Below are positions 1-64,000 of a DNA stretch of 64,000 bases, piece after piece. The notes beneath the pieces were generated by a model. It was not told where the DNA came from, ran no database searches, and saw only the letters and a program-made list of their open reading frames with translations. Both the position numbers and the translations under genes were made by a program. Positions within the stretch are counted from its first letter, which is position 1; each line of letters starts with the position of its first letter. The stretch is from Candidatus Poribacteria bacterium (lineage in GTDB: Bacteria > Poribacteria > WGA-4E > WGA-3G): NCBI GenBank assembly GCA_964291315.2, contig OZ219753.1, positions 96,001 to 160,000 on the forward strand. Reading direction: 5' to 3'.

Positions 1-1
1 G

Positions 2-745
2 CTCTGTGTCAACGGTATCGGCAGCAAGAAACCTTTTCATCCATTGATGGTAGCTGCGATTCCGTGTCTTGGTATAATCGATGCGAATCAGTCGTTTCCC
101 TTCTATATCTACGACGAAGACGGTACAAACCGCCGCGAAAATATCACCGATTGGGCGTTATTCACGTTCCGCTCTCACTACAAGGACGATGCCATCAGCA
201 AGTGGGACATCTTCCACTATACCTATGGGCTCCTGCATCATCCCGACTATCGCCAGAGATACGAGGCGAACCTCAAGCGCGATCTGCCGCATATCCCCTT
301 CACCGCAGACTTCTGGGCATTCGCTACCGCAGGCGCACAACTCGCAGAGCTCCACGCCAACTACGACTCTCAACCGAAATATGAAAAACTCAGGTTGATG
401 CAGAACGCCGAGGTGCCGCTCAATTGGCGTGTGGAGAAGATGCAGCTGTCGAAAGACAGAACACAGTTGAAATATAACGAGTTCTTGACGTTGGAGGGTA
501 TCCCTGCCGAGGCGTTTGCTTATCGGTTAGGCACTCGTTCAGCGTTGGCGTGGGTGATAGATCAGTATTGTGTGAAGACGCACAATCGGAGCGGACTGGT
601 CAACGATCCGAATTGTGCGGATGCGCCGCGGTATATTGTGGATTTAGTGGCGCGCGTTATCAGTGTCAGTCTTCGGACGGTAGAGATTGTTAAGAATTTA
701 CCGGAATTGTCTTTAGCCACTGAGTCACCCGGACCTTACACGTAA
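2..745 (+). CDS. Type ISP restriction-modification enzyme / DNA methyltransferase, C-terminal specificity domain (5'-truncated by window edge)
   Basis: Frame is open from position 2 (LCVNGIGSKKPF...). Motifs 'FPFYIYDEDG..RRENITDWAL', 'DIFHYTYGLLHHPDYR.RY..NLKRDLPHIP', 'YRLG.RSAL.WVIDQY' and 'NDPN' are typical of the LlaBIII-like type ISP C-terminus. Confidence 0.85.
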   Translation, partial: LCVNGIGSKKPFHPLMVAAIPCLGIIDANQSFPFYIYDEDGTNRRENITDWALFTFRSHYKDDAISKWDIFHYTYGLLHHPDYRQRYEANLKRDLPHIPFTADFWAFATAGAQLAELHANYDSQPKYEKLRLMQNAEVPLNWRVEKMQLSKDRTQLKYNEFLTLEGIPAEAFAYRLGTRSALAWVIDQYCVKTHNRSGLVNDPNCADAPRYIVDLVARVISVSLRTVEIVKNLPELSLATESPGPYT

Positions 746-847
746 CGCTGAAACAAGCAACGTGAGATCGGTTGTTTCGGTTGTGCAAGGTCCCTCTTTG
801 TTGAAAAAAACGTCAAGTGATTATCAAACTCCGCTTAATATTTACGT

Positions 848-2266
848 TTAACTGTCCAAATGGAAGATTGCCATCTTCAATTCGGTCATTTCCTCTATAG
901 CGTATTTTGGTCCTTCCTTACCCATACCGCTCTCTTTAACGCCCCCGTATGGCATGAGGTCTGCTCGCCACTGTGTTCCCCAGTTGACCATGAGGTTGCC
1001 GGATTCAACTTCTCGGACGAACCGCATTGCCCAGTCGATGTTTTGCGTAAAAATGGCGGCGCTCAGTCCGTAGTTTGTGTCGTTGGCGACGGAGATGGCT
1101 TCGTCAATATCGTTAACTTGCGTCACGCCGACGGCGGGTCCGAAAACTTCGTCACATGAGATTTTCATCTCCGGTTTGACGTTTGCGAGGATTGCGGGTG
1201 TAACGAATTGGTCTTGCTTATCGCCGCCTGTCAGGAGTTCAGCTCCGTCTGCGACGGCTTCTTGGATCCATTCGGTGACGCGGGTGGCATCTCCTTCGCG
1301 GATCATTGGCCCCATGCGTGTGCCTTCTGCCAGGGGATCACCGGTGTTGATTTTGGTGACTTCGGCCTTGAAGGCATCTAAGAAGTCGGCGTAGATTTTC
1401 TCGTGTGCGATGACGCGCTGCGTTGAAATGCAGACTTGTCCTGCATTAGAATAACCGGAGGCGGCTGCTGCGCGTGCGACTTTTTCGGGGTCAGCGTCGG
1501 GCATGACAATAAGCGGTGAATTCGATCCGAGTTCCATTGTAACGCGTTTCAAACCGGCGACACGGCATATATGCTCTCCGACATCCCGGCTGCCGGTGAA
1601 GGTAATCTTCCGGACGCGTGGGTCTGCGCAGAGGGTATCCCCGATTTCGCCCCCGGGGCCCGTGACACACTGAATTGCTTCAGGTGGTGTGCCTGCTTCT
1701 AGAAAGAGTTCGACGAGTTTGAGGGCGGAGAGCGGGGTGTCTGTCGCGGGCTTAATGATAATAGCGTTTCCGCCGGCAATTGCGGGCCCGGCTTTGTGGC
1801 AGACGAGGTGCAATGGGAAGTTAAACGGACTAATCCCTGCAACGACACCACACGGCATGCGAACTGTAAAGCCGAGTTTGCCTTTGGCGCCCGGTGCTCC
1901 TTCGAGGGGAATAGTTTCACCTGTCAAGCGTTTGGCTTCTTCTGCGGAGAGGGCGATAATTTCAGCGGCGCGGGTTGCTTCCATTGTTGCTTCAGCGAGG
2001 ATTTTTCCTTCTTCGCGAGTGATAACTTCAGCAAGTTCGGCTGACCGCTCCATCATCAGGTCTGCGACTTTGTGCAGGATTTCGTAGCGTTCATAGCCGG
2101 TCATGCCTGCCATGATTTTTGCGCCGCGCTCCGCCGTTTGAATAGCGGTTTCAACATCGGATGCATTTCCTTTCGGCACGGTATCAACAACCGACCCGTC
2201 AAAGGGGCTGAGGACTTCAATTTTGTCGGATTTATCAATCCATTTTCCACCTACGTGCATTTGCAT
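848..2266 (-). CDS. NAD(P)-dependent aldehyde dehydrogenase
   Basis: PFNFP, FTGS, ELGSN (catalytic Glu), GQVC (catalytic Cys), EVFGP and PYGG.KESG motifs. Confidence 0.95.
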   Translation of the reverse strand: MQMHVGGKWIDKSDKIEVLSPFDGSVVDTVPKGNASDVETAIQTAERGAKIMAGMTGYERYEILHKVADLMMERSAELAEVITREEGKILAEATMEATRAAEIIALSAEEAKRLTGETIPLEGAPGAKGKLGFTVRMPCGVVAGISPFNFPLHLVCHKAGPAIAGGNAIIIKPATDTPLSALKLVELFLEAGTPPEAIQCVTGPGGEIGDTLCADPRVRKITFTGSRDVGEHICRVAGLKRVTMELGSNSPLIVMPDADPEKVARAAAASGYSNAGQVCISTQRVIAHEKIYADFLDAFKAEVTKINTGDPLAEGTRMGPMIREGDATRVTEWIQEAVADGAELLTGGDKQDQFVTPAILANVKPEMKISCDEVFGPAVGVTQVNDIDEAISVANDTNYGLSAAIFTQNIDWAMRFVREVESGNLMVNWGTQWRADLMPYGGVKESGMGKEGPKYAIEEMTELKMAIFHLDS

Positions 2267-2538
2267 AATGTATTCTTCTCCATTTTTACTACTGCGTTAG
2301 ACTGTATGCAGGTTAATTTTTAGATTTTAGCAGTGTTCAAGGCGTTAAGTTCATCTTCAGAGAGTACGTTGGTAAAAAAATGAGCGGGGCGAAAAGCCCA
2401 AATGAACATCACAAATTTCACAGGTGTGATGCCAATTCCCATCGTAACGTGGCACATTCCCTCTGATAAAGTCAATATGGACAATCTTTATGAGGCCGCT
2501 TTCATGTTTTCATAGTGTGTTCTTTACTCCGCTAGGAG

Positions 2539-2991
2539 TTACTCATCACGGCGGATCCAACTGACGACATCTTCCGCTTCACCGGTTCCGCCTTCAACGC
2601 CATCGCTTCCGAAGGATATGAGGTCGTATCCATATCGGTCGTGGTTGCCTGGACGGATATAGATATAAGGGTTGCCCCAAGGATCTTCTGTAATTGGAAT
2701 TTGAATGTAGGGTGCTACCCAATTTATAGGGCTGGGTGGTGCTTCAGGTTTCTCCCAGAGCGCTTTCAAACCTTGTTCGGTTGAAGGGTAGTCCCCATTA
2801 TCCTTAGCGTATCTATCTAGAGCGATGCCGAGTGTCTCTATATCCTCAGCGGCTTGTGTTTGTAGGGCCCGTCCTGCTTGTCCGAGCAGTCTGGGGGCCA
2901 AAAGCACTGCGGCAATAATTCCGAGGATAACGACACCGACCAAAATTTGTACGGACGTTAATCCTGCTTGTTTAGACTCAATTGATTTCAC
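2539..2991 (-). CDS. gspG: Type II secretion major pseudopilin GspG-like protein
   Basis: Prepilin-like G|LTSVQ followed by a hydrophobic helix. 'ALD.Y..DNG.YPST.QGL.AL', 'DPWG.PY.Y..PG' and 'DL.S.G.DG..GG' match GspG. Probable GTG start at 2991 after GAGG. Confidence 0.85.
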   Translation of the reverse strand: MKSIESKQAGLTSVQILVGVVILGIIAAVLLAPRLLGQAGRALQTQAAEDIETLGIALDRYAKDNGDYPSTEQGLKALWEKPEAPPSPINWVAPYIQIPITEDPWGNPYIYIRPGNHDRYGYDLISFGSDGVEGGTGEAEDVVSWIRRDE

Positions 2992-3383
2992 ACATTTCCT
3001 CCACAATCTGTGCATGCATGCTTAATCTGACGTAGCAGAGACAAGAGAGCGTTCCGCTCGGCTCTCAGTTATCAGTACCCCGTTTGTGGTGGTAAAAAGG
3101 TTATTACTCGCTACACGATTTGCTGACTATTGACTGCTATAACGTTGACAACCGTTTTTTTAAGTGTATCATAATTACATGAATTGTGTCAATTTTATTT
3201 GAGAGGTGGATGCTTGCCCTGTACCGCTTGCTAAAAGCTTGGGTGTGAGTCTACGTCTAAAGCTATAGGCGAGCGTGGTTTGAAATTAGCGTTGACTTTC
3301 TGCTAAGAATGGTGTATACGTATAATATAGCGTGTGCTGGATGTAAGCTTCCAAAATCTATAAGGCAAAGGCGGAATTTGGAG

Positions 3384-4592
3384 ATGGCAAGAACAGTTTG
3401 CATTGTTGGAACAATGGATACGAAAGGCGTAGAATTCTCATTCGTCAAATCTCAGATAGAATCGGCGGGCGTGTCAACATGTGTCGTCGATACAGGTATA
3501 TTGGGAGAACCGCGCTTAACCCCGGACGTTTCTGCGGGTGAAGTTGCCCGGGCTGGCGGTTCATCGCTCCAGGCCCTGCAAGCTGAAGCCGATCGAGGTA
3601 ACAGTGTTGCTGTGATGGCAGAGGGCGCTGCTACGCTTGTGGCTGAGAAATACGCCGATGGAGAAATTGATGGGATCATCTCGCTCGGCGGCTCTGCGGG
3701 GACGACGATTGGCACTACAGCGATGCAAGCGGTTCCGGTCGGTGTGCCAAAGATTATGGTTTCAACCCTGGCATCGGGGGATACAGGCCCGTATGTGCAA
3801 TCGAAAGATATTTGTATGATGTACTCTGTCGTGGATATTGCGGGTATCAACCGGCTGTCCCGTCGGATTCTGGCCAATGCTGCTGGTGCAATCGTCGGTA
3901 TGGTGAACACAGCGTTACCGGCAGTCACAGCAGACAAGCCGCTCATCGCAGCGACGATGTTCGGGGTAACAACCCCGTGTGTTACAAGAGCCCGCGAAGT
4001 TCTTGAAGCCGCTGGCTATGAAGTACTCGTTTTTCACGCAACCGGTACGGGTGGGCAGGCCATGGAAGACCTTGTGAGGGATGGTTTCCTTGTGGGGGTG
4101 TTGGACGTGACAACCACAGAACTCGCTGACGAATTGGTAGGTGGAATTCTCAGTGCTGGTCCTGACCGGTTAGAAGCTGCGGGAGAACTCGGACTGCCAC
4201 AAGTTGTGGCGCCCGGGGCATTGGATATGGTGAATTTTGGACCTCCTGACACGGTGCCGGAGCAATTCAGCGACCGGCTTTTTTATCAGCACAATCCGAC
4301 AGTAACACTGATGCGGACGACACCTGAAGAAATGGCTGAACTGGGACGGATCATGGCGCGTAAACTTCGTGAGGCGCGTGGGCCCACAACGGTCCTCATT
4401 CCAACCCAAGGGGTCTCGGCGATTGACAAGACCGGACAGCCCTTTGATGTCCCAGAAGCGCGGTCTGCATGGATTGAGACTCTGAAAGCACATATCGGTG
4501 ATAATGTGAGAATTATTGAGATGGACGCTCACATCAACGATGACGAATTTGCAACGAGACTTGCAGAAACGTTATTAGCGAGCATGGCATAG
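3384..4592 (+). CDS. Tm-1-like ATP-binding domain protein (UPF0261)
   Basis: 'GTMDTKG.E', 'GGSAGT', 'P.GVPK.MVST', 'TMFGVTTPCV', 'FHATG.GG' and 'PGALDMVNFG'. Start placed at ATG 3384 (MARTVCIVG). Confidence 0.92.
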   Translation: MARTVCIVGTMDTKGVEFSFVKSQIESAGVSTCVVDTGILGEPRLTPDVSAGEVARAGGSSLQALQAEADRGNSVAVMAEGAATLVAEKYADGEIDGIISLGGSAGTTIGTTAMQAVPVGVPKIMVSTLASGDTGPYVQSKDICMMYSVVDIAGINRLSRRILANAAGAIVGMVNTALPAVTADKPLIAATMFGVTTPCVTRAREVLEAAGYEVLVFHATGTGGQAMEDLVRDGFLVGVLDVTTTELADELVGGILSAGPDRLEAAGELGLPQVVAPGALDMVNFGPPDTVPEQFSDRLFYQHNPTVTLMRTTPEEMAELGRIMARKLREARGPTTVLIPTQGVSAIDKTGQPFDVPEARSAWIETLKAHIGDNVRIIEMDAHINDDEFATRLAETLLASMA

Positions 4593-4603
4593 AGAGGAAA
4601 TAC

Positions 4604-5503
4604 ATGGTGAAGACCTATAGAACACTTGCCCAAGCAGATGTTGATCACTTTGTTGAGAGAGGACATGTTGTCTTGAAAGGCTGCTTCTCGCGCGAGCTGG
4701 CAGAAGAGTGGCGATCATTCGCTTTTGAGCGCTTGGGTTACGATCCAGACGATCCTACGACTTGGGAGCAACCGCGTGTTCACCTACCTTCTATGAACAG
4801 GGTGGTGATTGCAGATGTTGCGCCGAGGGCATGGGCGGCTATCTGTGATCTGCTGGGTGGGGAAGACAGGATTGTCAATCCTTGGAGCGACGGGAAACCG
4901 GGCTGGAGCGACGGCTTTATTATCAATTTTGCATTGGGTGCAGAGACAGCGTGGCAACCGCCTTCGCCAGAAGTAGGCGGTTGGCATAAAGATGGCGATT
5001 TTTTTCGCCACTTTCTGGATAGTCCGGAACAGGGGCTGCTTACGATTGTCGTCTGGTCGGATATCCATCCGAAAAGCGGTGGAACGTTCGTCGCTTGTGA
5101 TTCGGTCCAGCATGTTGCGCAGCGGTTGTATGAACACCCGGAGGGGTTATTACCGGGCGATTTCGGTGGACTCATCGAAAAATGTAAAGATTTTGTAGAA
5201 ATTACAGGCGAGGCAGGAGATGTTGTGTTGCTGCACCCGTTCGTCTTGCATGCAGCTTCACAGAATCCCTCTGGCCGTGCGCGTTTCATAACGAATCCGC
5301 CTGTTGCTCTCAGGGAGCCGATGGATTTCAATCGTGAAGATTCAGGTGATTTTTCACCGGTGGAATTGGCGGTTCTGCGCGGGTTGCAGAAGGAGCGTTT
5401 GGCTTTCAAGCCGCTGGCACCGCGTGAACGCCTTGTGCCAGCGCGCATCCAACGCCAGCAGAAGATGCTTGCAGAGCAGAAAGAGCGGCTCGGAATGGCT
5501 TAA
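4604..5503 (+). CDS. Phytanoyl-CoA dioxygenase (PhyH) family Fe(II)/2-oxoglutarate oxygenase
   Basis: N-terminal 'F.E.GHVVL', WHKD (HxD) and distal 'GDVVLLHP..LH' form the facial triad. GAGG RBS. Confidence 0.85.
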   Translation: MVKTYRTLAQADVDHFVERGHVVLKGCFSRELAEEWRSFAFERLGYDPDDPTTWEQPRVHLPSMNRVVIADVAPRAWAAICDLLGGEDRIVNPWSDGKPGWSDGFIINFALGAETAWQPPSPEVGGWHKDGDFFRHFLDSPEQGLLTIVVWSDIHPKSGGTFVACDSVQHVAQRLYEHPEGLLPGDFGGLIEKCKDFVEITGEAGDVVLLHPFVLHAASQNPSGRARFITNPPVALREPMDFNREDSGDFSPVELAVLRGLQKERLAFKPLAPRERLVPARIQRQQKMLAEQKERLGMA

Positions 5504-5640
5504 CAGTTGGGGCGAGGCTTTCTCATCTCGCCCTGTTTCTCCAAAGCGCCACGGCAGTTCACTGCACAGCCACGAAACGTTCTCAACCTCATGCAAATAG
5601 GGTCGGCAATTTGAATGGCTCTGGATTAGAAATAAAGATC

Positions 5641-5669
5641 TTGACATACTTAACAGTTTAAGATATAAT
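5641..5669 (+). promoter_or_regulatory. Consensus sigma70 promoter (copy 1 of shared element)
   Basis: TTGACA (5641-5646), 17 nt spacer, TATAAT (5664-5669). Confidence 0.9.
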
Positions 5670-5675
5670 TAAAAT

Positions 5676-6076
5676 CAAAAGTATGGGAAAAGACAATCCG
5701 AGGGTAACACCGATGGGTTCTGTTAAGTCTATCAAGGTTAATCAATGAAATGCATGAAAGATTTGTACACCAACATCACATCCGAAACGGTGGCAGTATT
5801 TAGCCCACTAATCCTGCGCAGCGGTTTCCGTATCCCGTCGGTGCTGCTGTCCAGTTGCTTTTTAGCAACTTACCCCCCCCCTCTACTTCACACACAGTAA
5901 GTATTTATTCCACCTATCCCAAAATACGTACAGGTTCCGTCGAGCTACCCACTTTGCGCATGTTTGCCGGCTTTTGCAACAGCACATCGAGCCCCTCCTG
6001 AAGCGCGTCATGTGGGGGAGGATTGATGGAATGAAACTCGATCCCATACTAAAAGAAGCAGGATCCCTCTTTTTTT
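5676..6076 (+). promoter_or_regulatory. Putative structured 5' leader with uORF and C9 tract
   Basis: Stem AATCC/GGGTT at about 5695-5719. uORF 5754-5900. C9 at 5873-5881. Long-range complement AGTATGGGA (5680-5688) / TCCCATACT (6042-6050). T7 tract at 6070-6076. Homologous to the element at 52947(-). Confidence 0.5.
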
Positions 6077-6160
6077 ATACGTTTCATATTGCTGTTTCGT
6101 CTTGACACATTTTAGGCGGCTTTCGGCACTGCTATTTAACCTCATCACAAGGAGATTAGA

Positions 6161-6883
6161 ATGAATCCATACACCCATTTAATAAAGTTAACAAACATCG
6201 CAGTGTTAGCTACAATACCGCTGCTCTTCGGGTGCGCCAACTTAACGGAAACCCTCTCCGCAAGTGGTTCTAACCACTTCCGCAAGACACGATGGGGGTA
6301 CACCCAAGAGATGGTCCTCGTTGCAGAGCAAGGCAAACGCTTGTTTCTCAGAAAAGGCAATACGCTCGTTTTCAATCACCGCATTGGCGATGTGCCGCTC
6401 AAGATTGTCTATACGTTCAAGAACAATAGGCTGAGAGCCGCGGGCTATATCACCGATCGACCCGTAAAGGGGGCAGATAAACTCGTAGATCATACCGTTA
6501 AAGAACTCGGGGAACCCTCGAAAAAGCTTGAGGATGAAATGATCTGGCTTGACGATGAAACGCTGGTTTATTTGAACGCTTATACCTCCCAGATAATTGA
6601 CCGAGGGGGGAAATACAAGGCATCGGGAGGTATCTTCAATCTCTTGGAGCCGCCCGAAGAAGAGGAAGAAGAGAAAGAGACCGAAACACTCTGGGACGGC
6701 GTGTGGGCATACATCGATCTAGACTTTTACATAGAGATGCGCGAAGTGGATTTCCCGTTAGATGAGATGTCTCTTTATGAGAAACAGCTGTTTGGTGTGC
6801 TGAAAAGAAGGACAATTAAGACCTATATTACAAATAGTGGGAAACTCTCTATTTCAGGTGAACTCCCTATTTCAGATAGATAG
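6161..6883 (+). CDS. Hypothetical lipoprotein
   Basis: AGGAG RBS, signal peptide with lipobox-like LLFG|C, 'FRKTRWG' motif and an acidic poly-Glu linker. Confidence 0.75.
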   Translation: MNPYTHLIKLTNIAVLATIPLLFGCANLTETLSASGSNHFRKTRWGYTQEMVLVAEQGKRLFLRKGNTLVFNHRIGDVPLKIVYTFKNNRLRAAGYITDRPVKGADKLVDHTVKELGEPSKKLEDEMIWLDDETLVYLNAYTSQIIDRGGKYKASGGIFNLLEPPEEEEEEKETETLWDGVWAYIDLDFYIEMREVDFPLDEMSLYEKQLFGVLKRRTIKTYITNSGKLSISGELPISDR

Positions 6884-7030
6884 GAACCAACGCAGTGGTT
6901 TGATAAATATTTCACTGTCTTCTTCGCCCAAAGAAAACGGGCCAAGTATCCCTAAATACTAAGATTTTTTAAACTTACGTTAACGCGATCTTGATAATTA
7001 TTAGGATACAAGAAGAGGCACAGGAAACCA

Positions 7031-7092
7031 ACAGGCTATGCTACAAGAAATGCACAGGCTAACAGCCTATGCTACAGACAGGTTATGCTACA
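7031..7092 (-). repeat. Cluster of GTAG-type REP-like elements
   Basis: Three copies of ACAG(G/C)(C/T)TATGCTACA (7031, 7062, 7078). On the minus strand 7052-7075 reads GTAG-CATAGGCT-GTT-AGCCTGTG, a GTAG tetramer plus hairpin. Confidence 0.65.
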
Positions 7093-7157
7093 AAATAACC
7101 TGCTCAATCTTTTTTCAAACTTACGTTCACTACACTTTCCACCAAAGGAGAAACATT

Positions 7158-10100
7158 ATGAAAACAGCGAGAGGAATCTATAGACTCTTTTGCATACTAA
7201 CGATTTTAGGGTTTGTGTTTACAAGTTGGACGACGGCACACGCGCAACAAAACAGTGCTCAAAAAGCGTTCCTCGTCCTTGAACAGAACTGCCTCAATTG
7301 CCATGGAAAACATGGCTCCTTTACCGAAAATCTCATCATTGACGAAGACGGTCCCGCCAGTCTCATTGAAAGCGGTGCCGTTGTGCCCGGGGTCCCGCTC
7401 GTCTCTAAACTCTATACGCGGTTGACTACGAAAAACCTCGCAAAACGGATGCCTCTCGGACAACCGCAACTCGACGAGGCCTCCATCCGCGCGATCGGCG
7501 ATTGGATCTTACAGGGTGCCCCTAATTGGGTGGTCGAGCACGATGTAACCTTCATCAACACAAGCAAGATACTTACGGTGATGCAACAACACCTTCAGAC
7601 GCTCGATCCGTTCGACCGACCTTACGCTCGCTATTTCACGATGACGCACCTCTACAATGCTGCGGAAACGGGGGAAGCACTCAATGCCTACAAAGTTGCC
7701 CTCGCAAAACTGGTCAATAGTCTCTCGTGGGGGTTTGATATACACAACCCGCAACCCGTTGATGCCGCCGAGACGGTGTTCTACATCGACGTGCGTAACT
7801 ACGAATGGGACAAACAAGATGCATGGTCCCAAATTGAAGATGCGTATCCGTACGGCATGGAATTCGAGGGTAAACCTCAATTACAGGCGAAGCTCACGAG
7901 ACTCCGTCGGCTGACGAAAACGCAGTTGCCTTACGTCTACGCCGATTGGTTTCTGGCAACCGCTGTGCTTCCAACGCTTTATCACGACATCCTCGACCTG
8001 CCGGGGACAGACCGGGAATTGGAACGCAAGCTGGACGTAGAAGTTCAGCGTAACCTCCAGACTGCGCCGGGCGTGCGCGTCTGGCGTGCGGGTATGAATG
8101 ACTCGGGTGTCTCCAATCATAACCGCGTTGTGGAGCGCCACACGTCCCGATACGGTGCGTATTGGAAGAGCTACGACTTTGCAGGTAGCACGGGAGCACA
8201 GAACGTTTTCACGCATCCGTTGTCTTTCCAACAAGACGGTGGCGAAGTGGTGTTCAATCTGCCGAACGGTCTGCAGGCGTACTATATCTCGGATGCGACA
8301 GGCAATCGGCTGGATGATGCCCCGACGAACATCGTATCCAATCCAGCAGCGGATGATCCCGTCGTTCGCAACGGTTTATCCTGTTTCGGCTGCCACACAG
8401 AAGGAGTGAAACGGTTTGAAGATGAAGTGCGCGCAGTTGTTAGACAAACTAAGAACCCAGCGTTTGATAAGGCGCAGGCAGTGCGGCTTTATGTGGCGCA
8501 AGCCGTGATGGATCGTCTCTTAGATGAGGACACGGCGCGCTACAAGGCTGCGTTGGAAAAGACGGGCGGCGTTTTCGGCGGCATTGAACCGGTGCATCGC
8601 TTCTACGAGGCGTATCAGGGCGACGTAGATGGTGCATATGCAGCCGCATCGGTCGGTTTGGAGAGGAAGACGTTCCTATCCAAGATCCGTGAGAAGTCTA
8701 GTCTACAACGTCTCGGTTTAACGCCTTTCCTAAATGGTAAGAACGTAAAGCGCGATGTGTGGACCTCACGGTTTCCAACTGTGGTTTCAGCGTTGCATTC
8801 ACCAGAGCGAGAACCTGAACCAGTTGATCCTGATCCGGTACGACCCAATCCGGTCGCTGGTGACGGAGTCTACATTCCGGACGCGAACCTCCGGACAGCG
8901 ATTGTGGAAGCCCTCCGTCTAGCGCCAAACGAGTCAATTACTGTGGAAGCTATGAAACGTTTGACGCATTTGGTCGCCGATCGTAAAGGCATCCGTGACC
9001 TAACGGGGCTAGAGCAGGCGATAAACTTGGAGCGGATAGAGCTCCGTCACAACGCCGTCTCCGACTTGACCCCGCTGGCTGAATTGCGCAACTTGAACAA
9101 CATTAAATTGCGGGACAATGCCATCACCGATGTATCGCCTCTTTCGAACCTGATCAATGTAGATTGGATGGGGCTTGAGGAGAATGACATCTCCGATGTG
9201 TCGCCGCTAAGCGGACTCGTCAAATTGAACGGGATAGGCATTTCAGGAAACCCCGTCACGGACGTGTCATCTCTCGCCGGTTTAACCAGCTTAGAAGGGA
9301 TAGATGCATGGAACACGCGTATCTCGGATTTTTCCGCGTTAGCCAAGTTACCGAGGCTGAGCTGGATAGAAATGGGAAACGAAGCCTCTATCTCCGCTGT
9401 TCCCTCTCTAACGGGTTTAAAAGCACTGAAACGGCTTATACTTAACAACTGCAGTATCAGGGATGTGTCTGGGTTGGCGGGACTCCCGCGACTTGAATGG
9501 TTGGAACTCGTTAATAACGCAATCACAGATATTTCTGCGTTGCGCTCTCTAACCAGTTTGCGGACATTGAATCTGGATGCGAACGCCATATCAGATGTTT
9601 CGCCCCTCGCAGGATTAACGAACTTAGAGGTGTTGTACCTTGAGAACAACGTCATTTCAGATGTTTCGCCCCTCGCAGGATTAACAAAGTTGCAACGACT
9701 TAGATTGCAGTCCAATCCCAATCTCAGGGGGTTGTCTGCCTTGGCAAAACTCACGCGGCTCGAATGGCTAGACTTGGTGAATACCGACATACAAGATATT
9801 TCTGCGTTGCGCTCTCTAACCGGTTTGCAAACATTGCTCCTGCAAGCGAATGCCATATCAGATGTTTCGCCCCTCGCAGGATTAACCGGTTTAAAGGCGT
9901 TGTACCTTGAAGAAAACGATATATCAGATGTTTCGCCCCTTGCGGGGCTAAAAAACTTGGAGCAACTTGACTTGCGGGACAACGATATATCAGATGTTTC
10001 GCCTCTTGCAGGATTAACAAACTTGAAGCGACTTGACTTGCGGAAAAACGATATAGAAGACTTTTCGCCTTTAGACGCACTCCGGTCTCAAACTTTTATC

Positions 10101-11009
10101 CAGATGCTACACACCTCTGTGGAGGGCTTGCCACCTATGACAGGGCCATGGCTCTGGATGATCGTCCCCACGCTCGATGCTTGGGGCAGCGATGCGGCAC
10201 ATTCCGGCAAGGATTACCTTGCAGCGGCCAGCGGTGGAAAAGTAACGGAGCTCAAAATCGCCAATAACGGCGCAACGGAAGGGAGCCCGGTCGGAGATAA
10301 GGTCTGGACAGTAGGCGAATTATCCCCCACCGGCGGTGACAATCTCAACGAGATGGCGAACGCCACCGGCTTGGGCTCCGGCCGTATAGACACTCACGTC
10401 GCCTACGGTTCGCTCACCTTGAAATCACCGAGAGTACAAAAGACGACCATGCTCGTCGGCAGCGACGATTCCGTGAAAGTCTGGCTCAACGGGACGCTCG
10501 TTCACAACCATGCTGTGATCCGAGGAGCGGATGATTACCAAGAACAGTTCTCCGTTACGTTGAGACAGGGCTACAACATTTTATTGGTTGCTGTCTACGA
10601 AGCTCATGGAGGATGGAGCGGGTTTTTCGGGTTCGCCCGTGGCACCGACTATGAGGTGATTCCCCCCGGCACTGTGAGGGTTGCGGGTAATGGCCCCATT
10701 CGCCCTGTCTTGCCTGAAGAGACAGTCCTCCTCCACAACTACCCGAACCCGTTCAATCCGGAGACGTGGATACCGTATCAACTTTCGGAAGCTGCGGAGG
10801 TGACGGTGCGTATCTACGCAGCCAACGGGGCGTTGGTGCGGACGTTGGATGTTGGGCATCAACCCGCAGGTCGCTACAACACCCGGACTCGTGCTGTGCA
10901 TTGGGATGGCAAAAATGAGGTGGGTGAGTCTGTTGCGAGCGGGATCTATTTCTATACGTTCACCGCACGCAACTTCACGGCTACACGGAAGATGCTCATC
11001 CGGAAATAG
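7158..11009 (+). CDS. Secreted c-type cytochrome / leucine-rich-repeat protein with C-terminal T9SS-A/FlgD-like domain
   Basis: AGGAG RBS and ATG 7158. Signal peptide ending ...AHA|QQ. Two CxxCH motifs (CLNCH, CFGCH). Roughly 17 internalin-like 22-aa LRRs (L..L.L..N.ISDVSPLAGL). Beta-sandwich 'GSDD.VKVWLNG'. C-terminal 'NYPNPFNPETWIPYQL...WDGKN...ATRKMLIRK'. Confidence 0.9.
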   Translation: MKTARGIYRLFCILTILGFVFTSWTTAHAQQNSAQKAFLVLEQNCLNCHGKHGSFTENLIIDEDGPASLIESGAVVPGVPLVSKLYTRLTTKNLAKRMPLGQPQLDEASIRAIGDWILQGAPNWVVEHDVTFINTSKILTVMQQHLQTLDPFDRPYARYFTMTHLYNAAETGEALNAYKVALAKLVNSLSWGFDIHNPQPVDAAETVFYIDVRNYEWDKQDAWSQIEDAYPYGMEFEGKPQLQAKLTRLRRLTKTQLPYVYADWFLATAVLPTLYHDILDLPGTDRELERKLDVEVQRNLQTAPGVRVWRAGMNDSGVSNHNRVVERHTSRYGAYWKSYDFAGSTGAQNVFTHPLSFQQDGGEVVFNLPNGLQAYYISDATGNRLDDAPTNIVSNPAADDPVVRNGLSCFGCHTEGVKRFEDEVRAVVRQTKNPAFDKAQAVRLYVAQAVMDRLLDEDTARYKAALEKTGGVFGGIEPVHRFYEAYQGDVDGAYAAASVGLERKTFLSKIREKSSLQRLGLTPFLNGKNVKRDVWTSRFPTVVSALHSPEREPEPVDPDPVRPNPVAGDGVYIPDANLRTAIVEALRLAPNESITVEAMKRLTHLVADRKGIRDLTGLEQAINLERIELRHNAVSDLTPLAELRNLNNIKLRDNAITDVSPLSNLINVDWMGLEENDISDVSPLSGLVKLNGIGISGNPVTDVSSLAGLTSLEGIDAWNTRISDFSALAKLPRLSWIEMGNEASISAVPSLTGLKALKRLILNNCSIRDVSGLAGLPRLEWLELVNNAITDISALRSLTSLRTLNLDANAISDVSPLAGLTNLEVLYLENNVISDVSPLAGLTKLQRLRLQSNPNLRGLSALAKLTRLEWLDLVNTDIQDISALRSLTGLQTLLLQANAISDVSPLAGLTGLKALYLEENDISDVSPLAGLKNLEQLDLRDNDISDVSPLAGLTNLKRLDLRKNDIEDFSPLDALRSQTFIQMLHTSVEGLPPMTGPWLWMIVPTLDAWGSDAAHSGKDYLAAASGGKVTELKIANNGATEGSPVGDKVWTVGELSPTGGDNLNEMANATGLGSGRIDTHVAYGSLTLKSPRVQKTTMLVGSDDSVKVWLNGTLVHNHAVIRGADDYQEQFSVTLRQGYNILLVAVYEAHGGWSGFFGFARGTDYEVIPPGTVRVAGNGPIRPVLPEETVLLHNYPNPFNPETWIPYQLSEAAEVTVRIYAANGALVRTLDVGHQPAGRYNTRTRAVHWDGKNEVGESVASGIYFYTFTARNFTATRKMLIRK

Positions 11010-11023
11010 ACACGGACTATAAT

Positions 11024-11122
11024 ACTGGCGCGAGGTTGCTCTAAGAGGTGGTCAGAGCCGTTATGAGGTCGGAAGGCGCTAACGCTCTGATTTTAACCAC
11101 TTCTGCACCCGCGCCAGTTTTT
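11024..11122 (+). terminator. Long imperfect hairpin followed by a T-run (terminator or small structured RNA)
   Basis: Nested arms ACTGGCGCG/CGCGCCAGT, AGAGGTGGT/ACCACTTCT, CAGAG/CTCTG and CGTTA/TAACG, then TTTT. Confidence 0.55.
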
Positions 11123-11197
11123 CTGTCACAAAACCGGCATGCACCGATACCCACGGTAGGCATATGGAGAGGCTCTGAACTCAAAAAAGGGAGTTAT

Positions 11198-11226
11198 TTG
11201 ACTCTAATTTTGTCGTGTGTTATACT
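11198..11226 (+). promoter_or_regulatory. sigma70 promoter of amidohydrolase
   Basis: TTGACT, 17 nt, TATACT with an extended TG. Confidence 0.7.
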
Positions 11227-11276
11227 TCAAAGGAGGCATATACTTAATCTGTAGACGTGGACTGTGAGGAGCGTAG

Positions 11277-12125
11277 ATGCTTAAGATCATTGATACACAC
11301 CAACACCTTTGGGATACTGGGAACTTGGATTATCCGTGGCTGGAAGGGTTTGATCGATTAAAAAAACGGTATACGCTGCAAGACTATCGTGAGGCGGTTG
11401 CGGGTATTAACGTCGTGAAGTCGGTTCACGTTGAAGCGGATCCGGCTGAGACGGATGTCGTCAAGGAGGTTAAATGGTTAACAGGTCTCTCAGAGCCAGA
11501 CGGCATGATAGGGGCGATAGCGGCGGCAGCGCCGCTGGAAAAGGTTAACGTTGAATCTGTGCTTGAGGAATTGGTTGAATTTCCGCTTGTGGTGGCTGTT
11601 CGCCGGATGGCGTGGCATCATCCCGACCCGCAGTTTTATGCGATGCCTGAGTTGATTAATGGCGTAAGGTTATTGGAGAAGTTCAATCTTTCTTTTGAGC
11701 TTTGTGCGAATCAGGAGCAGCTGCCTGCGGCGATCACGTTGGTGAAGGCAACCCCCGGGGTCCGCCACGCCCTCAATCACTGTGGAGGCCCGGATATAAA
11801 AGGGGGGCAATTTGAGTCTTGGGCGGCCCATATAGCGGAACTTGCCTCTTTCGAGAACGTCTACTGCAAGGTATCGGGGATTGTAACGGCCGCAGGCGAC
11901 AGCTGGACGCGTGAAGCCCTTAAGCCGTATATCCAACGTCTCGTCGAGCTCTTTGGTTATGAACGTTTGATATTTGGGAGTGATTGGCCCGTGTGTAATT
12001 TAGCGGCTACCTATCAGGACTGGTTAGCGGCGCTTTTATGGGCTGTTGATGATGCTTCAGATGCGGAGAGAAACAGGTTGTTCTATGAAAATGCTGTGAA
12101 ATTCTATTCACTCTCTATTCTGTGA
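11277..12125 (+). CDS. Amidohydrolase_2 family protein (L-fuconolactonase-like sugar lactonase)
   Basis: 'IIDTHQHLW', 'NHCGGP', 'NVYCKVSG' and 'FGSDWPV'. Confidence 0.9.
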   Translation: MLKIIDTHQHLWDTGNLDYPWLEGFDRLKKRYTLQDYREAVAGINVVKSVHVEADPAETDVVKEVKWLTGLSEPDGMIGAIAAAAPLEKVNVESVLEELVEFPLVVAVRRMAWHHPDPQFYAMPELINGVRLLEKFNLSFELCANQEQLPAAITLVKATPGVRHALNHCGGPDIKGGQFESWAAHIAELASFENVYCKVSGIVTAAGDSWTREALKPYIQRLVELFGYERLIFGSDWPVCNLAATYQDWLAALLWAVDDASDAERNRLFYENAVKFYSLSIL

Positions 12126-12128
12126 CAT

Positions 12129-12157
12129 TTGACTTTTTAACGTATCTGTGCTATAAT
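12129..12157 (+). promoter_or_regulatory. sigma70 promoter of cys cluster
   Basis: TTGACT, 17 nt, TATAAT with TGn extension. Confidence 0.8.
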
Positions 12158-12198
12158 TAATCAAGCTGAGTCAACAACCGTTTTGATCATAGCAATAA

Positions 12199-13173
12199 GT
12201 GTCCCGTGATCCTGCTGAGCAGATGAGAATAGCCAAAAACCTGACAGACCTCATCGGTAATACGCCAATGATTCGTCTGAACGCCTTGCCTGGTAAAGAC
12301 GATGCAACTATTTTCGCGAAGCTGGAATCTTACAACCCCGGTGGTAGCATAAAGGATCGGATTAGTTATGCGATGGTAGTTGATGCGGAAGAGCGCGGCA
12401 TTCTCAGAAGTGGGGATACGATCGTTGAACCTACGGCTGGCAACACGGGTTTGGGTCTCTCTATTGTCGGGATTGCGCGGGGTTACTCTGTAATTTTGAC
12501 GATGCCTGAAAATGTGAGTCGTGAAAAATATGAGCTGCTGTCTGCGTTCGGTGCGAAGATTGTGTTAACGCCTGAGCACGGCGGCATGGCAAGTGCGATT
12601 TGGGAGGCGGAAGAGATTGTCAGGCGGCATCCGAAACACTATATGCCGAACCAGTTCACGAATCTGGCGAACCCGGAGATTCACCGCCGGACCACCGCTG
12701 TCGAGATTCTTAAAGCCGTTGGCAGTGATATCGATTTTTTTGTTACAGGAGTTGGAACAGGAGGCACCTTGACAGGCGTTGGCGAAGTATTAAAAACAGA
12801 GTGTCCGAATGTGAAAGTGATTGCCGTGGAACCTCAGGTTTCAGCGGTGCTCTCTGGAGGTCCCCCCGGACCGACCCGGATTGATGGCCTCGGGGCGGGG
12901 ATGATTCCTGAAGTCCTGAACGTAGATGTGATTGATGAAGTTATTGCGGTTTCTGAAGAAGTGGCATACCAAACCATGAAGTCCATTTCAACAACCGAAG
13001 GGTTATTGGTCGGTATGTCGTCTGGCGCGAGTGTGTATGCAGCATTACAGGTTGCCAAGCAGCACGGTTCCGATAAAACGGTTGTGACGATTCTGCCGGA
13101 CACGGGCGAGCGTTATTTCAGCTTAAATCGTTATTTTGAAGTCGAATCGGACGTTATGGAGATGCTACCATAA
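12199..13173 (+). CDS. cysK: Cysteine synthase (PLP-dependent O-acetyl/O-phosphoserine sulfhydrylase)
   Basis: 'IGNTP', 'KLE..NPGGSIKDR' (PLP Lys), 'EPTAGNTG', 'NQF.N' and 'GTGGT'. The true start may be ATG 12223. Confidence 0.92.
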   Translation: MSRDPAEQMRIAKNLTDLIGNTPMIRLNALPGKDDATIFAKLESYNPGGSIKDRISYAMVVDAEERGILRSGDTIVEPTAGNTGLGLSIVGIARGYSVILTMPENVSREKYELLSAFGAKIVLTPEHGGMASAIWEAEEIVRRHPKHYMPNQFTNLANPEIHRRTTAVEILKAVGSDIDFFVTGVGTGGTLTGVGEVLKTECPNVKVIAVEPQVSAVLSGGPPGPTRIDGLGAGMIPEVLNVDVIDEVIAVSEEVAYQTMKSISTTEGLLVGMSSGASVYAALQVAKQHGSDKTVVTILPDTGERYFSLNRYFEVESDVMEMLP

Positions 13174-13225
13174 CCTTATCAAGGCCCTGCCTTTAGACGA
13201 GGGATAGTATTAAAAGGCGTTATCA

Positions 13226-13999
13226 ATGACCGAGAACCCAACTAATGAACGCTTGAACCAGTCGGTAGACAATCTGCTCTGCCAAGAAATAGCGTTGACA
13301 GAGACTCCCCAAGAAATCCTTTTTTCTCTCTTTAAACGGTTCAAAGGCCGCGCTGCAATCGTCACGAGCGGGCAGCTGTCAGGTATGGTTTTGATTCACT
13401 TGGCGGCTGAAAATCAGCTGCCTTTCCGGGTTTGCACGCTCGATACCCTGCGCCTCTTGCCAGAAACGTACGCCTTCCTTGATAAAGTAGAAGCGCGCTA
13501 CGGCATTCAGATTGAGCGGATTCAGCCCGACCCACAAGAAATCCGACAAATGATTGCAGAGCACGGTGAGTATCTGTTTTTTGACAGCAAGGCTAAACAG
13601 GAATACTGCTGTAATATCAGGAAGGTGCGTCCCATGCAACGACTCTTGGAGACGCTGGACGTTTGGATAACGGGTTTGCGCCGCGACCAGTCCGATGCCA
13701 GAAAACAACTCCGTAAGGCGGAGATCGTATCATCGGCGGCCCACCCTGTGCTGAAAGTTAATCCACTTCTTCAGTGGACTATTGATGACATATGGCAGTT
13801 TGTTCGTGACAACGATGTTCCTGTAAATCCACTGCTTGAAACTGATGCGGATGGACACTATTATGAATCGATCGGTTGTGTTATCTGCACAACGCCGATC
13901 AAACCTGGGGAACCCAAACGCGCAGGCCGGTGGCGTTGGCAAAACGCTGCTCCGGCTGCGGAAAATACTAAAGAGTGTGGGTTGCATTTCTCGATTTAA
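13226..13999 (+). CDS. cysH: Adenosine-5'-phosphosulfate (APS) reductase, 4Fe-4S type
   Basis: 'LDT', 'CC..RKV.P', 'WITGLRRDQS', 'SIGCVICT' (CC...CxxC iron-sulfur ligands), 'RAGRW' and C-terminal 'ECGLH'. Confidence 0.92.
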   Translation: MTENPTNERLNQSVDNLLCQEIALTETPQEILFSLFKRFKGRAAIVTSGQLSGMVLIHLAAENQLPFRVCTLDTLRLLPETYAFLDKVEARYGIQIERIQPDPQEIRQMIAEHGEYLFFDSKAKQEYCCNIRKVRPMQRLLETLDVWITGLRRDQSDARKQLRKAEIVSSAAHPVLKVNPLLQWTIDDIWQFVRDNDVPVNPLLETDADGHYYESIGCVICTTPIKPGEPKRAGRWRWQNAAPAAENTKECGLHFSI

Positions 14000-14132
14000 T
14001 GAAAAGATTCAGTCATGCTGCTGTGGTTTTTAATCGCGCGTATACTTTAATCTACGAAGTAAGACGAAGAATCTTGATGTTCGCAACAATACGTTTAATA
14101 CAAATAATACAAAAAAGGGGGAGATTTATTCC

Positions 14133-14420
14133 ATGTCTGTAACAGTTCGCATTCCAACGCCGCTGAGACGCTTGACGCAAAACTTAGCAGAAGTTGAGAT
14201 GGAAGGTACCAATATTGAGGGAATTATTGACAATCTTGAGGCGAGTTATCCGGGAATGAAAGAGCGTCTCTGTGATGAAGGCGGCAATATCCGTCGGTTT
14301 GTCAATATTTATCTGAACGATGAAGATATCCGCTTTCTTGATGGAAAGGCCACGGTTGTCGCAGATGGTGCTGAAATTTCAATTATTCCCGCGATTGCTG
14401 GTGGAAGCCACCTGTCGTAA
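14133..14420 (+). CDS. MoaD/ThiS/CysO-family ubiquitin-like sulfur carrier with C-terminal extension
   Basis: 'VRIPTPLR', 'RRFVNIYLN.EDIRFL.G' and 'IIPAIAGG' followed by SHLS. Confidence 0.92.
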   Translation: MSVTVRIPTPLRRLTQNLAEVEMEGTNIEGIIDNLEASYPGMKERLCDEGGNIRRFVNIYLNDEDIRFLDGKATVVADGAEISIIPAIAGGSHLS

Positions 14421-14494
14421 TGGTTGTTGGGTGTTATTTGTCGGTGGAACGGCTATCGGCAATTAGCGATTTACTGACGGCTGGTGGTTATTCA

Positions 14495-14953
14495 ATGTTA
14501 GCTTTGCAACGTGAAACCCTCACCCATATTTATGCGCATGCAAAATCGGAATTCCCTGATGAATGCTGTGGTGCGATTTTGAGTGACGGAACGCGTGAAT
14601 TTGTCTGGAAATGCCGGAATATACAGAACGAACTCCATCAGAAAGATCCTGATACTTATCCGCGGAACGCGCGCACGGCGTACGTCATACACCCTGATGA
14701 TTTAATTGCTCTTCATAAAGAGACAGAGACTAAGGATCTGCAGATTAAGGTGTTTTATCACTCACACCCGAATCATGAGGCCTACTTTTCTAAAAAGGAC
14801 AGAGGCGACGCGATGATGTGGGGGGAACCGGCCTATCCGGATACTACGTATCTGGTTATCTCCGTTTATAATGCTGAGATACGAGCCGTGAGGGCTTTCG
14901 CCTGGGGTGAAGAAACCAGAGATTTTTTTGAAGTGCCCCTTGCAAAAACTTAA
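14495..14953 (+). CDS. JAB/MPN+ (M67, Mec-like) metalloprotease
   Basis: 'P.ECCG' and 'YHSHP....YFS..D' JAMM motif. Start placed at ATG 14495. Confidence 0.9.
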   Translation: MLALQRETLTHIYAHAKSEFPDECCGAILSDGTREFVWKCRNIQNELHQKDPDTYPRNARTAYVIHPDDLIALHKETETKDLQIKVFYHSHPNHEAYFSKKDRGDAMMWGEPAYPDTTYLVISVYNAEIRAVRAFAWGEETRDFFEVPLAKT

Positions 14954-15187
14954 TAGCAAACGTCTGCTAAATAGGCCAAAACGCTACTTGTATTTTCCAA
15001 AACGGACGGGTGGTTTGATTCTGTTGAGCATCGGTGCCTACTAATTCGTGCGTATTTACGAGCGAACTACAAGCTTGCTGTAAATATTAATAACACTGAA
15101 ATCCTATGTGCTAGTGCTCTTGTGAATTGCGAAAAATCAGTAGAAGCGGCTTTCAGTTTTGAGAAAAAACGTTTCCTATCAAGTCTT

Positions 15188-16270
15188 TCATTGCTGAAGG
15201 CTAAAGTCGTTCTGCTGTTTGATAAAAATGCGGTAGATATCCTCAAAAAGTCTGACATCCGTGAGCGTGTCTTCGGCTGAGGAGCGAAAAGGTTCATCGT
15301 TGCGGAGATTCGCAATAAAGTATTCCGCTTCTCTATGATATGCCCAGGTCCAGCTTGGTCTGGGAATCGGATGGGTGATTTCTTGTTCTTCTCCGGCGCG
15401 ATAGATTTCGACCTCTGCTGGGGTATTTTTGAGGAGCAAAGGCGGTGCCCAGGTATGCACCCACCCATTTTCAAAATAGATTTGACTGTGCTCATCCCAC
15501 CGGTAGTGAGAAACATGCCCTGTTTCTAACGTCACACGGATACCGTCCATATCGAAGATAACGATGCCAGAATATCCGTTCTGGTCTAAATCGACTGCTT
15601 TGACGGTGACCTTGTCTCCGGCATCGAGAAACCAACGCATGAGATTGATATTGTGTGTGTATTGCTGTAGATATCCGATGTATGAATCGCGCCAGCGTTC
15701 AGGTATCCATTTTGGGGTTTTGGCAGGGGCGGCGGGTTTATCTTCGGTAGTATTGTCCATAGGAGTGTCGAGGTTGCAGACCCAGTTGCCCCCGAATCCG
15801 TGATTTCTGGCGTACGTCAAACGCCCGAGTTCGCCGGTTTCTCGAAATTGCGCGATTTTTGCCTTGGCGATTTCGTTACCGGCATCGTATCGTTTCATAT
15901 AGCCTACCATTAGTTTTTTGCCGGACGTTTTAGCTGCTGCTACGATGGTTTCTGCTTGTTCGACTGAGACAGCCATGGGTTTCTCCATGAAGACGTGCTT
16001 CCCTGCGAGCAGCAGGTCTTTTGCGATTTCGCCTTGTAAAGCGAAGTCTGCGGATACAGCTACCGCCTCAATATCGGTGTTTTGTGCAAGTTCGTTGTGG
16101 TCTCGATAGCGTTTGGGGATACCGAAGCGGTTTTGTACTTTTTGCCCGAGTTCAGATCGTACTTCGGCGAGCCCGATGAGCTCACAGTCTGGAATGCTCA
16201 CAAAATTTGGGATGTGGACCTTCTGTGCCATGAATCCACATCCGATATAACCGAGTCGAATTTTTCCCAT
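15188..16270 (-). CDS. Gfo/Idh/MocA family oxidoreductase
   Basis: 'IGCG' Rossmann motif, 'GKHVFMEKP' and 'VGYMKRY'. Confidence 0.92.
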   Translation of the reverse strand: MGKIRLGYIGCGFMAQKVHIPNFVSIPDCELIGLAEVRSELGQKVQNRFGIPKRYRDHNELAQNTDIEAVAVSADFALQGEIAKDLLLAGKHVFMEKPMAVSVEQAETIVAAAKTSGKKLMVGYMKRYDAGNEIAKAKIAQFRETGELGRLTYARNHGFGGNWVCNLDTPMDNTTEDKPAAPAKTPKWIPERWRDSYIGYLQQYTHNINLMRWFLDAGDKVTVKAVDLDQNGYSGIVIFDMDGIRVTLETGHVSHYRWDEHSQIYFENGWVHTWAPPLLLKNTPAEVEIYRAGEEQEITHPIPRPSWTWAYHREAEYFIANLRNDEPFRSSAEDTLTDVRLFEDIYRIFIKQQNDFSLQQ

Positions 16271-16421
16271 TTTTTTATAGGTTGCCCCTTCTGGGTTCCA
16301 CGCTCCATATCTGCTGAGGGTTCTTTTTCTTCAATCTTGGTTCAATCAGCGGAGAAGATAGCACTACTCAATAGGCGGCGCGATACCTCTATCGCTGATG
16401 TCGGAAATTAAGTACCGGTAA

Positions 16422-16859
16422 CTATAAGAGGCGGTGCGATTCTATCTGTTCGACGGCTGTTTTTGCTCCCTCCCGGACGAGCGCTGAGACATCGTCTCGG
16501 GCGAGTTGTTTGAGTTTACCGAGGCTGATATTCGCTGCCAATTTGCCGAGGGCGACGGCGACGAAATAACGGACATCGGCATCCTCGTCGTCTAGTGCCT
16601 CTAGCAGTACTTTTGCATCGTTCTCGGTGGCGAAGTGTCGGTCTGTGTCGCCAATATTAATCAGTGCTTGCGCGGCGATCCGGCGCGAGTGAAGGTCGCC
16701 GTGACGAAGAGAAACAAGGACTTCGTCATGGTTTCCATTAGGAATAACTGGCAGGTTGTCCCAGTCGCAATCCAAGCAGAACCATGAATTTTCATTTAAC
16801 CGTCGGAGATTCATGTTTTCGCAAGCTGGACATTTCCCAAATTCCTGTTTCTGGCTCAT
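16422..16859 (-). CDS. Zn-ribbon + HEAT/PBS-lyase repeat protein
   Basis: N-terminal CPAC...CLDC. 'LL.AL.DED..VR..VA.ALG' and 'D.S..VR..A..A' repeats. Confidence 0.75.
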   Translation of the reverse strand: MSQKQEFGKCPACENMNLRRLNENSWFCLDCDWDNLPVIPNGNHDEVLVSLRHGDLHSRRIAAQALINIGDTDRHFATENDAKVLLEALDDEDADVRYFVAVALGKLAANISLGKLKQLARDDVSALVREGAKTAVEQIESHRLL

Positions 16860-16973
16860 GATTTTATCCTTTGTGCTTCTGAGACAGGCCGTGGTAGGTG
16901 TGGCATCAGTTTGTGGTTTATCAGTTTCTCACTGTGATTGTTAAATATAAGAGAGAAGAGGTGTTTTCCGAAA

Positions 16974-17354
16974 TTATACCTCGGAAATCGGGTTTCCTTC
17001 CAATTCTGGTAACTCGCGCCAGATTTCGGGTCCTACTGGTTTAAAGTTGATGGTGGCGATGAACTGCATGCCGTGATAGAAATTGATTTTGAATTTGCCG
17101 CCCCCAAAGTTTTCCTTGAGATATTCCAAGGGTGCTTCGATCAATGGGCCCATTTCGTCCGCATAGTAGAAAGCGAGTGCTTTGAAGCGCACAGTATTGC
17201 CGACCGGTTCCTGTACAAGAAGCTGTGCAGCTGTCGCGGGGAAAAGCACTTCAAAGGCTTGCCAAAGCTCCGAGACAGTAGGGTTTATTTTTCCTATGCG
17301 TTTTTTGAAGTCGTTCTCAAGGTATTCTGAAAAAGTATTGAAAACCCATTCCAT
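16974..17354 (-). CDS. Hypothetical protein
   Basis: 126-aa ORF with protein-like composition, co-oriented within a minus-strand operon. Confidence 0.65.
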   Translation of the reverse strand: MEWVFNTFSEYLENDFKKRIGKINPTVSELWQAFEVLFPATAAQLLVQEPVGNTVRFKALAFYYADEMGPLIEAPLEYLKENFGGGKFKINFYHGMQFIATINFKPVGPEIWRELPELEGNPISEV

Positions 17355-17528
17355 AGTGGTTATCCGCTGTTCGTTGTTAGACGTGTCGTTCTCGGTGTTG
17401 GGGTAAGAGATGGTTTGGGTGAATCAGAGCTCTCTTTAGCCGTTAACCGATGGTTATCAGAGCGGTGCCTTTAAGAAGTCCTTCCAGTCGAAATTAGGCA
17501 GAGGGAACTCCTCTGTGGCTTCACATTG

Positions 17529-17942
17529 TCAAAATGTTGCAGCTTTCTCAAAGAACTCGATATCTACGCGTTCAATATCTGATTTTTTTGCATTTTCAGC
17601 GACTCGCTGCACGACCATCTCACGGACGAACGGGATCGGTATCCGTTTGATTCGGTGTTCAACTTCCTCTGTACAAGGCACTGAGGTGTTGTCTAGGAAT
17701 GGCCCGTCTTGCATGAGTGCTTCTGCCGGATGCTTACATGTTTCTGGTACGAGTTGTTGCAAGCGCATTGAGACGTAATTCGTTACCCATTCCTTGAATG
17801 CTTCGGATTTTTCGGTATCAACGTTCTCGACACTGGAACGTTCTGCCAATTTCTCGTTGATACTGACGAGTAAGTTTTCCACACGTGTTAAGCGTTCTTC
17901 CACTTCTGTTAGCCGTTCGCGTGTGTCCGTTTTTTCGTTCAT
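17529..17942 (-). CDS. Coiled-coil protein with C-terminal PCP-reductase (PCP_red)-like domain
   Basis: N-terminal heptads (RLTEVEERLTRVENLL). C-terminal 'TEEVEHRIKRIPIPFVREMVVQRVAENAKK...V' resembles PCP_red. AGGAG RBS. Confidence 0.75.
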   Translation of the reverse strand: MNEKTDTRERLTEVEERLTRVENLLVSINEKLAERSSVENVDTEKSEAFKEWVTNYVSMRLQQLVPETCKHPAEALMQDGPFLDNTSVPCTEEVEHRIKRIPIPFVREMVVQRVAENAKKSDIERVDIEFFEKAATF

Positions 17943-18081
17943 CTTTTCTCCTTTTTTTATCTACCTTGCGATTCGTTTCGGGGATTCTATGATAATTCCC
18001 TCTTCATGGATAGAACTCGACGCGTTGGTTGAGACTACGGATTTTGGTCAAGAGCTCACAACGGGTGGCGGTTGGCACCTC

Positions 18082-18798
18082 TCAGATTACCCAGTATTTC
18101 CAGAGATCTTCTGGAATTTCATATTTAATTTTTTCCCGATGTTTGTGAGAATAGCGGGCAAAAAGACCGAAACGTGGAACGTTTCTCACATTTGATGAAC
18201 CGGTATGACAAAGGAAAGCGTGCCACAGCACAACATCCCCTGCAGCGCCAATAAACTCTCGTGGGTCCTGCGGCGATAAATTCGAAAGTATGTGCCACCC
18301 CCAATCTTTAATATCGTAGAAACTGCCGTCGATCTGCTGTGGGTATTGGCGGAAATAATTGTGCGTTGAGCGGTGACTGCCGGGCCAGAAAACGAAGGCA
18401 CCGCCGCCGGGTTCAACGTCATAGAGATAAGTCGTTGCCCCGAACATAAAGGGGCTCCAAGCACCGCCGTAAGCATCGATGTGTCCGTCTTTGGGCATTG
18501 CCCACTTTTCCTCAGGGTTGGGCCATTTAACAAGCGGTGATCCGCCGCCCCCCGTAAATTGGCCACCGCCAAGCTGCTGGCTAATTTCTTGCATTATAGG
18601 TAGGTGCCCGAACACGGGCGAGAAGTTGAAGTTTTGGATCACGTAGTCATTGGGCCATGTTTCTGGTGTTTCTAAGCTGGAATTAAAATGTTTCCAGACT
18701 TGTTCACGCCATCCATCAATTGTGTCAGAATCGACTAGGTTTTTAAGCGTGAGGTATCCGTGTTCCTGAAAAAATGCTATCTGTTGTGTTGTGAGCAT
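18082..18798 (-). CDS. PhyH family Fe(II)/2-oxoglutarate dioxygenase
   Basis: 'LT.QQI.FF.E.GYL', 'HID', 'GG.F.FWPGSH' and 'AGDVVLWH..L.H'. Start ATG 18798 after AGGAG. Confidence 0.88.
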   Translation of the reverse strand: MLTTQQIAFFQEHGYLTLKNLVDSDTIDGWREQVWKHFNSSLETPETWPNDYVIQNFNFSPVFGHLPIMQEISQQLGGGQFTGGGGSPLVKWPNPEEKWAMPKDGHIDAYGGAWSPFMFGATTYLYDVEPGGGAFVFWPGSHRSTHNYFRQYPQQIDGSFYDIKDWGWHILSNLSPQDPREFIGAAGDVVLWHAFLCHTGSSNVRNVPRFGLFARYSHKHREKIKYEIPEDLWKYWVI

Positions 18799-18808
18799 AC
18801 GGTTCTCC

Positions 18809-20149
18809 TTAGCGTTTGGGTCTGAAAGACGGGATGCCCGTTTTATCAAAGCGTTTCTTGATCGCTTTCATCAATTCAGGTGTAACTTCTCTGTGCCCCT
18901 GCTCACGTGCGTATTTTTCCACACTTTTGACAACCATACCGCGTGCAAATGACGGTACACGCTTCAACCGCTTTTCTGCTGCCGGTGTCCACTGCAGATC
19001 ATAATCGCTTTCCGTTGCGAAAGCAACCTTTTTTTCTATTTGAACAGGAGGCGTGTTGTATTGCCCAGGTTCATATTCACACGACGCATCTTCGGCAAGG
19101 TAATTGCCTGTAGTTGCATAAGCACGCGCGCGACACCCGCCGCAGACCTCTCTGAATTCACACATGCCACACTTACCTTCAAGTAAGTCGCGATTCCGCA
19201 ATTCTTGAAAGGTCTCTGATTCGTTCCAGAGTTTGGTAAAGCTTTCTTCCTTGAGGTTACCCACACTAACGGGTAAATATGGGCACGGGGTCAGTTCGCC
19301 CTCGGGCGTGATGCGGCAATAATAGATACCACATGGACAGGTGCCACTCGGATAGCCTTGAAGGAAAGAGGAGTCAGATTGTTGTTCATAGATGACGCGT
19401 TTATAATGCGGGGCACATTTTGCCGCGATAAGCATCTTCCCGGTATAAGCGGCCTGCAACTTGAAAAGTGTTTCCAACATATTTTCGTACTGCGTTGCCG
19501 TAATGTCCATCACTGTCTTGCCTCTTCCTGTTCGGACGAGGAAGTAGAGGTTTAGCACCTTCGCGCCAAGCTGGTAAGCAAACTCTACGATTTTTGGGAT
19601 TTCGTCGTAGTTCCATTGCGTCACGGAGGTTTGAAGCAGGAAGTCGAGCTGTGCGCGTTTGAGTGCTTCAACGCCGTTTATTGCTGCTTGCCACGCGCCT
19701 TCCATACCGCGAAATTTATCATGATCTGTAGGTTGGATAGAATCTAGGCTGATACCTGCGCCCGTGACGCCGTGTTGTTGCATCTTTTCAACTACTTCGT
19801 CGTTCAGTAAGACACCGTTTGTCCCCATGACGACAAGGAACCCGGTATCGGAGGCATATTTAGATATCTCCAAGATATCAGGTCGTAATAACGGTTCACC
19901 GCCGGTGAGAATGAGCAGGATATGCGGATTGATTTCAGCGATTTCATCAATAACCCGGAAACATTGGGATTGGTTGAGTTCGGCCTGCCTTGAATGCGCT
20001 GATGCGTCTTCAATATCAGAGAGGTTAAGATTTCCATTCACGAGCTCGTTTGTGTCCACAAATCCTGCGGGAAGGTAGCAGTGTGTACACTTTAGGTTAC
20101 AGAGCCGGGTGATGTTCCATGAAACGGCTTGCACTTTTGTATGTGTCAT
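18809..20149 (-). CDS. Radical SAM/SPASM protein, AhbD/NirJ-like, with C-terminal PCP_red-like domain
   Basis: CNLKCTHC, 'TGGEPLLR.D' and 'CAPHY'. SPASM cysteines 'CPCG...PCPY...KCGMC....CGGCRARA...C'. C-terminal 'WTPAAEKRLKRVPSFARGMV...VEKYA'. Confidence 0.88.
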   Translation of the reverse strand: MTHTKVQAVSWNITRLCNLKCTHCYLPAGFVDTNELVNGNLNLSDIEDASAHSRQAELNQSQCFRVIDEIAEINPHILLILTGGEPLLRPDILEISKYASDTGFLVVMGTNGVLLNDEVVEKMQQHGVTGAGISLDSIQPTDHDKFRGMEGAWQAAINGVEALKRAQLDFLLQTSVTQWNYDEIPKIVEFAYQLGAKVLNLYFLVRTGRGKTVMDITATQYENMLETLFKLQAAYTGKMLIAAKCAPHYKRVIYEQQSDSSFLQGYPSGTCPCGIYYCRITPEGELTPCPYLPVSVGNLKEESFTKLWNESETFQELRNRDLLEGKCGMCEFREVCGGCRARAYATTGNYLAEDASCEYEPGQYNTPPVQIEKKVAFATESDYDLQWTPAAEKRLKRVPSFARGMVVKSVEKYAREQGHREVTPELMKAIKKRFDKTGIPSFRPKR

Positions 20150-20259
20150 GTTTTTTTATGGATAAAAGGAGCAAAGTCGGAAAAATGGAAGGTTGCGGAA
20201 AGCGCTCTGTTCCAAACTTCTAGGTCTAACACTGCTCCAAAGGTTCTTGTTTTTTGAAA

Positions 20260-20742
20260 TTAATTTTTCAACAGCAATGTAAGTGCGAAAACCATTAATC
20301 CGGCTACCAGCATCAGACCTCTCCAGACGTTGATATGACGGCTCTGGTTCTGATGTGCTTTCTCGTCAGGCGGAGCAACTTCGAGGTGTCTCCGGTAGAA
20401 CGAGTTATACAATCCCCAAAAGAGTGCCATAACGCCGAATGCAGCGAGTTTCGCGACGAAAATTAACATATAGGTTTTGAAATCGTCGTTCCTGTTTCCT
20501 GCAAAGAAACCGTTGTTCCATGCGACAATAAAAAACACCATCGCGCCTGTCGTCAGCAAAACGTGAATCATCAACCGTATCAGCGTCCGAAAACGGTTGT
20601 GGATCGCTAAGAGGTTTTGTGTTGGTAAGTTTTGCTGTAGAATCGGCATGACGACGAAGGTGGAAAAAATTACACCGCCGAACCAGATGATCGCTGCTAT
20701 CAGGTGAACGCTCCGGATGAAAAGTTCTACGCTCTCCCGCAT
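20260..20742 (-). CDS. CopD/DUF4149-like four-helix membrane protein
   Basis: 'HLIAAIIWFGG..F...V..P' and four hydrophobic segments. ATG 20742 after GGAG, with TTGACT-17-TATTAT upstream. Confidence 0.7.
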   Translation of the reverse strand: MRESVELFIRSVHLIAAIIWFGGVIFSTFVVMPILQQNLPTQNLLAIHNRFRTLIRLMIHVLLTTGAMVFFIVAWNNGFFAGNRNDDFKTYMLIFVAKLAAFGVMALFWGLYNSFYRRHLEVAPPDEKAHQNQSRHINVWRGLMLVAGLMVFALTLLLKN

Positions 20743-20855
20743 TTTTCTCCACAATCCGTAGTTTTCAAAAATAATACCACATTTCGCGTCTAAAGTCAAA
20801 TTTGATTTGGGATGAAATTGGGTCGTCGTTCCAACACCCATCGTGCCGTGCTGTG

Positions 20856-21839
20856 TTATTGTTCGGTTTCCATCGGTAGCGTAACCTTGCTCTTCTCCTT
20901 CGCCGATTGATAGGTTGCTAAGACGACTTCTACTGCGTGTCTTCCGCCGGTGCCGTCAATCATAGGCGTTTTGTTGTCTCTAATGCAGTCAACAAAATGC
21001 TTGAGTTCCCCGGCAACTCCGTGGGGTGCGTCACGGTTTGGAACGATTTTCTTCCAGTCACCGCCGAGTTTTTTGAAATAGGCGAGATCGGCTGCCATAT
21101 CCAAACGGAGTGAACCTTTTGTGCCATCGATGATAGTTTCATTAGTGCCTCGTGCCCCGAGGAAGCCGCCCCATCGCAAAATACCCACCGTCCCTGAATC
21201 GTAGCGGATGAGGGAGACAGTGTAATCTTCCCAATCATCATGCCCAGAGAAGCTGCCGACTTCAGCAGCAACTGTGAGGGCGGTACCGCCGAACCAGTTA
21301 ATCAGATCGGATTTGTGAATGCCATTTTCTAAGAGTCCACCGACAGTACCGTACCAACTTTCCGGACGGGTACGCGGGGCGTTATAGGGACCCGTGTAGT
21401 CGGTTTCGATGTAGGTGATGTTTCCAATATCACCGGCATCCACTATCTGTCTGCCGAGTTCATGGACAGGGTAAAAGCGTAGGACCTGTCCTACCATTAA
21501 ATGTGTACCTGCCTTATCCGATGCCTCAATCATTGTATCTGCTTCGGCAAGGGTCAAGGAGAGCGGTTTTTCACAGAAAATGTGTACGCCAGCCTCAGCG
21601 GCATCAACGACAACTTGTGTATGTGCAACGGGCGGTGTTGCAACGACGACCGCGTCCACGCGCTCGAATAATTCTTGATAGTTCTGAAACGCTCGAATCC
21701 GATGCTGTGCGGCGACGGCTTCTGCTGTTTCCAAACGGAGGTCTGCTACACCTATGAACTCACAATTTTCAACGTTCGGGAGCGAGTTGCAATGGGCATT
21801 TCCCATCCCCCCTACACCGACTACACCTATGCGAACCAT
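20856..21839 (-). CDS. Gfo/Idh/MocA family oxidoreductase
   Basis: 'GVVGVGGMG', 'ATPP..H', 'HIFCEKP' and 'GG.L.E.GIH..D'. Confidence 0.93.
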   Translation of the reverse strand: MVRIGVVGVGGMGNAHCNSLPNVENCEFIGVADLRLETAEAVAAQHRIRAFQNYQELFERVDAVVVATPPVAHTQVVVDAAEAGVHIFCEKPLSLTLAEADTMIEASDKAGTHLMVGQVLRFYPVHELGRQIVDAGDIGNITYIETDYTGPYNAPRTRPESWYGTVGGLLENGIHKSDLINWFGGTALTVAAEVGSFSGHDDWEDYTVSLIRYDSGTVGILRWGGFLGARGTNETIIDGTKGSLRLDMAADLAYFKKLGGDWKKIVPNRDAPHGVAGELKHFVDCIRDNKTPMIDGTGGRHAVEVVLATYQSAKEKSKVTLPMETEQ

Positions 21840-21946
21840 GTTAAATCTCCTTCCTTACAGCTATGGGCAGTCTACTTAAAAATCTGTGTGGCATGAACAA
21901 TAAACATAAACGCCACAAGCTTCTCTTCTTTGCTGCCTGCTGATTC

Positions 21947-22621
21947 CTATTTCTTCATTAACCATTTTATCGTTGAGATTGCGACTACGATACCAAAAAC
22001 GAGGAGTATCCATTTGATGTATGGTGATGCCTTTTCACCGAGATAAGAGTAAACTAAGGTGGCTGGCAGCTGCCCGATTCCAGTGGCAATCCAAAAACTG
22101 GGAAACTGCATACGGGTTACCCCCGCGAAGTAACTGACAGCATCAAAAGAGATAAACGGCATTAATCGAGCAATAAAAATTGCATAAGTGCCATATTTTT
22201 CAACAAAGTCATTTGCTTTGTCAGCTGCGGGTTGGCTCATTAAGGCTGTTACCTGTTGAACCCCAAGGGCGCGAGCGATGTAAAAGCAGCATGCTGCGCC
22301 GACCATTGAACTGCTCCAAGATAGGAGTAAACCCCACCAGAACCCAAAAAGCGTGCCGTTTGCAAAAGTGATCAGAAACGCCGGCAGCGGCGCGATCACG
22401 CTCTGAAAAATCATCAAAATTGCTGATACAACAGGTGCAAGGGCCCCATAATTCGCGATGTACGCCCGTGCGGTTTCAACATTCTGAAAAGCGGAGGAGA
22501 GTTCAAGAAGGTATTTCCAAATCTGTTGGTGATAGACTGCCAGAACGATCGCCGCAATTAGCAACGCCAATAGCAATATAATGTGCCGTTTTTTGTGGAC
22601 GTTAGGTGCTACCTTGGACAT
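21947..22621 (-). CDS. TVP38/TMEM64 (DedA/VTT domain) membrane protein
   Basis: 'QSVIAPLPAF.IT.ANG.LFG', 'ARLMP..SFD.VSY.AG' and 'GQLPAT'. Confidence 0.9.
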   Translation of the reverse strand: MSKVAPNVHKKRHIILLLALLIAAIVLAVYHQQIWKYLLELSSAFQNVETARAYIANYGALAPVVSAILMIFQSVIAPLPAFLITFANGTLFGFWWGLLLSWSSSMVGAACCFYIARALGVQQVTALMSQPAADKANDFVEKYGTYAIFIARLMPFISFDAVSYFAGVTRMQFPSFWIATGIGQLPATLVYSYLGEKASPYIKWILLVFGIVVAISTIKWLMKK

Positions 22622-22656
22622 CGGACATCTTGTCGGGATGACAGGCCGGAGTCTGC

Positions 22657-23592
22657 CTACTCCTTTGCTTGCTGTATCAGTGCGTTATTCATGCGTTCCT
22701 GAATTTCGCGTATTTTCTCATCTGTCCAATTGTAAAAGCCTTCCTGAGATTTCACACCGAGTTTGCCAGACTCAACCATTTCTCCGAGGAGCGGATTGAT
22801 GTCGGACGAATTGTTAAGGTCTTTATAGAGATCTTCAAAGGCGGCAAGTACTAAGTCCCACCCTGCGAGTTCGAAAACCTCAAAAGGGCCAGCGACGCTG
22901 AGTCGTCGCCCGAAACTGTTTCGCACAACAAGATCGACGGTTTCTGCGCTAGCGATACCGCGTTCTACGATAGCGAATGCTTCCCGAATCAAGGCGGCTT
23001 GTAGCCGGGGGCCCACGAAACCCGGGGCCTCTTTTTCTATTATTGCAGGCGTTTTACCGATAGCTGTAAAGAGCTCGAACGTTGCTTTAACTGTTTCGTC
23101 AGAGGTATCGGGGCTGCGGATGATTTCGACCAACGGTATCAAATAAGGCGGATTAAAATAGTGGGTGTTGAGTATCTTATCCTTGCGGTTGGCGTTCGCG
23201 CCGATTTGACTCGGCATTAGGGCGGTGGTGTTGCTTGCTAAAATGGTATGCTGCGGACAAATTACGTCTAATTTTTCAAAGACCTGCTGTTTTAGTGGTA
23301 AATTTTCTGTGACGGCTTCTACTACAAAATCTGCGTTTTCTACGCCAGCTTCGAGGTCTGTATGAGTCTGGATCCGCTCCAACGTTGCCCGGGTGCTCCC
23401 CTTTTCAATAATAGCGTTTTCTGCAAGCACTTTGAGGTTTTTCTCAATTTGAGTGCGCGCTGTTTCGAGTTGATCGTCGGTCAGATCCTGCAAATGGACA
23501 TTATAGCCTGCGCTAGCGAACTCTTGCGCGATGCCGTGTCCCATTAACCCAGCCCCGATCACTGCAATTTGCACGATCCTGTCAATTGTCAT
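22657..23592 (-). CDS. 3-hydroxyacyl-CoA dehydrogenase family protein
   Basis: 'GAGLMG.GIA', 'EAV.E.L..KQ', 'ASNT', 'H.FNPP...PLVE' and 'PGF...RL'. Start ATG 23592. Confidence 0.92.
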   Translation of the reverse strand: MTIDRIVQIAVIGAGLMGHGIAQEFASAGYNVHLQDLTDDQLETARTQIEKNLKVLAENAIIEKGSTRATLERIQTHTDLEAGVENADFVVEAVTENLPLKQQVFEKLDVICPQHTILASNTTALMPSQIGANANRKDKILNTHYFNPPYLIPLVEIIRSPDTSDETVKATFELFTAIGKTPAIIEKEAPGFVGPRLQAALIREAFAIVERGIASAETVDLVVRNSFGRRLSVAGPFEVFELAGWDLVLAAFEDLYKDLNNSSDINPLLGEMVESGKLGVKSQEGFYNWTDEKIREIQERMNNALIQQAKE

Positions 23593-24280
23593 TTGTCCTC
23601 CTACCGGCAATAACAATCGTAAATTCACCGCGCGGTTCAGTGCCTCGGAATTTTTGGAGTGCTTCTCTGACATTCCCGCGGAATATTTCTTCAAATCGTT
23701 TTGTTAACTCGCGCGTCACAACGATGTTGCGCTCGCCGAGTACTTCGAGAGCATCTTCGAGGAAACGTCGAAGTCGATGTGGAGATTCAAAAAAGATTAA
23801 CGTTCTTTCTTCGTCTGCGAATCTGATCAATTGCCGTTTCCTTTTTCCTGATTTCGGAGAGAGAAAGCCTTCAAAGGCGAAGTTATGCAGCGGTAGCCCA
23901 GAGATAGATGCCGCTGCGACGACTGCTGATGCGCCCGGAATAGGAACAATAGGAATTTCTGCTTCGATACATCGACGCAAAAGTGGATACCCTGGGTCTG
24001 AAATAACGGGCGTACCAGCGTCTGATACAAGGGCAACCGTCTCGCCTGTTTGTAAGCAGGCGAGCAGCTTGTCACACTTTGCTCGTTCGTTACCTTCAAA
24101 GTAGCTTGTGAGTGCGGTTTGAATGTTGTAATGCGTTAGCAAGCGGCTAGTTTGACGGGTATCCTCGGCTGCGATGAGATCCACTTCCTTGAGGATACGT
24201 AGGGCGCGTAAGGTAATATCCTCTAAATTCCCAATAGGAGTGCTGACGAGGTAGAGTGTGCCGGCTGGTGTGTTCTGCAT
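23582..24280 (-). CDS. rsmI: 16S rRNA (cytidine1402-2'-O)-methyltransferase
   Basis: 'LYLVSTPIGNLEDIT.RA', 'AAEDTR', 'VSDAGTP.ISDPG', 'FESPHR' and 'RELTK.FEE'. Confidence 0.96.
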   Translation of the reverse strand: MQNTPAGTLYLVSTPIGNLEDITLRALRILKEVDLIAAEDTRQTSRLLTHYNIQTALTSYFEGNERAKCDKLLACLQTGETVALVSDAGTPVISDPGYPLLRRCIEAEIPIVPIPGASAVVAAASISGLPLHNFAFEGFLSPKSGKRKRQLIRFADEERTLIFFESPHRLRRFLEDALEVLGERNIVVTRELTKRFEEIFRGNVREALQKFRGTEPRGEFTIVIAGRRTNDN

Positions 24281-24314
24281 TTTGTTGGTGGCTGTTCGCT
24301 TTTAGGCATTCCCG

Positions 24315-24343
24315 TTGCCATGTTGTGCGTTTCGTGCTAAATT
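24315..24343 (+). promoter_or_regulatory. sigma70 promoter positioned for a leaderless transcript
   Basis: TTGCCA, 17 nt, (TGC)TAAATT, ending 7 nt before ATG 24351. No Shine-Dalgarno. Confidence 0.55.
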
Positions 24344-24350
24344 ACAGACT

Positions 24351-25163
24351 ATGCGAATTATCTACGTCACGTTAGGTCTAATCTGTTTGCTAACCCCGGC
24401 GTGTGCACAGACTACTCCTCACAAACGTCCTTATGAAGTGTCGCGTCCGCTCTATGTCGGTGCGCGGGCGTTAGCGATGGGCAACGCCTTCACTGCTGTC
24501 GCCGATGATGCCACTGCTGGTTTTTGGAATCCCGCGGGTCTCATTCAGTGGCAAGGGATCCGACTCTTTGCTGTCAATAAGTTTCACGACCGCGCTGATT
24601 ACCGTTTTGATCCGAAAGGGATCGGCTATGGTTACCGAGGCTACGGCCTTTTTTGGGGTAACAAAATTGCTATCGGCATTGATAACGACGTGCCTGACTT
24701 CAACTATTATAGTGTCGCTCGTCAATTTGGGGCCTATACCGCTGCAGGATTAAGTCTCAAATTTAAACGGAGACATCCATCTAATGTCTATCAGTTCTTC
24801 GGCTACCAGACAGCTTACGATCTCGGTTTACTTATCAAACCTCGCCCGAATCTCACCTTCGGATGCCTTGCGCAGAATCTAGAGGGGTTCGGTATTCAGT
24901 GGCTGACACTCGGTAGTGCTTACCGCTATGCTGCACTCTATTTTTCTGCAGATGTAGCGGTTTCTACCCAAGGAAAAACACCGGAGTTTTACATAGGAAC
25001 TGAGTGGCATCCTTTCCATTTTCTCCCTATCCGACTCGGCATTTCAAACGGCATTCTGACAGCCGGAGTAGGGGTTGTATGGAGAGGCATTCAGATCAAC
25101 TATGCTCGGATTTTTGAAGCTCCTTTCGCGTCCGATTTTGCCGAATTAGCTATCGGTTTCTAG
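24351..25163 (+). CDS. PorV/PorQ-like (UPF0164/FadL-related) outer-membrane beta-barrel
   Basis: Signal peptide, 'GARALAMG.AF.AVADDA.A.FWNPAGL', alternating beta-strands and C-terminal Phe. Confidence 0.75.
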   Translation: MRIIYVTLGLICLLTPACAQTTPHKRPYEVSRPLYVGARALAMGNAFTAVADDATAGFWNPAGLIQWQGIRLFAVNKFHDRADYRFDPKGIGYGYRGYGLFWGNKIAIGIDNDVPDFNYYSVARQFGAYTAAGLSLKFKRRHPSNVYQFFGYQTAYDLGLLIKPRPNLTFGCLAQNLEGFGIQWLTLGSAYRYAALYFSADVAVSTQGKTPEFYIGTEWHPFHFLPIRLGISNGILTAGVGVVWRGIQINYARIFEAPFASDFAELAIGF

Positions 25164-25180
25164 TAGCTAGATAGCGAAAA

Positions 25181-26620
25181 CTACTCGGATACCTCTTCCC
25201 AATCCAAAGCTGTTTGGTTCCATACAAACTGTTGTAATGGTCCAAATTTGAGATTAAGCGTTAAACTCTTCGGCGTTGGTGAACTATCAAATAGATTAAA
25301 GTCTCGGACGACGACATAGGTGTGCTGACCGTCGGTAATCATTTTACACGCGTCAACGAAGTCATCAAGGTTACGAATCTGTTTCCCGTTTATATCGAGA
25401 ATGACCACTTTGGAGTTGCCGTTTCGTTCTTGCAAACCGACTCGTGAGAAGCTACTCCCTGCAACGGCGTGCGGTAGATAGACTCCATCGGCTTCTAAGA
25501 AAAGTATCCGTCGGAGTTGGGGTGTAATATCGTGGAAGACGGCGCCTCCAAATCTAACGAATCGACGGACTTTCTTCGCCTCCAGATCCTCTACAGGGAT
25601 ATCGAGACTCAGGTTTTCACCGTTGCGATATACGTCCAGGTTGATGTTTTTTTCGACATTTTGGTTCAGAATGGCATCGAAAGTATAGAGATCGTCTCTT
25701 ATGAGTTCGTCGTTGATACGGTAGATGATATCGGAGGCGCGCAGGATGGTTTCCCCTGTTGTTCTGGGGACGATTGACTCAACCTGAATTACCTTGGGCG
25801 TTCCGGCTTTGGAGGGTCCTATCTCTTTTCGCAAAGCTCCGGGGAAATTGAAGTGCTTAATCGCTTCGCCGATAGAGATGAGTTCTAAATCAACCCCGAT
25901 TTCGCCGCGTCGAATTGTTATCGAATTCTGAATCAACTCGAGTGCATCGTAAAGGTAGTCGATGGGCAGTTCAAAACTGGACGTGTCGGTGCCGCGGGCG
26001 TGAATAGCGATCACCTCGCCTGCGGTATTCCAGACGGGGCTTCCACTAGATCCCCCTGTTCTGTCAAAGGTTGTATGGATGTAACTAGAGTGTCGGTCTC
26101 CTTTGTTGACGTTGAGATTTGCGATTGTACCGAATTTGATTGAATATTCCTCTTTCTCATTGTTACCGATGAGCAGGAGTTCATCCCCGAGCGAGAGTGA
26201 GCCCCATTCGCCGAGTTCGACGGCTTTCAGTTCAAAATCAACTTCTTCAGGGTCAATCTGATAGAAACCGAAATCGTGTGTCGGATCGTAGTATAGAATA
26301 CGGGCTTCTGTGAAGCTGCCGTCGTGAAAATTAATTTTGACGTAAGAGGGGCTGCTGCCGGTAACGTGCCGGTTTGTAGCAATAACGCCACGTTCTGCGT
26401 CTACAACGAAGCCTGTAGCGAAATTTGTGCCTTTTGCTTCAGTTTCAAAGACGACCTCAGAGGAGGTTTCAACATTCACCACCATGGGTTTGAAAGCCGC
26501 GATTTGTTCTGTCCAATTATGTGCTGCGTTGGCGTTTGCAATCAACGTGAAAAGTAAAAGGATCGCAAAGACAGCACTGATTTTCTGTTTTTTGACCACA
26601 GTTCTAAGAACCTGTTTCAT
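25181..26620 (-). CDS. Secreted trypsin-like serine protease with PDZ domains (Nma111/HtrA-like)
   Basis: Signal peptide. Triad in 'TNRHV', 'DP.HDFG' and 'GGSSGSPV'. PDZ-like C-terminal half. Confidence 0.88.
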   Translation of the reverse strand: MKQVLRTVVKKQKISAVFAILLLFTLIANANAAHNWTEQIAAFKPMVVNVETSSEVVFETEAKGTNFATGFVVDAERGVIATNRHVTGSSPSYVKINFHDGSFTEARILYYDPTHDFGFYQIDPEEVDFELKAVELGEWGSLSLGDELLLIGNNEKEEYSIKFGTIANLNVNKGDRHSSYIHTTFDRTGGSSGSPVWNTAGEVIAIHARGTDTSSFELPIDYLYDALELIQNSITIRRGEIGVDLELISIGEAIKHFNFPGALRKEIGPSKAGTPKVIQVESIVPRTTGETILRASDIIYRINDELIRDDLYTFDAILNQNVEKNINLDVYRNGENLSLDIPVEDLEAKKVRRFVRFGGAVFHDITPQLRRILFLEADGVYLPHAVAGSSFSRVGLQERNGNSKVVILDINGKQIRNLDDFVDACKMITDGQHTYVVVRDFNLFDSSPTPKSLTLNLKFGPLQQFVWNQTALDWEEVSE

Positions 26621-26759
26621 GATCGTCCTTTCTTGCTTTAGAATTTCTATAATTTTGAAGAGTTTAACACGCTAATTCAGGGATGTCAAATCTTTTTTTT
26701 TGGGGCAATCGAGACATGTTGTCAATTGTTTTGCCTTTAGGAATTGGGTTCTTTTTATC

Positions 26760-26788
26760 TTGACGGTGTGTCTCAAACGTGATATATT
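26760..26788 (+). promoter_or_regulatory. sigma70 promoter of acetamidase gene
   Basis: TTGACG, 17 nt, (TGA)TATATT. Confidence 0.6.
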
Positions 26789-26875
26789 GCTCACACTTTT
26801 GTATGGCAAGTTTCGGCTTTTGAACTACCCTGAAAATGCTATCAGCTTCTTGAAAAGTAGAAGAGGATTTTAGAG

Positions 26876-27796
26876 ATGGCAATACACCACTTTGAACCGA
26901 ACGTCTATTACACAGCAATCGGTGCCCACAAACCGGTACTCCATATCGAGAGCGGGGACACCGTTTTCACAACGACCGTGGATAACGCAGGCTATGATGC
27001 CTCGGATACACAAGTTACCGCAGGTGGCAACCCACAGACGGGTCCTTTTTATGTTGAATCGGCAGAACCGGGCGACACGTTAGCCGTTCATTTGGATCGG
27101 ATCGTCCCGAATCGTTTAATTGGACGGACAGCTATGACCGTTGCGCCCAATGTGCTTGATCCACATTATGTAGTTTCTGAAATGCCCGAACGGGGGAGCG
27201 CAGAATGGCATGTGGATGTCGAGAAGTGGACAGCGACATTGATGACTCCAGAGACGCAGTTAGGTAAGCTCACACTGCCACTTGAACCGATGATCGGATG
27301 TTTTGGGGTTGCGCCACCACGTGGACAAGCGATTTCGACGGCGACCTCTTCTACCCACGGTGGCAATATGGATTATCGCGGTTTTCAGGCGGGGGTTACC
27401 GTCTACTTCCCTGTTTTTGTTCCCGGCGCGCTTTTTCACCTTGGTGATGGCCATGCGGTACAAGGCGACGGTGAGATTGTTGGGACTGGCATTGAAATTT
27501 CTTTTCACGTACAGTTTACGGTTGAAGTGATCAAGGGAAAAACCATTAATTGGCCCCGTGCGGAGAACATCGATTATATTCTCGCGACTGGCAATGCACG
27601 TCCGTTGGATCAGGCGGTTCAACATGCAACAACCGAGCTTCTCCGGTGGTTAGATGAGCTCGGTTTGGAGAAACGCTCAGCGCATATCTTATTGGGGCAG
27701 GCGGTAGAATATGATATGGGAAACGTTTTTGATCCCGCGTATACAATGGTCTGCAAAATTAAAAAGTCAATATTACGCCAGATTGGGGTCATGTAA
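26876..27796 (+). CDS. Acetamidase/formamidase family protein
   Basis: 'NPQTGP.YV..AEPGD.L', 'PMIG..GVAP', 'GGNMD' and 'GDGHA.QGDGE..G'. Confidence 0.93.
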   Translation: MAIHHFEPNVYYTAIGAHKPVLHIESGDTVFTTTVDNAGYDASDTQVTAGGNPQTGPFYVESAEPGDTLAVHLDRIVPNRLIGRTAMTVAPNVLDPHYVVSEMPERGSAEWHVDVEKWTATLMTPETQLGKLTLPLEPMIGCFGVAPPRGQAISTATSSTHGGNMDYRGFQAGVTVYFPVFVPGALFHLGDGHAVQGDGEIVGTGIEISFHVQFTVEVIKGKTINWPRAENIDYILATGNARPLDQAVQHATTELLRWLDELGLEKRSAHILLGQAVEYDMGNVFDPAYTMVCKIKKSILRQIGVM

Positions 27797-28046
27797 TTAG
27801 TTATACATTTGTATAATATCTTCCAAAGTTCGGTTATGATTGTATTGCCAACGTTTCTTTAATGTTCGCAAAATTATAGATTGTCCGTCGTGAAGCTTTG
27901 AAGAGGCGTTCAGCCTCGGCTTTACTGCTCCAGCTCTGACAAAGTTTAAGACGCGTTTGCGGGAATCTGTTGAATATTTCGTAACTGTAAAGACTCACAG
28001 GCATGCCGTAATATCTAAGCTTATTTATACAATTTACTATATTTGC

Positions 28047-28874
28047 TCAGGGTTTGTTCATGTTCAGTCCTGACATGGATCTAAGATTCAACAGCGGGGT
28101 CGTCACACCCCCGGTAGCGGGGATAACAACGCCAGTGTCGTAAAGTTTCATGGCAGAAATAGTGGCGTGTGCGACATCTTCAGGCGTTCCAGATCGGACC
28201 ATAAAGATGTAGCCCTGTCTCGCTGCTTCCTCATAATCTGGGATACGGACGCGCGATAGGTCGGTGTTAATCACCCCGGCGGCGATGCCGTTTACTTTAA
28301 TGCCGTGCTCTGCAAGTCGTCCGGCGTAAGCGCGCATGCTCATCTCTAATCCTGCTTTTGAGATACAGTAGGCGGTTCGGTTGTCGGATGCCGTTGTGTC
28401 GGAAATAGAGAGCGTGTAGATAATGCATCCGCGGATATTTTTGCCTACCATGTAGTTAGCGATGCGTTGTGTAAGAAAGTGGGTTGCTTTGAGGTTAGTG
28501 TTGATAATAACATCGAACTGCTCCGGTGTCTCCTCAAGAATGTCTGCGATACGTGTGATACCGGCGTTATTGATGAGGATATCTACTTTCCCAAAGGCAT
28601 CGTGTGCGGTGTTAAGTAGTTTTTCGTGTGCATGGAGGTCGCTGATGTCGGCTTGAGTGATAACCGCTTTTCTGCCGAGCGCTTCTATTTCTTGTTGCAC
28701 GGATTCAGCAGCATCGCGGTTTTGGTTGTAATTGATCAGTACGTCGGCCCCTTGGCGTGCCAATTCAATTGCGATTGCTCGTCCGATGCCGCGACTGGCT
28801 CCGGTGACGATTGCGGATTTGTCTATGAAGGAAACGTCTGTTTCAAAAAAACCGAGGTCTGTGTGTATTGACAT
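28047..28874 (-). CDS. Short-chain dehydrogenase/reductase
   Basis: TGASRGIG, NNAG and YCISK (YxxxK). Confidence 0.92.
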   Translation of the reverse strand: MSIHTDLGFFETDVSFIDKSAIVTGASRGIGRAIAIELARQGADVLINYNQNRDAAESVQQEIEALGRKAVITQADISDLHAHEKLLNTAHDAFGKVDILINNAGITRIADILEETPEQFDVIINTNLKATHFLTQRIANYMVGKNIRGCIIYTLSISDTTASDNRTAYCISKAGLEMSMRAYAGRLAEHGIKVNGIAAGVINTDLSRVRIPDYEEAARQGYIFMVRSGTPEDVAHATISAMKLYDTGVVIPATGGVTTPLLNLRSMSGLNMNKP

Positions 28875-29008
28875 CTATTTTCCTTTTTTCGTGGTTGTTT
28901 GTTGTCAACTGTGGGTTAAAAAATGGTTTGCTTAAGTCAAAACCTCTTTAACCGACAACAGCAAGAAATCTACGGCGTAGACTCCCGTATCGACAGCTGA
29001 TAACTAAT

Positions 29009-30115
29009 TTAATCTGAATATGGGTCTGCTGCATCGCGAAGGGCATCTCCGAAGAAGTTGAAGGCGATGACGACCACGAGCACCGGTACTGCTGGGAGAA
29101 TCAGCCACGGGTAATGGAGCAGAACAGTGACGCGCTGTGCTTCCTCTAGGAGGACACCCCAGCTCGTCATCGGTGGACGGATCCCCAACCCTAAGAAACT
29201 GAGTGCGGTTTCGCCCAGGATCATGCCGGGGACAGCGAGCGTGGCGATGACAATAATATGGCTGTAACATCCCGGTAGTAGGTGTTTTGTGATGATGTGC
29301 CAATGCCCTGCACCAGCAGCGCGCGCCGCCATTACGAAATCGCTTTCACGATATGCCAGGACCTTTCCGCGTACCTGTCGTGCTAGTCCGCCCCATCGGA
29401 TAATTGATAAAATAATTGTAATGCCGAAGTATATCTGAATACTTGACCACCCCGGTGGTAGAGCTGCCCCGAGTGCCATCCATAGTGGAATGTCTGGGAA
29501 TGCGGAAAGGATTTCGATAGTCCGTTGGATCAGGTTGTCTACCCATCCACCGCAGTAGCCGGAGATAGTGCCGAGAATCGAGCCGAGAACGATGCTCAAG
29601 AAAACGCCAACCAAACCGATTGTCATTGAGACGCGTGCTCCGTACATAATGCGTGAAAGCATATCGCGGCCCATCCGGTCGGTGCCTAAGAGGAACATAG
29701 GGCCGGCGGAGCTGAATAGGTGGTGCTTGCCGTTTGCGTCCTTGAAAAAGAATGTGGCGGGGAGTTTTTGGGACATATCCCTAGTGAATTCTAGTTCAAG
29801 ACTTTCTGGGTTCCGCACGGATTTCAGAGCGTGGACGTAAAATCCATCTTGGAGTGAGAAATGAAGCGATTGAGGAGGTACGTGGCGGAGCTGCATGTTA
29901 ATTTCACTATAGTGATACGGCGCGAAAAAGTCCGCACCAATAGCGAGAATGTAGAAAAGAATTAAGACCGCCCCGGAGATGATACCCATCCGGTTTTTGC
30001 GAAAGCGATGCCATATTAGTTGGCGGTAACTGAGTTGCCCTGCCTTGTTTGTGGTCTCCATTTCTTGGGCAGCCTCGGTTGTTTGATTGGATGTGCTTCT
30101 TTGCATTTCATTCAT
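29009..30115 (-). CDS. ABC transporter permease (OppC/DppC-like)
   Basis: 'LLGTD..GRD.LSR..YGAR.S', 'FV.AARA.GA' (EAA loop) and 'E..LSFLGLG'. Confidence 0.93.
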   Translation of the reverse strand: MNEMQRSTSNQTTEAAQEMETTNKAGQLSYRQLIWHRFRKNRMGIISGAVLILFYILAIGADFFAPYHYSEINMQLRHVPPQSLHFSLQDGFYVHALKSVRNPESLELEFTRDMSQKLPATFFFKDANGKHHLFSSAGPMFLLGTDRMGRDMLSRIMYGARVSMTIGLVGVFLSIVLGSILGTISGYCGGWVDNLIQRTIEILSAFPDIPLWMALGAALPPGWSSIQIYFGITIILSIIRWGGLARQVRGKVLAYRESDFVMAARAAGAGHWHIITKHLLPGCYSHIIVIATLAVPGMILGETALSFLGLGIRPPMTSWGVLLEEAQRVTVLLHYPWLILPAVPVLVVVIAFNFFGDALRDAADPYSD

Positions 30116-31094
30116 AGCGAATCCTCGGATCGACCCAAGCGAGGGCGATATCGGCAAGTAGGTTGCCGATAACTAAAAGGAGACTCAGCATCATAATTAG
30201 CGTCCCAGCGAGGTAGATGTCTTCGTTCAGTAAACTCCGCAAGAGGATCGGACCGACTGTGGGCAGACCGAGCACGATGGAGACAATTGCTGAACCTGAA
30301 AGAATGCCGGGTAGACTCATTCCCAAAATGCTGATAAGTGGATTGATTGCGATTCGCGCTGCATGCTTGCTCACGACGATAATCTCTTTAAGGCCCTTTG
30401 CCCGTGCGGTTTGGACAAAAGGTTGTCCCAAAACGTCAAGTAAATTGCCTCTCATGATACGCGTCAAGCTCGCGGTTCCATTGATTCCGACGACGATGAC
30501 AGGAATCCAGAGATGCTTAAAAAGATCGTTGAGTTTGCCCCACGTCCACGGTGCCCCTTCATAGTAAGCCGAGAAGAGCCCGAATAACGGAACCCCGAAA
30601 ATGTCAAATGCGAACACCATCATCGATAGTGCTAAAAGAAATGCAGGTATTGACATACCGACAAAACTCAGGAAGGTCAGAAAATGGTCTGACCACTGAT
30701 ATTGATGCGTTGCGGAATAGACTCCCAATGGGATAGCGAGAACATAGGTGAAGATGAGCGATCCGATAGAAATAAGGAGTGTGAAGGCGATTCTATCCCA
30801 TATCAGTTCGTGTACTTCTCGTTTATATTCAAACGATTCCCCGAACTTACCGCGCACAAAGCCACCTATCCAAATAAGATAGCGTTTCCACAAAGGTTCG
30901 TTCAACCCGTAGCGTTCACGCAGTTCCTCGACCTGTGTCAGCGAACTGCTATCACCGAATTCTTCCTCTAATCGTTGGATTTCACGGTCGAGGTAGTCCC
31001 CTTGCGGAAGTTGGATGATGATAAAAGAGATGATAGAAATCGCCGCGAGCGTCGGAATTGCGGTCAAACATCGGCGAATGATATAGGTGATTAT
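30108..31094 (-). CDS. ABC transporter permease (OppB/DppB-like), apparent ATA start
   Basis: 'YGLN.P...RY..W...F..G.FG.S' and 'TARAKGL'. The frame extends to ATA 31094-31092 (MITYIIRRCLTAIP), 8 nt after AAGGAG. Confidence 0.9.
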   Translation of the reverse strand: MITYIIRRCLTAIPTLAAISIISFIIIQLPQGDYLDREIQRLEEEFGDSSSLTQVEELRERYGLNEPLWKRYLIWIGGFVRGKFGESFEYKREVHELIWDRIAFTLLISIGSLIFTYVLAIPLGVYSATHQYQWSDHFLTFLSFVGMSIPAFLLALSMMVFAFDIFGVPLFGLFSAYYEGAPWTWGKLNDLFKHLWIPVIVVGINGTASLTRIMRGNLLDVLGQPFVQTARAKGLKEIIVVSKHAARIAINPLISILGMSLPGILSGSAIVSIVLGLPTVGPILLRSLLNEDIYLAGTLIMMLSLLLVIGNLLADIALAWVDPRIRYE

Positions 31095-31334
31095 CGGTCT
31101 GTCTCCTTGTTATCGGCTATCAGTATTCAGCGGCTGGCTTTTAATCTCTATTATTAGATAGCTCATTTCCCTGTTATAGTAAGAACCTACATTTTACTTG
31201 AGTAAGATTCGCAAGTTAGCGTGTAGATACAAGACTCGCAGCATGTTAGAAACTCGCTCCGGTATCTGTCGTTAAACCGTTGTCCTTTATCAAGAGTAGG
31301 AGGTTTTTGACGATGGAATGCTGACTGCTGATGG

Positions 31335-33305
31335 CTACTCCTTAGATATCCAACACTGTTCGGGGTAGCTGGTTGCGGGTGTAACGATCGCCCAGGGCCC
31401 CAAAATCCCGTCTTTTGGGACGTTGTGAAAGTGGTTCGCTACGACTAAGAGTGATGGTGAGCGTGCTGCGGAACCGAGGTGGAAGGGGCCCTCGTCGATG
31501 TGGATTCTAACAGCATCTCGGACGTATTGGTGTCGTTGTTTTTCGTCGGGTTCCTGCTTAATTTTATCGTATAAATCGAGCAACCGCTTTAGCGGTCCGG
31601 TGGGCGGTTCGCCCTTTTCTCCACCTGTTTCGTACCATTTTCCAACCTTGGGATGCCAATACTTAGGGAGTGTCGGAAACACCCAGTCAGGGTAAGTAAA
31701 AAGGTCCATTTCTGCTTCGCCGTGCATGCTGATTGTGAATTTGCCGAGTGTGCGCCGCAGACTTAATTCTGCTCCCGGGGGGGTATAGAGAAGTGTTTTT
31801 AGGCCCAGTTGCTCCCATCCTTCCTGAATAATTAACCCGATGTCGTTCTCTTGACTGTTGAGGTTGGAACTCGGCACATCCATGAGTATTTCAATCGTTT
31901 TGCCATCTGGACGGAGTCTGTAGTCGTCTTTATCGCGTTCTGTGAGTCCCATTTCGTCAAGGAGGCGGTTTCCTGCGTCAATGTCGAAGTTCGCGTCAGC
32001 ACGTTTCCATTCTTCGAAGAGGGTTTGCCCTGCCTCATCGGCGAAATGCCATGCCTCTTGGCTAACGGTTGCTGCTTGAGGTTCTAACAAACCGCGCCAT
32101 GCGATTTCGTTACACTTGACGCGGTCGATGCCGTAAGCGAGTGCCTTTCGGAACCGTTGATCCCGAATGAGCTGTCTTAGCACCGGATCCGGTGCGGTCC
32201 AGTTAATGAGGATGGCGGGTAACGCGCCGGCCGTACTTTTCCAACGGCGGACCTGATAGCCCCCCTTTTCTTGTCCTTTTAGGTAAAGTGCAAGATCACG
32301 GAGTTCCATCCCCCGGTATTGGCAGTCAATCTCGCCGGCAAGAATTTTGAGTACCCGCACCTGAGGTTCGGGTACTAAACTCGTCTTGACTCTATCAATA
32401 TAAGGGAGTTGCCTGCCGAGTGTATCAACAACGTAGTAGTAAGGGTTGCGCTCCAATTCGACACGGAACCCTCCCTTTTCGTACTTTGCCACGCGCCATG
32501 GCCACAATGTTGGGCGTTCGGGGTTTTGGTGTGGACTGTCTTCTTTTTCGAATTGAATGAAATCCTTATATTTCGGATTGCTATCTGGATGAAATTGCAG
32601 CATGTAGTGCTTCGGAATGTTGTATAAATTGCACCACCAAAATCCTGTTGCTAACCAAAGCGGGACAAGCCAATTGGGGCCCGCGAATTTCATTACGATA
32701 GTGTAGTCATCCGGTGTCTCGACTTCCATCGGGATGCCGTTGACCTTGCACCAAACCGGCGGACTGTGTTTATACCGTTCATCAAGGCAGAGTTGGTAAT
32801 AAAAAGCGAACGAAGCTGAAGTGTACGGATGGCCGTCTGACCATCTGATGCCTTTACGAAGCCGCAAGGTCAAGATACTTCCATCTTCATTAAACTCCCA
32901 CGATTCGGCGAGCCCGGGTTCCAGGCCGGAGGCATCAAATTTCCATCGGATGAGCGGTGCATAACCGGCCGCCATCTTCCACGTCCCTAAATCTGGATGT
33001 GTGTGGAATCGGTGCCACGTCCCGCCGTAGGGGCCGGGTTGTTCATACCCTTCGAAATCCGTTTTAGCAACAAGCGGGTTTTCCGGAAGCCGCTCTGAGA
33101 GAGGAGGGAGTTTACCCTCGGCAACCCGTTTTGCCCACATCGGTGCCTCTTTCGCTTCAATGCCAGTTGGAAAGTCGGTGGTATCTTCTAATGGGCTGCC
33201 TGAGCATCCAAGCATAAGGATTGGGAGACTGAAAAGTAATACAATAAAATTCAGGGCAATCTTGAGAGGGGCTGTCGGTTTGGGCATTTCAAGTGTTCTC
33301 CTCAC
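31335..33305 (-). CDS. ABC transporter substrate-binding lipoprotein, family 5
   Basis: Lipobox LMLG|C, 'G.LPPL.ERLP.NP', 'LRKG..WSDG.P.T' and 'ERNPYY..VD..G.QLPYID'. Confidence 0.93.
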   Translation of the reverse strand: MRRTLEMPKPTAPLKIALNFIVLLFSLPILMLGCSGSPLEDTTDFPTGIEAKEAPMWAKRVAEGKLPPLSERLPENPLVAKTDFEGYEQPGPYGGTWHRFHTHPDLGTWKMAAGYAPLIRWKFDASGLEPGLAESWEFNEDGSILTLRLRKGIRWSDGHPYTSASFAFYYQLCLDERYKHSPPVWCKVNGIPMEVETPDDYTIVMKFAGPNWLVPLWLATGFWWCNLYNIPKHYMLQFHPDSNPKYKDFIQFEKEDSPHQNPERPTLWPWRVAKYEKGGFRVELERNPYYYVVDTLGRQLPYIDRVKTSLVPEPQVRVLKILAGEIDCQYRGMELRDLALYLKGQEKGGYQVRRWKSTAGALPAILINWTAPDPVLRQLIRDQRFRKALAYGIDRVKCNEIAWRGLLEPQAATVSQEAWHFADEAGQTLFEEWKRADANFDIDAGNRLLDEMGLTERDKDDYRLRPDGKTIEILMDVPSSNLNSQENDIGLIIQEGWEQLGLKTLLYTPPGAELSLRRTLGKFTISMHGEAEMDLFTYPDWVFPTLPKYWHPKVGKWYETGGEKGEPPTGPLKRLLDLYDKIKQEPDEKQRHQYVRDAVRIHIDEGPFHLGSAARSPSLLVVANHFHNVPKDGILGPWAIVTPATSYPEQCWISKE

Positions 33306-33437
33306 TCATCTCTTACGAGGGAATAAGTGAATCTGTTTAAGTCTTGAGAGACGTTTACAAATGATTCTGCATGCTTCGCGGTTTTCTCATCAACCAAGTC
33401 CGGGGCTGTAATTTTTTTGTACCTTTTGCTGATTTCG

Positions 33438-34436
33438 TTACACTCCTTGCAGCTCCAGCTTATCGTTGTGGTGGCATGCTACCTGAATCCCTTGTGCCAC
33501 CTGGCGGAGTTCGGGTGTTTCTTGTTTACATATATCCGTTGCGTAACGGCATCGTGGGTGGAAATAACAACCAATAGGAGGCTGAGACGGATCGGGCACA
33601 TCTCCATCAAGTCGGATATGTTCACGTTTGCGCTGTGCGTTTGGATCGGGGAGCGGGACAGCAGAAATTAGTGCCTCTGTATAGGGGTGCTTCGGCGATT
33701 GATAGAGGGTTTTAGCATCGCTAATCTCTACAATTTTTCCGAGGTACATGACAGCAACACGGTCACTGATATGTTCAACAACGCTCAGATCGTGTGCGAT
33801 AAAGATATAAGAGAGTTGAAATTTTTCTCGGAGTTCTGCCAATAGGTTCAGAATTTGTGCTTGCACCGAGACATCGAGGGCTGAGACCGGTTCGTCTGCG
33901 ACGATGAGTTCGGGGCGGAGTGCTAATGCGCGTGCGATACCGATGCGTTGGCGTTGTCCGCCGCTGAAGGCGTGTGGATAGCGTCGGGTATCTTGTGATC
34001 TGAGCCCTACAGATTCAAGAAGTTCAACGACCCTATCTTGGAGCTCGTTTCCTTTTTCAGTCCGATTGACACGCATTGGTTCCGCAACGATATCTCCTAC
34101 GGTCATCCGTGGGTTGAGTGAGGCGTGTGGGTCTTGAAAAATCATCTGGATACGTTTGCGGAAAGGTCGCATTTCGTGGTGTGTTAGCTTTGCTAGATCT
34201 ACTTGTTCCTCACCGAAAATGAAACTGCCGCTAGTAGGTGGAATCAATCGGAGCAAACATCTGCCTGCTGTGGTTTTCCCGCATCCGCTTTCACCGACGA
34301 GACCGAGCGTTTCACCGCGTTGCACGTCAAAATCTATACCGTCAACTGCTTTGACGTAGCCGATGGTGCGTTGGAAGATACCCTTCTGAATTGGAAAGTA
34401 TTTTCGGAGGTTTTTCACCTCAAGCAGTGGTGCCAT
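33438..34436 (-). CDS. Peptide ABC transporter ATP-binding protein (OppF/DppF-like)
   Basis: [24 protein letters not shown] and HPYT. Start ATG 34436. Confidence 0.95.
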
Positions 34437-35487
34437 TTTTCGCCTCTTGTCCTTGTAAATCTCTGTGCAGCCAGCATCGGGTGGTTTGTGTGTCACTTCC
34501 CATTTTTTCATTAATTCCGACGAGTTCCGGCATCTGATCGCATTCTGGCATTCGTTCCGGACAGCGGGGTCCAAACGAGCAACCGACTGGTAGTGCAAGC
34601 GGATGTGGCACTGTCCCGGGAATAGACGGCAATACTTGCTGTAATGTTTTCCCGAGAACGGGGATAGATTTTAGCAAGCCTTGTGTGTATGGGTGTAACG
34701 GATTATAGAAGATGTCCTCAGCGGTGCCTTTTTCGACAACACGTCCTGCATACATCACTACGACTTCGTCAGCCAGGTCGGCGATAACTCCGAGATCATG
34801 TGTGATTAGCATGATTGCCATTCCCATTTCTGCTTGCAGTTCCTGCATCAGTCCGAGGACTTGTGCTTGGATAGTGACATCAAGCGCAGTTGTTGGTTCA
34901 TCTGCAATCAGAAGTGCGGGAGAACAACAGAGCGCCATTGCAATCATGATTCTTTGGCGCATGCCGCCCGAAAGTTGATGCGGGTATTCATCAACGCGTT
35001 GTGCGGGGGCAGGTATACCGACCCGAGCAATCATCTCAATTGCGCGTTCGCGCGCGTTTTTTTTGTTGACTCGATCGTGTAACATCACTGCTTCTGCGAT
35101 CTGGTTTCCGACGGTATAGACCGGATTCAGGGAGGTCATCGGTTCTTGGAAAATGATTGCGATCTCGTTGCCGCGGATTTGACGCATCAACTCGCTTTTC
35201 GGTGATGCTTGTACAATGTCCAAGGGATCCTCGTCACCGTTGCGGTGAAACACTATCTTACCGGCTTCGATTCGTCCAGGAGGGGGCACAAGTTGGAGCA
35301 TCGAGAGGCCGGTAATACTTTTCCCACAACCGCTCTCACCGACAACGCCAACGGTTTGTCCGCGCGCAATGGAGAAACTGACATCGTTCACTGCATTTAC
35401 AATACCATCATCTGTTGGAAAGACTGTCTTTAAACCAGAAATTTCGAGAAGTGGTGTTTTAGAATATGTTTTTTGCGCTGAATCCAT
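34420..35487 (-). CDS. Peptide ABC transporter ATP-binding protein (OppD/DppD-like)
   Basis: [24 protein letters not shown] and HPYT. Confidence 0.95.
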
Positions 35488-35697
35488 TCTATTGGGTTGC
35501 CTTGATACTTTTTCAAGCTTTTAGCCATTGTACACAAAAAACGGATCTGTGTCAATTTTTTTATTAATTCTATTTTAATTTAAAGGGGTTGAATTAAATA
35601 AGCAGGAGAGCGGTTGAGACATGTTGCTGATAATTGCTGAGAGGAGAGGAAGGGGAGGCGCGCTTACGAGAAAAATGGGACAAGTGCTCTTGCAAGT

Positions 35698-36417
35698 CTA
35701 CAATTCTGTTTTAATTTCATTCCAAAACACAGTGAGTTTTTCGGTTGCAGGCGCTTGGTGGTAGTTAGCAACGTGTGACTCGGCCATCTGTTGACTGATT
35801 GCTCCTGTGTTAGCGTGCCATGTTCCTGAGGTATCCCGCCTTGTTGTGAAAAAACGATTGTCTCTGTGCTGAACAGCGGTGACGACCTGCTGCGGTGTGT
35901 ACCTATTTTCAACCTTTGGTTCGATGTCTTTCAGTAATCCCCACGGGGTCGGTGAGATTCTCACTTGTTGGAGCCGCGTTTTCTCCATCGCAGTCAAGCC
36001 AAGCCCGGGGTCTTGCGAGTTTGTAAAGAACGCGAGTTTTAAGAAAAAACAAGAGGCGATGATATAGAAAAGTAGAGCAGTGACGTTAACAAACCTTGGG
36101 GAGAAATCTAACTTCAGTCGATCCAGACACCATGCTAATGGGTTTGCAAACAGGGCAATCCGCTGCCTTTTGTGGAAAGATCGTATGTACTGCTGAATGG
36201 TACCAGCTAATTCCGGTGGAGGTACCGGTTCATCTACGTTCTCTAGTAGGCTCGCCGTATTCCATAACGTTTCATACGCCATCTGGCAATTTGGACAGGT
36301 TCGTAGATGCTTCAAAAGCGCTCGTCGAGAGATGCCATCAAAAGCAGGTTTATTTGGCTTTGCGTTTTCTTGCTGAACCAGGTGCGGCAGATTATTAAGT
36401 GTCTGTTCGCAATTCAT
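35698..36417 (-). CDS. Zinc-binding (zf-HC2) transmembrane anti-sigma factor
   Basis: N-terminal 'MNC' and 'HLRTCPNC' (HxxxCxxC), one TM helix, directly downstream of an ECF sigma gene. Confidence 0.8.
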   Translation of the reverse strand: MNCEQTLNNLPHLVQQENAKPNKPAFDGISRRALLKHLRTCPNCQMAYETLWNTASLLENVDEPVPPPELAGTIQQYIRSFHKRQRIALFANPLAWCLDRLKLDFSPRFVNVTALLFYIIASCFFLKLAFFTNSQDPGLGLTAMEKTRLQQVRISPTPWGLLKDIEPKVENRYTPQQVVTAVQHRDNRFFTTRRDTSGTWHANTGAISQQMAESHVANYHQAPATEKLTVFWNEIKTEL

Positions 36418-36432
36418 GGGGACATGTCCTTT

Positions 36433-37029
36433 CTACAGATAGTGTTTACTCAGTTTCCGCTTGAGGTTTTTCAATGCTTGATTCAAGCGTGATGCCACAG
36501 TCCCCTCTGAACAATTTAGAACTTCGGCAATTTCCCGGTATTTGAGATGTTGCATATAGTAGAGTGTGACAACTTCGCGTTGTTTCGGCGGCAGCAAATT
36601 GATAGCACCTTGAACAATTTCGTTCTGTTCGTCTTTAAGTACTGAACGCTCAGGTGCATTTTGGTCTGCGGTAACACTGTTGATTTCAGACTCTCTGGCA
36701 TAAGCCGTAAGCTTGTTAGCGTGTGCTTGTGCTTTGCGAATATACTGCTGGCATGTATTGATGCCGATGCGATACAGCCATGTTCCAAACTGGGATTGGA
36801 ACCGAAAGGCTTTAATTGATTTGTATGCCTCTAAAAATGTTTCCTGTGTTGCATCGGCGGCATCCTCACGGTTACCAAGCATCCGGTAGGCAAGTCCATA
36901 GATTTTTGAATGATGGCGATTAACGAGTTCGTTGAACGCCTCAACATCACCTTCTACTGTTTTGTGTACGTAGACATCATCAGGTATCATATCAAACTCA
37001 CTTTTTGAAGTGTTATTTGTTTGTTGCAT
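36433..37029 (-). CDS. ECF RNA polymerase sigma factor (RpoE-like)
   Basis: 'GD.EAF.ELV', 'DA.D.TQE.FL.AY', 'F.TWLYRI' and 'Y.EIAE.L....GTV.SRL'. Confidence 0.95.
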   Translation of the reverse strand: MQQTNNTSKSEFDMIPDDVYVHKTVEGDVEAFNELVNRHHSKIYGLAYRMLGNREDAADATQETFLEAYKSIKAFRFQSQFGTWLYRIGINTCQQYIRKAQAHANKLTAYARESEINSVTADQNAPERSVLKDEQNEIVQGAINLLPPKQREVVTLYYMQHLKYREIAEVLNCSEGTVASRLNQALKNLKRKLSKHYL

Positions 37030-37056
37030 TCCAACTGATTTTTCTTCATTTTTTAT

Positions 37057-37527
37057 TTATCGGTTATCTGGTGAACGCCATGGGTTGCAGTGCCCTGCAA
37101 AACGTTTGAGAGCCCCGCTTTTAACAATAATCGCCTCCGGTCGCAGCACCGTGGCATAAGATGTGAGGAGTGCAATTGTGTCGAGCAGAGAGTTGTAGCC
37201 TGACAAACCAGAAATGTCGATATAAATTTTACTGAATGGTTCGCCAAGTTCAAGGGCCGCCCTGACATCGAAGCCGTCAAGCACTTCAAAATGGAGTTCA
37301 GGGTGCGTTTCTCTGGCCCGTGCAATACATTTAGGGCTGATGTCGGTCCCGATGACTTTCTTACAATGTGGTGCGATCAAGGTGGTTGTCGTTCCCCATT
37401 CGCAACCGATTTCCAACACAGTATCCTCAGCGTTTATCCAGATAGGAATCGTCTCTCGATATTCTTTAACTCCGCGCGTCGCGATGAAGTCGGTGTATCC
37501 CTCGAATAGTTGGTTATGGACTGCCAT
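37057..37527 (-). CDS. Class I SAM-dependent methyltransferase (small)
   Basis: 'VLEIGCEWG' and 'V.G.DIS'. Confidence 0.8.
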   Translation of the reverse strand: MAVHNQLFEGYTDFIATRGVKEYRETIPIWINAEDTVLEIGCEWGTTTTLIAPHCKKVIGTDISPKCIARARETHPELHFEVLDGFDVRAALELGEPFSKIYIDISGLSGYNSLLDTIALLTSYATVLRPEAIIVKSGALKRFAGHCNPWRSPDNR

Positions 37528-37559
37528 AAGTGTCTTTCTATACGTTTCCTGGTTCTATG

Positions 37560-38129
37560 TTAGGGTGAGTTTTGGAGGGTTTCTGCGGTTTCGCACGCCT
37601 CACAGACTAGAGCGAAACGTTTAGTGCCGTTTATCTCAAGCTCGGTCTCGTAATCGTAGCTAACTGGTAGATTTGACGCGCCGCACCAATCGCATTTTCC
37701 ACGGAAGGTGTGTGCTTTCTGTGCTAACAGCATTTCCTTCTGCTCCTCAATCTTTCGAGTAGCAGCGATGAGGTTTAGTGCACGTTGACGTAGCTTAGGA
37801 TCGGTTTCCTCTTTGGCGATTTTTTTTAGCAGCGGTTGCAGTCTCGGGTCGTTTGGGTTGCCTCCGTCGTCGAGCGTATGCCATGCAGCTTTGCGGACAC
37901 GCAGATCAGGATCAACTAAGCCTTTGTAAAGTGCGACCCAAACCTTGTTGATACTTTTCCGGACATGACAGGGACAGAGGTTGTCCATTGCTAGAACGCG
38001 CTCATCGGCGTTAGAAGAATAAGCGAGAGATAGATAGTATTCGACATCATCTCCGCGTAAACGATCTTCGCCACACTTGTGGGCCTTCCGCTGATATTTG
38101 TTCATCCCCCATTTTTTTCGCTTTGTCAT
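37560..38129 (-). CDS. HEAT-repeat protein with C-terminal CxxC...CxxC zinc finger
   Basis: 'L.DPD.RVR.AA' and 'ETDP.LR..A' repeats, a CPCH motif and C-terminal CDWC...CEAC. GGAGG RBS. Confidence 0.7.
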   Translation of the reverse strand: MTKRKKWGMNKYQRKAHKCGEDRLRGDDVEYYLSLAYSSNADERVLAMDNLCPCHVRKSINKVWVALYKGLVDPDLRVRKAAWHTLDDGGNPNDPRLQPLLKKIAKEETDPKLRQRALNLIAATRKIEEQKEMLLAQKAHTFRGKCDWCGASNLPVSYDYETELEINGTKRFALVCEACETAETLQNSP

Positions 38130-38142
38130 CTGTTTCCTCCGA

Positions 38143-39462
38143 TTATCTTGACCCGCACACCAATTCTTCCACCTCGTCTATTTCTTTCGGAACCCCATCT
38201 GTTAGTATTTCGCAACCGGTTTCGGTGACAAGAAGGTCGTCCTCTATGCGAACACCAATACCGAGGTAATCTGATGGGACATTTTTTGTATCGTCTGCAA
38301 CATAGATCCCTGGCTCGATTGTCATTACCATACCGGGTTGGAAAGTTTTAAAGTCACCGTTTGCGTCGTGGACACAATTGACATCATGCACATCTAAGCC
38401 GAGCATGTGTCCTATTCTATACATGTAGAACTGCCGGTATTTTTCTTTTTGTATTAATTTCTGTGTTTTTCCTTTGAGTAGGCCGAGGCTAAGCATAGCT
38501 TCCGTCAATAACTCAATTGATTTTTGGTGCGGTTCCTCAATAGAGACACCTGGATGGATAGAATCGATGAGGGTGTAGTGCGCGTCAAGAACAAGTTGAT
38601 AGACTTCTCGCTGTGCCTTAGTGAAAGTGCCGTTTGCGGGGAAAGTGCGGGTCACATCGCCGGAATACCGCGCGTACTCTGCCCCCGCGTCGATGAGGAC
38701 AAGTGTGTTATCTTCAATCCGGCAGTCATTTATTGTGTAATGGAGTGTCGTAGCATTTCCACCGCTCGCGACAATCGTCGGGAAGGCAGGACCGTTTGCA
38801 CCGTTCATGCGGAACGTAGATTCCACAAGGGCTTCCAGGTCGTATTCATACATCCCTGGTTGGACTGCTTTCATCGCTGCTGTATGACCGGCGACTGTTA
38901 TCTCCGTTGCCTTTCGGATACGCTCCAATTCCGTCTCATTTTTGATTAACCGCAGTTCGCTGAGAATCGGACTCGGATCGACTAAGGTGTCAAATCCTTG
39001 GCCAGAACGAATTCGTGATCTGACGGATCCTGTGAAGATTTCGAGAATTTCGCTGTCAACGGCCTCGTTGGAACCGAGGGTGTAGTAAAGCCTTTCTGCT
39101 CCTTGTAAGTATTTTCCGATTTTCTCGCTAAATTTCTCTATCGGATAGGCTTTATCCGCCCCGTAACGTTTACGAGCGTCACATACCCCGACGCGTTTAC
39201 CGTTCCAGATTTCTGCCTGCCTGTCTTTCGGGCGAACAAATAGAATATATTGGTGCTTCGGATGATCCGGCGCGATTACACACATTGACTCTGGTTCTTC
39301 AAATCCCGTCAAATAATAGAAATTCGGATCTGGCCGGTAAAGGTATTCGGTGTCGTGGTTCCATGCTGCAGGTGGTCTACTTACAAAGATAGCGACTCCC
39401 CCGCGCCCCATTTTTTCAATAAAGGCTTTGCGATTTTGTTCGTGCAAATGTTTCTCCCTCAT
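38143..39462 (-). CDS. pepP: Xaa-Pro aminopeptidase (M24B)
   Basis: 'F.YLTGF.EP', 'LHY', 'DAG.E...Y.GD.TRT', 'GH.LGLDVHD', 'TIEPG.Y' and 'GVRIEDD'. Confidence 0.93.
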   Translation of the reverse strand: MREKHLHEQNRKAFIEKMGRGGVAIFVSRPPAAWNHDTEYLYRPDPNFYYLTGFEEPESMCVIAPDHPKHQYILFVRPKDRQAEIWNGKRVGVCDARKRYGADKAYPIEKFSEKIGKYLQGAERLYYTLGSNEAVDSEILEIFTGSVRSRIRSGQGFDTLVDPSPILSELRLIKNETELERIRKATEITVAGHTAAMKAVQPGMYEYDLEALVESTFRMNGANGPAFPTIVASGGNATTLHYTINDCRIEDNTLVLIDAGAEYARYSGDVTRTFPANGTFTKAQREVYQLVLDAHYTLIDSIHPGVSIEEPHQKSIELLTEAMLSLGLLKGKTQKLIQKEKYRQFYMYRIGHMLGLDVHDVNCVHDANGDFKTFQPGMVMTIEPGIYVADDTKNVPSDYLGIGVRIEDDLLVTETGCEILTDGVPKEIDEVEELVCGSR

Positions 39463-39489
39463 AGCGATGAAGTGTTTGCGTAGCTTCTG

Positions 39490-40476
39490 CTACAGATACC
39501 CGATCGGTGTGCCGATTTTACCAATAATACCGCCGCTTGCGACCATTGGGTAGATTGGCCTGGCCCAGAAAATACCTTCTACGGGTGATCGGATGGATTC
39601 CCGAACGTTCCCGAACACATCTCGGATATCAGCAATAGGTTGGTACGCGGCTACCTGATCATACAATTCTGTCTTGTAATAGACAAATCCGCCTTCATTG
39701 CTAAGTAGTGGTGCAAGCTGTTTAACGACAAATTGCCGTTCAGGTATCTCCGGCGTTCCATCAATGAAGTGATAATGTTTCAAGACATTCAACACGCCCC
39801 GCACACCTTTTTCTATGCTTGCCGCATCCCAGCCGTGGGTTCCGCCCAATTCCGGATCAATTGTCGGAATGCCTACCTCTGGTGCAGCCTGGGCAAGTTG
39901 ACCTCTTGGTCCCCTCTGGTTCAGAATATGTCCGATACCGAAGACCCGTGCAAGTTCGAGGCAGGCACTGTGGAGCGTATGTTTTTCGTCAACGCGGACG
40001 CGGACCTCGTCGATCATCGGATGGACCCCGCCTTGGTGCAAGTCGAGGCAATAATCCGCCTGCTGGACAGCACGCCGGAATAGGTGGTAGGCTATCCGTT
40101 CACTTGAGGTACCGTCGCGTCTGCCCGGAAAACAGCGGTTCATCTTCCGGTTGTCAACCGGATTAAGTGCCTGTTTGGTGTGAAACGCGTGCACATTCAC
40201 AAGCGGCACAGCAATAATCCTGCCTCTTAGTTGATCGGGGGTTATGCTGTGAAGAATTCTGTGGATAACCGCTATTCCGTTGAGTTCATCTCCGTCGCTG
40301 ATTGCTTGGATATAGCACGTTTTGCCAGGATACCTCCCGTTGATTAGCACGACCGGCAGTCTAACTGCTGTTCCATCGGGCATACTTCCAACTTTCAGGT
40401 GCCCGTCTATTCGAGTCCCAGGTTCAGCGACTAATTGCGCGACTACCAGTTTGCTATGGCGAATATTATTCCTCAT
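39490..40476 (-). CDS. Succinylglutamate desuccinylase/aspartoacylase (M14) family protein
   Basis: 'DGDELNG', 'NRCFPG...G..SER.A', 'DLH' and 'ELGG', with a C-terminal barrel-sandwich hybrid. Confidence 0.88.
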   Translation of the reverse strand: MRNNIRHSKLVVAQLVAEPGTRIDGHLKVGSMPDGTAVRLPVVLINGRYPGKTCYIQAISDGDELNGIAVIHRILHSITPDQLRGRIIAVPLVNVHAFHTKQALNPVDNRKMNRCFPGRRDGTSSERIAYHLFRRAVQQADYCLDLHQGGVHPMIDEVRVRVDEKHTLHSACLELARVFGIGHILNQRGPRGQLAQAAPEVGIPTIDPELGGTHGWDAASIEKGVRGVLNVLKHYHFIDGTPEIPERQFVVKQLAPLLSNEGGFVYYKTELYDQVAAYQPIADIRDVFGNVRESIRSPVEGIFWARPIYPMVASGGIIGKIGTPIGYL

Positions 40477-40483
40477 AACGCTT

Positions 40484-40512
40484 ATTTTAACATAATCTCT
40501 CAAATAAGTCAA
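40484..40512 (-). promoter_or_regulatory. sigma70 promoter positioned for a leaderless transcript
   Basis: TTGACT (40512-40507), 17 nt, (TGT)TAAAAT (40489-40484), 7 nt before ATG 40476. Confidence 0.65.
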
Positions 40513-40560
40513 ATCAGAGGTGAAGATAGCTGTCCGTGGACATTTAGTCCGGAAGGACCA

Positions 40561-40584
40561 GCATAGTTAAGAACCTATGCCTAC
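40561..40584 (-). repeat. GTAG-type REP-like element
   Basis: The minus strand reads GTAG-GCATAG-GTTCTTAA-CTATGC (GTAG plus hairpin). Confidence 0.5.
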
Positions 40585-40685
40585 TGAAATCTAGCGCCAA
40601 AAATGGAAGTAAAAACTAAATGCCGCTACCTGTCAATTATGAAAACTTGATTTTGCGGCGGTTTTTTGGTAAACTTATATCTATT

Positions 40686-41375
40686 ATGAATATGGAAACC
40701 CCAAAAAAAATTGCAGCGGAAAAAGCAACAGAGAGCGTCACAGCTGGCATGGTTGTCGGATTAGGGACGGGTTCTACTGTCTATTACGCGCTCTTGAAGC
40801 TTGGTAATATGGTTCGAGAAGGCCTGAATATTGTGGGCATCCCTACATCTGCTAGCACTGAAAAAGTTGCGATCGCACAACAGATACCGCTCACAACGCT
40901 CGCTTCGCATCCTAATATCGATCTTACGATTGATGGTGCTGATGAAGTTGATGCCTCCCTGAACTTAATCAAAGGCGGCGGGGCGGCCCTCGTCCGAGAG
41001 AAGATTATCGCAAATGTGTCTAAAGAGCTGTTAATTGTTGTTGACGAAAGCAAGGTGTCTCGTGTCCTCGGAACAACCTTCGCGCTCCCGGTGGAAATTG
41101 TACGGTTCGGGTGGGAGGCGACGCAGAGAGAGGTCAACCGAATTTGTAGACATTCAACATTACGTCTTGCAACGCCTCGAGGTGGAGATCGGGAAACACT
41201 CATCACTGACAACGGCAACTACATACTTGATTGCCATTTTGAGGGGATCCCAGAACCCGAGCAGGTTGAAATGGAGCTGAATAACATCCCCGGTGTGGTG
41301 GAAAATGGGATTTTTGTCAATCGTGCCGATAAAATTATCATCGGTACGTCTTCCGGCATTCGATATATAGGGTGA
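40686..41375 (+). CDS. rpiA: Ribose-5-phosphate isomerase A
   Basis: 'GLGTGST', 'DGADEVD', 'KGGG.AL.REK', 'TDNGN' and 'PGVVE.G.F'. Confidence 0.96.
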   Translation: MNMETPKKIAAEKATESVTAGMVVGLGTGSTVYYALLKLGNMVREGLNIVGIPTSASTEKVAIAQQIPLTTLASHPNIDLTIDGADEVDASLNLIKGGGAALVREKIIANVSKELLIVVDESKVSRVLGTTFALPVEIVRFGWEATQREVNRICRHSTLRLATPRGGDRETLITDNGNYILDCHFEGIPEPEQVEMELNNIPGVVENGIFVNRADKIIIGTSSGIRYIG

Positions 41376-42235
41376 CCTCAATGGACAGACACCTATTCCT
41401 AATTTTACTTCTTGTTTTTACACCTATAATGGTGTCCGGGCCTGTTAAGTGTGAAGTGTTCACAGCAAGTGGCTTGGTCGATATTCCGACGGGGGCAGTA
41501 CTGAAGCACGGCATATTTACGGTAGGTTCCTATTTCGCTGTCCGGCAAAATGCAAAGGAATCAGCGATACAAACCGGTTCCACACACCTCAATGGCGATG
41601 CGGGAGTCCACTTCGACTTCGGATTGTTCGATAGAACTGAGTTCGGCCTTGGATGTGTGTGGCGGGAGTATAGGACCGAGCGTTCCCCTGAGCAGGTTGC
41701 GAGTTTGAAAGTCCAGCTCTTAAAAGAGCCGGACACAGGAAAAATTCCGAATGTCGCGGTCGGTATTGAATATCCTAGGGATGGCATTTTCGCATCTAAC
41801 TCGGTGGATCGGCTTCTGCCTTCAGTATTTTTGGCTGTTAGTAAAACTTTCAATCTACCGCGGGTCCACCAATTTTCCGGTCATATTGGTGTTGGTACGC
41901 AGCGATTCGCGTTTGATGGGGGATCTATAGGTCTGTTTGCTGGTGTGAGCAAGGAATTCCAACCGGCTTTTGCCCGGGGCGACATCACAATGAGCATGGC
42001 GTTTGATGGCGCAGGTGTCAATGCGGGTATCCGTTATAGCACTTCAAGCGGTCTTCAGACGGCGTTTGGAGCTGAGACGCTCAACGACTCAGCAGCGTTG
42101 CGCTATCTTGCCTCGGTTTCATGGACAAATGCAAAGCTGCTTGAGCAGATTGATGAAACGAAGCGGCTTCTCCAACGAGCGACGCAACTTGCGGTCGAAG
42201 CGAAACGTGCCACAGAGAAAAAAGCCGACGAATAA
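41372..42235 (+). CDS. YjbH-like outer-membrane beta-barrel protein
   Basis: Signal peptide, 'GL.DIPT...L..G', amphipathic strands and a C-terminal helical tail. Confidence 0.6.
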   Translation: MTSMDRHLFLILLLVFTPIMVSGPVKCEVFTASGLVDIPTGAVLKHGIFTVGSYFAVRQNAKESAIQTGSTHLNGDAGVHFDFGLFDRTEFGLGCVWREYRTERSPEQVASLKVQLLKEPDTGKIPNVAVGIEYPRDGIFASNSVDRLLPSVFLAVSKTFNLPRVHQFSGHIGVGTQRFAFDGGSIGLFAGVSKEFQPAFARGDITMSMAFDGAGVNAGIRYSTSSGLQTAFGAETLNDSAALRYLASVSWTNAKLLEQIDETKRLLQRATQLAVEAKRATEKKADE

Positions 42236-42369
42236 AACAGGCTTATCTTTCCTGCCGTTGTATTAACTAGTTGAGTTTCATTCTGTCTGTGGGTGCAGAA
42301 CTTGAATTCAACACAATCCCTAAGGCAGTAACGGCAACACAGATAGCTACCCTGGCAAGGAGCGGTTCT

Positions 42370-42675
42370 TTAGCTATTGAATTCAGCTTGTAATCTGAGG
42401 AGAGCCTCAAAGCTGTCATTTTTTGAGGTCTTGTTCTTTTTTTCTATACCGCACGTTGTACAACAGTGAATAACCATATAATTGTCCTGTTTTATTATTA
42501 ATCCGACTGGTTCCATCATACCGTGACACGATGCCGCGCGGTCTCCCGGGTTGACATCGACATGTCGGCTCCAGAGGCATTTGGGGCAGTGGTTGGTATA
42601 GCCGTTTCCGGTCACGGAGGTGCCGCAGTACGTGCAGATAAAATCTTCTATGTAGCGTTGAAATCTTTTGCTCAT
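42370..42675 (-). CDS. RNHCP domain protein
   Basis: 'F.C..CG', 'NHCP.CL.S.HVD..PGDRA..C.G.M' and 'H.C..CG'. Confidence 0.9.
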   Translation of the reverse strand: MSKRFQRYIEDFICTYCGTSVTGNGYTNHCPKCLWSRHVDVNPGDRAASCHGMMEPVGLIIKQDNYMVIHCCTTCGIEKKNKTSKNDSFEALLRLQAEFNS

Positions 42676-42727
42676 TGGGGTTCCTGCAGTCGTTTTTGGT
42701 ATGTATAACCCGCCGGTTGAGTATTAA

Positions 42728-43966
42728 TCACAATTCTGCCCGCGTCATAAAGATTGCGTAGATAGCGGAGGTTCTGGCCAAATCGTGGATATTCACCCGT
42801 TCATTTATGGCGTGTCCGCCCTTTCCACTGGGGCCATACCCGATTCCGGGTAATCCGCTGTTGACGAAATAGTGCAAATCTGTGAATCCTGTAGTGCTCT
42901 TAAAACGGGGTTGATTGAAACGGACGGTACGTACTGCGTCAGCGAATGCTTGTGCTATGGGTGAGTCGGTATCTGTCAAACAGGGTTCAATTCGGAGAGT
43001 CGTCTGTGCCTCTGCTTTCAGATCCGGGTAATATTGGCATGCGCCGGAAATTGCTTCCCGCAATTCGAGTTCTACAAGCTCGAACGTCTCATTTGGGGTA
43101 ATCCGCCGGTCGATTGAGAACGTGACGCGCGCTGGGACGGTGTTAACTTTATCCCCTTCAGTTCCACGAAATGTTCCGCCGATGTTCAGTGTTGGATAAC
43201 GTTCACTGCCATCAGGGAGTTTAAATGCGCGCTCTGGCGATTTCAAATTGCGTTTAACTCGTTGTAGTGCTGTCACGAGCTCGGCAGTTTTCTCAAAGGC
43301 GTTTATGCCCTTATCGGGTTGTGCACCGTGTGCAGCCTTACCTTCGATGTCTATGTCTAACCAGAGTACACCGTTATGTCCGTTGCCGATATTCATTCCT
43401 GAACCGCCTTCGCAGCTGACGACGTAGTCTGCTTGAACGAATCCTTCTTCGACGATGTATCCTGCCCCTAGCTGTCCCCCGGTTTCTTCGTCGCATGTGA
43501 ATGAGCATTCGATATTGAACTTCGGTTGGGTGCCTGTTTCCCGGATAGCCTCGATTGCTAAAAGGAGGGCAGCAATGGAATCCTTCATATCATCGGCCCC
43601 TCGTCCATAGAGCCATTCGCTGTCAATTTCACCGCTGAAGGGATTGTCGAAACGCCAATTTCCTGCCGCGGGAACCACGTCGTAGTGTGCGTTGAAATGC
43701 ACCGTCTTCTCTGCGCCGGTGTCCCAACGGGCGATCAAGTTTGTTCTTGGATGTGTTGTTGCGTTTGAGATGACTTGTGCTGCACGTTCCGTCGGGACCT
43801 CGGCGATCTGCGTTTGCATGTCTAATGCTTGACACTTCGCTTCGAGGAGTCCGACAATCTCGGCATAATTTTCGCCCGGTGGATTAAGGGTCGGAATTCT
43901 GACAAGTTCCTGTAGCAAGGTACAAAGCGCTGCCTGATTATCTCTAATATAGGTTTGAACGGACAT
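42728..43966 (-). CDS. M20 (ArgE/DapE-like) deacylase
   Basis: 'HYDVVP', 'YGRGA.DMK', 'DEE.GG', 'GKAAH' and 'H...E'. Confidence 0.92.
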   Translation of the reverse strand: MSVQTYIRDNQAALCTLLQELVRIPTLNPPGENYAEIVGLLEAKCQALDMQTQIAEVPTERAAQVISNATTHPRTNLIARWDTGAEKTVHFNAHYDVVPAAGNWRFDNPFSGEIDSEWLYGRGADDMKDSIAALLLAIEAIRETGTQPKFNIECSFTCDEETGGQLGAGYIVEEGFVQADYVVSCEGGSGMNIGNGHNGVLWLDIDIEGKAAHGAQPDKGINAFEKTAELVTALQRVKRNLKSPERAFKLPDGSERYPTLNIGGTFRGTEGDKVNTVPARVTFSIDRRITPNETFELVELELREAISGACQYYPDLKAEAQTTLRIEPCLTDTDSPIAQAFADAVRTVRFNQPRFKSTTGFTDLHYFVNSGLPGIGYGPSGKGGHAINERVNIHDLARTSAIYAIFMTRAEL

Positions 43967-43986
43967 TTTAGTCTCCCCAGTTGCCG

Positions 43987-44400
43987 TTAGGTGACAACTG
44001 CTTGATCGCCAGACGACAAGTGTTGTACCGTTTCACCAGTTTCGGTAAATGTACGCGTTACATTGACATCGGCGTAAGTCCACAAGATTTTCATCGGGGC
44101 GTTACTATCATTCCAGAATCGATGCGGTATACCTGCGGGAACAAATGTTGTATCGAAGGCTTTCATGGTGAAAACTTCGCTGTCGACTTCACAGATGGCT
44201 TCGCCTTCGAGGATTGTAACAGATTCATCACAGTTGTGGTAGTGGCGGGCGATCGCCGCGCCGGGATCAAACATCGTCACACCGTTAGTCAGTGAGGTAG
44301 AATCGATCCATTTGCCGGCTAACGGGACAGTTTTGACCCCGGTTCCGCGGTCAATCGGACGCTGTTTCCCAAAATCGATGATGTGTGCTTTTTTTTCCAT
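43987..44400 (-). CDS. Cupin domain protein
   Basis: 'H.HNCDE.V.ILEG' and 'VPAG.PH.F.N'. Confidence 0.9.
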   Translation of the reverse strand: MEKKAHIIDFGKQRPIDRGTGVKTVPLAGKWIDSTSLTNGVTMFDPGAAIARHYHNCDESVTILEGEAICEVDSEVFTMKAFDTTFVPAGIPHRFWNDSNAPMKILWTYADVNVTRTFTETGETVQHLSSGDQAVVT

Positions 44401-44475
44401 TTCTGATCTGCCTCTCTTTGTAGAACAATTTGATTTAGTGTAGCAGGAACCGAGAGAAAAATCAAGCCTTAAGGT

Positions 44476-45088
44476 TTGAAGGTTTTTGATGCAGAGCGGG
44501 GGTCGTATCCAAACCGAAACAGATATTCAGGTGATACCTCGTTACCCAATGCTCACGCAGGCGAACTCCAACGGGTGCTTTCTACTAGATATGTAAATAG
44601 GTATCCGGAACTCAGGTTCTCCACGGACGGTGATACGTTGATAAGTGAGAGATCGGGTGCCATAGCGCTACTGTCGGATATGAATCGATTGCCGGAGCTC
44701 ATTTCGCAAGATCTTAACCTTGACAGTGTTGTTGATGTAGAAGACTTGGTCGTTGCCTCTGACTTTGGTGATGTCATTGCTGATGTGGATTTTCCAAGTG
44801 CTGATCTGAATGGCGATGGTGCGGTCGATTGTCAAGACGGGCTGCACCAATGACTTTCCTCGCGACAGCTGCCGGAGCACCCTCGGAGGCTTTGCAGACG
44901 CTCTCCGCTGGTCTCACCGGAGATGCACCGCAAAGCTGGATCGCCGAGGCGAAGCGGCTCAAGACACGAATGTAGCGTTCCAAAATGGGATTCGCGTGTT
45001 GGAACAGCTCTTGGCTACGTTGAAGGTAGAAACCCACGCGGTGCCAGATGTCAGAATCATGTTTTCAGAAAAAACGAACCTTTTTTGA
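44476..45088 (+). pseudogene. Decayed WD40/dockerin-type secreted protein remnant
   Basis: Degenerate WD40 end ('LRFSTDGDTLIS...IALL'), two dockerin/EF-hand-like loops (DLNLDSVVDVEDL; DLNGDGAVDCQD), a frame change near 44840, then 'FQNGIRVLEQLLA'. No signal peptide or RBS. Confidence 0.6.
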
Positions 45089-45190
45089 GCCTATCCGACT
45101 AAAGAAGAAAGACAAAATATGAACGCCTTTGAAAATCATGGAAAGGCTTCATATATTTATGCTAGCAAACTTAATAAGGAGGATGAGTTA

Positions 45191-47266
45191 GTGAAAAAAC
45201 GAGCACTCGTCTGTTTTTTGATTTTTACTTTGTGTGTTTTTTATAGTTCAATTCCGAACGTTGTTTTCGGGCAGGGAGTCTCTCTCGCCCAGCAAGTGTT
45301 TGACAAGCACAGCGAGACGCTCCAGCGTGAAGATATTCAGGCGGTTTTGCCGGGTGTTCTCATCGGACTGAAAGCAGAAAACATTCAACCCCTGTTGACA
45401 CCCCAAATCATTAAGCTCGTTGTTGCAAATCCGGATATTCTAACACAATTGGCCCCAGATATAGATCAGAAATTTGTGATGCTTTTGAAAGCGGATGCTG
45501 AGCTCCAAGGCCTGATGAGCGATCCGCAAGTTCAAGAATTGCTCCAAGATCCAGCAGCGATTGACGAACTCGCGAGGTTGTTGGATGTCGGCTCGGGATC
45601 GGTAGCGACAGGGGGTTACCGAATCACCAACGGGAAAACGACGGAAACTGTGTGGGTCACGTATTCCATATGGAAACCGGCTGATGGTATGTATCCTGCT
45701 GGCTGGAGGGCAAGGGGTTGGTATGACATTGAACCCGGTGCTACCCAGCTCCTGCAAGCTCCCCATAGTAACAGACGGCTGTATATCCGTGTGATGTCTG
45801 ATGATGGTACAGAAATAGAACCTGTTGACTCGCGCGAAAGAGAGAGTTCCCTATTTTGGATACATCCGTCAAAGGAATTTACAGCTGTCCAAAGCAGAGG
45901 AGGTAATCTTTTAAAGAGTAGTCGCAATAGATCGGGTTTGCAGCGAGCACGGTTCTACGAGTATCGTAATGGAGATTCGCACACTATTCCGGACGAGTTG
46001 CGTCTTTCGGATCTCACAGGAACACAAATCTACAATCAGTCGATTGATTCCGTGGTATGGATAGTCACACCAGAGTTTTCGGGGGTCCGCATGGGCAGCG
46101 GTGTTTTGATTGACGAAGAACGCCGTCTCGTCGTCACGAATGAACATGTCACTAGAGGGGCTGAGTCTGTCTTTGTGCATTTTCCGTATAGATTGGATGG
46201 GGAGTTAAAAAAGAACATAGATTTCTATACCGGTAATTTCAGATGGCTTTATAACGCAGGGTATATTACTGAGGCACAGGTGATTGAAGAAAATTCTAGA
46301 AACGACTTGGCAATCATTCAATTGGATCAATTGGGGCCGACTGCCCGTGAGATAAAACATGACTTCAGCAAAAATGTTGAAGATAGCATGAGGCAAGGCG
46401 ATAAGGTCCACATCCTCGGGAATCCAGATACGCGTTTATGGAATTGGACTCAGGGGACTTTCCGACGTGAGCGGGAAGGCTGGTTAGAGCTGGAGGCCGA
46501 TGTACACGCTGGGAATAGCGGTGGCCCGGTTCTCAACGGTCAGGGCTTGCTTATCGGCATTCTTACCGCCGGAACAGATGAGACGCTGGGAGTCGCCGCT
46601 CCTGCGCGGAATGTGAAAGCCTTGCTGGATACTTTGGAACATTCGTATACGTTCAAAATTGCAAACAACACTGGGGTTAGGGTGTCTTATGAAATTCTGT
46701 GGTCAAATGATAACGATTGGCAGCGCTATTCTCTTAGGACAGGCCTTGCTATGACTCACCGGGCGGAGGCACAGAAAGTCCTTCAAGGTTACCCGAAGAT
46801 TCGATTTGATTATATTGCTGGTGATCAAAGCGTTACCTATCGCGCGTATCAACTGGATTTGAGTGCCAATAGTAACAACGTCCCTGTTTATCACTTTGAG
46901 TATAATTCCCGGGGGGATAGACTTGATCTTTACGCTGGCGCAGCAGCCCCAGTTTTGCCAACAGCATCTCCGCAAGAAACAGTGTTGCTATCGAATTATC
47001 CGAATCCGTTCAATCCAGAGACATGGATACCGTATAAACTTGCAAACGCGGCGAGGGTTACGGTGACTATTCACGCAGCAGATGGTCGAAAAATTCGCAC
47101 GTTGTCCTTAGGACATCAGCCAGCCGGCGTTTATCAGAGCAAAAGTCGTGCGGCGTACTGGGATGGTAAGAACGAAGCCGGTGAGCCGGTGGCGAGTGGT
47201 GTCTATTTCTACACGCTAACGGCAGGTGATTTCAGTGCGACACGCAAGATGCTGATTCGGAAGTAG
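45191..47266 (+). CDS. Secreted trypsin-like serine protease with C-terminal T9SS-A/FlgD-like domain
   Basis: AAGGAGGA RBS with GTG 45191 and a signal peptide. Triad 'TNEHV', 'NDLA' and 'GNSGGP'. C-terminal 'NYPNPFNPETWIPY...ATRKMLIRK'. Confidence 0.9.
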   Translation: MKKRALVCFLIFTLCVFYSSIPNVVFGQGVSLAQQVFDKHSETLQREDIQAVLPGVLIGLKAENIQPLLTPQIIKLVVANPDILTQLAPDIDQKFVMLLKADAELQGLMSDPQVQELLQDPAAIDELARLLDVGSGSVATGGYRITNGKTTETVWVTYSIWKPADGMYPAGWRARGWYDIEPGATQLLQAPHSNRRLYIRVMSDDGTEIEPVDSRERESSLFWIHPSKEFTAVQSRGGNLLKSSRNRSGLQRARFYEYRNGDSHTIPDELRLSDLTGTQIYNQSIDSVVWIVTPEFSGVRMGSGVLIDEERRLVVTNEHVTRGAESVFVHFPYRLDGELKKNIDFYTGNFRWLYNAGYITEAQVIEENSRNDLAIIQLDQLGPTAREIKHDFSKNVEDSMRQGDKVHILGNPDTRLWNWTQGTFRREREGWLELEADVHAGNSGGPVLNGQGLLIGILTAGTDETLGVAAPARNVKALLDTLEHSYTFKIANNTGVRVSYEILWSNDNDWQRYSLRTGLAMTHRAEAQKVLQGYPKIRFDYIAGDQSVTYRAYQLDLSANSNNVPVYHFEYNSRGDRLDLYAGAAAPVLPTASPQETVLLSNYPNPFNPETWIPYKLANAARVTVTIHAADGRKIRTLSLGHQPAGVYQSKSRAAYWDGKNEAGEPVASGVYFYTLTAGDFSATRKMLIRK

Positions 47267-47425
47267 ATTGGAAGTAATTAGCGATTAAGGTTGTGGTTGA
47301 TGGTTAATCATTGGACAGATAAGCGAGGTTTCCTCATCTCGGCTGTTTTCGGTGCCTAAAGTAGCCTCTACAGAAGAACTGAGTCGCCCTAGGTGGTTCG
47401 TGTTTTTTGGGGAAACCTACTCTTT

Positions 47426-48589
47426 CTACCAATCCTTTGCTTTCGAGAAACTGTCAATTGCCTGCTGTATCTCTGCTTCTGTGTGTGTTGCCATGACGGT
47501 GGCTCTTAACCGGCTTGTCCCGGGTGGCACTGCGGGTGGCCGGATGGCTGGTGCGAAGACACCCGCGGTGAGGAGTGCCTCCGCTACGTTCGTTGCCCGT
47601 TGTGGGCTTCCCAATACTATGGGTAGGATCTGTGTTTTGCTCGGTAGTAGAGTATACCCTAAATCAGTCAATCCTGTTTTGAGATGTTTTGCGTTCAAAA
47701 ATAGGCAGTGCCGCAGTTCTGGTGACGATCGGATTATATTGAGTGCAGCATTTGCCGCTGCCAACGTTGCAGGCGGGAGTCCTGTTGTGAAGATCAAACC
47801 GCGGGCGCGGTTGATAAGCAGCTCAATCAGGGGGCTACTCCCGGCAATATAGCCTCCCAGTACGCCGGCCGCCTTGCTAAGTGTTCCCATCTGAATAATT
47901 TCTTTTCCTTCTAGCCCGAAGTGTGAAATGGTGCCGCTTCCATCCTTGCCTAATATACCGAATCCGTGTGCGTCATCTACCAATAGCATCGCGTCGTATT
48001 GTGCAGCAAGATCGTAAAGATCGGCTAGTGGTGCGATATCGCCGTCCATGCTAAAGACTGCGTCTGTCACGATGAGCTTCCTCCGGAACATAGTGGATTC
48101 TGATAATAAGAGTTTGAGGTGTTCCGCGTTGCAGTGTTGATAGACCTTTTTTGTGGCGTGGCTGAGACGACATCCGTCTATGATACTGGCGTGGTTAAGA
48201 GCGTCACTTAAAATGAGGTCGTCTTCTCCAGCAAGCAGGGGGATGATACTCGTATTTGCTGCGTAGCCGGAACTAAAAACGAGCGCCATTTCAGTACCTT
48301 TTGTCTTCGCGAGGTTCATTTCTAGTGATGTATAAAGTCGGTTATTTCCGGAAATGAGCCGAGATCCGCTCGCGCCTGTGCCAAAGGTTTGTGTTGCCTC
48401 AACGGCAGCAGCGACGACTTGTGGGTGTGTGCTTAACCCTAAATAATTATTTGAGCCGAGGCACACGACATCGCGGCCATCAAGATTAATCGTTCCGGTT
48501 GGCGCGCTCATGACGGTCGGGAGGTGTCGGCGTAAACCGTCTTGATCTATCGCTGCGCATTGCGTGGCCAGCCAGTCATAGCTGTTCAT
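47426..48589 (-). CDS. bioF: 8-amino-7-oxononanoate synthase
   Basis: 'SNNYLGL', 'SGY.AN', 'SD.LNHASIIDG', 'FSMDGD', 'DDAH', 'GTLSKA' and 'IRPP.VP.G..RLR'. Confidence 0.92.
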   Translation of the reverse strand: MNSYDWLATQCAAIDQDGLRRHLPTVMSAPTGTINLDGRDVVCLGSNNYLGLSTHPQVVAAAVEATQTFGTGASGSRLISGNNRLYTSLEMNLAKTKGTEMALVFSSGYAANTSIIPLLAGEDDLILSDALNHASIIDGCRLSHATKKVYQHCNAEHLKLLLSESTMFRRKLIVTDAVFSMDGDIAPLADLYDLAAQYDAMLLVDDAHGFGILGKDGSGTISHFGLEGKEIIQMGTLSKAAGVLGGYIAGSSPLIELLINRARGLIFTTGLPPATLAAANAALNIIRSSPELRHCLFLNAKHLKTGLTDLGYTLLPSKTQILPIVLGSPQRATNVAEALLTAGVFAPAIRPPAVPPGTSRLRATVMATHTEAEIQQAIDSFSKAKDW

Positions 48590-48607
48590 CAGAGGTTCTG
48601 TTCCGTT

Positions 48608-49522
48608 TCAACCGGTAAACTGTCGTAAAAAAATATGGCTCTGCCGGAGGGCACGTTGCCGCAGTTGTAAGGTGCCCTCGTAGGCGCGGTCCTCTACCTC
48701 TACACAGACAGCGCCGTCGTAACCGGTATCGCTTAGCACAGAGAAGAAGCTACCCCAATTGACATCGCCAAGTCCGGGGAGTTTCGGGGTATGATATGAC
48801 GCCGGTGTTGCAAGGATGCCGACTTCGTCAATTTTAGCGCTGTCCAATCGCACATCTTTGGCATGCACATGGAAAATACGGTCAGCGAACGTGGTAAGCG
48901 GTTTCAGATAGTCCATTTGAAGCCAGATAAAGTGCGATGGATCAAAGTTGAGCCCAAAGTTCGGAGACGGGATTTCCTCAAACATGCGTTCCCAGATCGA
49001 TGGGCAGTAAGCGAGGTTTTGCCCAGCCGGCCATTCGTCTTCTGTGAAGAACATAGGGCAATTCTCAATGCCGATACAGATACCGTGGTCCATGGCAAAT
49101 TGGATAAGTGGTTTCCATACCTGCTTAAAACGGTCCCAATTCTCATCTATCGTACGTGTCTGGTCTCTGCCGATGAAGGTGTTTACAACGTTTACCGACA
49201 ATTTTTCTGCTGCAAGAATCAATTTTTTGAGATGTTCTCGATAGAGAGCGGCTTCGGTTTCGTTGGGGGTCAACGGATTCGGATAATATCCTAAACCGCT
49301 GATTGTTATACCCGCGTCGGAAACGCATTGCAGGATTTCATCCGCTTCCGATTGCGGAAATTCTGTTATGTCGAGGTGCGTAACACCAGCATAACGTCGT
49401 TCTGCTTTCCCTTTGGGCCAGCACATCAATTCAACGCAATCGAAACCGGTCTCTGCTGCGAATTCAACAACTTCTGTTAACGTCTGTTCCGGTAAAATCG
49501 CGCTTACAAATCCGAGTTTCAT
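48608..49522 (-). CDS. Sugar phosphate isomerase/epimerase (AP endonuclease 2 TIM barrel)
   Basis: 'IENCPM', 'FDPSH', 'HVHAKD', 'PG.GDV.W' and 'E.ED'. Start ATG 49522. Confidence 0.92.
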
Positions 49523-49695
49523 GGTTAACCTCTCTTTCATTTTTAGACATTTTAATACAGAAAGGCGGAGCTGGCAAGCACATATTCCGGGGTGTTTCGT
49601 TTTAGTCGGCAGTGATCGGGTGTCCATAGGATCCGTTAAGATGTGTGGTATTTTGTGCATCGGAGGGAAAAAGAAGATAGGCGGCGGCTGTGGTT

Positions 49696-49736
49696 AAAAA
49701 CGTTGGGGGTGAAACATGCGTTCCACCCCCAACGTT
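49696..49736 (-). terminator. Rho-independent terminator of lamin-tail gene
   Basis: AACGTTGGGGGTG / CACCCCCAACGTT stem followed by a T-run on the minus strand. Confidence 0.85.
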
Positions 49737-49780
49737 CGGTTAGTTTCAGATGTGTGTTATCTGTGTTACCGCTGTGTCTG

Positions 49781-52558
49781 CTATTTGTCAGACGATTTCA
49801 GCTCACCCCAGCGCGTTGTGAGCTTACCGCTTGCAGAGACATCCCCACGCAGATGCGTTGTCCGTAGCGTCGTGCGCACCCCGTCCATAGAGACGTCTTC
49901 TATCTGATAGTAATACACCACATTCGGTTTCGCAGCGGTATCTGTGTAGGTATAGACGTGCTTCTCAGAGGTCGTGCCGTGTCCGGCAATCAGACCCTTG
50001 GTGTTGATAACCGCAAACTCGCCGGTCTTGCTCTCACTGCGTAGGATATTGAACCCTGCGTTGTTGAGTTCGGACTGCGTTACCCACGTAATCTCAACGT
50101 GTCCTGTCGAGGCGTTGCGAACAGGACGGAAACTTGAGAGCGAGACGGGCAGCGGACTACCGAGACGGTAACCGGGGGTGCCGATATCGCTCCGATGCCC
50201 GTAGAAGGCAAAAGAGGCAAGGGTAAGGTCAGACTTCCGCCAAGAGGCTTTCATCAGCCCGTCATCCGCATCGTTCGGTCCAGAACCTGCCGCCATGTCG
50301 TTGAAGACACCGCCATAGGTCCGCACAATAGAGGTACGCACCTCACCGCGTTCGGGCAGATCCCACGATTTCGTGGTCATAGCGCCGTCTATCTTAAGGT
50401 TGCCGGCTGTGTCCATAACCATCGGATCGCCTCCGTTGACCTTTGCACGCAGCTCCAGATAGAAGCTCTCCGCACTCAGCAGCCGGCGACCGCTTGTGGT
50501 CAATCCGAGATCGCTGCGGTGCTTCTCCAACAGGTTGTATACGTAGTTCGGTGGCACATCGTTTGCACCGCTGCTCGAGACCAGCAGCAACGTCTGATTG
50601 GGTGGAATATACGTCTCTGCATCAAACGTGAACTCGGTATCCACATACGTCTCTTGGTCTGTCGCCTTGTTTCGGATCTCTAACTCCCAGCCTGCGAGGT
50701 TCACCGTCTCTGTCATAGAGCTGTTGTAGAGCTCTATCCACTGCATCAAGTTCCAGCGTGGCCCCGCATCGTACATAACTTCACTGATCGTCACTTTTCC
50801 ATCGAAGGTGTAGTCTCCATTGGAGACCTCGTTGACTGCCATGTTCGGATACCCGGGCGTGCCAGGGGAGCTCGTTGTATCAATATCTTTATCTTTGCCG
50901 CGGTCGTAACCAGCGCCCATGAATCCGAACGACTTCCAATCGTCTTTGTGAACACGGTTCTCACGAGACTTTGCACCATACATGCCTTGTGAATTGATCA
51001 TGACATCCCGACCGAACGACATGCTCCGAGAGGCGAAGGTGTTCATACCACCGAAGTCGTTATCATCAACGTCTCCTGGCTTTGCCCACGCAACAAACGG
51101 CCAGACATCTGTATTGAACTTCCTATCCTCCATGCGCTTGAAGAACCCGTTGCCGGCGTAGTCTTTGATGTTTGTCGGCTTGCCGACGTCATCGGCATGA
51201 TTCCGCGTGCGCAGCAGGATCAGGAACTTGCCTTCAGCGGGAAGTTTTAGGTCTTTCGCAACCACATACTTGTGTGAGGTGCCTGTTTTGACATCCGTTT
51301 TGTCCAAGATGTCCTGAAGGTTTGTGCCCCCAGCGAGCTTAACGCTTTTCCCAGGGTCCCGGTTATAGACCACAAGATACTCGCCGGGTTTCATTCTGTA
51401 TTTCGGCAGCACGGCGAGGCTGGTGTCCGTGAAGTTGGCATCGCCCGACTCATGATAGCCGCTGCCGTCGTCCTTCATCTTGCCCATGACGAGGCTGAGC
51501 TCATAGTTCTCTATATTCACGGCGGGATCCGATGCATCATTGCTGTTATAGAAGAGCTCTATCCAATCCAAGTTTGCACTTGACGTATCGTTGCGCACCT
51601 CGTTGATGATAATGCCGGTATCGGAGATAGCCGCGGGGTTCTTATTAAACTTCACTACATCCGCACCGCCGAATGGCACGTGAACGCTTCCTGGGGAGCC
51701 GACATAATTGCCTGTCATGTTGATCCGGCCTTCAGAAGCCGCCCAGGAGCCGGGTTCGCTGCCGTCGCCGAGTCCATCTAGTTTACCATCTTTGAGTGCA
51801 TACGCTTTCCCTGTGGTGTCGAGATTGATCTTGCGATACATAGAGACCATATCCATGGGAGGAGCGCCGGTAGCTGTGTTGCCATCTGTATCACCATTGC
51901 TACCTTTCAGCTGCCAAAGCCGGTCAAACTGATCGAACGTTGTTACAACATCCAAAGCGACTGTCTTGCGATCTCCATCTGTATATATCTCACCCGGAGC
52001 AGGTAGGGCATCATGATTCGTGTTACTGCGCCAACGGATCACATCGTCTTTTTTCAGCACGCCTTGGCAGTAGAATTCAATCCACTGCGGATTCTTATCT
52101 GTACGAGCTCTTGAAGGGTTATCTCTCCCCCACATCACTTCGGTGACAACGAGATGGTGCTTGTACTTCAGCGCCTCCGCCGCTGTCAGATCAGGTTTCA
52201 ACGTATACGCCGCATCGGCTACATCAACCTCAGCCTGTGTTGGAATTCGCAATCCGAGGGCAAACCCGCCTGTCCGGAGCAGATCCCGTAGGTCAGGCCA
52301 CAACTGGCTATAATCGGTATCCTTATTATTAACTTGACCATACACTTTCCCACTTGCTGCGGGCAAGATGCCGTTAATAATTTCAGCATCTGAACCTGTT
52401 GTATCCTTAGCTTTAGCCATAATGAAGAACTTTTTGGCTTCATTGAAGTAAAGTTGGGTGCCTCCAGTCACAACGGTAAGCTGCGCGGAGGCCTGGGTTG
52501 TTGCGAAGAGACACAGAAGTCCCAATATTACCAAAAGTCTCATTTTATTCCATAACAT
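49781..52558 (-). CDS. Secreted lamin-tail-domain (LTD) repeat protein
   Basis: Signal peptide and three LTD-like units ('VVTEVMW...QWIEFY', 'IINEV...DWIELF', 'ISEVMY...QWIELYN'), each ending in G(S/T)PG. Also 'PLPVSLSSF' and C-terminal 'GKLTTRWGELK'. AAGGAG RBS. Confidence 0.85.
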   Translation of the reverse strand: MLWNKMRLLVILGLLCLFATTQASAQLTVVTGGTQLYFNEAKKFFIMAKAKDTTGSDAEIINGILPAASGKVYGQVNNKDTDYSQLWPDLRDLLRTGGFALGLRIPTQAEVDVADAAYTLKPDLTAAEALKYKHHLVVTEVMWGRDNPSRARTDKNPQWIEFYCQGVLKKDDVIRWRSNTNHDALPAPGEIYTDGDRKTVALDVVTTFDQFDRLWQLKGSNGDTDGNTATGAPPMDMVSMYRKINLDTTGKAYALKDGKLDGLGDGSEPGSWAASEGRINMTGNYVGSPGSVHVPFGGADVVKFNKNPAAISDTGIIINEVRNDTSSANLDWIELFYNSNDASDPAVNIENYELSLVMGKMKDDGSGYHESGDANFTDTSLAVLPKYRMKPGEYLVVYNRDPGKSVKLAGGTNLQDILDKTDVKTGTSHKYVVAKDLKLPAEGKFLILLRTRNHADDVGKPTNIKDYAGNGFFKRMEDRKFNTDVWPFVAWAKPGDVDDNDFGGMNTFASRSMSFGRDVMINSQGMYGAKSRENRVHKDDWKSFGFMGAGYDRGKDKDIDTTSSPGTPGYPNMAVNEVSNGDYTFDGKVTISEVMYDAGPRWNLMQWIELYNSSMTETVNLAGWELEIRNKATDQETYVDTEFTFDAETYIPPNQTLLLVSSSGANDVPPNYVYNLLEKHRSDLGLTTSGRRLLSAESFYLELRAKVNGGDPMVMDTAGNLKIDGAMTTKSWDLPERGEVRTSIVRTYGGVFNDMAAGSGPNDADDGLMKASWRKSDLTLASFAFYGHRSDIGTPGYRLGSPLPVSLSSFRPVRNASTGHVEITWVTQSELNNAGFNILRSESKTGEFAVINTKGLIAGHGTTSEKHVYTYTDTAAKPNVVYYYQIEDVSMDGVRTTLRTTHLRGDVSASGKLTTRWGELKSSDK

Positions 52559-52918
52559 TATGTTACAATCTCCTTTATTATTGTTAAGTTAAACATAGAT
52601 CAGATAAGAATGGAATCTAGGGATGCCAGGTCCATTCTTTCTTTTCACGAAATCAACTTTATGCTGAGGAACCCCCAGCTCTCGTATGTTAATGTGTCTT
52701 CAGGGCAGCGCCATCTTCTACGGCAGTGCCAAAAGGTTTCTAATATGATATAATAATATATGTAACGCAAAAATCTAACAAAGAATAACAAGATCTTTTG
52801 TTATAGGCGAATGTATAACGCCTTCATCTGTCTGATTGATGTAAGTGGCGATAATAACGTTAACGAAACCCATCAAGTTTACCTCAAGGATTATCTTTTT
52901 ATCACATTTTCTATTTTA

Positions 52919-52947
52919 ATTATATCTTAAACTGTTATACATGTCAA
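52919..52947 (-). promoter_or_regulatory. Consensus sigma70 promoter (copy 2 of shared element)
   Basis: TTGACA (52947-52942), 17 nt, TATAAT (52924-52919). The spacer is nearly identical to that of the promoter at 5641. Confidence 0.9.
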
Positions 52948-53207
52948 CTTTTTTAGGAAAAAATCAAGCATATCCCATTAATATACATATGAGCATATAG
53001 ATAATAGACAGACTTTATGCAGATAGATTTATTTCTTAAAACCAACGTGATTTAACATGATTTTTAAACTGTGCCATACATTTCTCTGAGTGAGTGTTGG
53101 AATAGGTTAGATTAAAATCGCGACATATGATACAATCTGTTATACAGATATTCCTAAATTTCGATCTGAGCAACGTTATCTATATAATGTGAGCTTGATA
53201 AATAATA

Positions 53208-53960
53208 ATGAGACCGATGCACAGAAAACTTTGTATTTTAGCCTGTCTTATAGGTGTTACCTTTTCATTAGATTGTATCACAATTGCACGAGACGTTCAA
53301 CGGCCGGTAAGCACGCGTTATAAACAGCGCTCTGCGAGTAGAGACGGTATCGGTAAGTTCTACATGGGCCGTGAGATCTCGCGCGTGATGGGGCATCAAG
53401 GTTCAGAGTGGCTGGAACGTCCTGAGCGTGAACGTGAAGAGATGCCGAGCCTGCTTGTCAACTTGTTGAGGTTTAAAGAGGGTGATGTCGTGGCGGACAT
53501 TGGTGTCGGGACAGGTTACATCGCTCGGCGTATTGCCTCGAAAATTGGTGTCACGGGTACTGTCTACGGGGTCGACATTCAACAGGAGATGCTCGACTTA
53601 CTTTCTGAAAAGATGGCGGAGGCGGGTGTCCTGAATGTTAAAGGTGTGTTAGGAACTATCACGGACCCGAAATTGCCGCCGGAATCGGTGGATTTAGCAA
53701 TTATGGTGGATGTCTATCATGAGTTTTCGCATCCGTATGAGATGCTGCAGAATATCTGTCGTGCCCTCAAACCGGGCGGCAGGCTTGTGTTTGTTGAATA
53801 CCGGGCGGAGGACCCGAAGATCCCGATCAAACGTCTGCACAAAATGAGTGAGTTGCAAGTAATTAAAGAGGCGACACCGCATCCACTTGTTTGGGTAGAA
53901 ACCTTCACGGACTTGCCGTGGCAGCATGTTATTGTTTTTCAGAAGATTGCAGCGGAGTAG
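53208..53960 (+). CDS. Exported class I SAM-dependent methyltransferase
   Basis: Signal-like N-terminus, 'WLERPER..EE.P', 'VADIG.GTGY', 'DVYHEF' and 'LKPGG'. Confidence 0.9.
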   Translation: MRPMHRKLCILACLIGVTFSLDCITIARDVQRPVSTRYKQRSASRDGIGKFYMGREISRVMGHQGSEWLERPEREREEMPSLLVNLLRFKEGDVVADIGVGTGYIARRIASKIGVTGTVYGVDIQQEMLDLLSEKMAEAGVLNVKGVLGTITDPKLPPESVDLAIMVDVYHEFSHPYEMLQNICRALKPGGRLVFVEYRAEDPKIPIKRLHKMSELQVIKEATPHPLVWVETFTDLPWQHVIVFQKIAAE

Positions 53961-54000
53961 GTTTTTCTACATCGGTTGACGGCAATGGGGTTGAAAATAT

Positions 54001-54029
54001 TTGACAAAAAAGCGACTGCACCGTAAAAT
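54001..54029 (+). promoter_or_regulatory. sigma70 promoter of PSD1/DUF1501 operon
   Basis: TTGACA, 17 nt, TAAAAT. Confidence 0.75.
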
Positions 54030-54157
54030 TACTGCTAAGTCTGTTGTAAGAAACATATTAAGGCGTTAAGTACTGCCAAATTGCGGTTCACGCTTTTCTG
54101 TCTGGGAAACTACTTGAAAGTTGCGTTCTATCCAAACGCTGAAAAGGGAGATAATTT

Positions 54158-57100
54158 GTGAAAACTGCTAACAATATAATTCCACTGACGGTTATGCTGG
54201 TGTGTTTTTGCAGCGCTGTCTTGGAATTTTCCGCAGTAGCTGCGGCAGAAGGCGGGGCTCCACCAGCGCCGGTTAATTACAACTTGGATGTCCGACCTAT
54301 TCTTGCGGATAACTGCTTTGCCTGCCACGGTCCAGACGCGAAGGCTCGGCAAGCTGACTTTAGACTAGATACAAAAGCAGGTGCTTTCTCTGAGCCGAGC
54401 GGGTATCCAGTAATCGTTCCGGGTAAACCGGAAGAGAGTGAGCTCTACCTCCGCATTGCATCGGATGATGTTCATCGTCGCATGCCTCCATCAGATTTCA
54501 ATAAGACGTTGACGCCGGCACAAATTGAGACTGTTACCGAATGGATTCGCGAAGGAGCGAAATGGGAAGAACATTGGTCGTTTACCCCGTTAGTCCGTCC
54601 CATTCCACCTGATGTTAATAACGAGGACTGGGTCCGGAATCCGATTGATGCGTTCATACTTTCACGTCTTGAGAAAGAAGGGTTGAGTCCGGCGAAGGGA
54701 GCCGATAAACGGACGCTCATCCGCCGCCTCAGTTTCGATCTCACTGGCTTACCCCCGACACGGTCAGAAGTCCATCGGTTCCTTGATGACGATTCGCCAG
54801 ATGCTTACGAGAAACTTATTGAGACGTTTATGGCAAAGCCTGCGTACGGTGAGCATCTCGCGCGGTTTTGGCTCGATGTTGCACGCTACGGCGATACGCA
54901 TGGACTCCATTTGGATAACTACCGTGAGATGTGGCCCTACCGCGATTGGGTGATCGAGGCGTTCAATAAAAATATGCCGTTTGACCAATTTACGATTGAG
55001 CAGCTGGCAGGTGATCTCTTGCCAGAGCCGACGCTTGAGCAGCGTATCGCCACGGGTTTCAATCGGTGCCATGTCACGACAAGCGAAGGCGGCTCTATTG
55101 ACGAAGAGTACTATGTCCGATACGCTATAGACAGAGCCGATACGACTTCCACTGTTTGGATGGGGTTAACCGCGGGATGCGCACAGTGTCATGATCACAA
55201 ATATGACCCGATTACGCAGAAGGAATTCTATCAGCTCTACGCCTACTTCAATAACATCACCGAAAAGGCCATGGATGGGAACCGCAAGGATTCTCCGCCT
55301 GTTGTGAAGCTGCCGACTCCGGAGCAGGAAGCCGAGCTCGCCGCATTTGCTGAGAAAATTGCGGCGTTAGACGCGCAGACGAAAGCCCCTATGCCCGAAA
55401 TTGACGCGGCGCAGATCGCTTGGGAAAATAGAATGCCCCGCTGGATGACGCTGGAGCCGACTTCCGTTTACGCTAAGGGCGGGGCGACCTTGGAAGTCTT
55501 GGAAAATAACGCGATCTTAGCTAGCGGCACCAACCCGGAACAGGAAATTTACGAGGTTATAGCGGAACTGCCACCTGGCAAGTGGAGTGCTGTCCGTTTG
55601 GAAGGCCTTACACACGAATCCTTGCCGAAGGGCGGGGTCGGAAGAAGCGATAACAGCAACGTGGTTTTAACCGATTTCGCGCTCTTCATCGCCCCGTCTG
55701 AAACAGGGATCCGCTCTGATAATGAGGCTAAAATTGAGACACAGGCAGAAAGTGAAACTGGGGTTGATATTGATATCGATGCTAAAGTCAAACTAGAAAG
55801 CACGCGAACAAGCGAAACCGGTACGGAAAATGAAGGGGAAGGTCGGTGGACGCGTATACCGATAGTGCAAGCCTGGGCAGACCATGAACAAGCGCTTGGT
55901 GAGGAGAGACGTGATGGTATTGTTGCAAATGCGATTGACGACAAGCCCGAAACAGGGTGGGCGCTTGACAGAAAGATCGAAAATCGACAAGCCATTTTCC
56001 TTGCGGCTGCACCGTTTGGCATAGAAGGCGGTAAGTTAAAAATTCGTCTCAAGCATGAGTACGACTTGCGGCAGAAGCAGCTGGGCCACTTCCGACTTGC
56101 ACTTACCGATGCCCCGACTATCTATCCGATCGGTTCCAAAATTACATTAGGCGATTGGCACGCCGCTGGGCCATTCCCGGCAGAACACGGGAACCTCGCT
56201 TTCTATCATGTCTATGAACCTGAAACGAAGAGCGTCAACACGAACGATAATTTTGAGGTGAACGGTAAAACCCTCAAATGGGAGAAGCAGACACATTGGG
56301 TTGACGGACAGGTGCATAACGACATCGTTGGTGAGAACAGCGCGACTTACGTTTTTCGAAACATCACCTCTGGTACGCAGCAGCGGGCGCAGTTACATAT
56401 CGGTAGTAACGATGCCCTTAAGGTTTGGATGAATCGGACTGAGATCCTTTCGAGAAACGTTCAACGGGATGTTGGATCGGATCAGGAGCAAATCCAGGTA
56501 CAACTCAAACCCGGTAACAATACGTTGCTTCTGAAAGTTGTTAACTATTCAGGGGTGTCTGGTTTCTATTTTCGTATCGAAACCGACGCGCCGATGGTAC
56601 CTGCAGACGTTGTTGAAGTAGCGGGTATGCCGCGCGGCGAACGCGAGCCTGAGGCACAGGCTCGAATTCGGGATTACTATCGGAACAACGGTGCACCCGA
56701 GGAAACTGTCAATGAAAACACGCATCGCGCATTTGCCGATTTGAAAGCACTTTTTGCTGATTTAGCAGAGGCCCGGCGGAAACGGAATACGCTGGACGCT
56801 TCGTTAACGACAACGCTTGTGATGCAGGAGCGAGAAGAACCGAGAGGTGCTTATGTCTTAGCGCGAGGTGAGTATCAGAATCGGGGAGAACAGGTTTATC
56901 CACAAACTCCTTCTATACTGCCTCCGCCCCCGGAGGATGCTCCGGTAAACCGTCTCGGTTTCGCGAAGTGGCTTCTGTTACCAGAACATCCGCTGACTGC
57001 TCGCGTCGCGATTAACCGGTTCTGGCAAGATGTCTTTGGAGTTGGTATTGTGGAGACATCAGAGGATTTTGGTACGCAAGGTACGCCCCCGGTGCATCCA

Positions 57101-57901
57101 GAACTCCTCGATTGGCTTGCAACTGAATTTGTTGTCTCCGGGTGGGATGTACAAAAGATGCTGAAATTGATGCTCACCTCAGCGACCTATCGACAGCGTA
57201 CCCGGGTTACGCCCGAAAAATTGGAACGTGATGCGGATAACGTTCTTCTCTCGCGCGGTCCAAGATACCGGCTTGATGCTGAAATGGTGCGTGATAACGC
57301 ACTCGCTGTCAGTGGTTTGTTATATACCAAGGTTGGGGGCCCCAGCGTCAAACCGCCACAACCGGAAGGAATCTGGAAAGCTGTCGGTTTCACTGGATCG
57401 AATACCGACACATTCGTTCAGGACATCGGGCCCGACAAAGTTTATCGTCGAAGTCTTTATACCTTCTGGAAACGCACTGCCCCGCCGCCACAGATGAATA
57501 TTTTGGATGCTCCGTCCCGTGAAGCTTGCACAATCCGCCGGGAACGCACGAATACGCCGATGCAGGCGTTAATGTTGATGAACGATCCACAATTCTTTGA
57601 AGCAGCGCGTGCTTTTGGAGAACGTGCGATCAAAGAAGGTGGGGAGACCCCCAAGTCCCGCATTGTCTATCTCTTTGAGACTGCAACTGCTCGATTACCG
57701 AAGCCGGTTGAAGTGGAGCTAATACTAAAGACATTCCACGCGCATTATCAGGAGTTAAAGGCTGATCCTGAAGCGGCAAATGCCCTGATTGCTATCGGTG
57801 AATCAACACCTGATGAAGCCTTAGACGCGGTCGAAGTTGCTGCATGGACAATGATCGCAAATCTTATTCTCAATCTGGATGAAGTCCTGAATAAAGGGTA
57901 G
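54158..57901 (+). CDS. Planctomycete-type cytochrome c protein (PSCyt1 + DUF1549/PSCyt2 + DUF1553/PSD1)
   Basis: 'DVRPIL...CFACHGPD', 'NPIDAFI', 'RRL..DLTGLPP', 'WLD.ARY.D', '[11 protein letters not shown]', 'HPLTARV..NR.WQ', 'HPELLDWLA' and 'TNTP.QAL.LMN'. Confidence 0.95.
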
Positions 57902-58060
57902 GTGTTTGTCAGTTGTCAGCTGTCGGTTAAGAGGGTTCCCCGCAACAATTTACTACTTTCTGGTGTCTCTAATTTCGAGGTGATTGGCACAAGATCATTT
58001 CTTAACTGAAAGAGAGCGGATGACTGATAGTTGATGCCTATTAAGCAAGGAGTTTAAAGA

Positions 58061-59539
58061 ATGGATCCGATTAAAGAATATCTGAAACTTGAAACCCGTC
58101 GCCAGTTCTTTAGTAAGTGTGCGTCGGGACTAGGTGCAGCGGCACTCGCTTCCCTGATGCCGAATGCTGTTGTCAATGCCCTTGAAAGTCAAGCGGGCCA
58201 TGCGGTCGGAGGCTTACCGGAGTTACCGCACTTTGCCCCGAAGGCGAAACGTGCTATCTATCTCTTTATGTCTGGTGCGCCTTCTCAGCTCGACTTATAC
58301 GACTACAAACCGGGTATGGGTGCATGGTTTGATACTGACTTGCCCGAGTCTGTCCGGATGGGGCAACGCCTCACTACGATGACTTCTGGGCAAGATAAAT
58401 TTCCGATTGCGCCCTCTATCTTTAAGTTCAAGAAGTACGACAATGGCGGTGAAGGCGTTTGGATTAGCGAGCTGCTGCCGCATACGGCATCTATGGTAAA
58501 GGACCTCTCGATTATCAAGACGGTACACACGGAGGCGATTAATCACGATCCCGCGATTACTTTCTTCTGTACCGGAGATGAGAGTCCCGGAAAACCGAGT
58601 CTCGGTGCATGGCTGAGTTATGGGTTGGGCAGTGAAAATAGGAACTTGCCTTCGTTTATTGTAATGAACGCGACGTGGAGTGGGCCAAAGGGGGCGCAGG
58701 CGCTCTACAATCGACTTTGGGGATCTGGTTTTCTTCCTTCAGAACATCAAGGCGTGCTGCTCCGGAGTCAAGGAGATCCTGTCCTATTTCTCTCGAATCC
58801 GGAAGGTGTCAGTGAGCAGACAAGGAAACAGATGTTGGATACCCTTGTTGAGCTGAACACTGAGCTCTACAAAGAGGTTGGTGATCCGGAAACGCATGCG
58901 CGGATTTCTCAATATGAGATGGCGTTTCGTATGCAGACGAGTGTCCCTGAACTTACGGATCTCTCGAAAGAGCCTGACCACGTTTTGGAAATGTACGGTC
59001 CTGAGGTCAAGGTTCCTGGTACGTTTGCTAATTGCTGTATCCTGTCCCGTCGCATGATGGAGCGCGATGTGCGCTTTGTGCAAATTTTCCACCGTGGCTG
59101 GGATCAGCACGGAGATCTTCCAAAGAACATCCGCAACCAGGCGCGTGATATTGATCAACCCTCAACTGCACTTGTCCAAGATCTCAAACAACGCGGCATG
59201 CTTGACGAAACCTTAGTCGTTTGGGGTGGCGAGTTTGGACGGACTGTGTATTGCCAAGGGAAACTCAGCCCTGATAACTACGGGCGCGACCATCATCCGA
59301 AATGTTTTACACGCTGGATGGCTGGCGGCGGGATAAAAGGCGGTGTCATCCATGGGGAGACGGATGACTTTAGTTACAATATTGTCAGGGATCCTGTGCA
59401 TGTTCGGGACATAAACGCTACTATTCTTCATCAACTCGGCATTGATCATGAGCGGTTAACCTTTAAATTCCAAGGGCTTGACCATCGCTTGACAGGTGTC
59501 GAAGAAAAAGCACGGATCATTAGTGAGGTTTTGGCGTAA
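58061..59539 (+). CDS. DUF1501 family protein (Tat-exported)
   Basis: 'TRRQFF' Tat motif, '[21 protein letters not shown]', 'GWD.H', 'GGEFGRT' and 'GRDHH'. This is the usual partner of PSD1 proteins. Confidence 0.95.
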
Positions 59540-59630
59540 CCGGTAGGCACAAAAGATTTGGGATTTTCTCAGCACGGTGTCACTAGCGCCCGCTTGTCGT
59601 TCTTTTACAAGGATTTTGAAAGAGAAGCAG

Positions 59631-60788
59631 ATGTACGAAAAGCATGGTGAAATAATTAGTGCACAAACTTTCCTTGAAGCGTTACAGTACGAGGTCGGGC
59701 ATGTAGCCCTTACAAATTGTACCATCGAAGGTGTCGTTGACATGTTTTCTACGGAGCTAGAACGCGACGAACATGACAGGATTCTTCTTGAAAAGCCGCT
59801 CACATGCATCGGATGTACATTTAAGGATATTGTCAATTTCCGGAGAGTCGTTTTTCAACAAGATGTAGATTTTCGGCGTACGATTTTCGAGGGAATTCTT
59901 GATTTAGATGAATCTGTCTTACACGGCCCCTGTGCATTCCGTGAAGCTACCTTTCAGAGTCGGGCTGATTTTCATAGTGCTATGTTCTGTAGAAGTGCAA
60001 GTTTTTGGCGAGCAAGATTTAACAATGTTGCTGATTTCCATGCCGTTCAATTCCGGGAGAACGCAGTTTTCAACGAGGCAGACTTCCATAATGAAGTTAA
60101 TTTCCGTCGCGTGCTGTTTCAAGGCACCCTTGATTTTAGAGGCACACTGTTTCCGGAAGTCACTGCCTTTAATAACGCTACATTTCTGGGACATGCCAAC
60201 TTTACTGGTGCACGGTTCATTTCTGTTGCTACATTTCAGAAAGTTCAATATGTTCCAGACACACTTTTTCAGGCAGTGAAAGCGAAGCTCAGCAGAGAAC
60301 AACATCATCCGACACAATTCTATTTGGATAGCCAGCAGATAGACGAATCGGCGAACCCTTTTTTTAAGCGTTATGTTGCTGACCAGCAGTTCATCCGCGC
60401 TTTCAATCAGGTGAATCCTATACTGGCATGCTTATGGCGATGGAGTTCAGATTATGGGCGGAGTCTCGGGCTTTGGGCGCTTTGGTCGATGTTTTTTGCC
60501 CTGCTTTTTACCGTTGCTTATATGCCGCTTCCAGGCTGGTCACCGACTTGGCTGCAGAACTTTGCACCACAGTTCCATCAGACCACTGGTGCGTATAGTG
60601 GCGAGCCCTTGACTTTTTGGAATTGCTTCTACTTCAGTATCGTCACCTTTACGACGCTCGGCTTCGGAGATATCGTTGCAGACAACGCCACTGCCCGCTG
60701 CCTCGTTACGTTGGAAGTGGTTTTTGGGTATGTGATGTTGGGTGGGTTGATTAGTATTTTTTCAAACAAATTAGCGAGTCGAGCCTAA
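59631..60788 (+). CDS. Pentapeptide-repeat protein fused to a two-TM K+-channel-like pore (Ion_trans_2)
   Basis: Repeated (A/V)xFxx(A/V)xF units, then TM1 and 'FYFS.VTFTTLGFGD', then TM2. Confidence 0.85.
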   Translation: MYEKHGEIISAQTFLEALQYEVGHVALTNCTIEGVVDMFSTELERDEHDRILLEKPLTCIGCTFKDIVNFRRVVFQQDVDFRRTIFEGILDLDESVLHGPCAFREATFQSRADFHSAMFCRSASFWRARFNNVADFHAVQFRENAVFNEADFHNEVNFRRVLFQGTLDFRGTLFPEVTAFNNATFLGHANFTGARFISVATFQKVQYVPDTLFQAVKAKLSREQHHPTQFYLDSQQIDESANPFFKRYVADQQFIRAFNQVNPILACLWRWSSDYGRSLGLWALWSMFFALLFTVAYMPLPGWSPTWLQNFAPQFHQTTGAYSGEPLTFWNCFYFSIVTFTTLGFGDIVADNATARCLVTLEVVFGYVMLGGLISIFSNKLASRA

Positions 60789-60806
60789 TCTGGTAGGAGG
60801 CTGTTT

Positions 60807-63233
60807 GTGCAAACAAAAACCTTAAACCCCTTTTCTGCTTTTACATTCATAATCCTCATCTTCATCTTTCTAAGCAGTGCGGCAGCACCACACGCTTCTA
60901 GTGCCGCTGATTCTGACTATTTCGATCACATCACACTGTTTTCTCGCGGTAGGGTTATCCGTTTCACACAGATGCCGATCCGGGTTTATATCTCGCCTGT
61001 TTTAAAAGAGAGTTTGTACTTACCTGAAATCCGATACGCTATGCGAGTGTGGCACCAAGCAAGTAACGGCAATATCCACTTCGAAGAGACAGATGTTCCT
61101 GAAGATGCTAACATCCGCGTGCGGTGGAGCTATACCGGTTTTCTAGCAGATTTTCAGGATACCAGACTCGGTAGTGCGGAGCTAACGTGCTTCAAAGATG
61201 GCCCCCAGATTGAAATCTCGCCTGATGAACCGAGCATTGGAGGTGTGGAAATTGTCGAAAATTCGGAAACTCAAACAGGTGATTCTGTCAGTTTTAGGGT
61301 GGAGGTTATCCTTATGTTGGACGGGGATGGGACTACTGGGGGGTTGTCTGCGGAAGAGATGCGAACAGTATGTCTCCATGAGTTTGGGCACGCCCTTGGA
61401 TTGTGGGGACACAGTCCACATCCGGGGGACATCAGCTATCCGACAGCAACGGCGCAGCAGCTGAGCGCTCGCGATATAGCTACGTTGAGAAAGCTCTATG
61501 ATACGCCGCTTAATACGGCTCAGCACGACATTACTATCAGCGTGCTAAAAAACGCAATTGAACAAAAGCCTTATGTTGATCTGAAAACATATCTTCGGAC
61601 ACACTATCTATTGGGAACGATCTATTTTGATAAAGGCGATGTACCGGCTGCAATTGCTACTTTCCAGGCCTGCTACGGGCTGAATCCGAATTTTCAGCCC
61701 GCTGTGGAAAAACTGGTCCAAATCTATCATGAAATCGGGGAAACGGATCAAGCGATAGCGCTTGTTGAGAGGCGGGTTGGTCAGAAACCGTCGGCAGCAG
61801 ATTATAATACGCTCGGTATCTTCTACCATGAGAAAAAAGATGTCGAGAAAGCGATACGGGCGTTTGAGCAGGTACTGCACATGGTGCCGTATCATAAAGC
61901 TGCCCGGCGAAATCTTCATCAACTTCTGAGGGTAAAGGGGCTCAAGGCGTTGGCAGCGAAAGACTTTCATACTGCTACTCCACTTTTTGAAAGAGCACTG
62001 CAGATGGCACCTCTCGATGCGCCGACATATCAACTGATGGGCAACGGGTATGCACAAGTTGAACGATTTGAAATTGCTATCGCCTACTATCAGAAGGCGA
62101 TTGACCTTAATCCTGTTGATCTGCTGACACAGCAAAACCTTGCACAATGCTATAATAACTACGGCGTGGCCCTGCGAAATCGTGAGAAATGGGATGCGGC
62201 AATTGAGGCGTATCGGCGTGCTTTGCAGTTGATGCCGACGCTCCATATTGCTCAAACAAACTTGAGTGATGCCTTCACCCGAAAAGCGAGGAAACATAGC
62301 GAGGCAGGGGAGTTAGACGCAGCGGTGCAGACGTATCTTGAATTACAGGAACTTCATCCAGGTGAGATGCATATTCACAATTTGATCGGGGAATTGTATC
62401 TGAAAAAAGGCGATTATGCAGAAGCATTGTCTACGTTCCGGCACGTTTATAACGATAATCCGAATGCTAATTACGCTTTGCACAATCTCATTGCAGCGTA
62501 TCATAACTACGCGCGAAGCCTCATCGATGCAGGGAATTATACAACAGCGATTGATCTACTTCAGAAGGCTCTCCGACATGCCCCTACCGATCTGAACTTA
62601 CGTTTGAGCTTAGTGAATGCGTATCAGAGTGCGGAAAACTATGAACATGCCACCGTTGAACTGTCGCGCATCTTAGCACAGGCCCCGGAAAATTTACAAG
62701 CAAAAGAGGAGCAAGTTAACCTGAGAATCCGACACGGAAATGCCCTTATGGGGCGACGAGAATACGCCGCTGCGTTGGTCGCGTTCGAGGCGATCCCTGA
62801 ATCCAAACGCGACATTAGGATCCACAACACCATCGGCTATCTTTGTCTTGTGCAAGGTGAACTAGAGAAAGCGCTTTCGGTTTTTGAGACTGTTCTCCAA
62901 AGAGATCCCCTTAACATGCCGGCATTCAGGAATCTGTTATCGTTGGAATCTCAACTCATCCGGCGGCGTTTCTATAAAATAAGAGGCCCTATTCTTGCTA
63001 AAACCCGGTGCACGCTTGCTATTACCTTGATGGATCGGAAGCGTCCGGATGCTGCTGTTCAGCGGTATCAACTCGCTTTGTCTTCTGTCAAAAAAAGAGT
63101 TAAATCTAATACTTTGGATACCGTCCTCATTGAAACCGGGAGGGAGCTTGCCAAACAGTTTCAACAACATGGTGACACCGAAAATCGAGAGAGGATCCTC
63201 CGGTGGGTCGAAGAACGCGCAAAAAAACGGTAA
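60807..63233 (+). CDS. Secreted matrixin-like zinc metalloprotease with multiple TPRs
   Basis: AGGAGG RBS, signal peptide, HEFGHALGLWGH and about 12 TPR-like repeats. Confidence 0.88.
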   Translation: MQTKTLNPFSAFTFIILIFIFLSSAAAPHASSAADSDYFDHITLFSRGRVIRFTQMPIRVYISPVLKESLYLPEIRYAMRVWHQASNGNIHFEETDVPEDANIRVRWSYTGFLADFQDTRLGSAELTCFKDGPQIEISPDEPSIGGVEIVENSETQTGDSVSFRVEVILMLDGDGTTGGLSAEEMRTVCLHEFGHALGLWGHSPHPGDISYPTATAQQLSARDIATLRKLYDTPLNTAQHDITISVLKNAIEQKPYVDLKTYLRTHYLLGTIYFDKGDVPAAIATFQACYGLNPNFQPAVEKLVQIYHEIGETDQAIALVERRVGQKPSAADYNTLGIFYHEKKDVEKAIRAFEQVLHMVPYHKAARRNLHQLLRVKGLKALAAKDFHTATPLFERALQMAPLDAPTYQLMGNGYAQVERFEIAIAYYQKAIDLNPVDLLTQQNLAQCYNNYGVALRNREKWDAAIEAYRRALQLMPTLHIAQTNLSDAFTRKARKHSEAGELDAAVQTYLELQELHPGEMHIHNLIGELYLKKGDYAEALSTFRHVYNDNPNANYALHNLIAAYHNYARSLIDAGNYTTAIDLLQKALRHAPTDLNLRLSLVNAYQSAENYEHATVELSRILAQAPENLQAKEEQVNLRIRHGNALMGRREYAAALVAFEAIPESKRDIRIHNTIGYLCLVQGELEKALSVFETVLQRDPLNMPAFRNLLSLESQLIRRRFYKIRGPILAKTRCTLAITLMDRKRPDAAVQRYQLALSSVKKRVKSNTLDTVLIETGRELAKQFQQHGDTENRERILRWVEERAKKR

Positions 63234-63352
63234 TTTCTCAGGGCGTTGGTAGGTGGACTCCGAAGTCGAGTCATCTTGGAAAGACCGCTTTACGGTAGGT
63301 TTTGGAATGGCTTAGACATGGTGCCTGGCGCGATTAGGAACCGCGACTCCTA

Positions 63353-63383
63353 GAAAGGAAAGGTCGGACATTTCTGCCCGACC
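63353..63383 (-). terminator. Rho-independent terminator
   Basis: The minus strand reads GGTCGGGCA-GAAA-TGTCCGACC followed by TTTCCTTTC, downstream of 63429..63926. Confidence 0.7.
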
Positions 63384-63428
63384 GGGAAGATCCTAGCGAA
63401 TGAGCTCCGCAGTTTCTATTGTGCAGTA

Positions 63429-63926
63429 TTATCGACGACCGCCACCGCGCCGCCCGCCGCCTTCACTACGCCTGCGGTTCATACGGTTTGATTGCTCTGT
63501 CTCCCGTTTCTTTGTTAGCTCGTTAAGTTTAGCCATCTGTTCTGGTGTTAAAACCTCTTGGAGACTCATTTGGAACTCTTTTCCAACGGTTGCGGCATAA
63601 TTTCCCATTTCTGTCATAGCCGAACGTATATCACCGGATGCTTGTAGTTCTTTCATCTTTGCTTCAAATTTATCTCGGGTTATCTGATAGATGGGGCGTG
63701 CTTTCATGAGTGTTGCATCGTCTACTTTTACGCTGAATGTCAAATCGACCCAAGAGTTATCGACCAGAGAGACGAGATTCATCATGTTTCCACCTCCACC
63801 GCGACCCTGGTTTGCCCGTGGTGCGTTTCGGTCGGGGCGTTGTGCAGATGTCATGTGTTCAAGAACAAATACCCCCATGAGTGTCATAACTATGATTGCG
63901 CCGATTGTGAAAAATTTCCGCTTCAT
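63429..63926 (-). CDS. Exported hypothetical protein (Spy/CpxP-like helical, Gly/Arg-rich ends)
   Basis: AGGAG RBS, signal peptide and 'VLTPEQ' motif. Confidence 0.7.
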   Translation of the reverse strand: MKRKFFTIGAIIVMTLMGVFVLEHMTSAQRPDRNAPRANQGRGGGGNMMNLVSLVDNSWVDLTFSVKVDDATLMKARPIYQITRDKFEAKMKELQASGDIRSAMTEMGNYAATVGKEFQMSLQEVLTPEQMAKLNELTKKRETEQSNRMNRRRSEGGGRRGGGRR

Positions 63927-64000
63927 TGTGTTTCTCCTGTTAGAAAGTTGATTATGTGAAGTCCTTCAATGTTTTTTCAGGCGTTCACATTTTGGTTTTG

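Follow-up and report, generated by a model that had tools for sequence, protein, structure and literature searches.

A poly-C leader-ORF cassette repeated upstream of surface-protein genes in a Candidatus Poribacteria genome: a candidate slippage-driven switch

To our knowledge, nearly all that has been described of phase variation comes from cultured pathogens and commensals, and the pili of one Streptococcus are to date the only case in which the leader-peptide design of such a switch has been proven. A search of the literature found no paper linking Poribacteria with phase variation. The closest described system, pil1 of Streptococcus gallolyticus, has been worked out experimentally: out-of-frame changes in a repeat lengthen a leader peptide, and the ribosomes translating the longer form cover a premature terminator (Danne 2014, in the available part of PMC3894217). 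The contingency loci of Neisseria, Haemophilus, Campylobacter and Helicobacter, as far as the sources at hand describe them, are heritable and reversible frame switches for surface and restriction-modification genes, built on G or C runs of at least 8 at many loci per genome, with the classical tract lying in a coding region or between promoter boxes. Attenuation by Rho that depends on an upstream ORF (uORF) is likewise an established class, including mgtL/mgtA, mgtP/mgtCBR, corA and toiL/topAI, and fimS and Clostridioides difficile flgB are phase switches read by Rho (available text of the review PMC12360218). In the systems covered there, leader-ORF translation decides whether Rho loads downstream, and a stochastic DNA change can expose a Rho site; their leader ORFs sense metabolites or stalling, and their phase switches are invertible DNA.

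We analyzed a 64-kb stretch of the genome of a Candidatus Poribacteria bacterium (hereafter, the window), in which the original prediction had marked 5641-5771 as one of two copies of a promoter, structured leader and short-ORF module, here called loci A and B (Table 1). The cassette to which this module belongs shares several properties with pil1, as the latter is described in the accessible part of PMC3894217. In the layout seen across species, the short leader ORF ends ahead of a predicted premature terminator hairpin, frame-shifted longer versions reach into it or past it, where a ribosome would prevent termination, and the target, as for pil1 and pil3, is a surface structure. In contrast with pil1, the repeat is a C8-C13 homopolymer rather than about 22 GCAGA units, at least 21 copies per genome precede genes of unrelated kinds, where the Streptococcus switch is found at one or two pilus loci, the long frame in relatives ends on the main start codon, which would add translational coupling, and the organism belongs to an uncultured Gram-negative-type symbiont lineage, in which terminators are often weak in the genome studied and the switch is a prediction from sequence. 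The long G/C runs and the many loci per genome are also reminiscent of contingency loci, but here the tract lies in a separate leader ORF, at A 280 nt upstream of the main-gene ATG at 6161. Compared with the uORF/Rho systems, no case that we found in the available text of PMC12360218 combines a repeat tract inside the uORF with Rho.

Table 1. Positions of observed and predicted features at loci A and B within the window
Feature	Position	Strand	Details
Upstream module (...CATG.AAA.ATA...CAATT.GAATGGCTCTGGAT...)	5581..5637	+	Common to A and three other copies
Locus A promoter	5641..5669	+	-35 TTGACA 5641-5646, 17-nt spacer, -10 TATAAT 5664-5669; 12/12 consensus
Locus A 25-nt identity to locus B	5651..5675	+	Spacer, -10 box and first transcribed bases
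Locus A predicted A-rich 5' untranslated stretch	5676..5744	+	Start placed from the -10 box
Locus A leader ORF as assembled (C9)	5745..5900	+	ATG 5745, second in-frame ATG 5754, stop TAA 5898-5900
Poly-C tract (C9), predicted slippage site	5873..5881	+	Outside the originally marked segment
Leader ORF stop, C9 (as assembled)	5898-5900	+	TAA; before the hairpins and T-run at 6015-6076
Leader ORF stop, C10 or C7	5999..6001	+	TGA; before 6015-6076; element coordinate 364
Weak terminator-like hairpins, then a run of 7 T	6015..6076	+	-11.7 kcal/mol; fold z -0.73
Leader ORF stop, C8 or C11	6103..6105	+	TGA; beyond 6015-6076; element coordinate 468
First gene behind A, 240-aa protein with lipoprotein-type signal	6161..6883	+	No Pfam or PADLOC family
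Second gene behind A, 1323-aa LRR protein	7038..11009	+	Cytochrome_CBB3 and Por_Secre_tail matches below Pfam cut-offs
Gene behind B, 925-aa lamin-tail-domain protein with signal peptide	49781..52558	-	LTD, E 5e-21
Leader ORF remnant in B	52801..52827	-	8 codons (MKALYIRL) and stop
Locus B predicted 5' untranslated stretch	52828..52912	-	Homologous to that of A
Locus B promoter	52919..52947	-	-35 TTGACA 52947-52942, -10 TATAAT 52924-52919; 12/12 consensus

BLAST and three rounds of nhmmer, converged on the 4.4-Mb genome, recovered 21 full copies of the cassette at E<1e-8, and the same 21 were recovered at E<=2.9e-15 by an independent, sequence-only covariance model built from the copies; the cassette is present at least 21 times in the genome. 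The module proposed for two loci is therefore real and repeated, and the count of two was too low. The closest relative of A is not B but the copy at C4:2430534 (83% identity over 162 nt), whose operon is paralogous to that of A and encodes a TonB_C protein, a lipoprotein and a cytochrome/LRR protein. Similarity between copies exceeds 5641-5771, extending 350-650 nt downstream up to the gene and fading at points that differ from copy to copy, and the originally marked segment is the front end of the cassette, consisting of the consensus promoter, the untranslated stretch and the start of the leader ORF.

All 21 copies have a same-strand ORF downstream, starting at 362-929 nt, and tabulation of these first genes indicated that most encode secreted or surface proteins. 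They comprise lamin-tail-domain proteins of 911-961 aa (11 copies, B included), FGE-sulfatase-domain proteins (two copies), Laminin_G_3 (LamG, lectin-like) proteins (two copies), a TonB_C protein, a Plug-domain TonB-dependent receptor and the defence genes sspB then sspC (one copy each), and proteins of no family (three copies, including the lipoprotein-like gene of A). The downstream genes of A and B are indeed unrelated, as had been stated, with a lipoprotein-like and an LRR protein behind A and a lamin-tail protein behind B. Judged from their predicted products, the targets of the cassette fit contingency genes. The uniform orientation toward a downstream gene and the prevalence of secreted and surface proteins bear out the proposal of a cis-regulatory cassette, and the sequence data support the view that it is a real, repeated cis-regulatory element, one that matches no Rfam family and does not resemble a MITE.

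The promoters quoted for 5641(+) and 52947(-) are both as originally read. The 25 identical nucleotides reported to run through spacer and -10 box, TAACAGTTTAAGATATAATTAAAAT, occur exactly twice in the 64-kb window, on the plus strand at 5651-5675 and on the minus strand at 52913-52937; two exact matches did not arise in any of 100 shuffles. Similarity between A and B also reaches into the transcript as described, with a mean column identity of 78% over 210 columns and pairwise similarity that persists for about 130 nt. Among the 21 copies, the -35 and -10 hexamers are the best conserved columns. A perfect promoter is in itself nothing special here, since TTGACA-N16-18-TATAAT occurs in perfect form 123 times across the whole genome, where about 2 sites would be expected, and what marks out loci A and B is their common spacer and transcript. 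A module of about 60 nt located 5' of the -35 box is present at A, c3083303 and C1_459100, and in part at c89108.

The uORF starts originally reported at 5754 (MKDLYT...) and 52827 (MKALYI...) are present as ATG codons, and the uORF of A is real as a conserved open frame; what had been described is only the beginning of a leader ORF of about 40 codons, for which a further in-frame ATG at 5745 had been missed. An ATG or GTG is found at one of the two in-frame start positions in 20 of the 21 copies. From the start to the tract described below, this frame contains 0 stops in all 17 tract-bearing copies, compared with 48 and 42 in the other two frames, and an open leader ORF of the pil1 type is likewise present at 12 of 12 loci of related species. 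The copies hardly vary in length up to the tract and their peptides align with almost no gaps, but a codon-position test for selection at the peptide level gave no signal, with differences distributed 36/31/33% over the three positions; the leader peptide itself is not conserved, with only openness and length kept. Because in-frame stops are absent and length is nearly constant while the peptide is not conserved, the feature maintained is an open frame of fixed length, the pattern expected for a leader ORF whose translation, rather than its product, matters. No Shine-Dalgarno sequence was found at the leader ORF, where mean duplex energies at the two starts were -1.9 and -1.1 kcal/mol, compared with -1.9 kcal/mol at random leader positions and -5.4 kcal/mol at main genes. 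A 21-codon mini-ORF early in the leader of A, ending in ATGA on the 5745 start, was considered and dropped, as it is not conserved in other copies.

The open frame runs into an uninterrupted C8-C10 tract in 17 of the 21 copies; of the four copies without an intact tract, two have an interrupted one and two carry deletions. In each tract-bearing copy, at least one tract-length class stops at 42-56 codons, and the other classes stop at 65-188 codons. At A, the C8/C11 frame is the only one that passes through the hairpin and U-run, and with its end at 6105 it corresponds to the long leader-ORF forms of pil1-type systems that end within or beyond the terminator, a property also seen at 10 of 10 terminator-bearing loci of related species. 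No frame of A fuses to the gene. The longest frame stops 30-100 nt short of the main start in A and in most lamin-tail copies, and tight coupling is therefore not evident in these. We regard the poly-C tract, the frame-dependent stops and the terminator, all located outside the originally marked segment, as the likely regulatory core of the cassette.

Observations on the length of the tract are suggestive of variability. Relative to 5400-6128, the contig from run X2 has 3 substitutions and lacks two letters at 5881, giving C7 where the window has C9, while the contig from run X1 has C9; this difference is one between contigs of two runs of a single study, for which homopolymer assembly error is a possible source. 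The contig from run X3 ends short of the tract. Among the sequencing runs listed for this stretch, none was an RNA run. Three close lamin-tail paralogues carry C10, C8 and C9, and C and G runs across the genome are in excess at 8-9 bases.

Terminators in this genome are far less clear than in relatives. A scan for hairpins followed by U-tracts across the 21 leaders found 7 that reach -12 kcal/mol, several of them composite folds, and 7 with no candidate; a stricter terminator scan found none in A or B, and RNAalifold applied to the hairpin and U-run module of 12 copies, which aligned poorly, returned no consensus. As terminators are often weak in this genome, Rho may take part. Both features of uORF-dependent Rho attenuators are found, namely a Rho gene (a 444-aa open frame matching Rho_RNA_bind with 96.8 bits) and C-rich, G-poor RNA around the end of the tract (C/G ratio of 1.4-3.3 from -80 to +120), and from these we infer that Rho-dependent polarity is a plausible substitute for, or addition to, the terminators.

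To place the cassette in a wider context, related genomes were searched. When the whole leader was compared as DNA with 40 relatives, only one weak match lay outside this genome, and a covariance model of the 5' module gave weak matches in 8 of 60 congeneric genomes. Inspection of nine weak-match loci indicated that eight resemble the promoter alone and that one is a true poly-C leader. By these searches, the 5' module in its exact form occurs in this genome only. A motif combining the tract with CTYYAC..TAAG, on the other hand, was found in 34 of the 60 congeneric genomes, with tracts of C8-C13, and gave 0 matches in the reversed control. Twelve cross-species loci were chosen through this motif; the presence of a tract at these loci is consequently circular, but that of an open frame and of a terminator is not.

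At all 12 of these loci, a frame is open for 34-73 codons into the tract and begins MKN..., much like the MKD... of A. The genes behind them are five sspB genes, one orthologue of the TonB_C gene and otherwise secreted proteins. With the main-gene start taken as the first start codon of the longest ORF, exactly one tract class ends the leader ORF -4 to +7 nt from the main start at 7 of the 12 loci. The leader ORF is fused in frame to the main ORF at 3 of the 12, where the tract, as in classical contingency loci, lies in frame within the main coding sequence, which it does not at A. A hairpin and U-tract of -12 to -25 kcal/mol lies behind the tract at 10 of the 12 loci, compared with 8 of 240 shuffled leaders reaching -12 kcal/mol. 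Both short-frame stops lie upstream of the hairpin at 8 of these 10 terminator-bearing loci, the long frame passes through the hairpin in all 10, and the off frames share conserved stops immediately after the tract.

Taken together, we consider it reasonably probable that the whole cassette is a slippage-driven, pil1-like on/off switch in which the leader ORF acts as an attenuator. Gain or loss of a C in replication would shift the leader ORF into another frame. Ribosomes in the short frame would exit early, and transcription would end at a terminator hairpin or through Rho acting on the uncovered, C-rich transcript; ribosomes in the long frame would keep this region covered, allow RNA polymerase to read on and be brought to the start codon of the main gene. 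As assembled, with C9, locus A would be in the short, off state. Such an attenuator, with transcription start, translation and termination all predicted, is the most likely function and would be a homopolymer, multi-copy variant of the pil1 mechanism. We are evenly divided on a broader reading, in which the portable promoter/leader-ORF/poly-C cassette would be the general contingency switch of this lineage, ancestral at the sspBC DNA-phosphorothioation defence operon and a TonB locus and, in this species, copied and recombined before more than 20 surface-protein operons, and would represent both the first multi-copy homopolymer form of leader-peptide attenuation and the first phase variation in sponge-associated uncultured bacteria.

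If the switch operates as proposed, an uncultured symbiont lineage would vary its surface with about two dozen independent switches, each cell displaying a random combination of surface proteins. The genes switched would be those for lamin-tail, lectin-like, sulfatase-maturase-type and TonB-dependent proteins, together with one DNA-modification defence system, and this would be relevant to the ways in which symbionts deal with host recognition and phages. The promoter, 40-codon ORF, C-run and terminator would also make up a compact, transplantable switch. For annotation, the 350-650 nt 'intergenic' leaders of these genomes would have to be treated as holding a functional small ORF, and the homopolymer length in an assembly as carrying biological state.

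A different model had originally been put forward, in which 5676-5744 forms a conserved RNA switch sensing a ligand or protein and, together with an operator within the promoter spacer, co-regulates the surface genes; the evidence makes this very improbable. An AAUCC/GGGUU helix capped by the inner stem can form on paper, as proposed, and occurs in the minimum-energy fold of A, but its pairing and stability are at the level of chance. RNAalifold returned 0 consensus pairs for the 11 copies that bear the segment, and in these copies 72.0% of the cells of the helix (5695-5719) are paired compared with 73.7% in column shuffles, 429 of 500 of which score equal or higher. The inner stem had been said to differ in sequence with pairing kept, but only one pair changes on both sides among the 11 copies, and there is no covariation. 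Folds of the 5' stretches are no more stable than those of dinucleotide shuffles for A and B (z of +0.30 and +0.47), and four further copies gave z of -1.42 to +0.51. A small alternative hairpin, GATRGG/CCTATC at 5712-5733, does lend the model some weight, being 84.8% paired with only 7 of 500 shuffles as high. Nevertheless, the hairpin segment is absent from 9 of the 21 copies, with one arm, that is half of it, absent from a tenth, and the distance from promoter to leader ORF in related species ranges from about 8 to about 90 nt. The statement that the element is not a known riboswitch holds, in that no Rfam family matched at gathering score in the window and a search at E<=1 gave a single chance match of 15.9 bits. 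As for the operator, the part of the spacer beside the -10 box is conserved, but the spacers of the two family clades differ in all except TTTAAG(A/G). The 88 perfect 17-spaced promoters of the genome trend to T-A-n-G-G before TATAAT, and as TTTAAG(A/G) follows that trend, an operator common to the copies is not indicated. We conclude that the hairpin in 5695-5733 probably has no regulatory role.

Other explanations were weighed as well. The C run might act as a Pro-Pro-Pro stall that senses the supply of proline or EF-P and sets hairpin- or Rho-dependent termination, as in mgtL and mgtP, proline-codon leader ORFs of Salmonella. Such physiological control has in its favor that the tract encodes two to three prolines in every frame, that Rho is present amid C-rich, G-poor RNA, and that uORF-dependent Rho attenuation is established (PMC12360218, as far as available). 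We nonetheless consider it unlikely, because in 17 of the 21 copies, a set identified by the 5' module and not by the tract, CCC is the only codon used across an unbroken run of 8-10 C, whereas CCA, CCG and CCT would be acceptable if proline were all that was selected for. It would also leave unaccounted for the conserved off-frame stops just behind the tract and the differences in tract length, C8-C13 across species and C8-C10 among close paralogues, each of which shifts the frame; proline stalling and DNA slippage could, however, act together. The frame layout would serve equally well if RNA polymerase or the ribosome slipped on the C run, giving each cell a fixed mixture of frames and hence a dose rather than a heritable on/off state. 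Transcriptional slippage is possible at homopolymer runs of 9 or more, but the length differences between runs, paralogues and orthologues are at the DNA level, and we regard this version as quite improbable. No more probable in our estimation is the absence of any special switch, with a strong promoter and long leader co-duplicated along with a surface-protein gene family and the open frame and tract as passengers. Paralogous lamin-tail genes do stand behind 11 of the 21 copies, perfect consensus promoters are common in the genome, and the exact 5' module gave only weak matches among the 60 congeners; yet the module precedes at least 7 unrelated gene types, lamin-tail and LamG genes occur in both clades of the module tree, the contrast between absent in-frame and abundant out-of-frame stops is hard to explain without selection, and the arrangement of tract, stops and terminator is kept at orthologous sspB and TonB_C loci of other species. 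Finally, the multiple copies, the shuffling of modules between loci and a 17-nt inverted repeat (5640-5656 / 5720-5736) might suggest a MITE or IS end with an outward-facing promoter. This is extremely unlikely, given that every copy faces a gene at 362-929 nt, that similarity fades at different points in different copies, that no transposase adjoins the copies inspected, and that there are no terminal inverted repeats, the sole inverted repeat being internal and roughly at chance level. An invertible promoter based on the same repeat was also set aside, as just 63 nt separate the two arms, other copies show a weaker form of the repeat and no strand-changing joint was seen in the contigs.

Returning to the proposed slippage-driven switch, locus B is one of the two copies that carry deletions. 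Alignment with its two closest leaders, c2457901 and c852081, indicated that B is without about 200 nt that hold the body of the ORF and the poly-C tract. Having lost its tract in this way, B would no longer switch. The 5' module of B groups with the clade of A, with split support of 96/96 and B on a long branch, while in its 3' part the leader modules run collinear with those of lamin-tail leaders in the other clade. Most simply, B would be a recombinant, or mosaic, copy, and this would explain the common front end of two otherwise unrelated genes.

Across the whole genome, perfect promoters of the form TTGACA-N16-18-TATAAT number 123 versus approximately 2 expected, and their spacers show a trend toward T-A-n-G-G directly before the -10 box. 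C and G homopolymers of 8-9 bases are likewise in excess genome-wide: C runs of 7, 8, 9, and 10 bases occur 18, 22, 11, and 1 times, respectively, and G runs of the same lengths 29, 23, 7, and 1 times, giving 65 C and G runs of at least 8 bases.

Several variants of the cassette, comprising promoter, leader ORF, and poly-C tract, were found in this genome. In two cassettes, a second promoter copy lies immediately upstream of the first. Four short leaders, upstream of FGE-sulfatase-type genes, form a sub-family in which the cassette layout is kept but the distance from tract to gene is only ~70 nt, with a small hairpin immediately upstream of the ribosome-binding site; the tract is interrupted in one of the four. 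The leaders preceding genes for lamin-tail-domain proteins carry a GTT-rich stretch, encoding a valine run in the leader peptide, just 5' of the tract, and close paralogues differ in this stretch by multiples of three bases.

A poly-C leader also precedes sspB-sspC, which belong to DNA phosphorothioation defence, at locus L031 in this genome and at 5 of the 12 loci examined in related species (L063, L070, L072, L073, and L074). The site upstream of sspB-sspC is thus conserved and is probably the ancestral location of the poly-C leader.

Features of the cassette copies and of repeats (C4, contig OZ219753.1)
Feature	Coordinates	Detail
Inverted repeat, locus A	window 5640-5656 / 5720-5736	17 nt; 15/17 complementary
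Tandem promoters	C4:1409380-1409470	spacing 47 nt
Tandem promoters	C4:2430534-2430600	
Short leader	C4:772690-772915	
Short leader	C4:775000-775215	
Short leader	C4:330095-330310	
Short leader	C4:2769830-2770050	
GTT-rich stretch (examples)	C4:1157611; C4:692772	
L031	C4:1812522-1817722	sspB-sspC
Palindromic repeat	window 7040-7080	
Palindromic repeat	C4:772560-772640	
Palindromic repeat	C4:3083303	in leader

At locus A, the cassette copy upstream of the lipoprotein-like gene in the window, the -35 box and spacer region pair with the CTGTTAAG..TATCAAG of the leader to form an inverted repeat that is less strong in other cassette copies. Its arms are separated by only 63 nt, and no inversion joints were seen at this repeat. 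In a contig of a related strain (runs X3 and X4), the base after the -10 box (5671) is joined, through 39 nt of different sequence, to position 6383 within the lipoprotein gene. The leader and the 5' end of the gene may have been replaced in this strain, although the indication is weak, the joint having only 38 nt on its shorter side.

Intergenic regions also share a recurrent palindromic repeat word of the CAGACTGACAGTCT...GCTAC type, for which 15 exact 14-mers were counted genome-wide. One copy (7052-7072) scored on the minus strand as a terminator-like hairpin, and the repeat in the window is a hot spot for differences between runs, which show a deletion of 25 nt there together with numerous loose ends.
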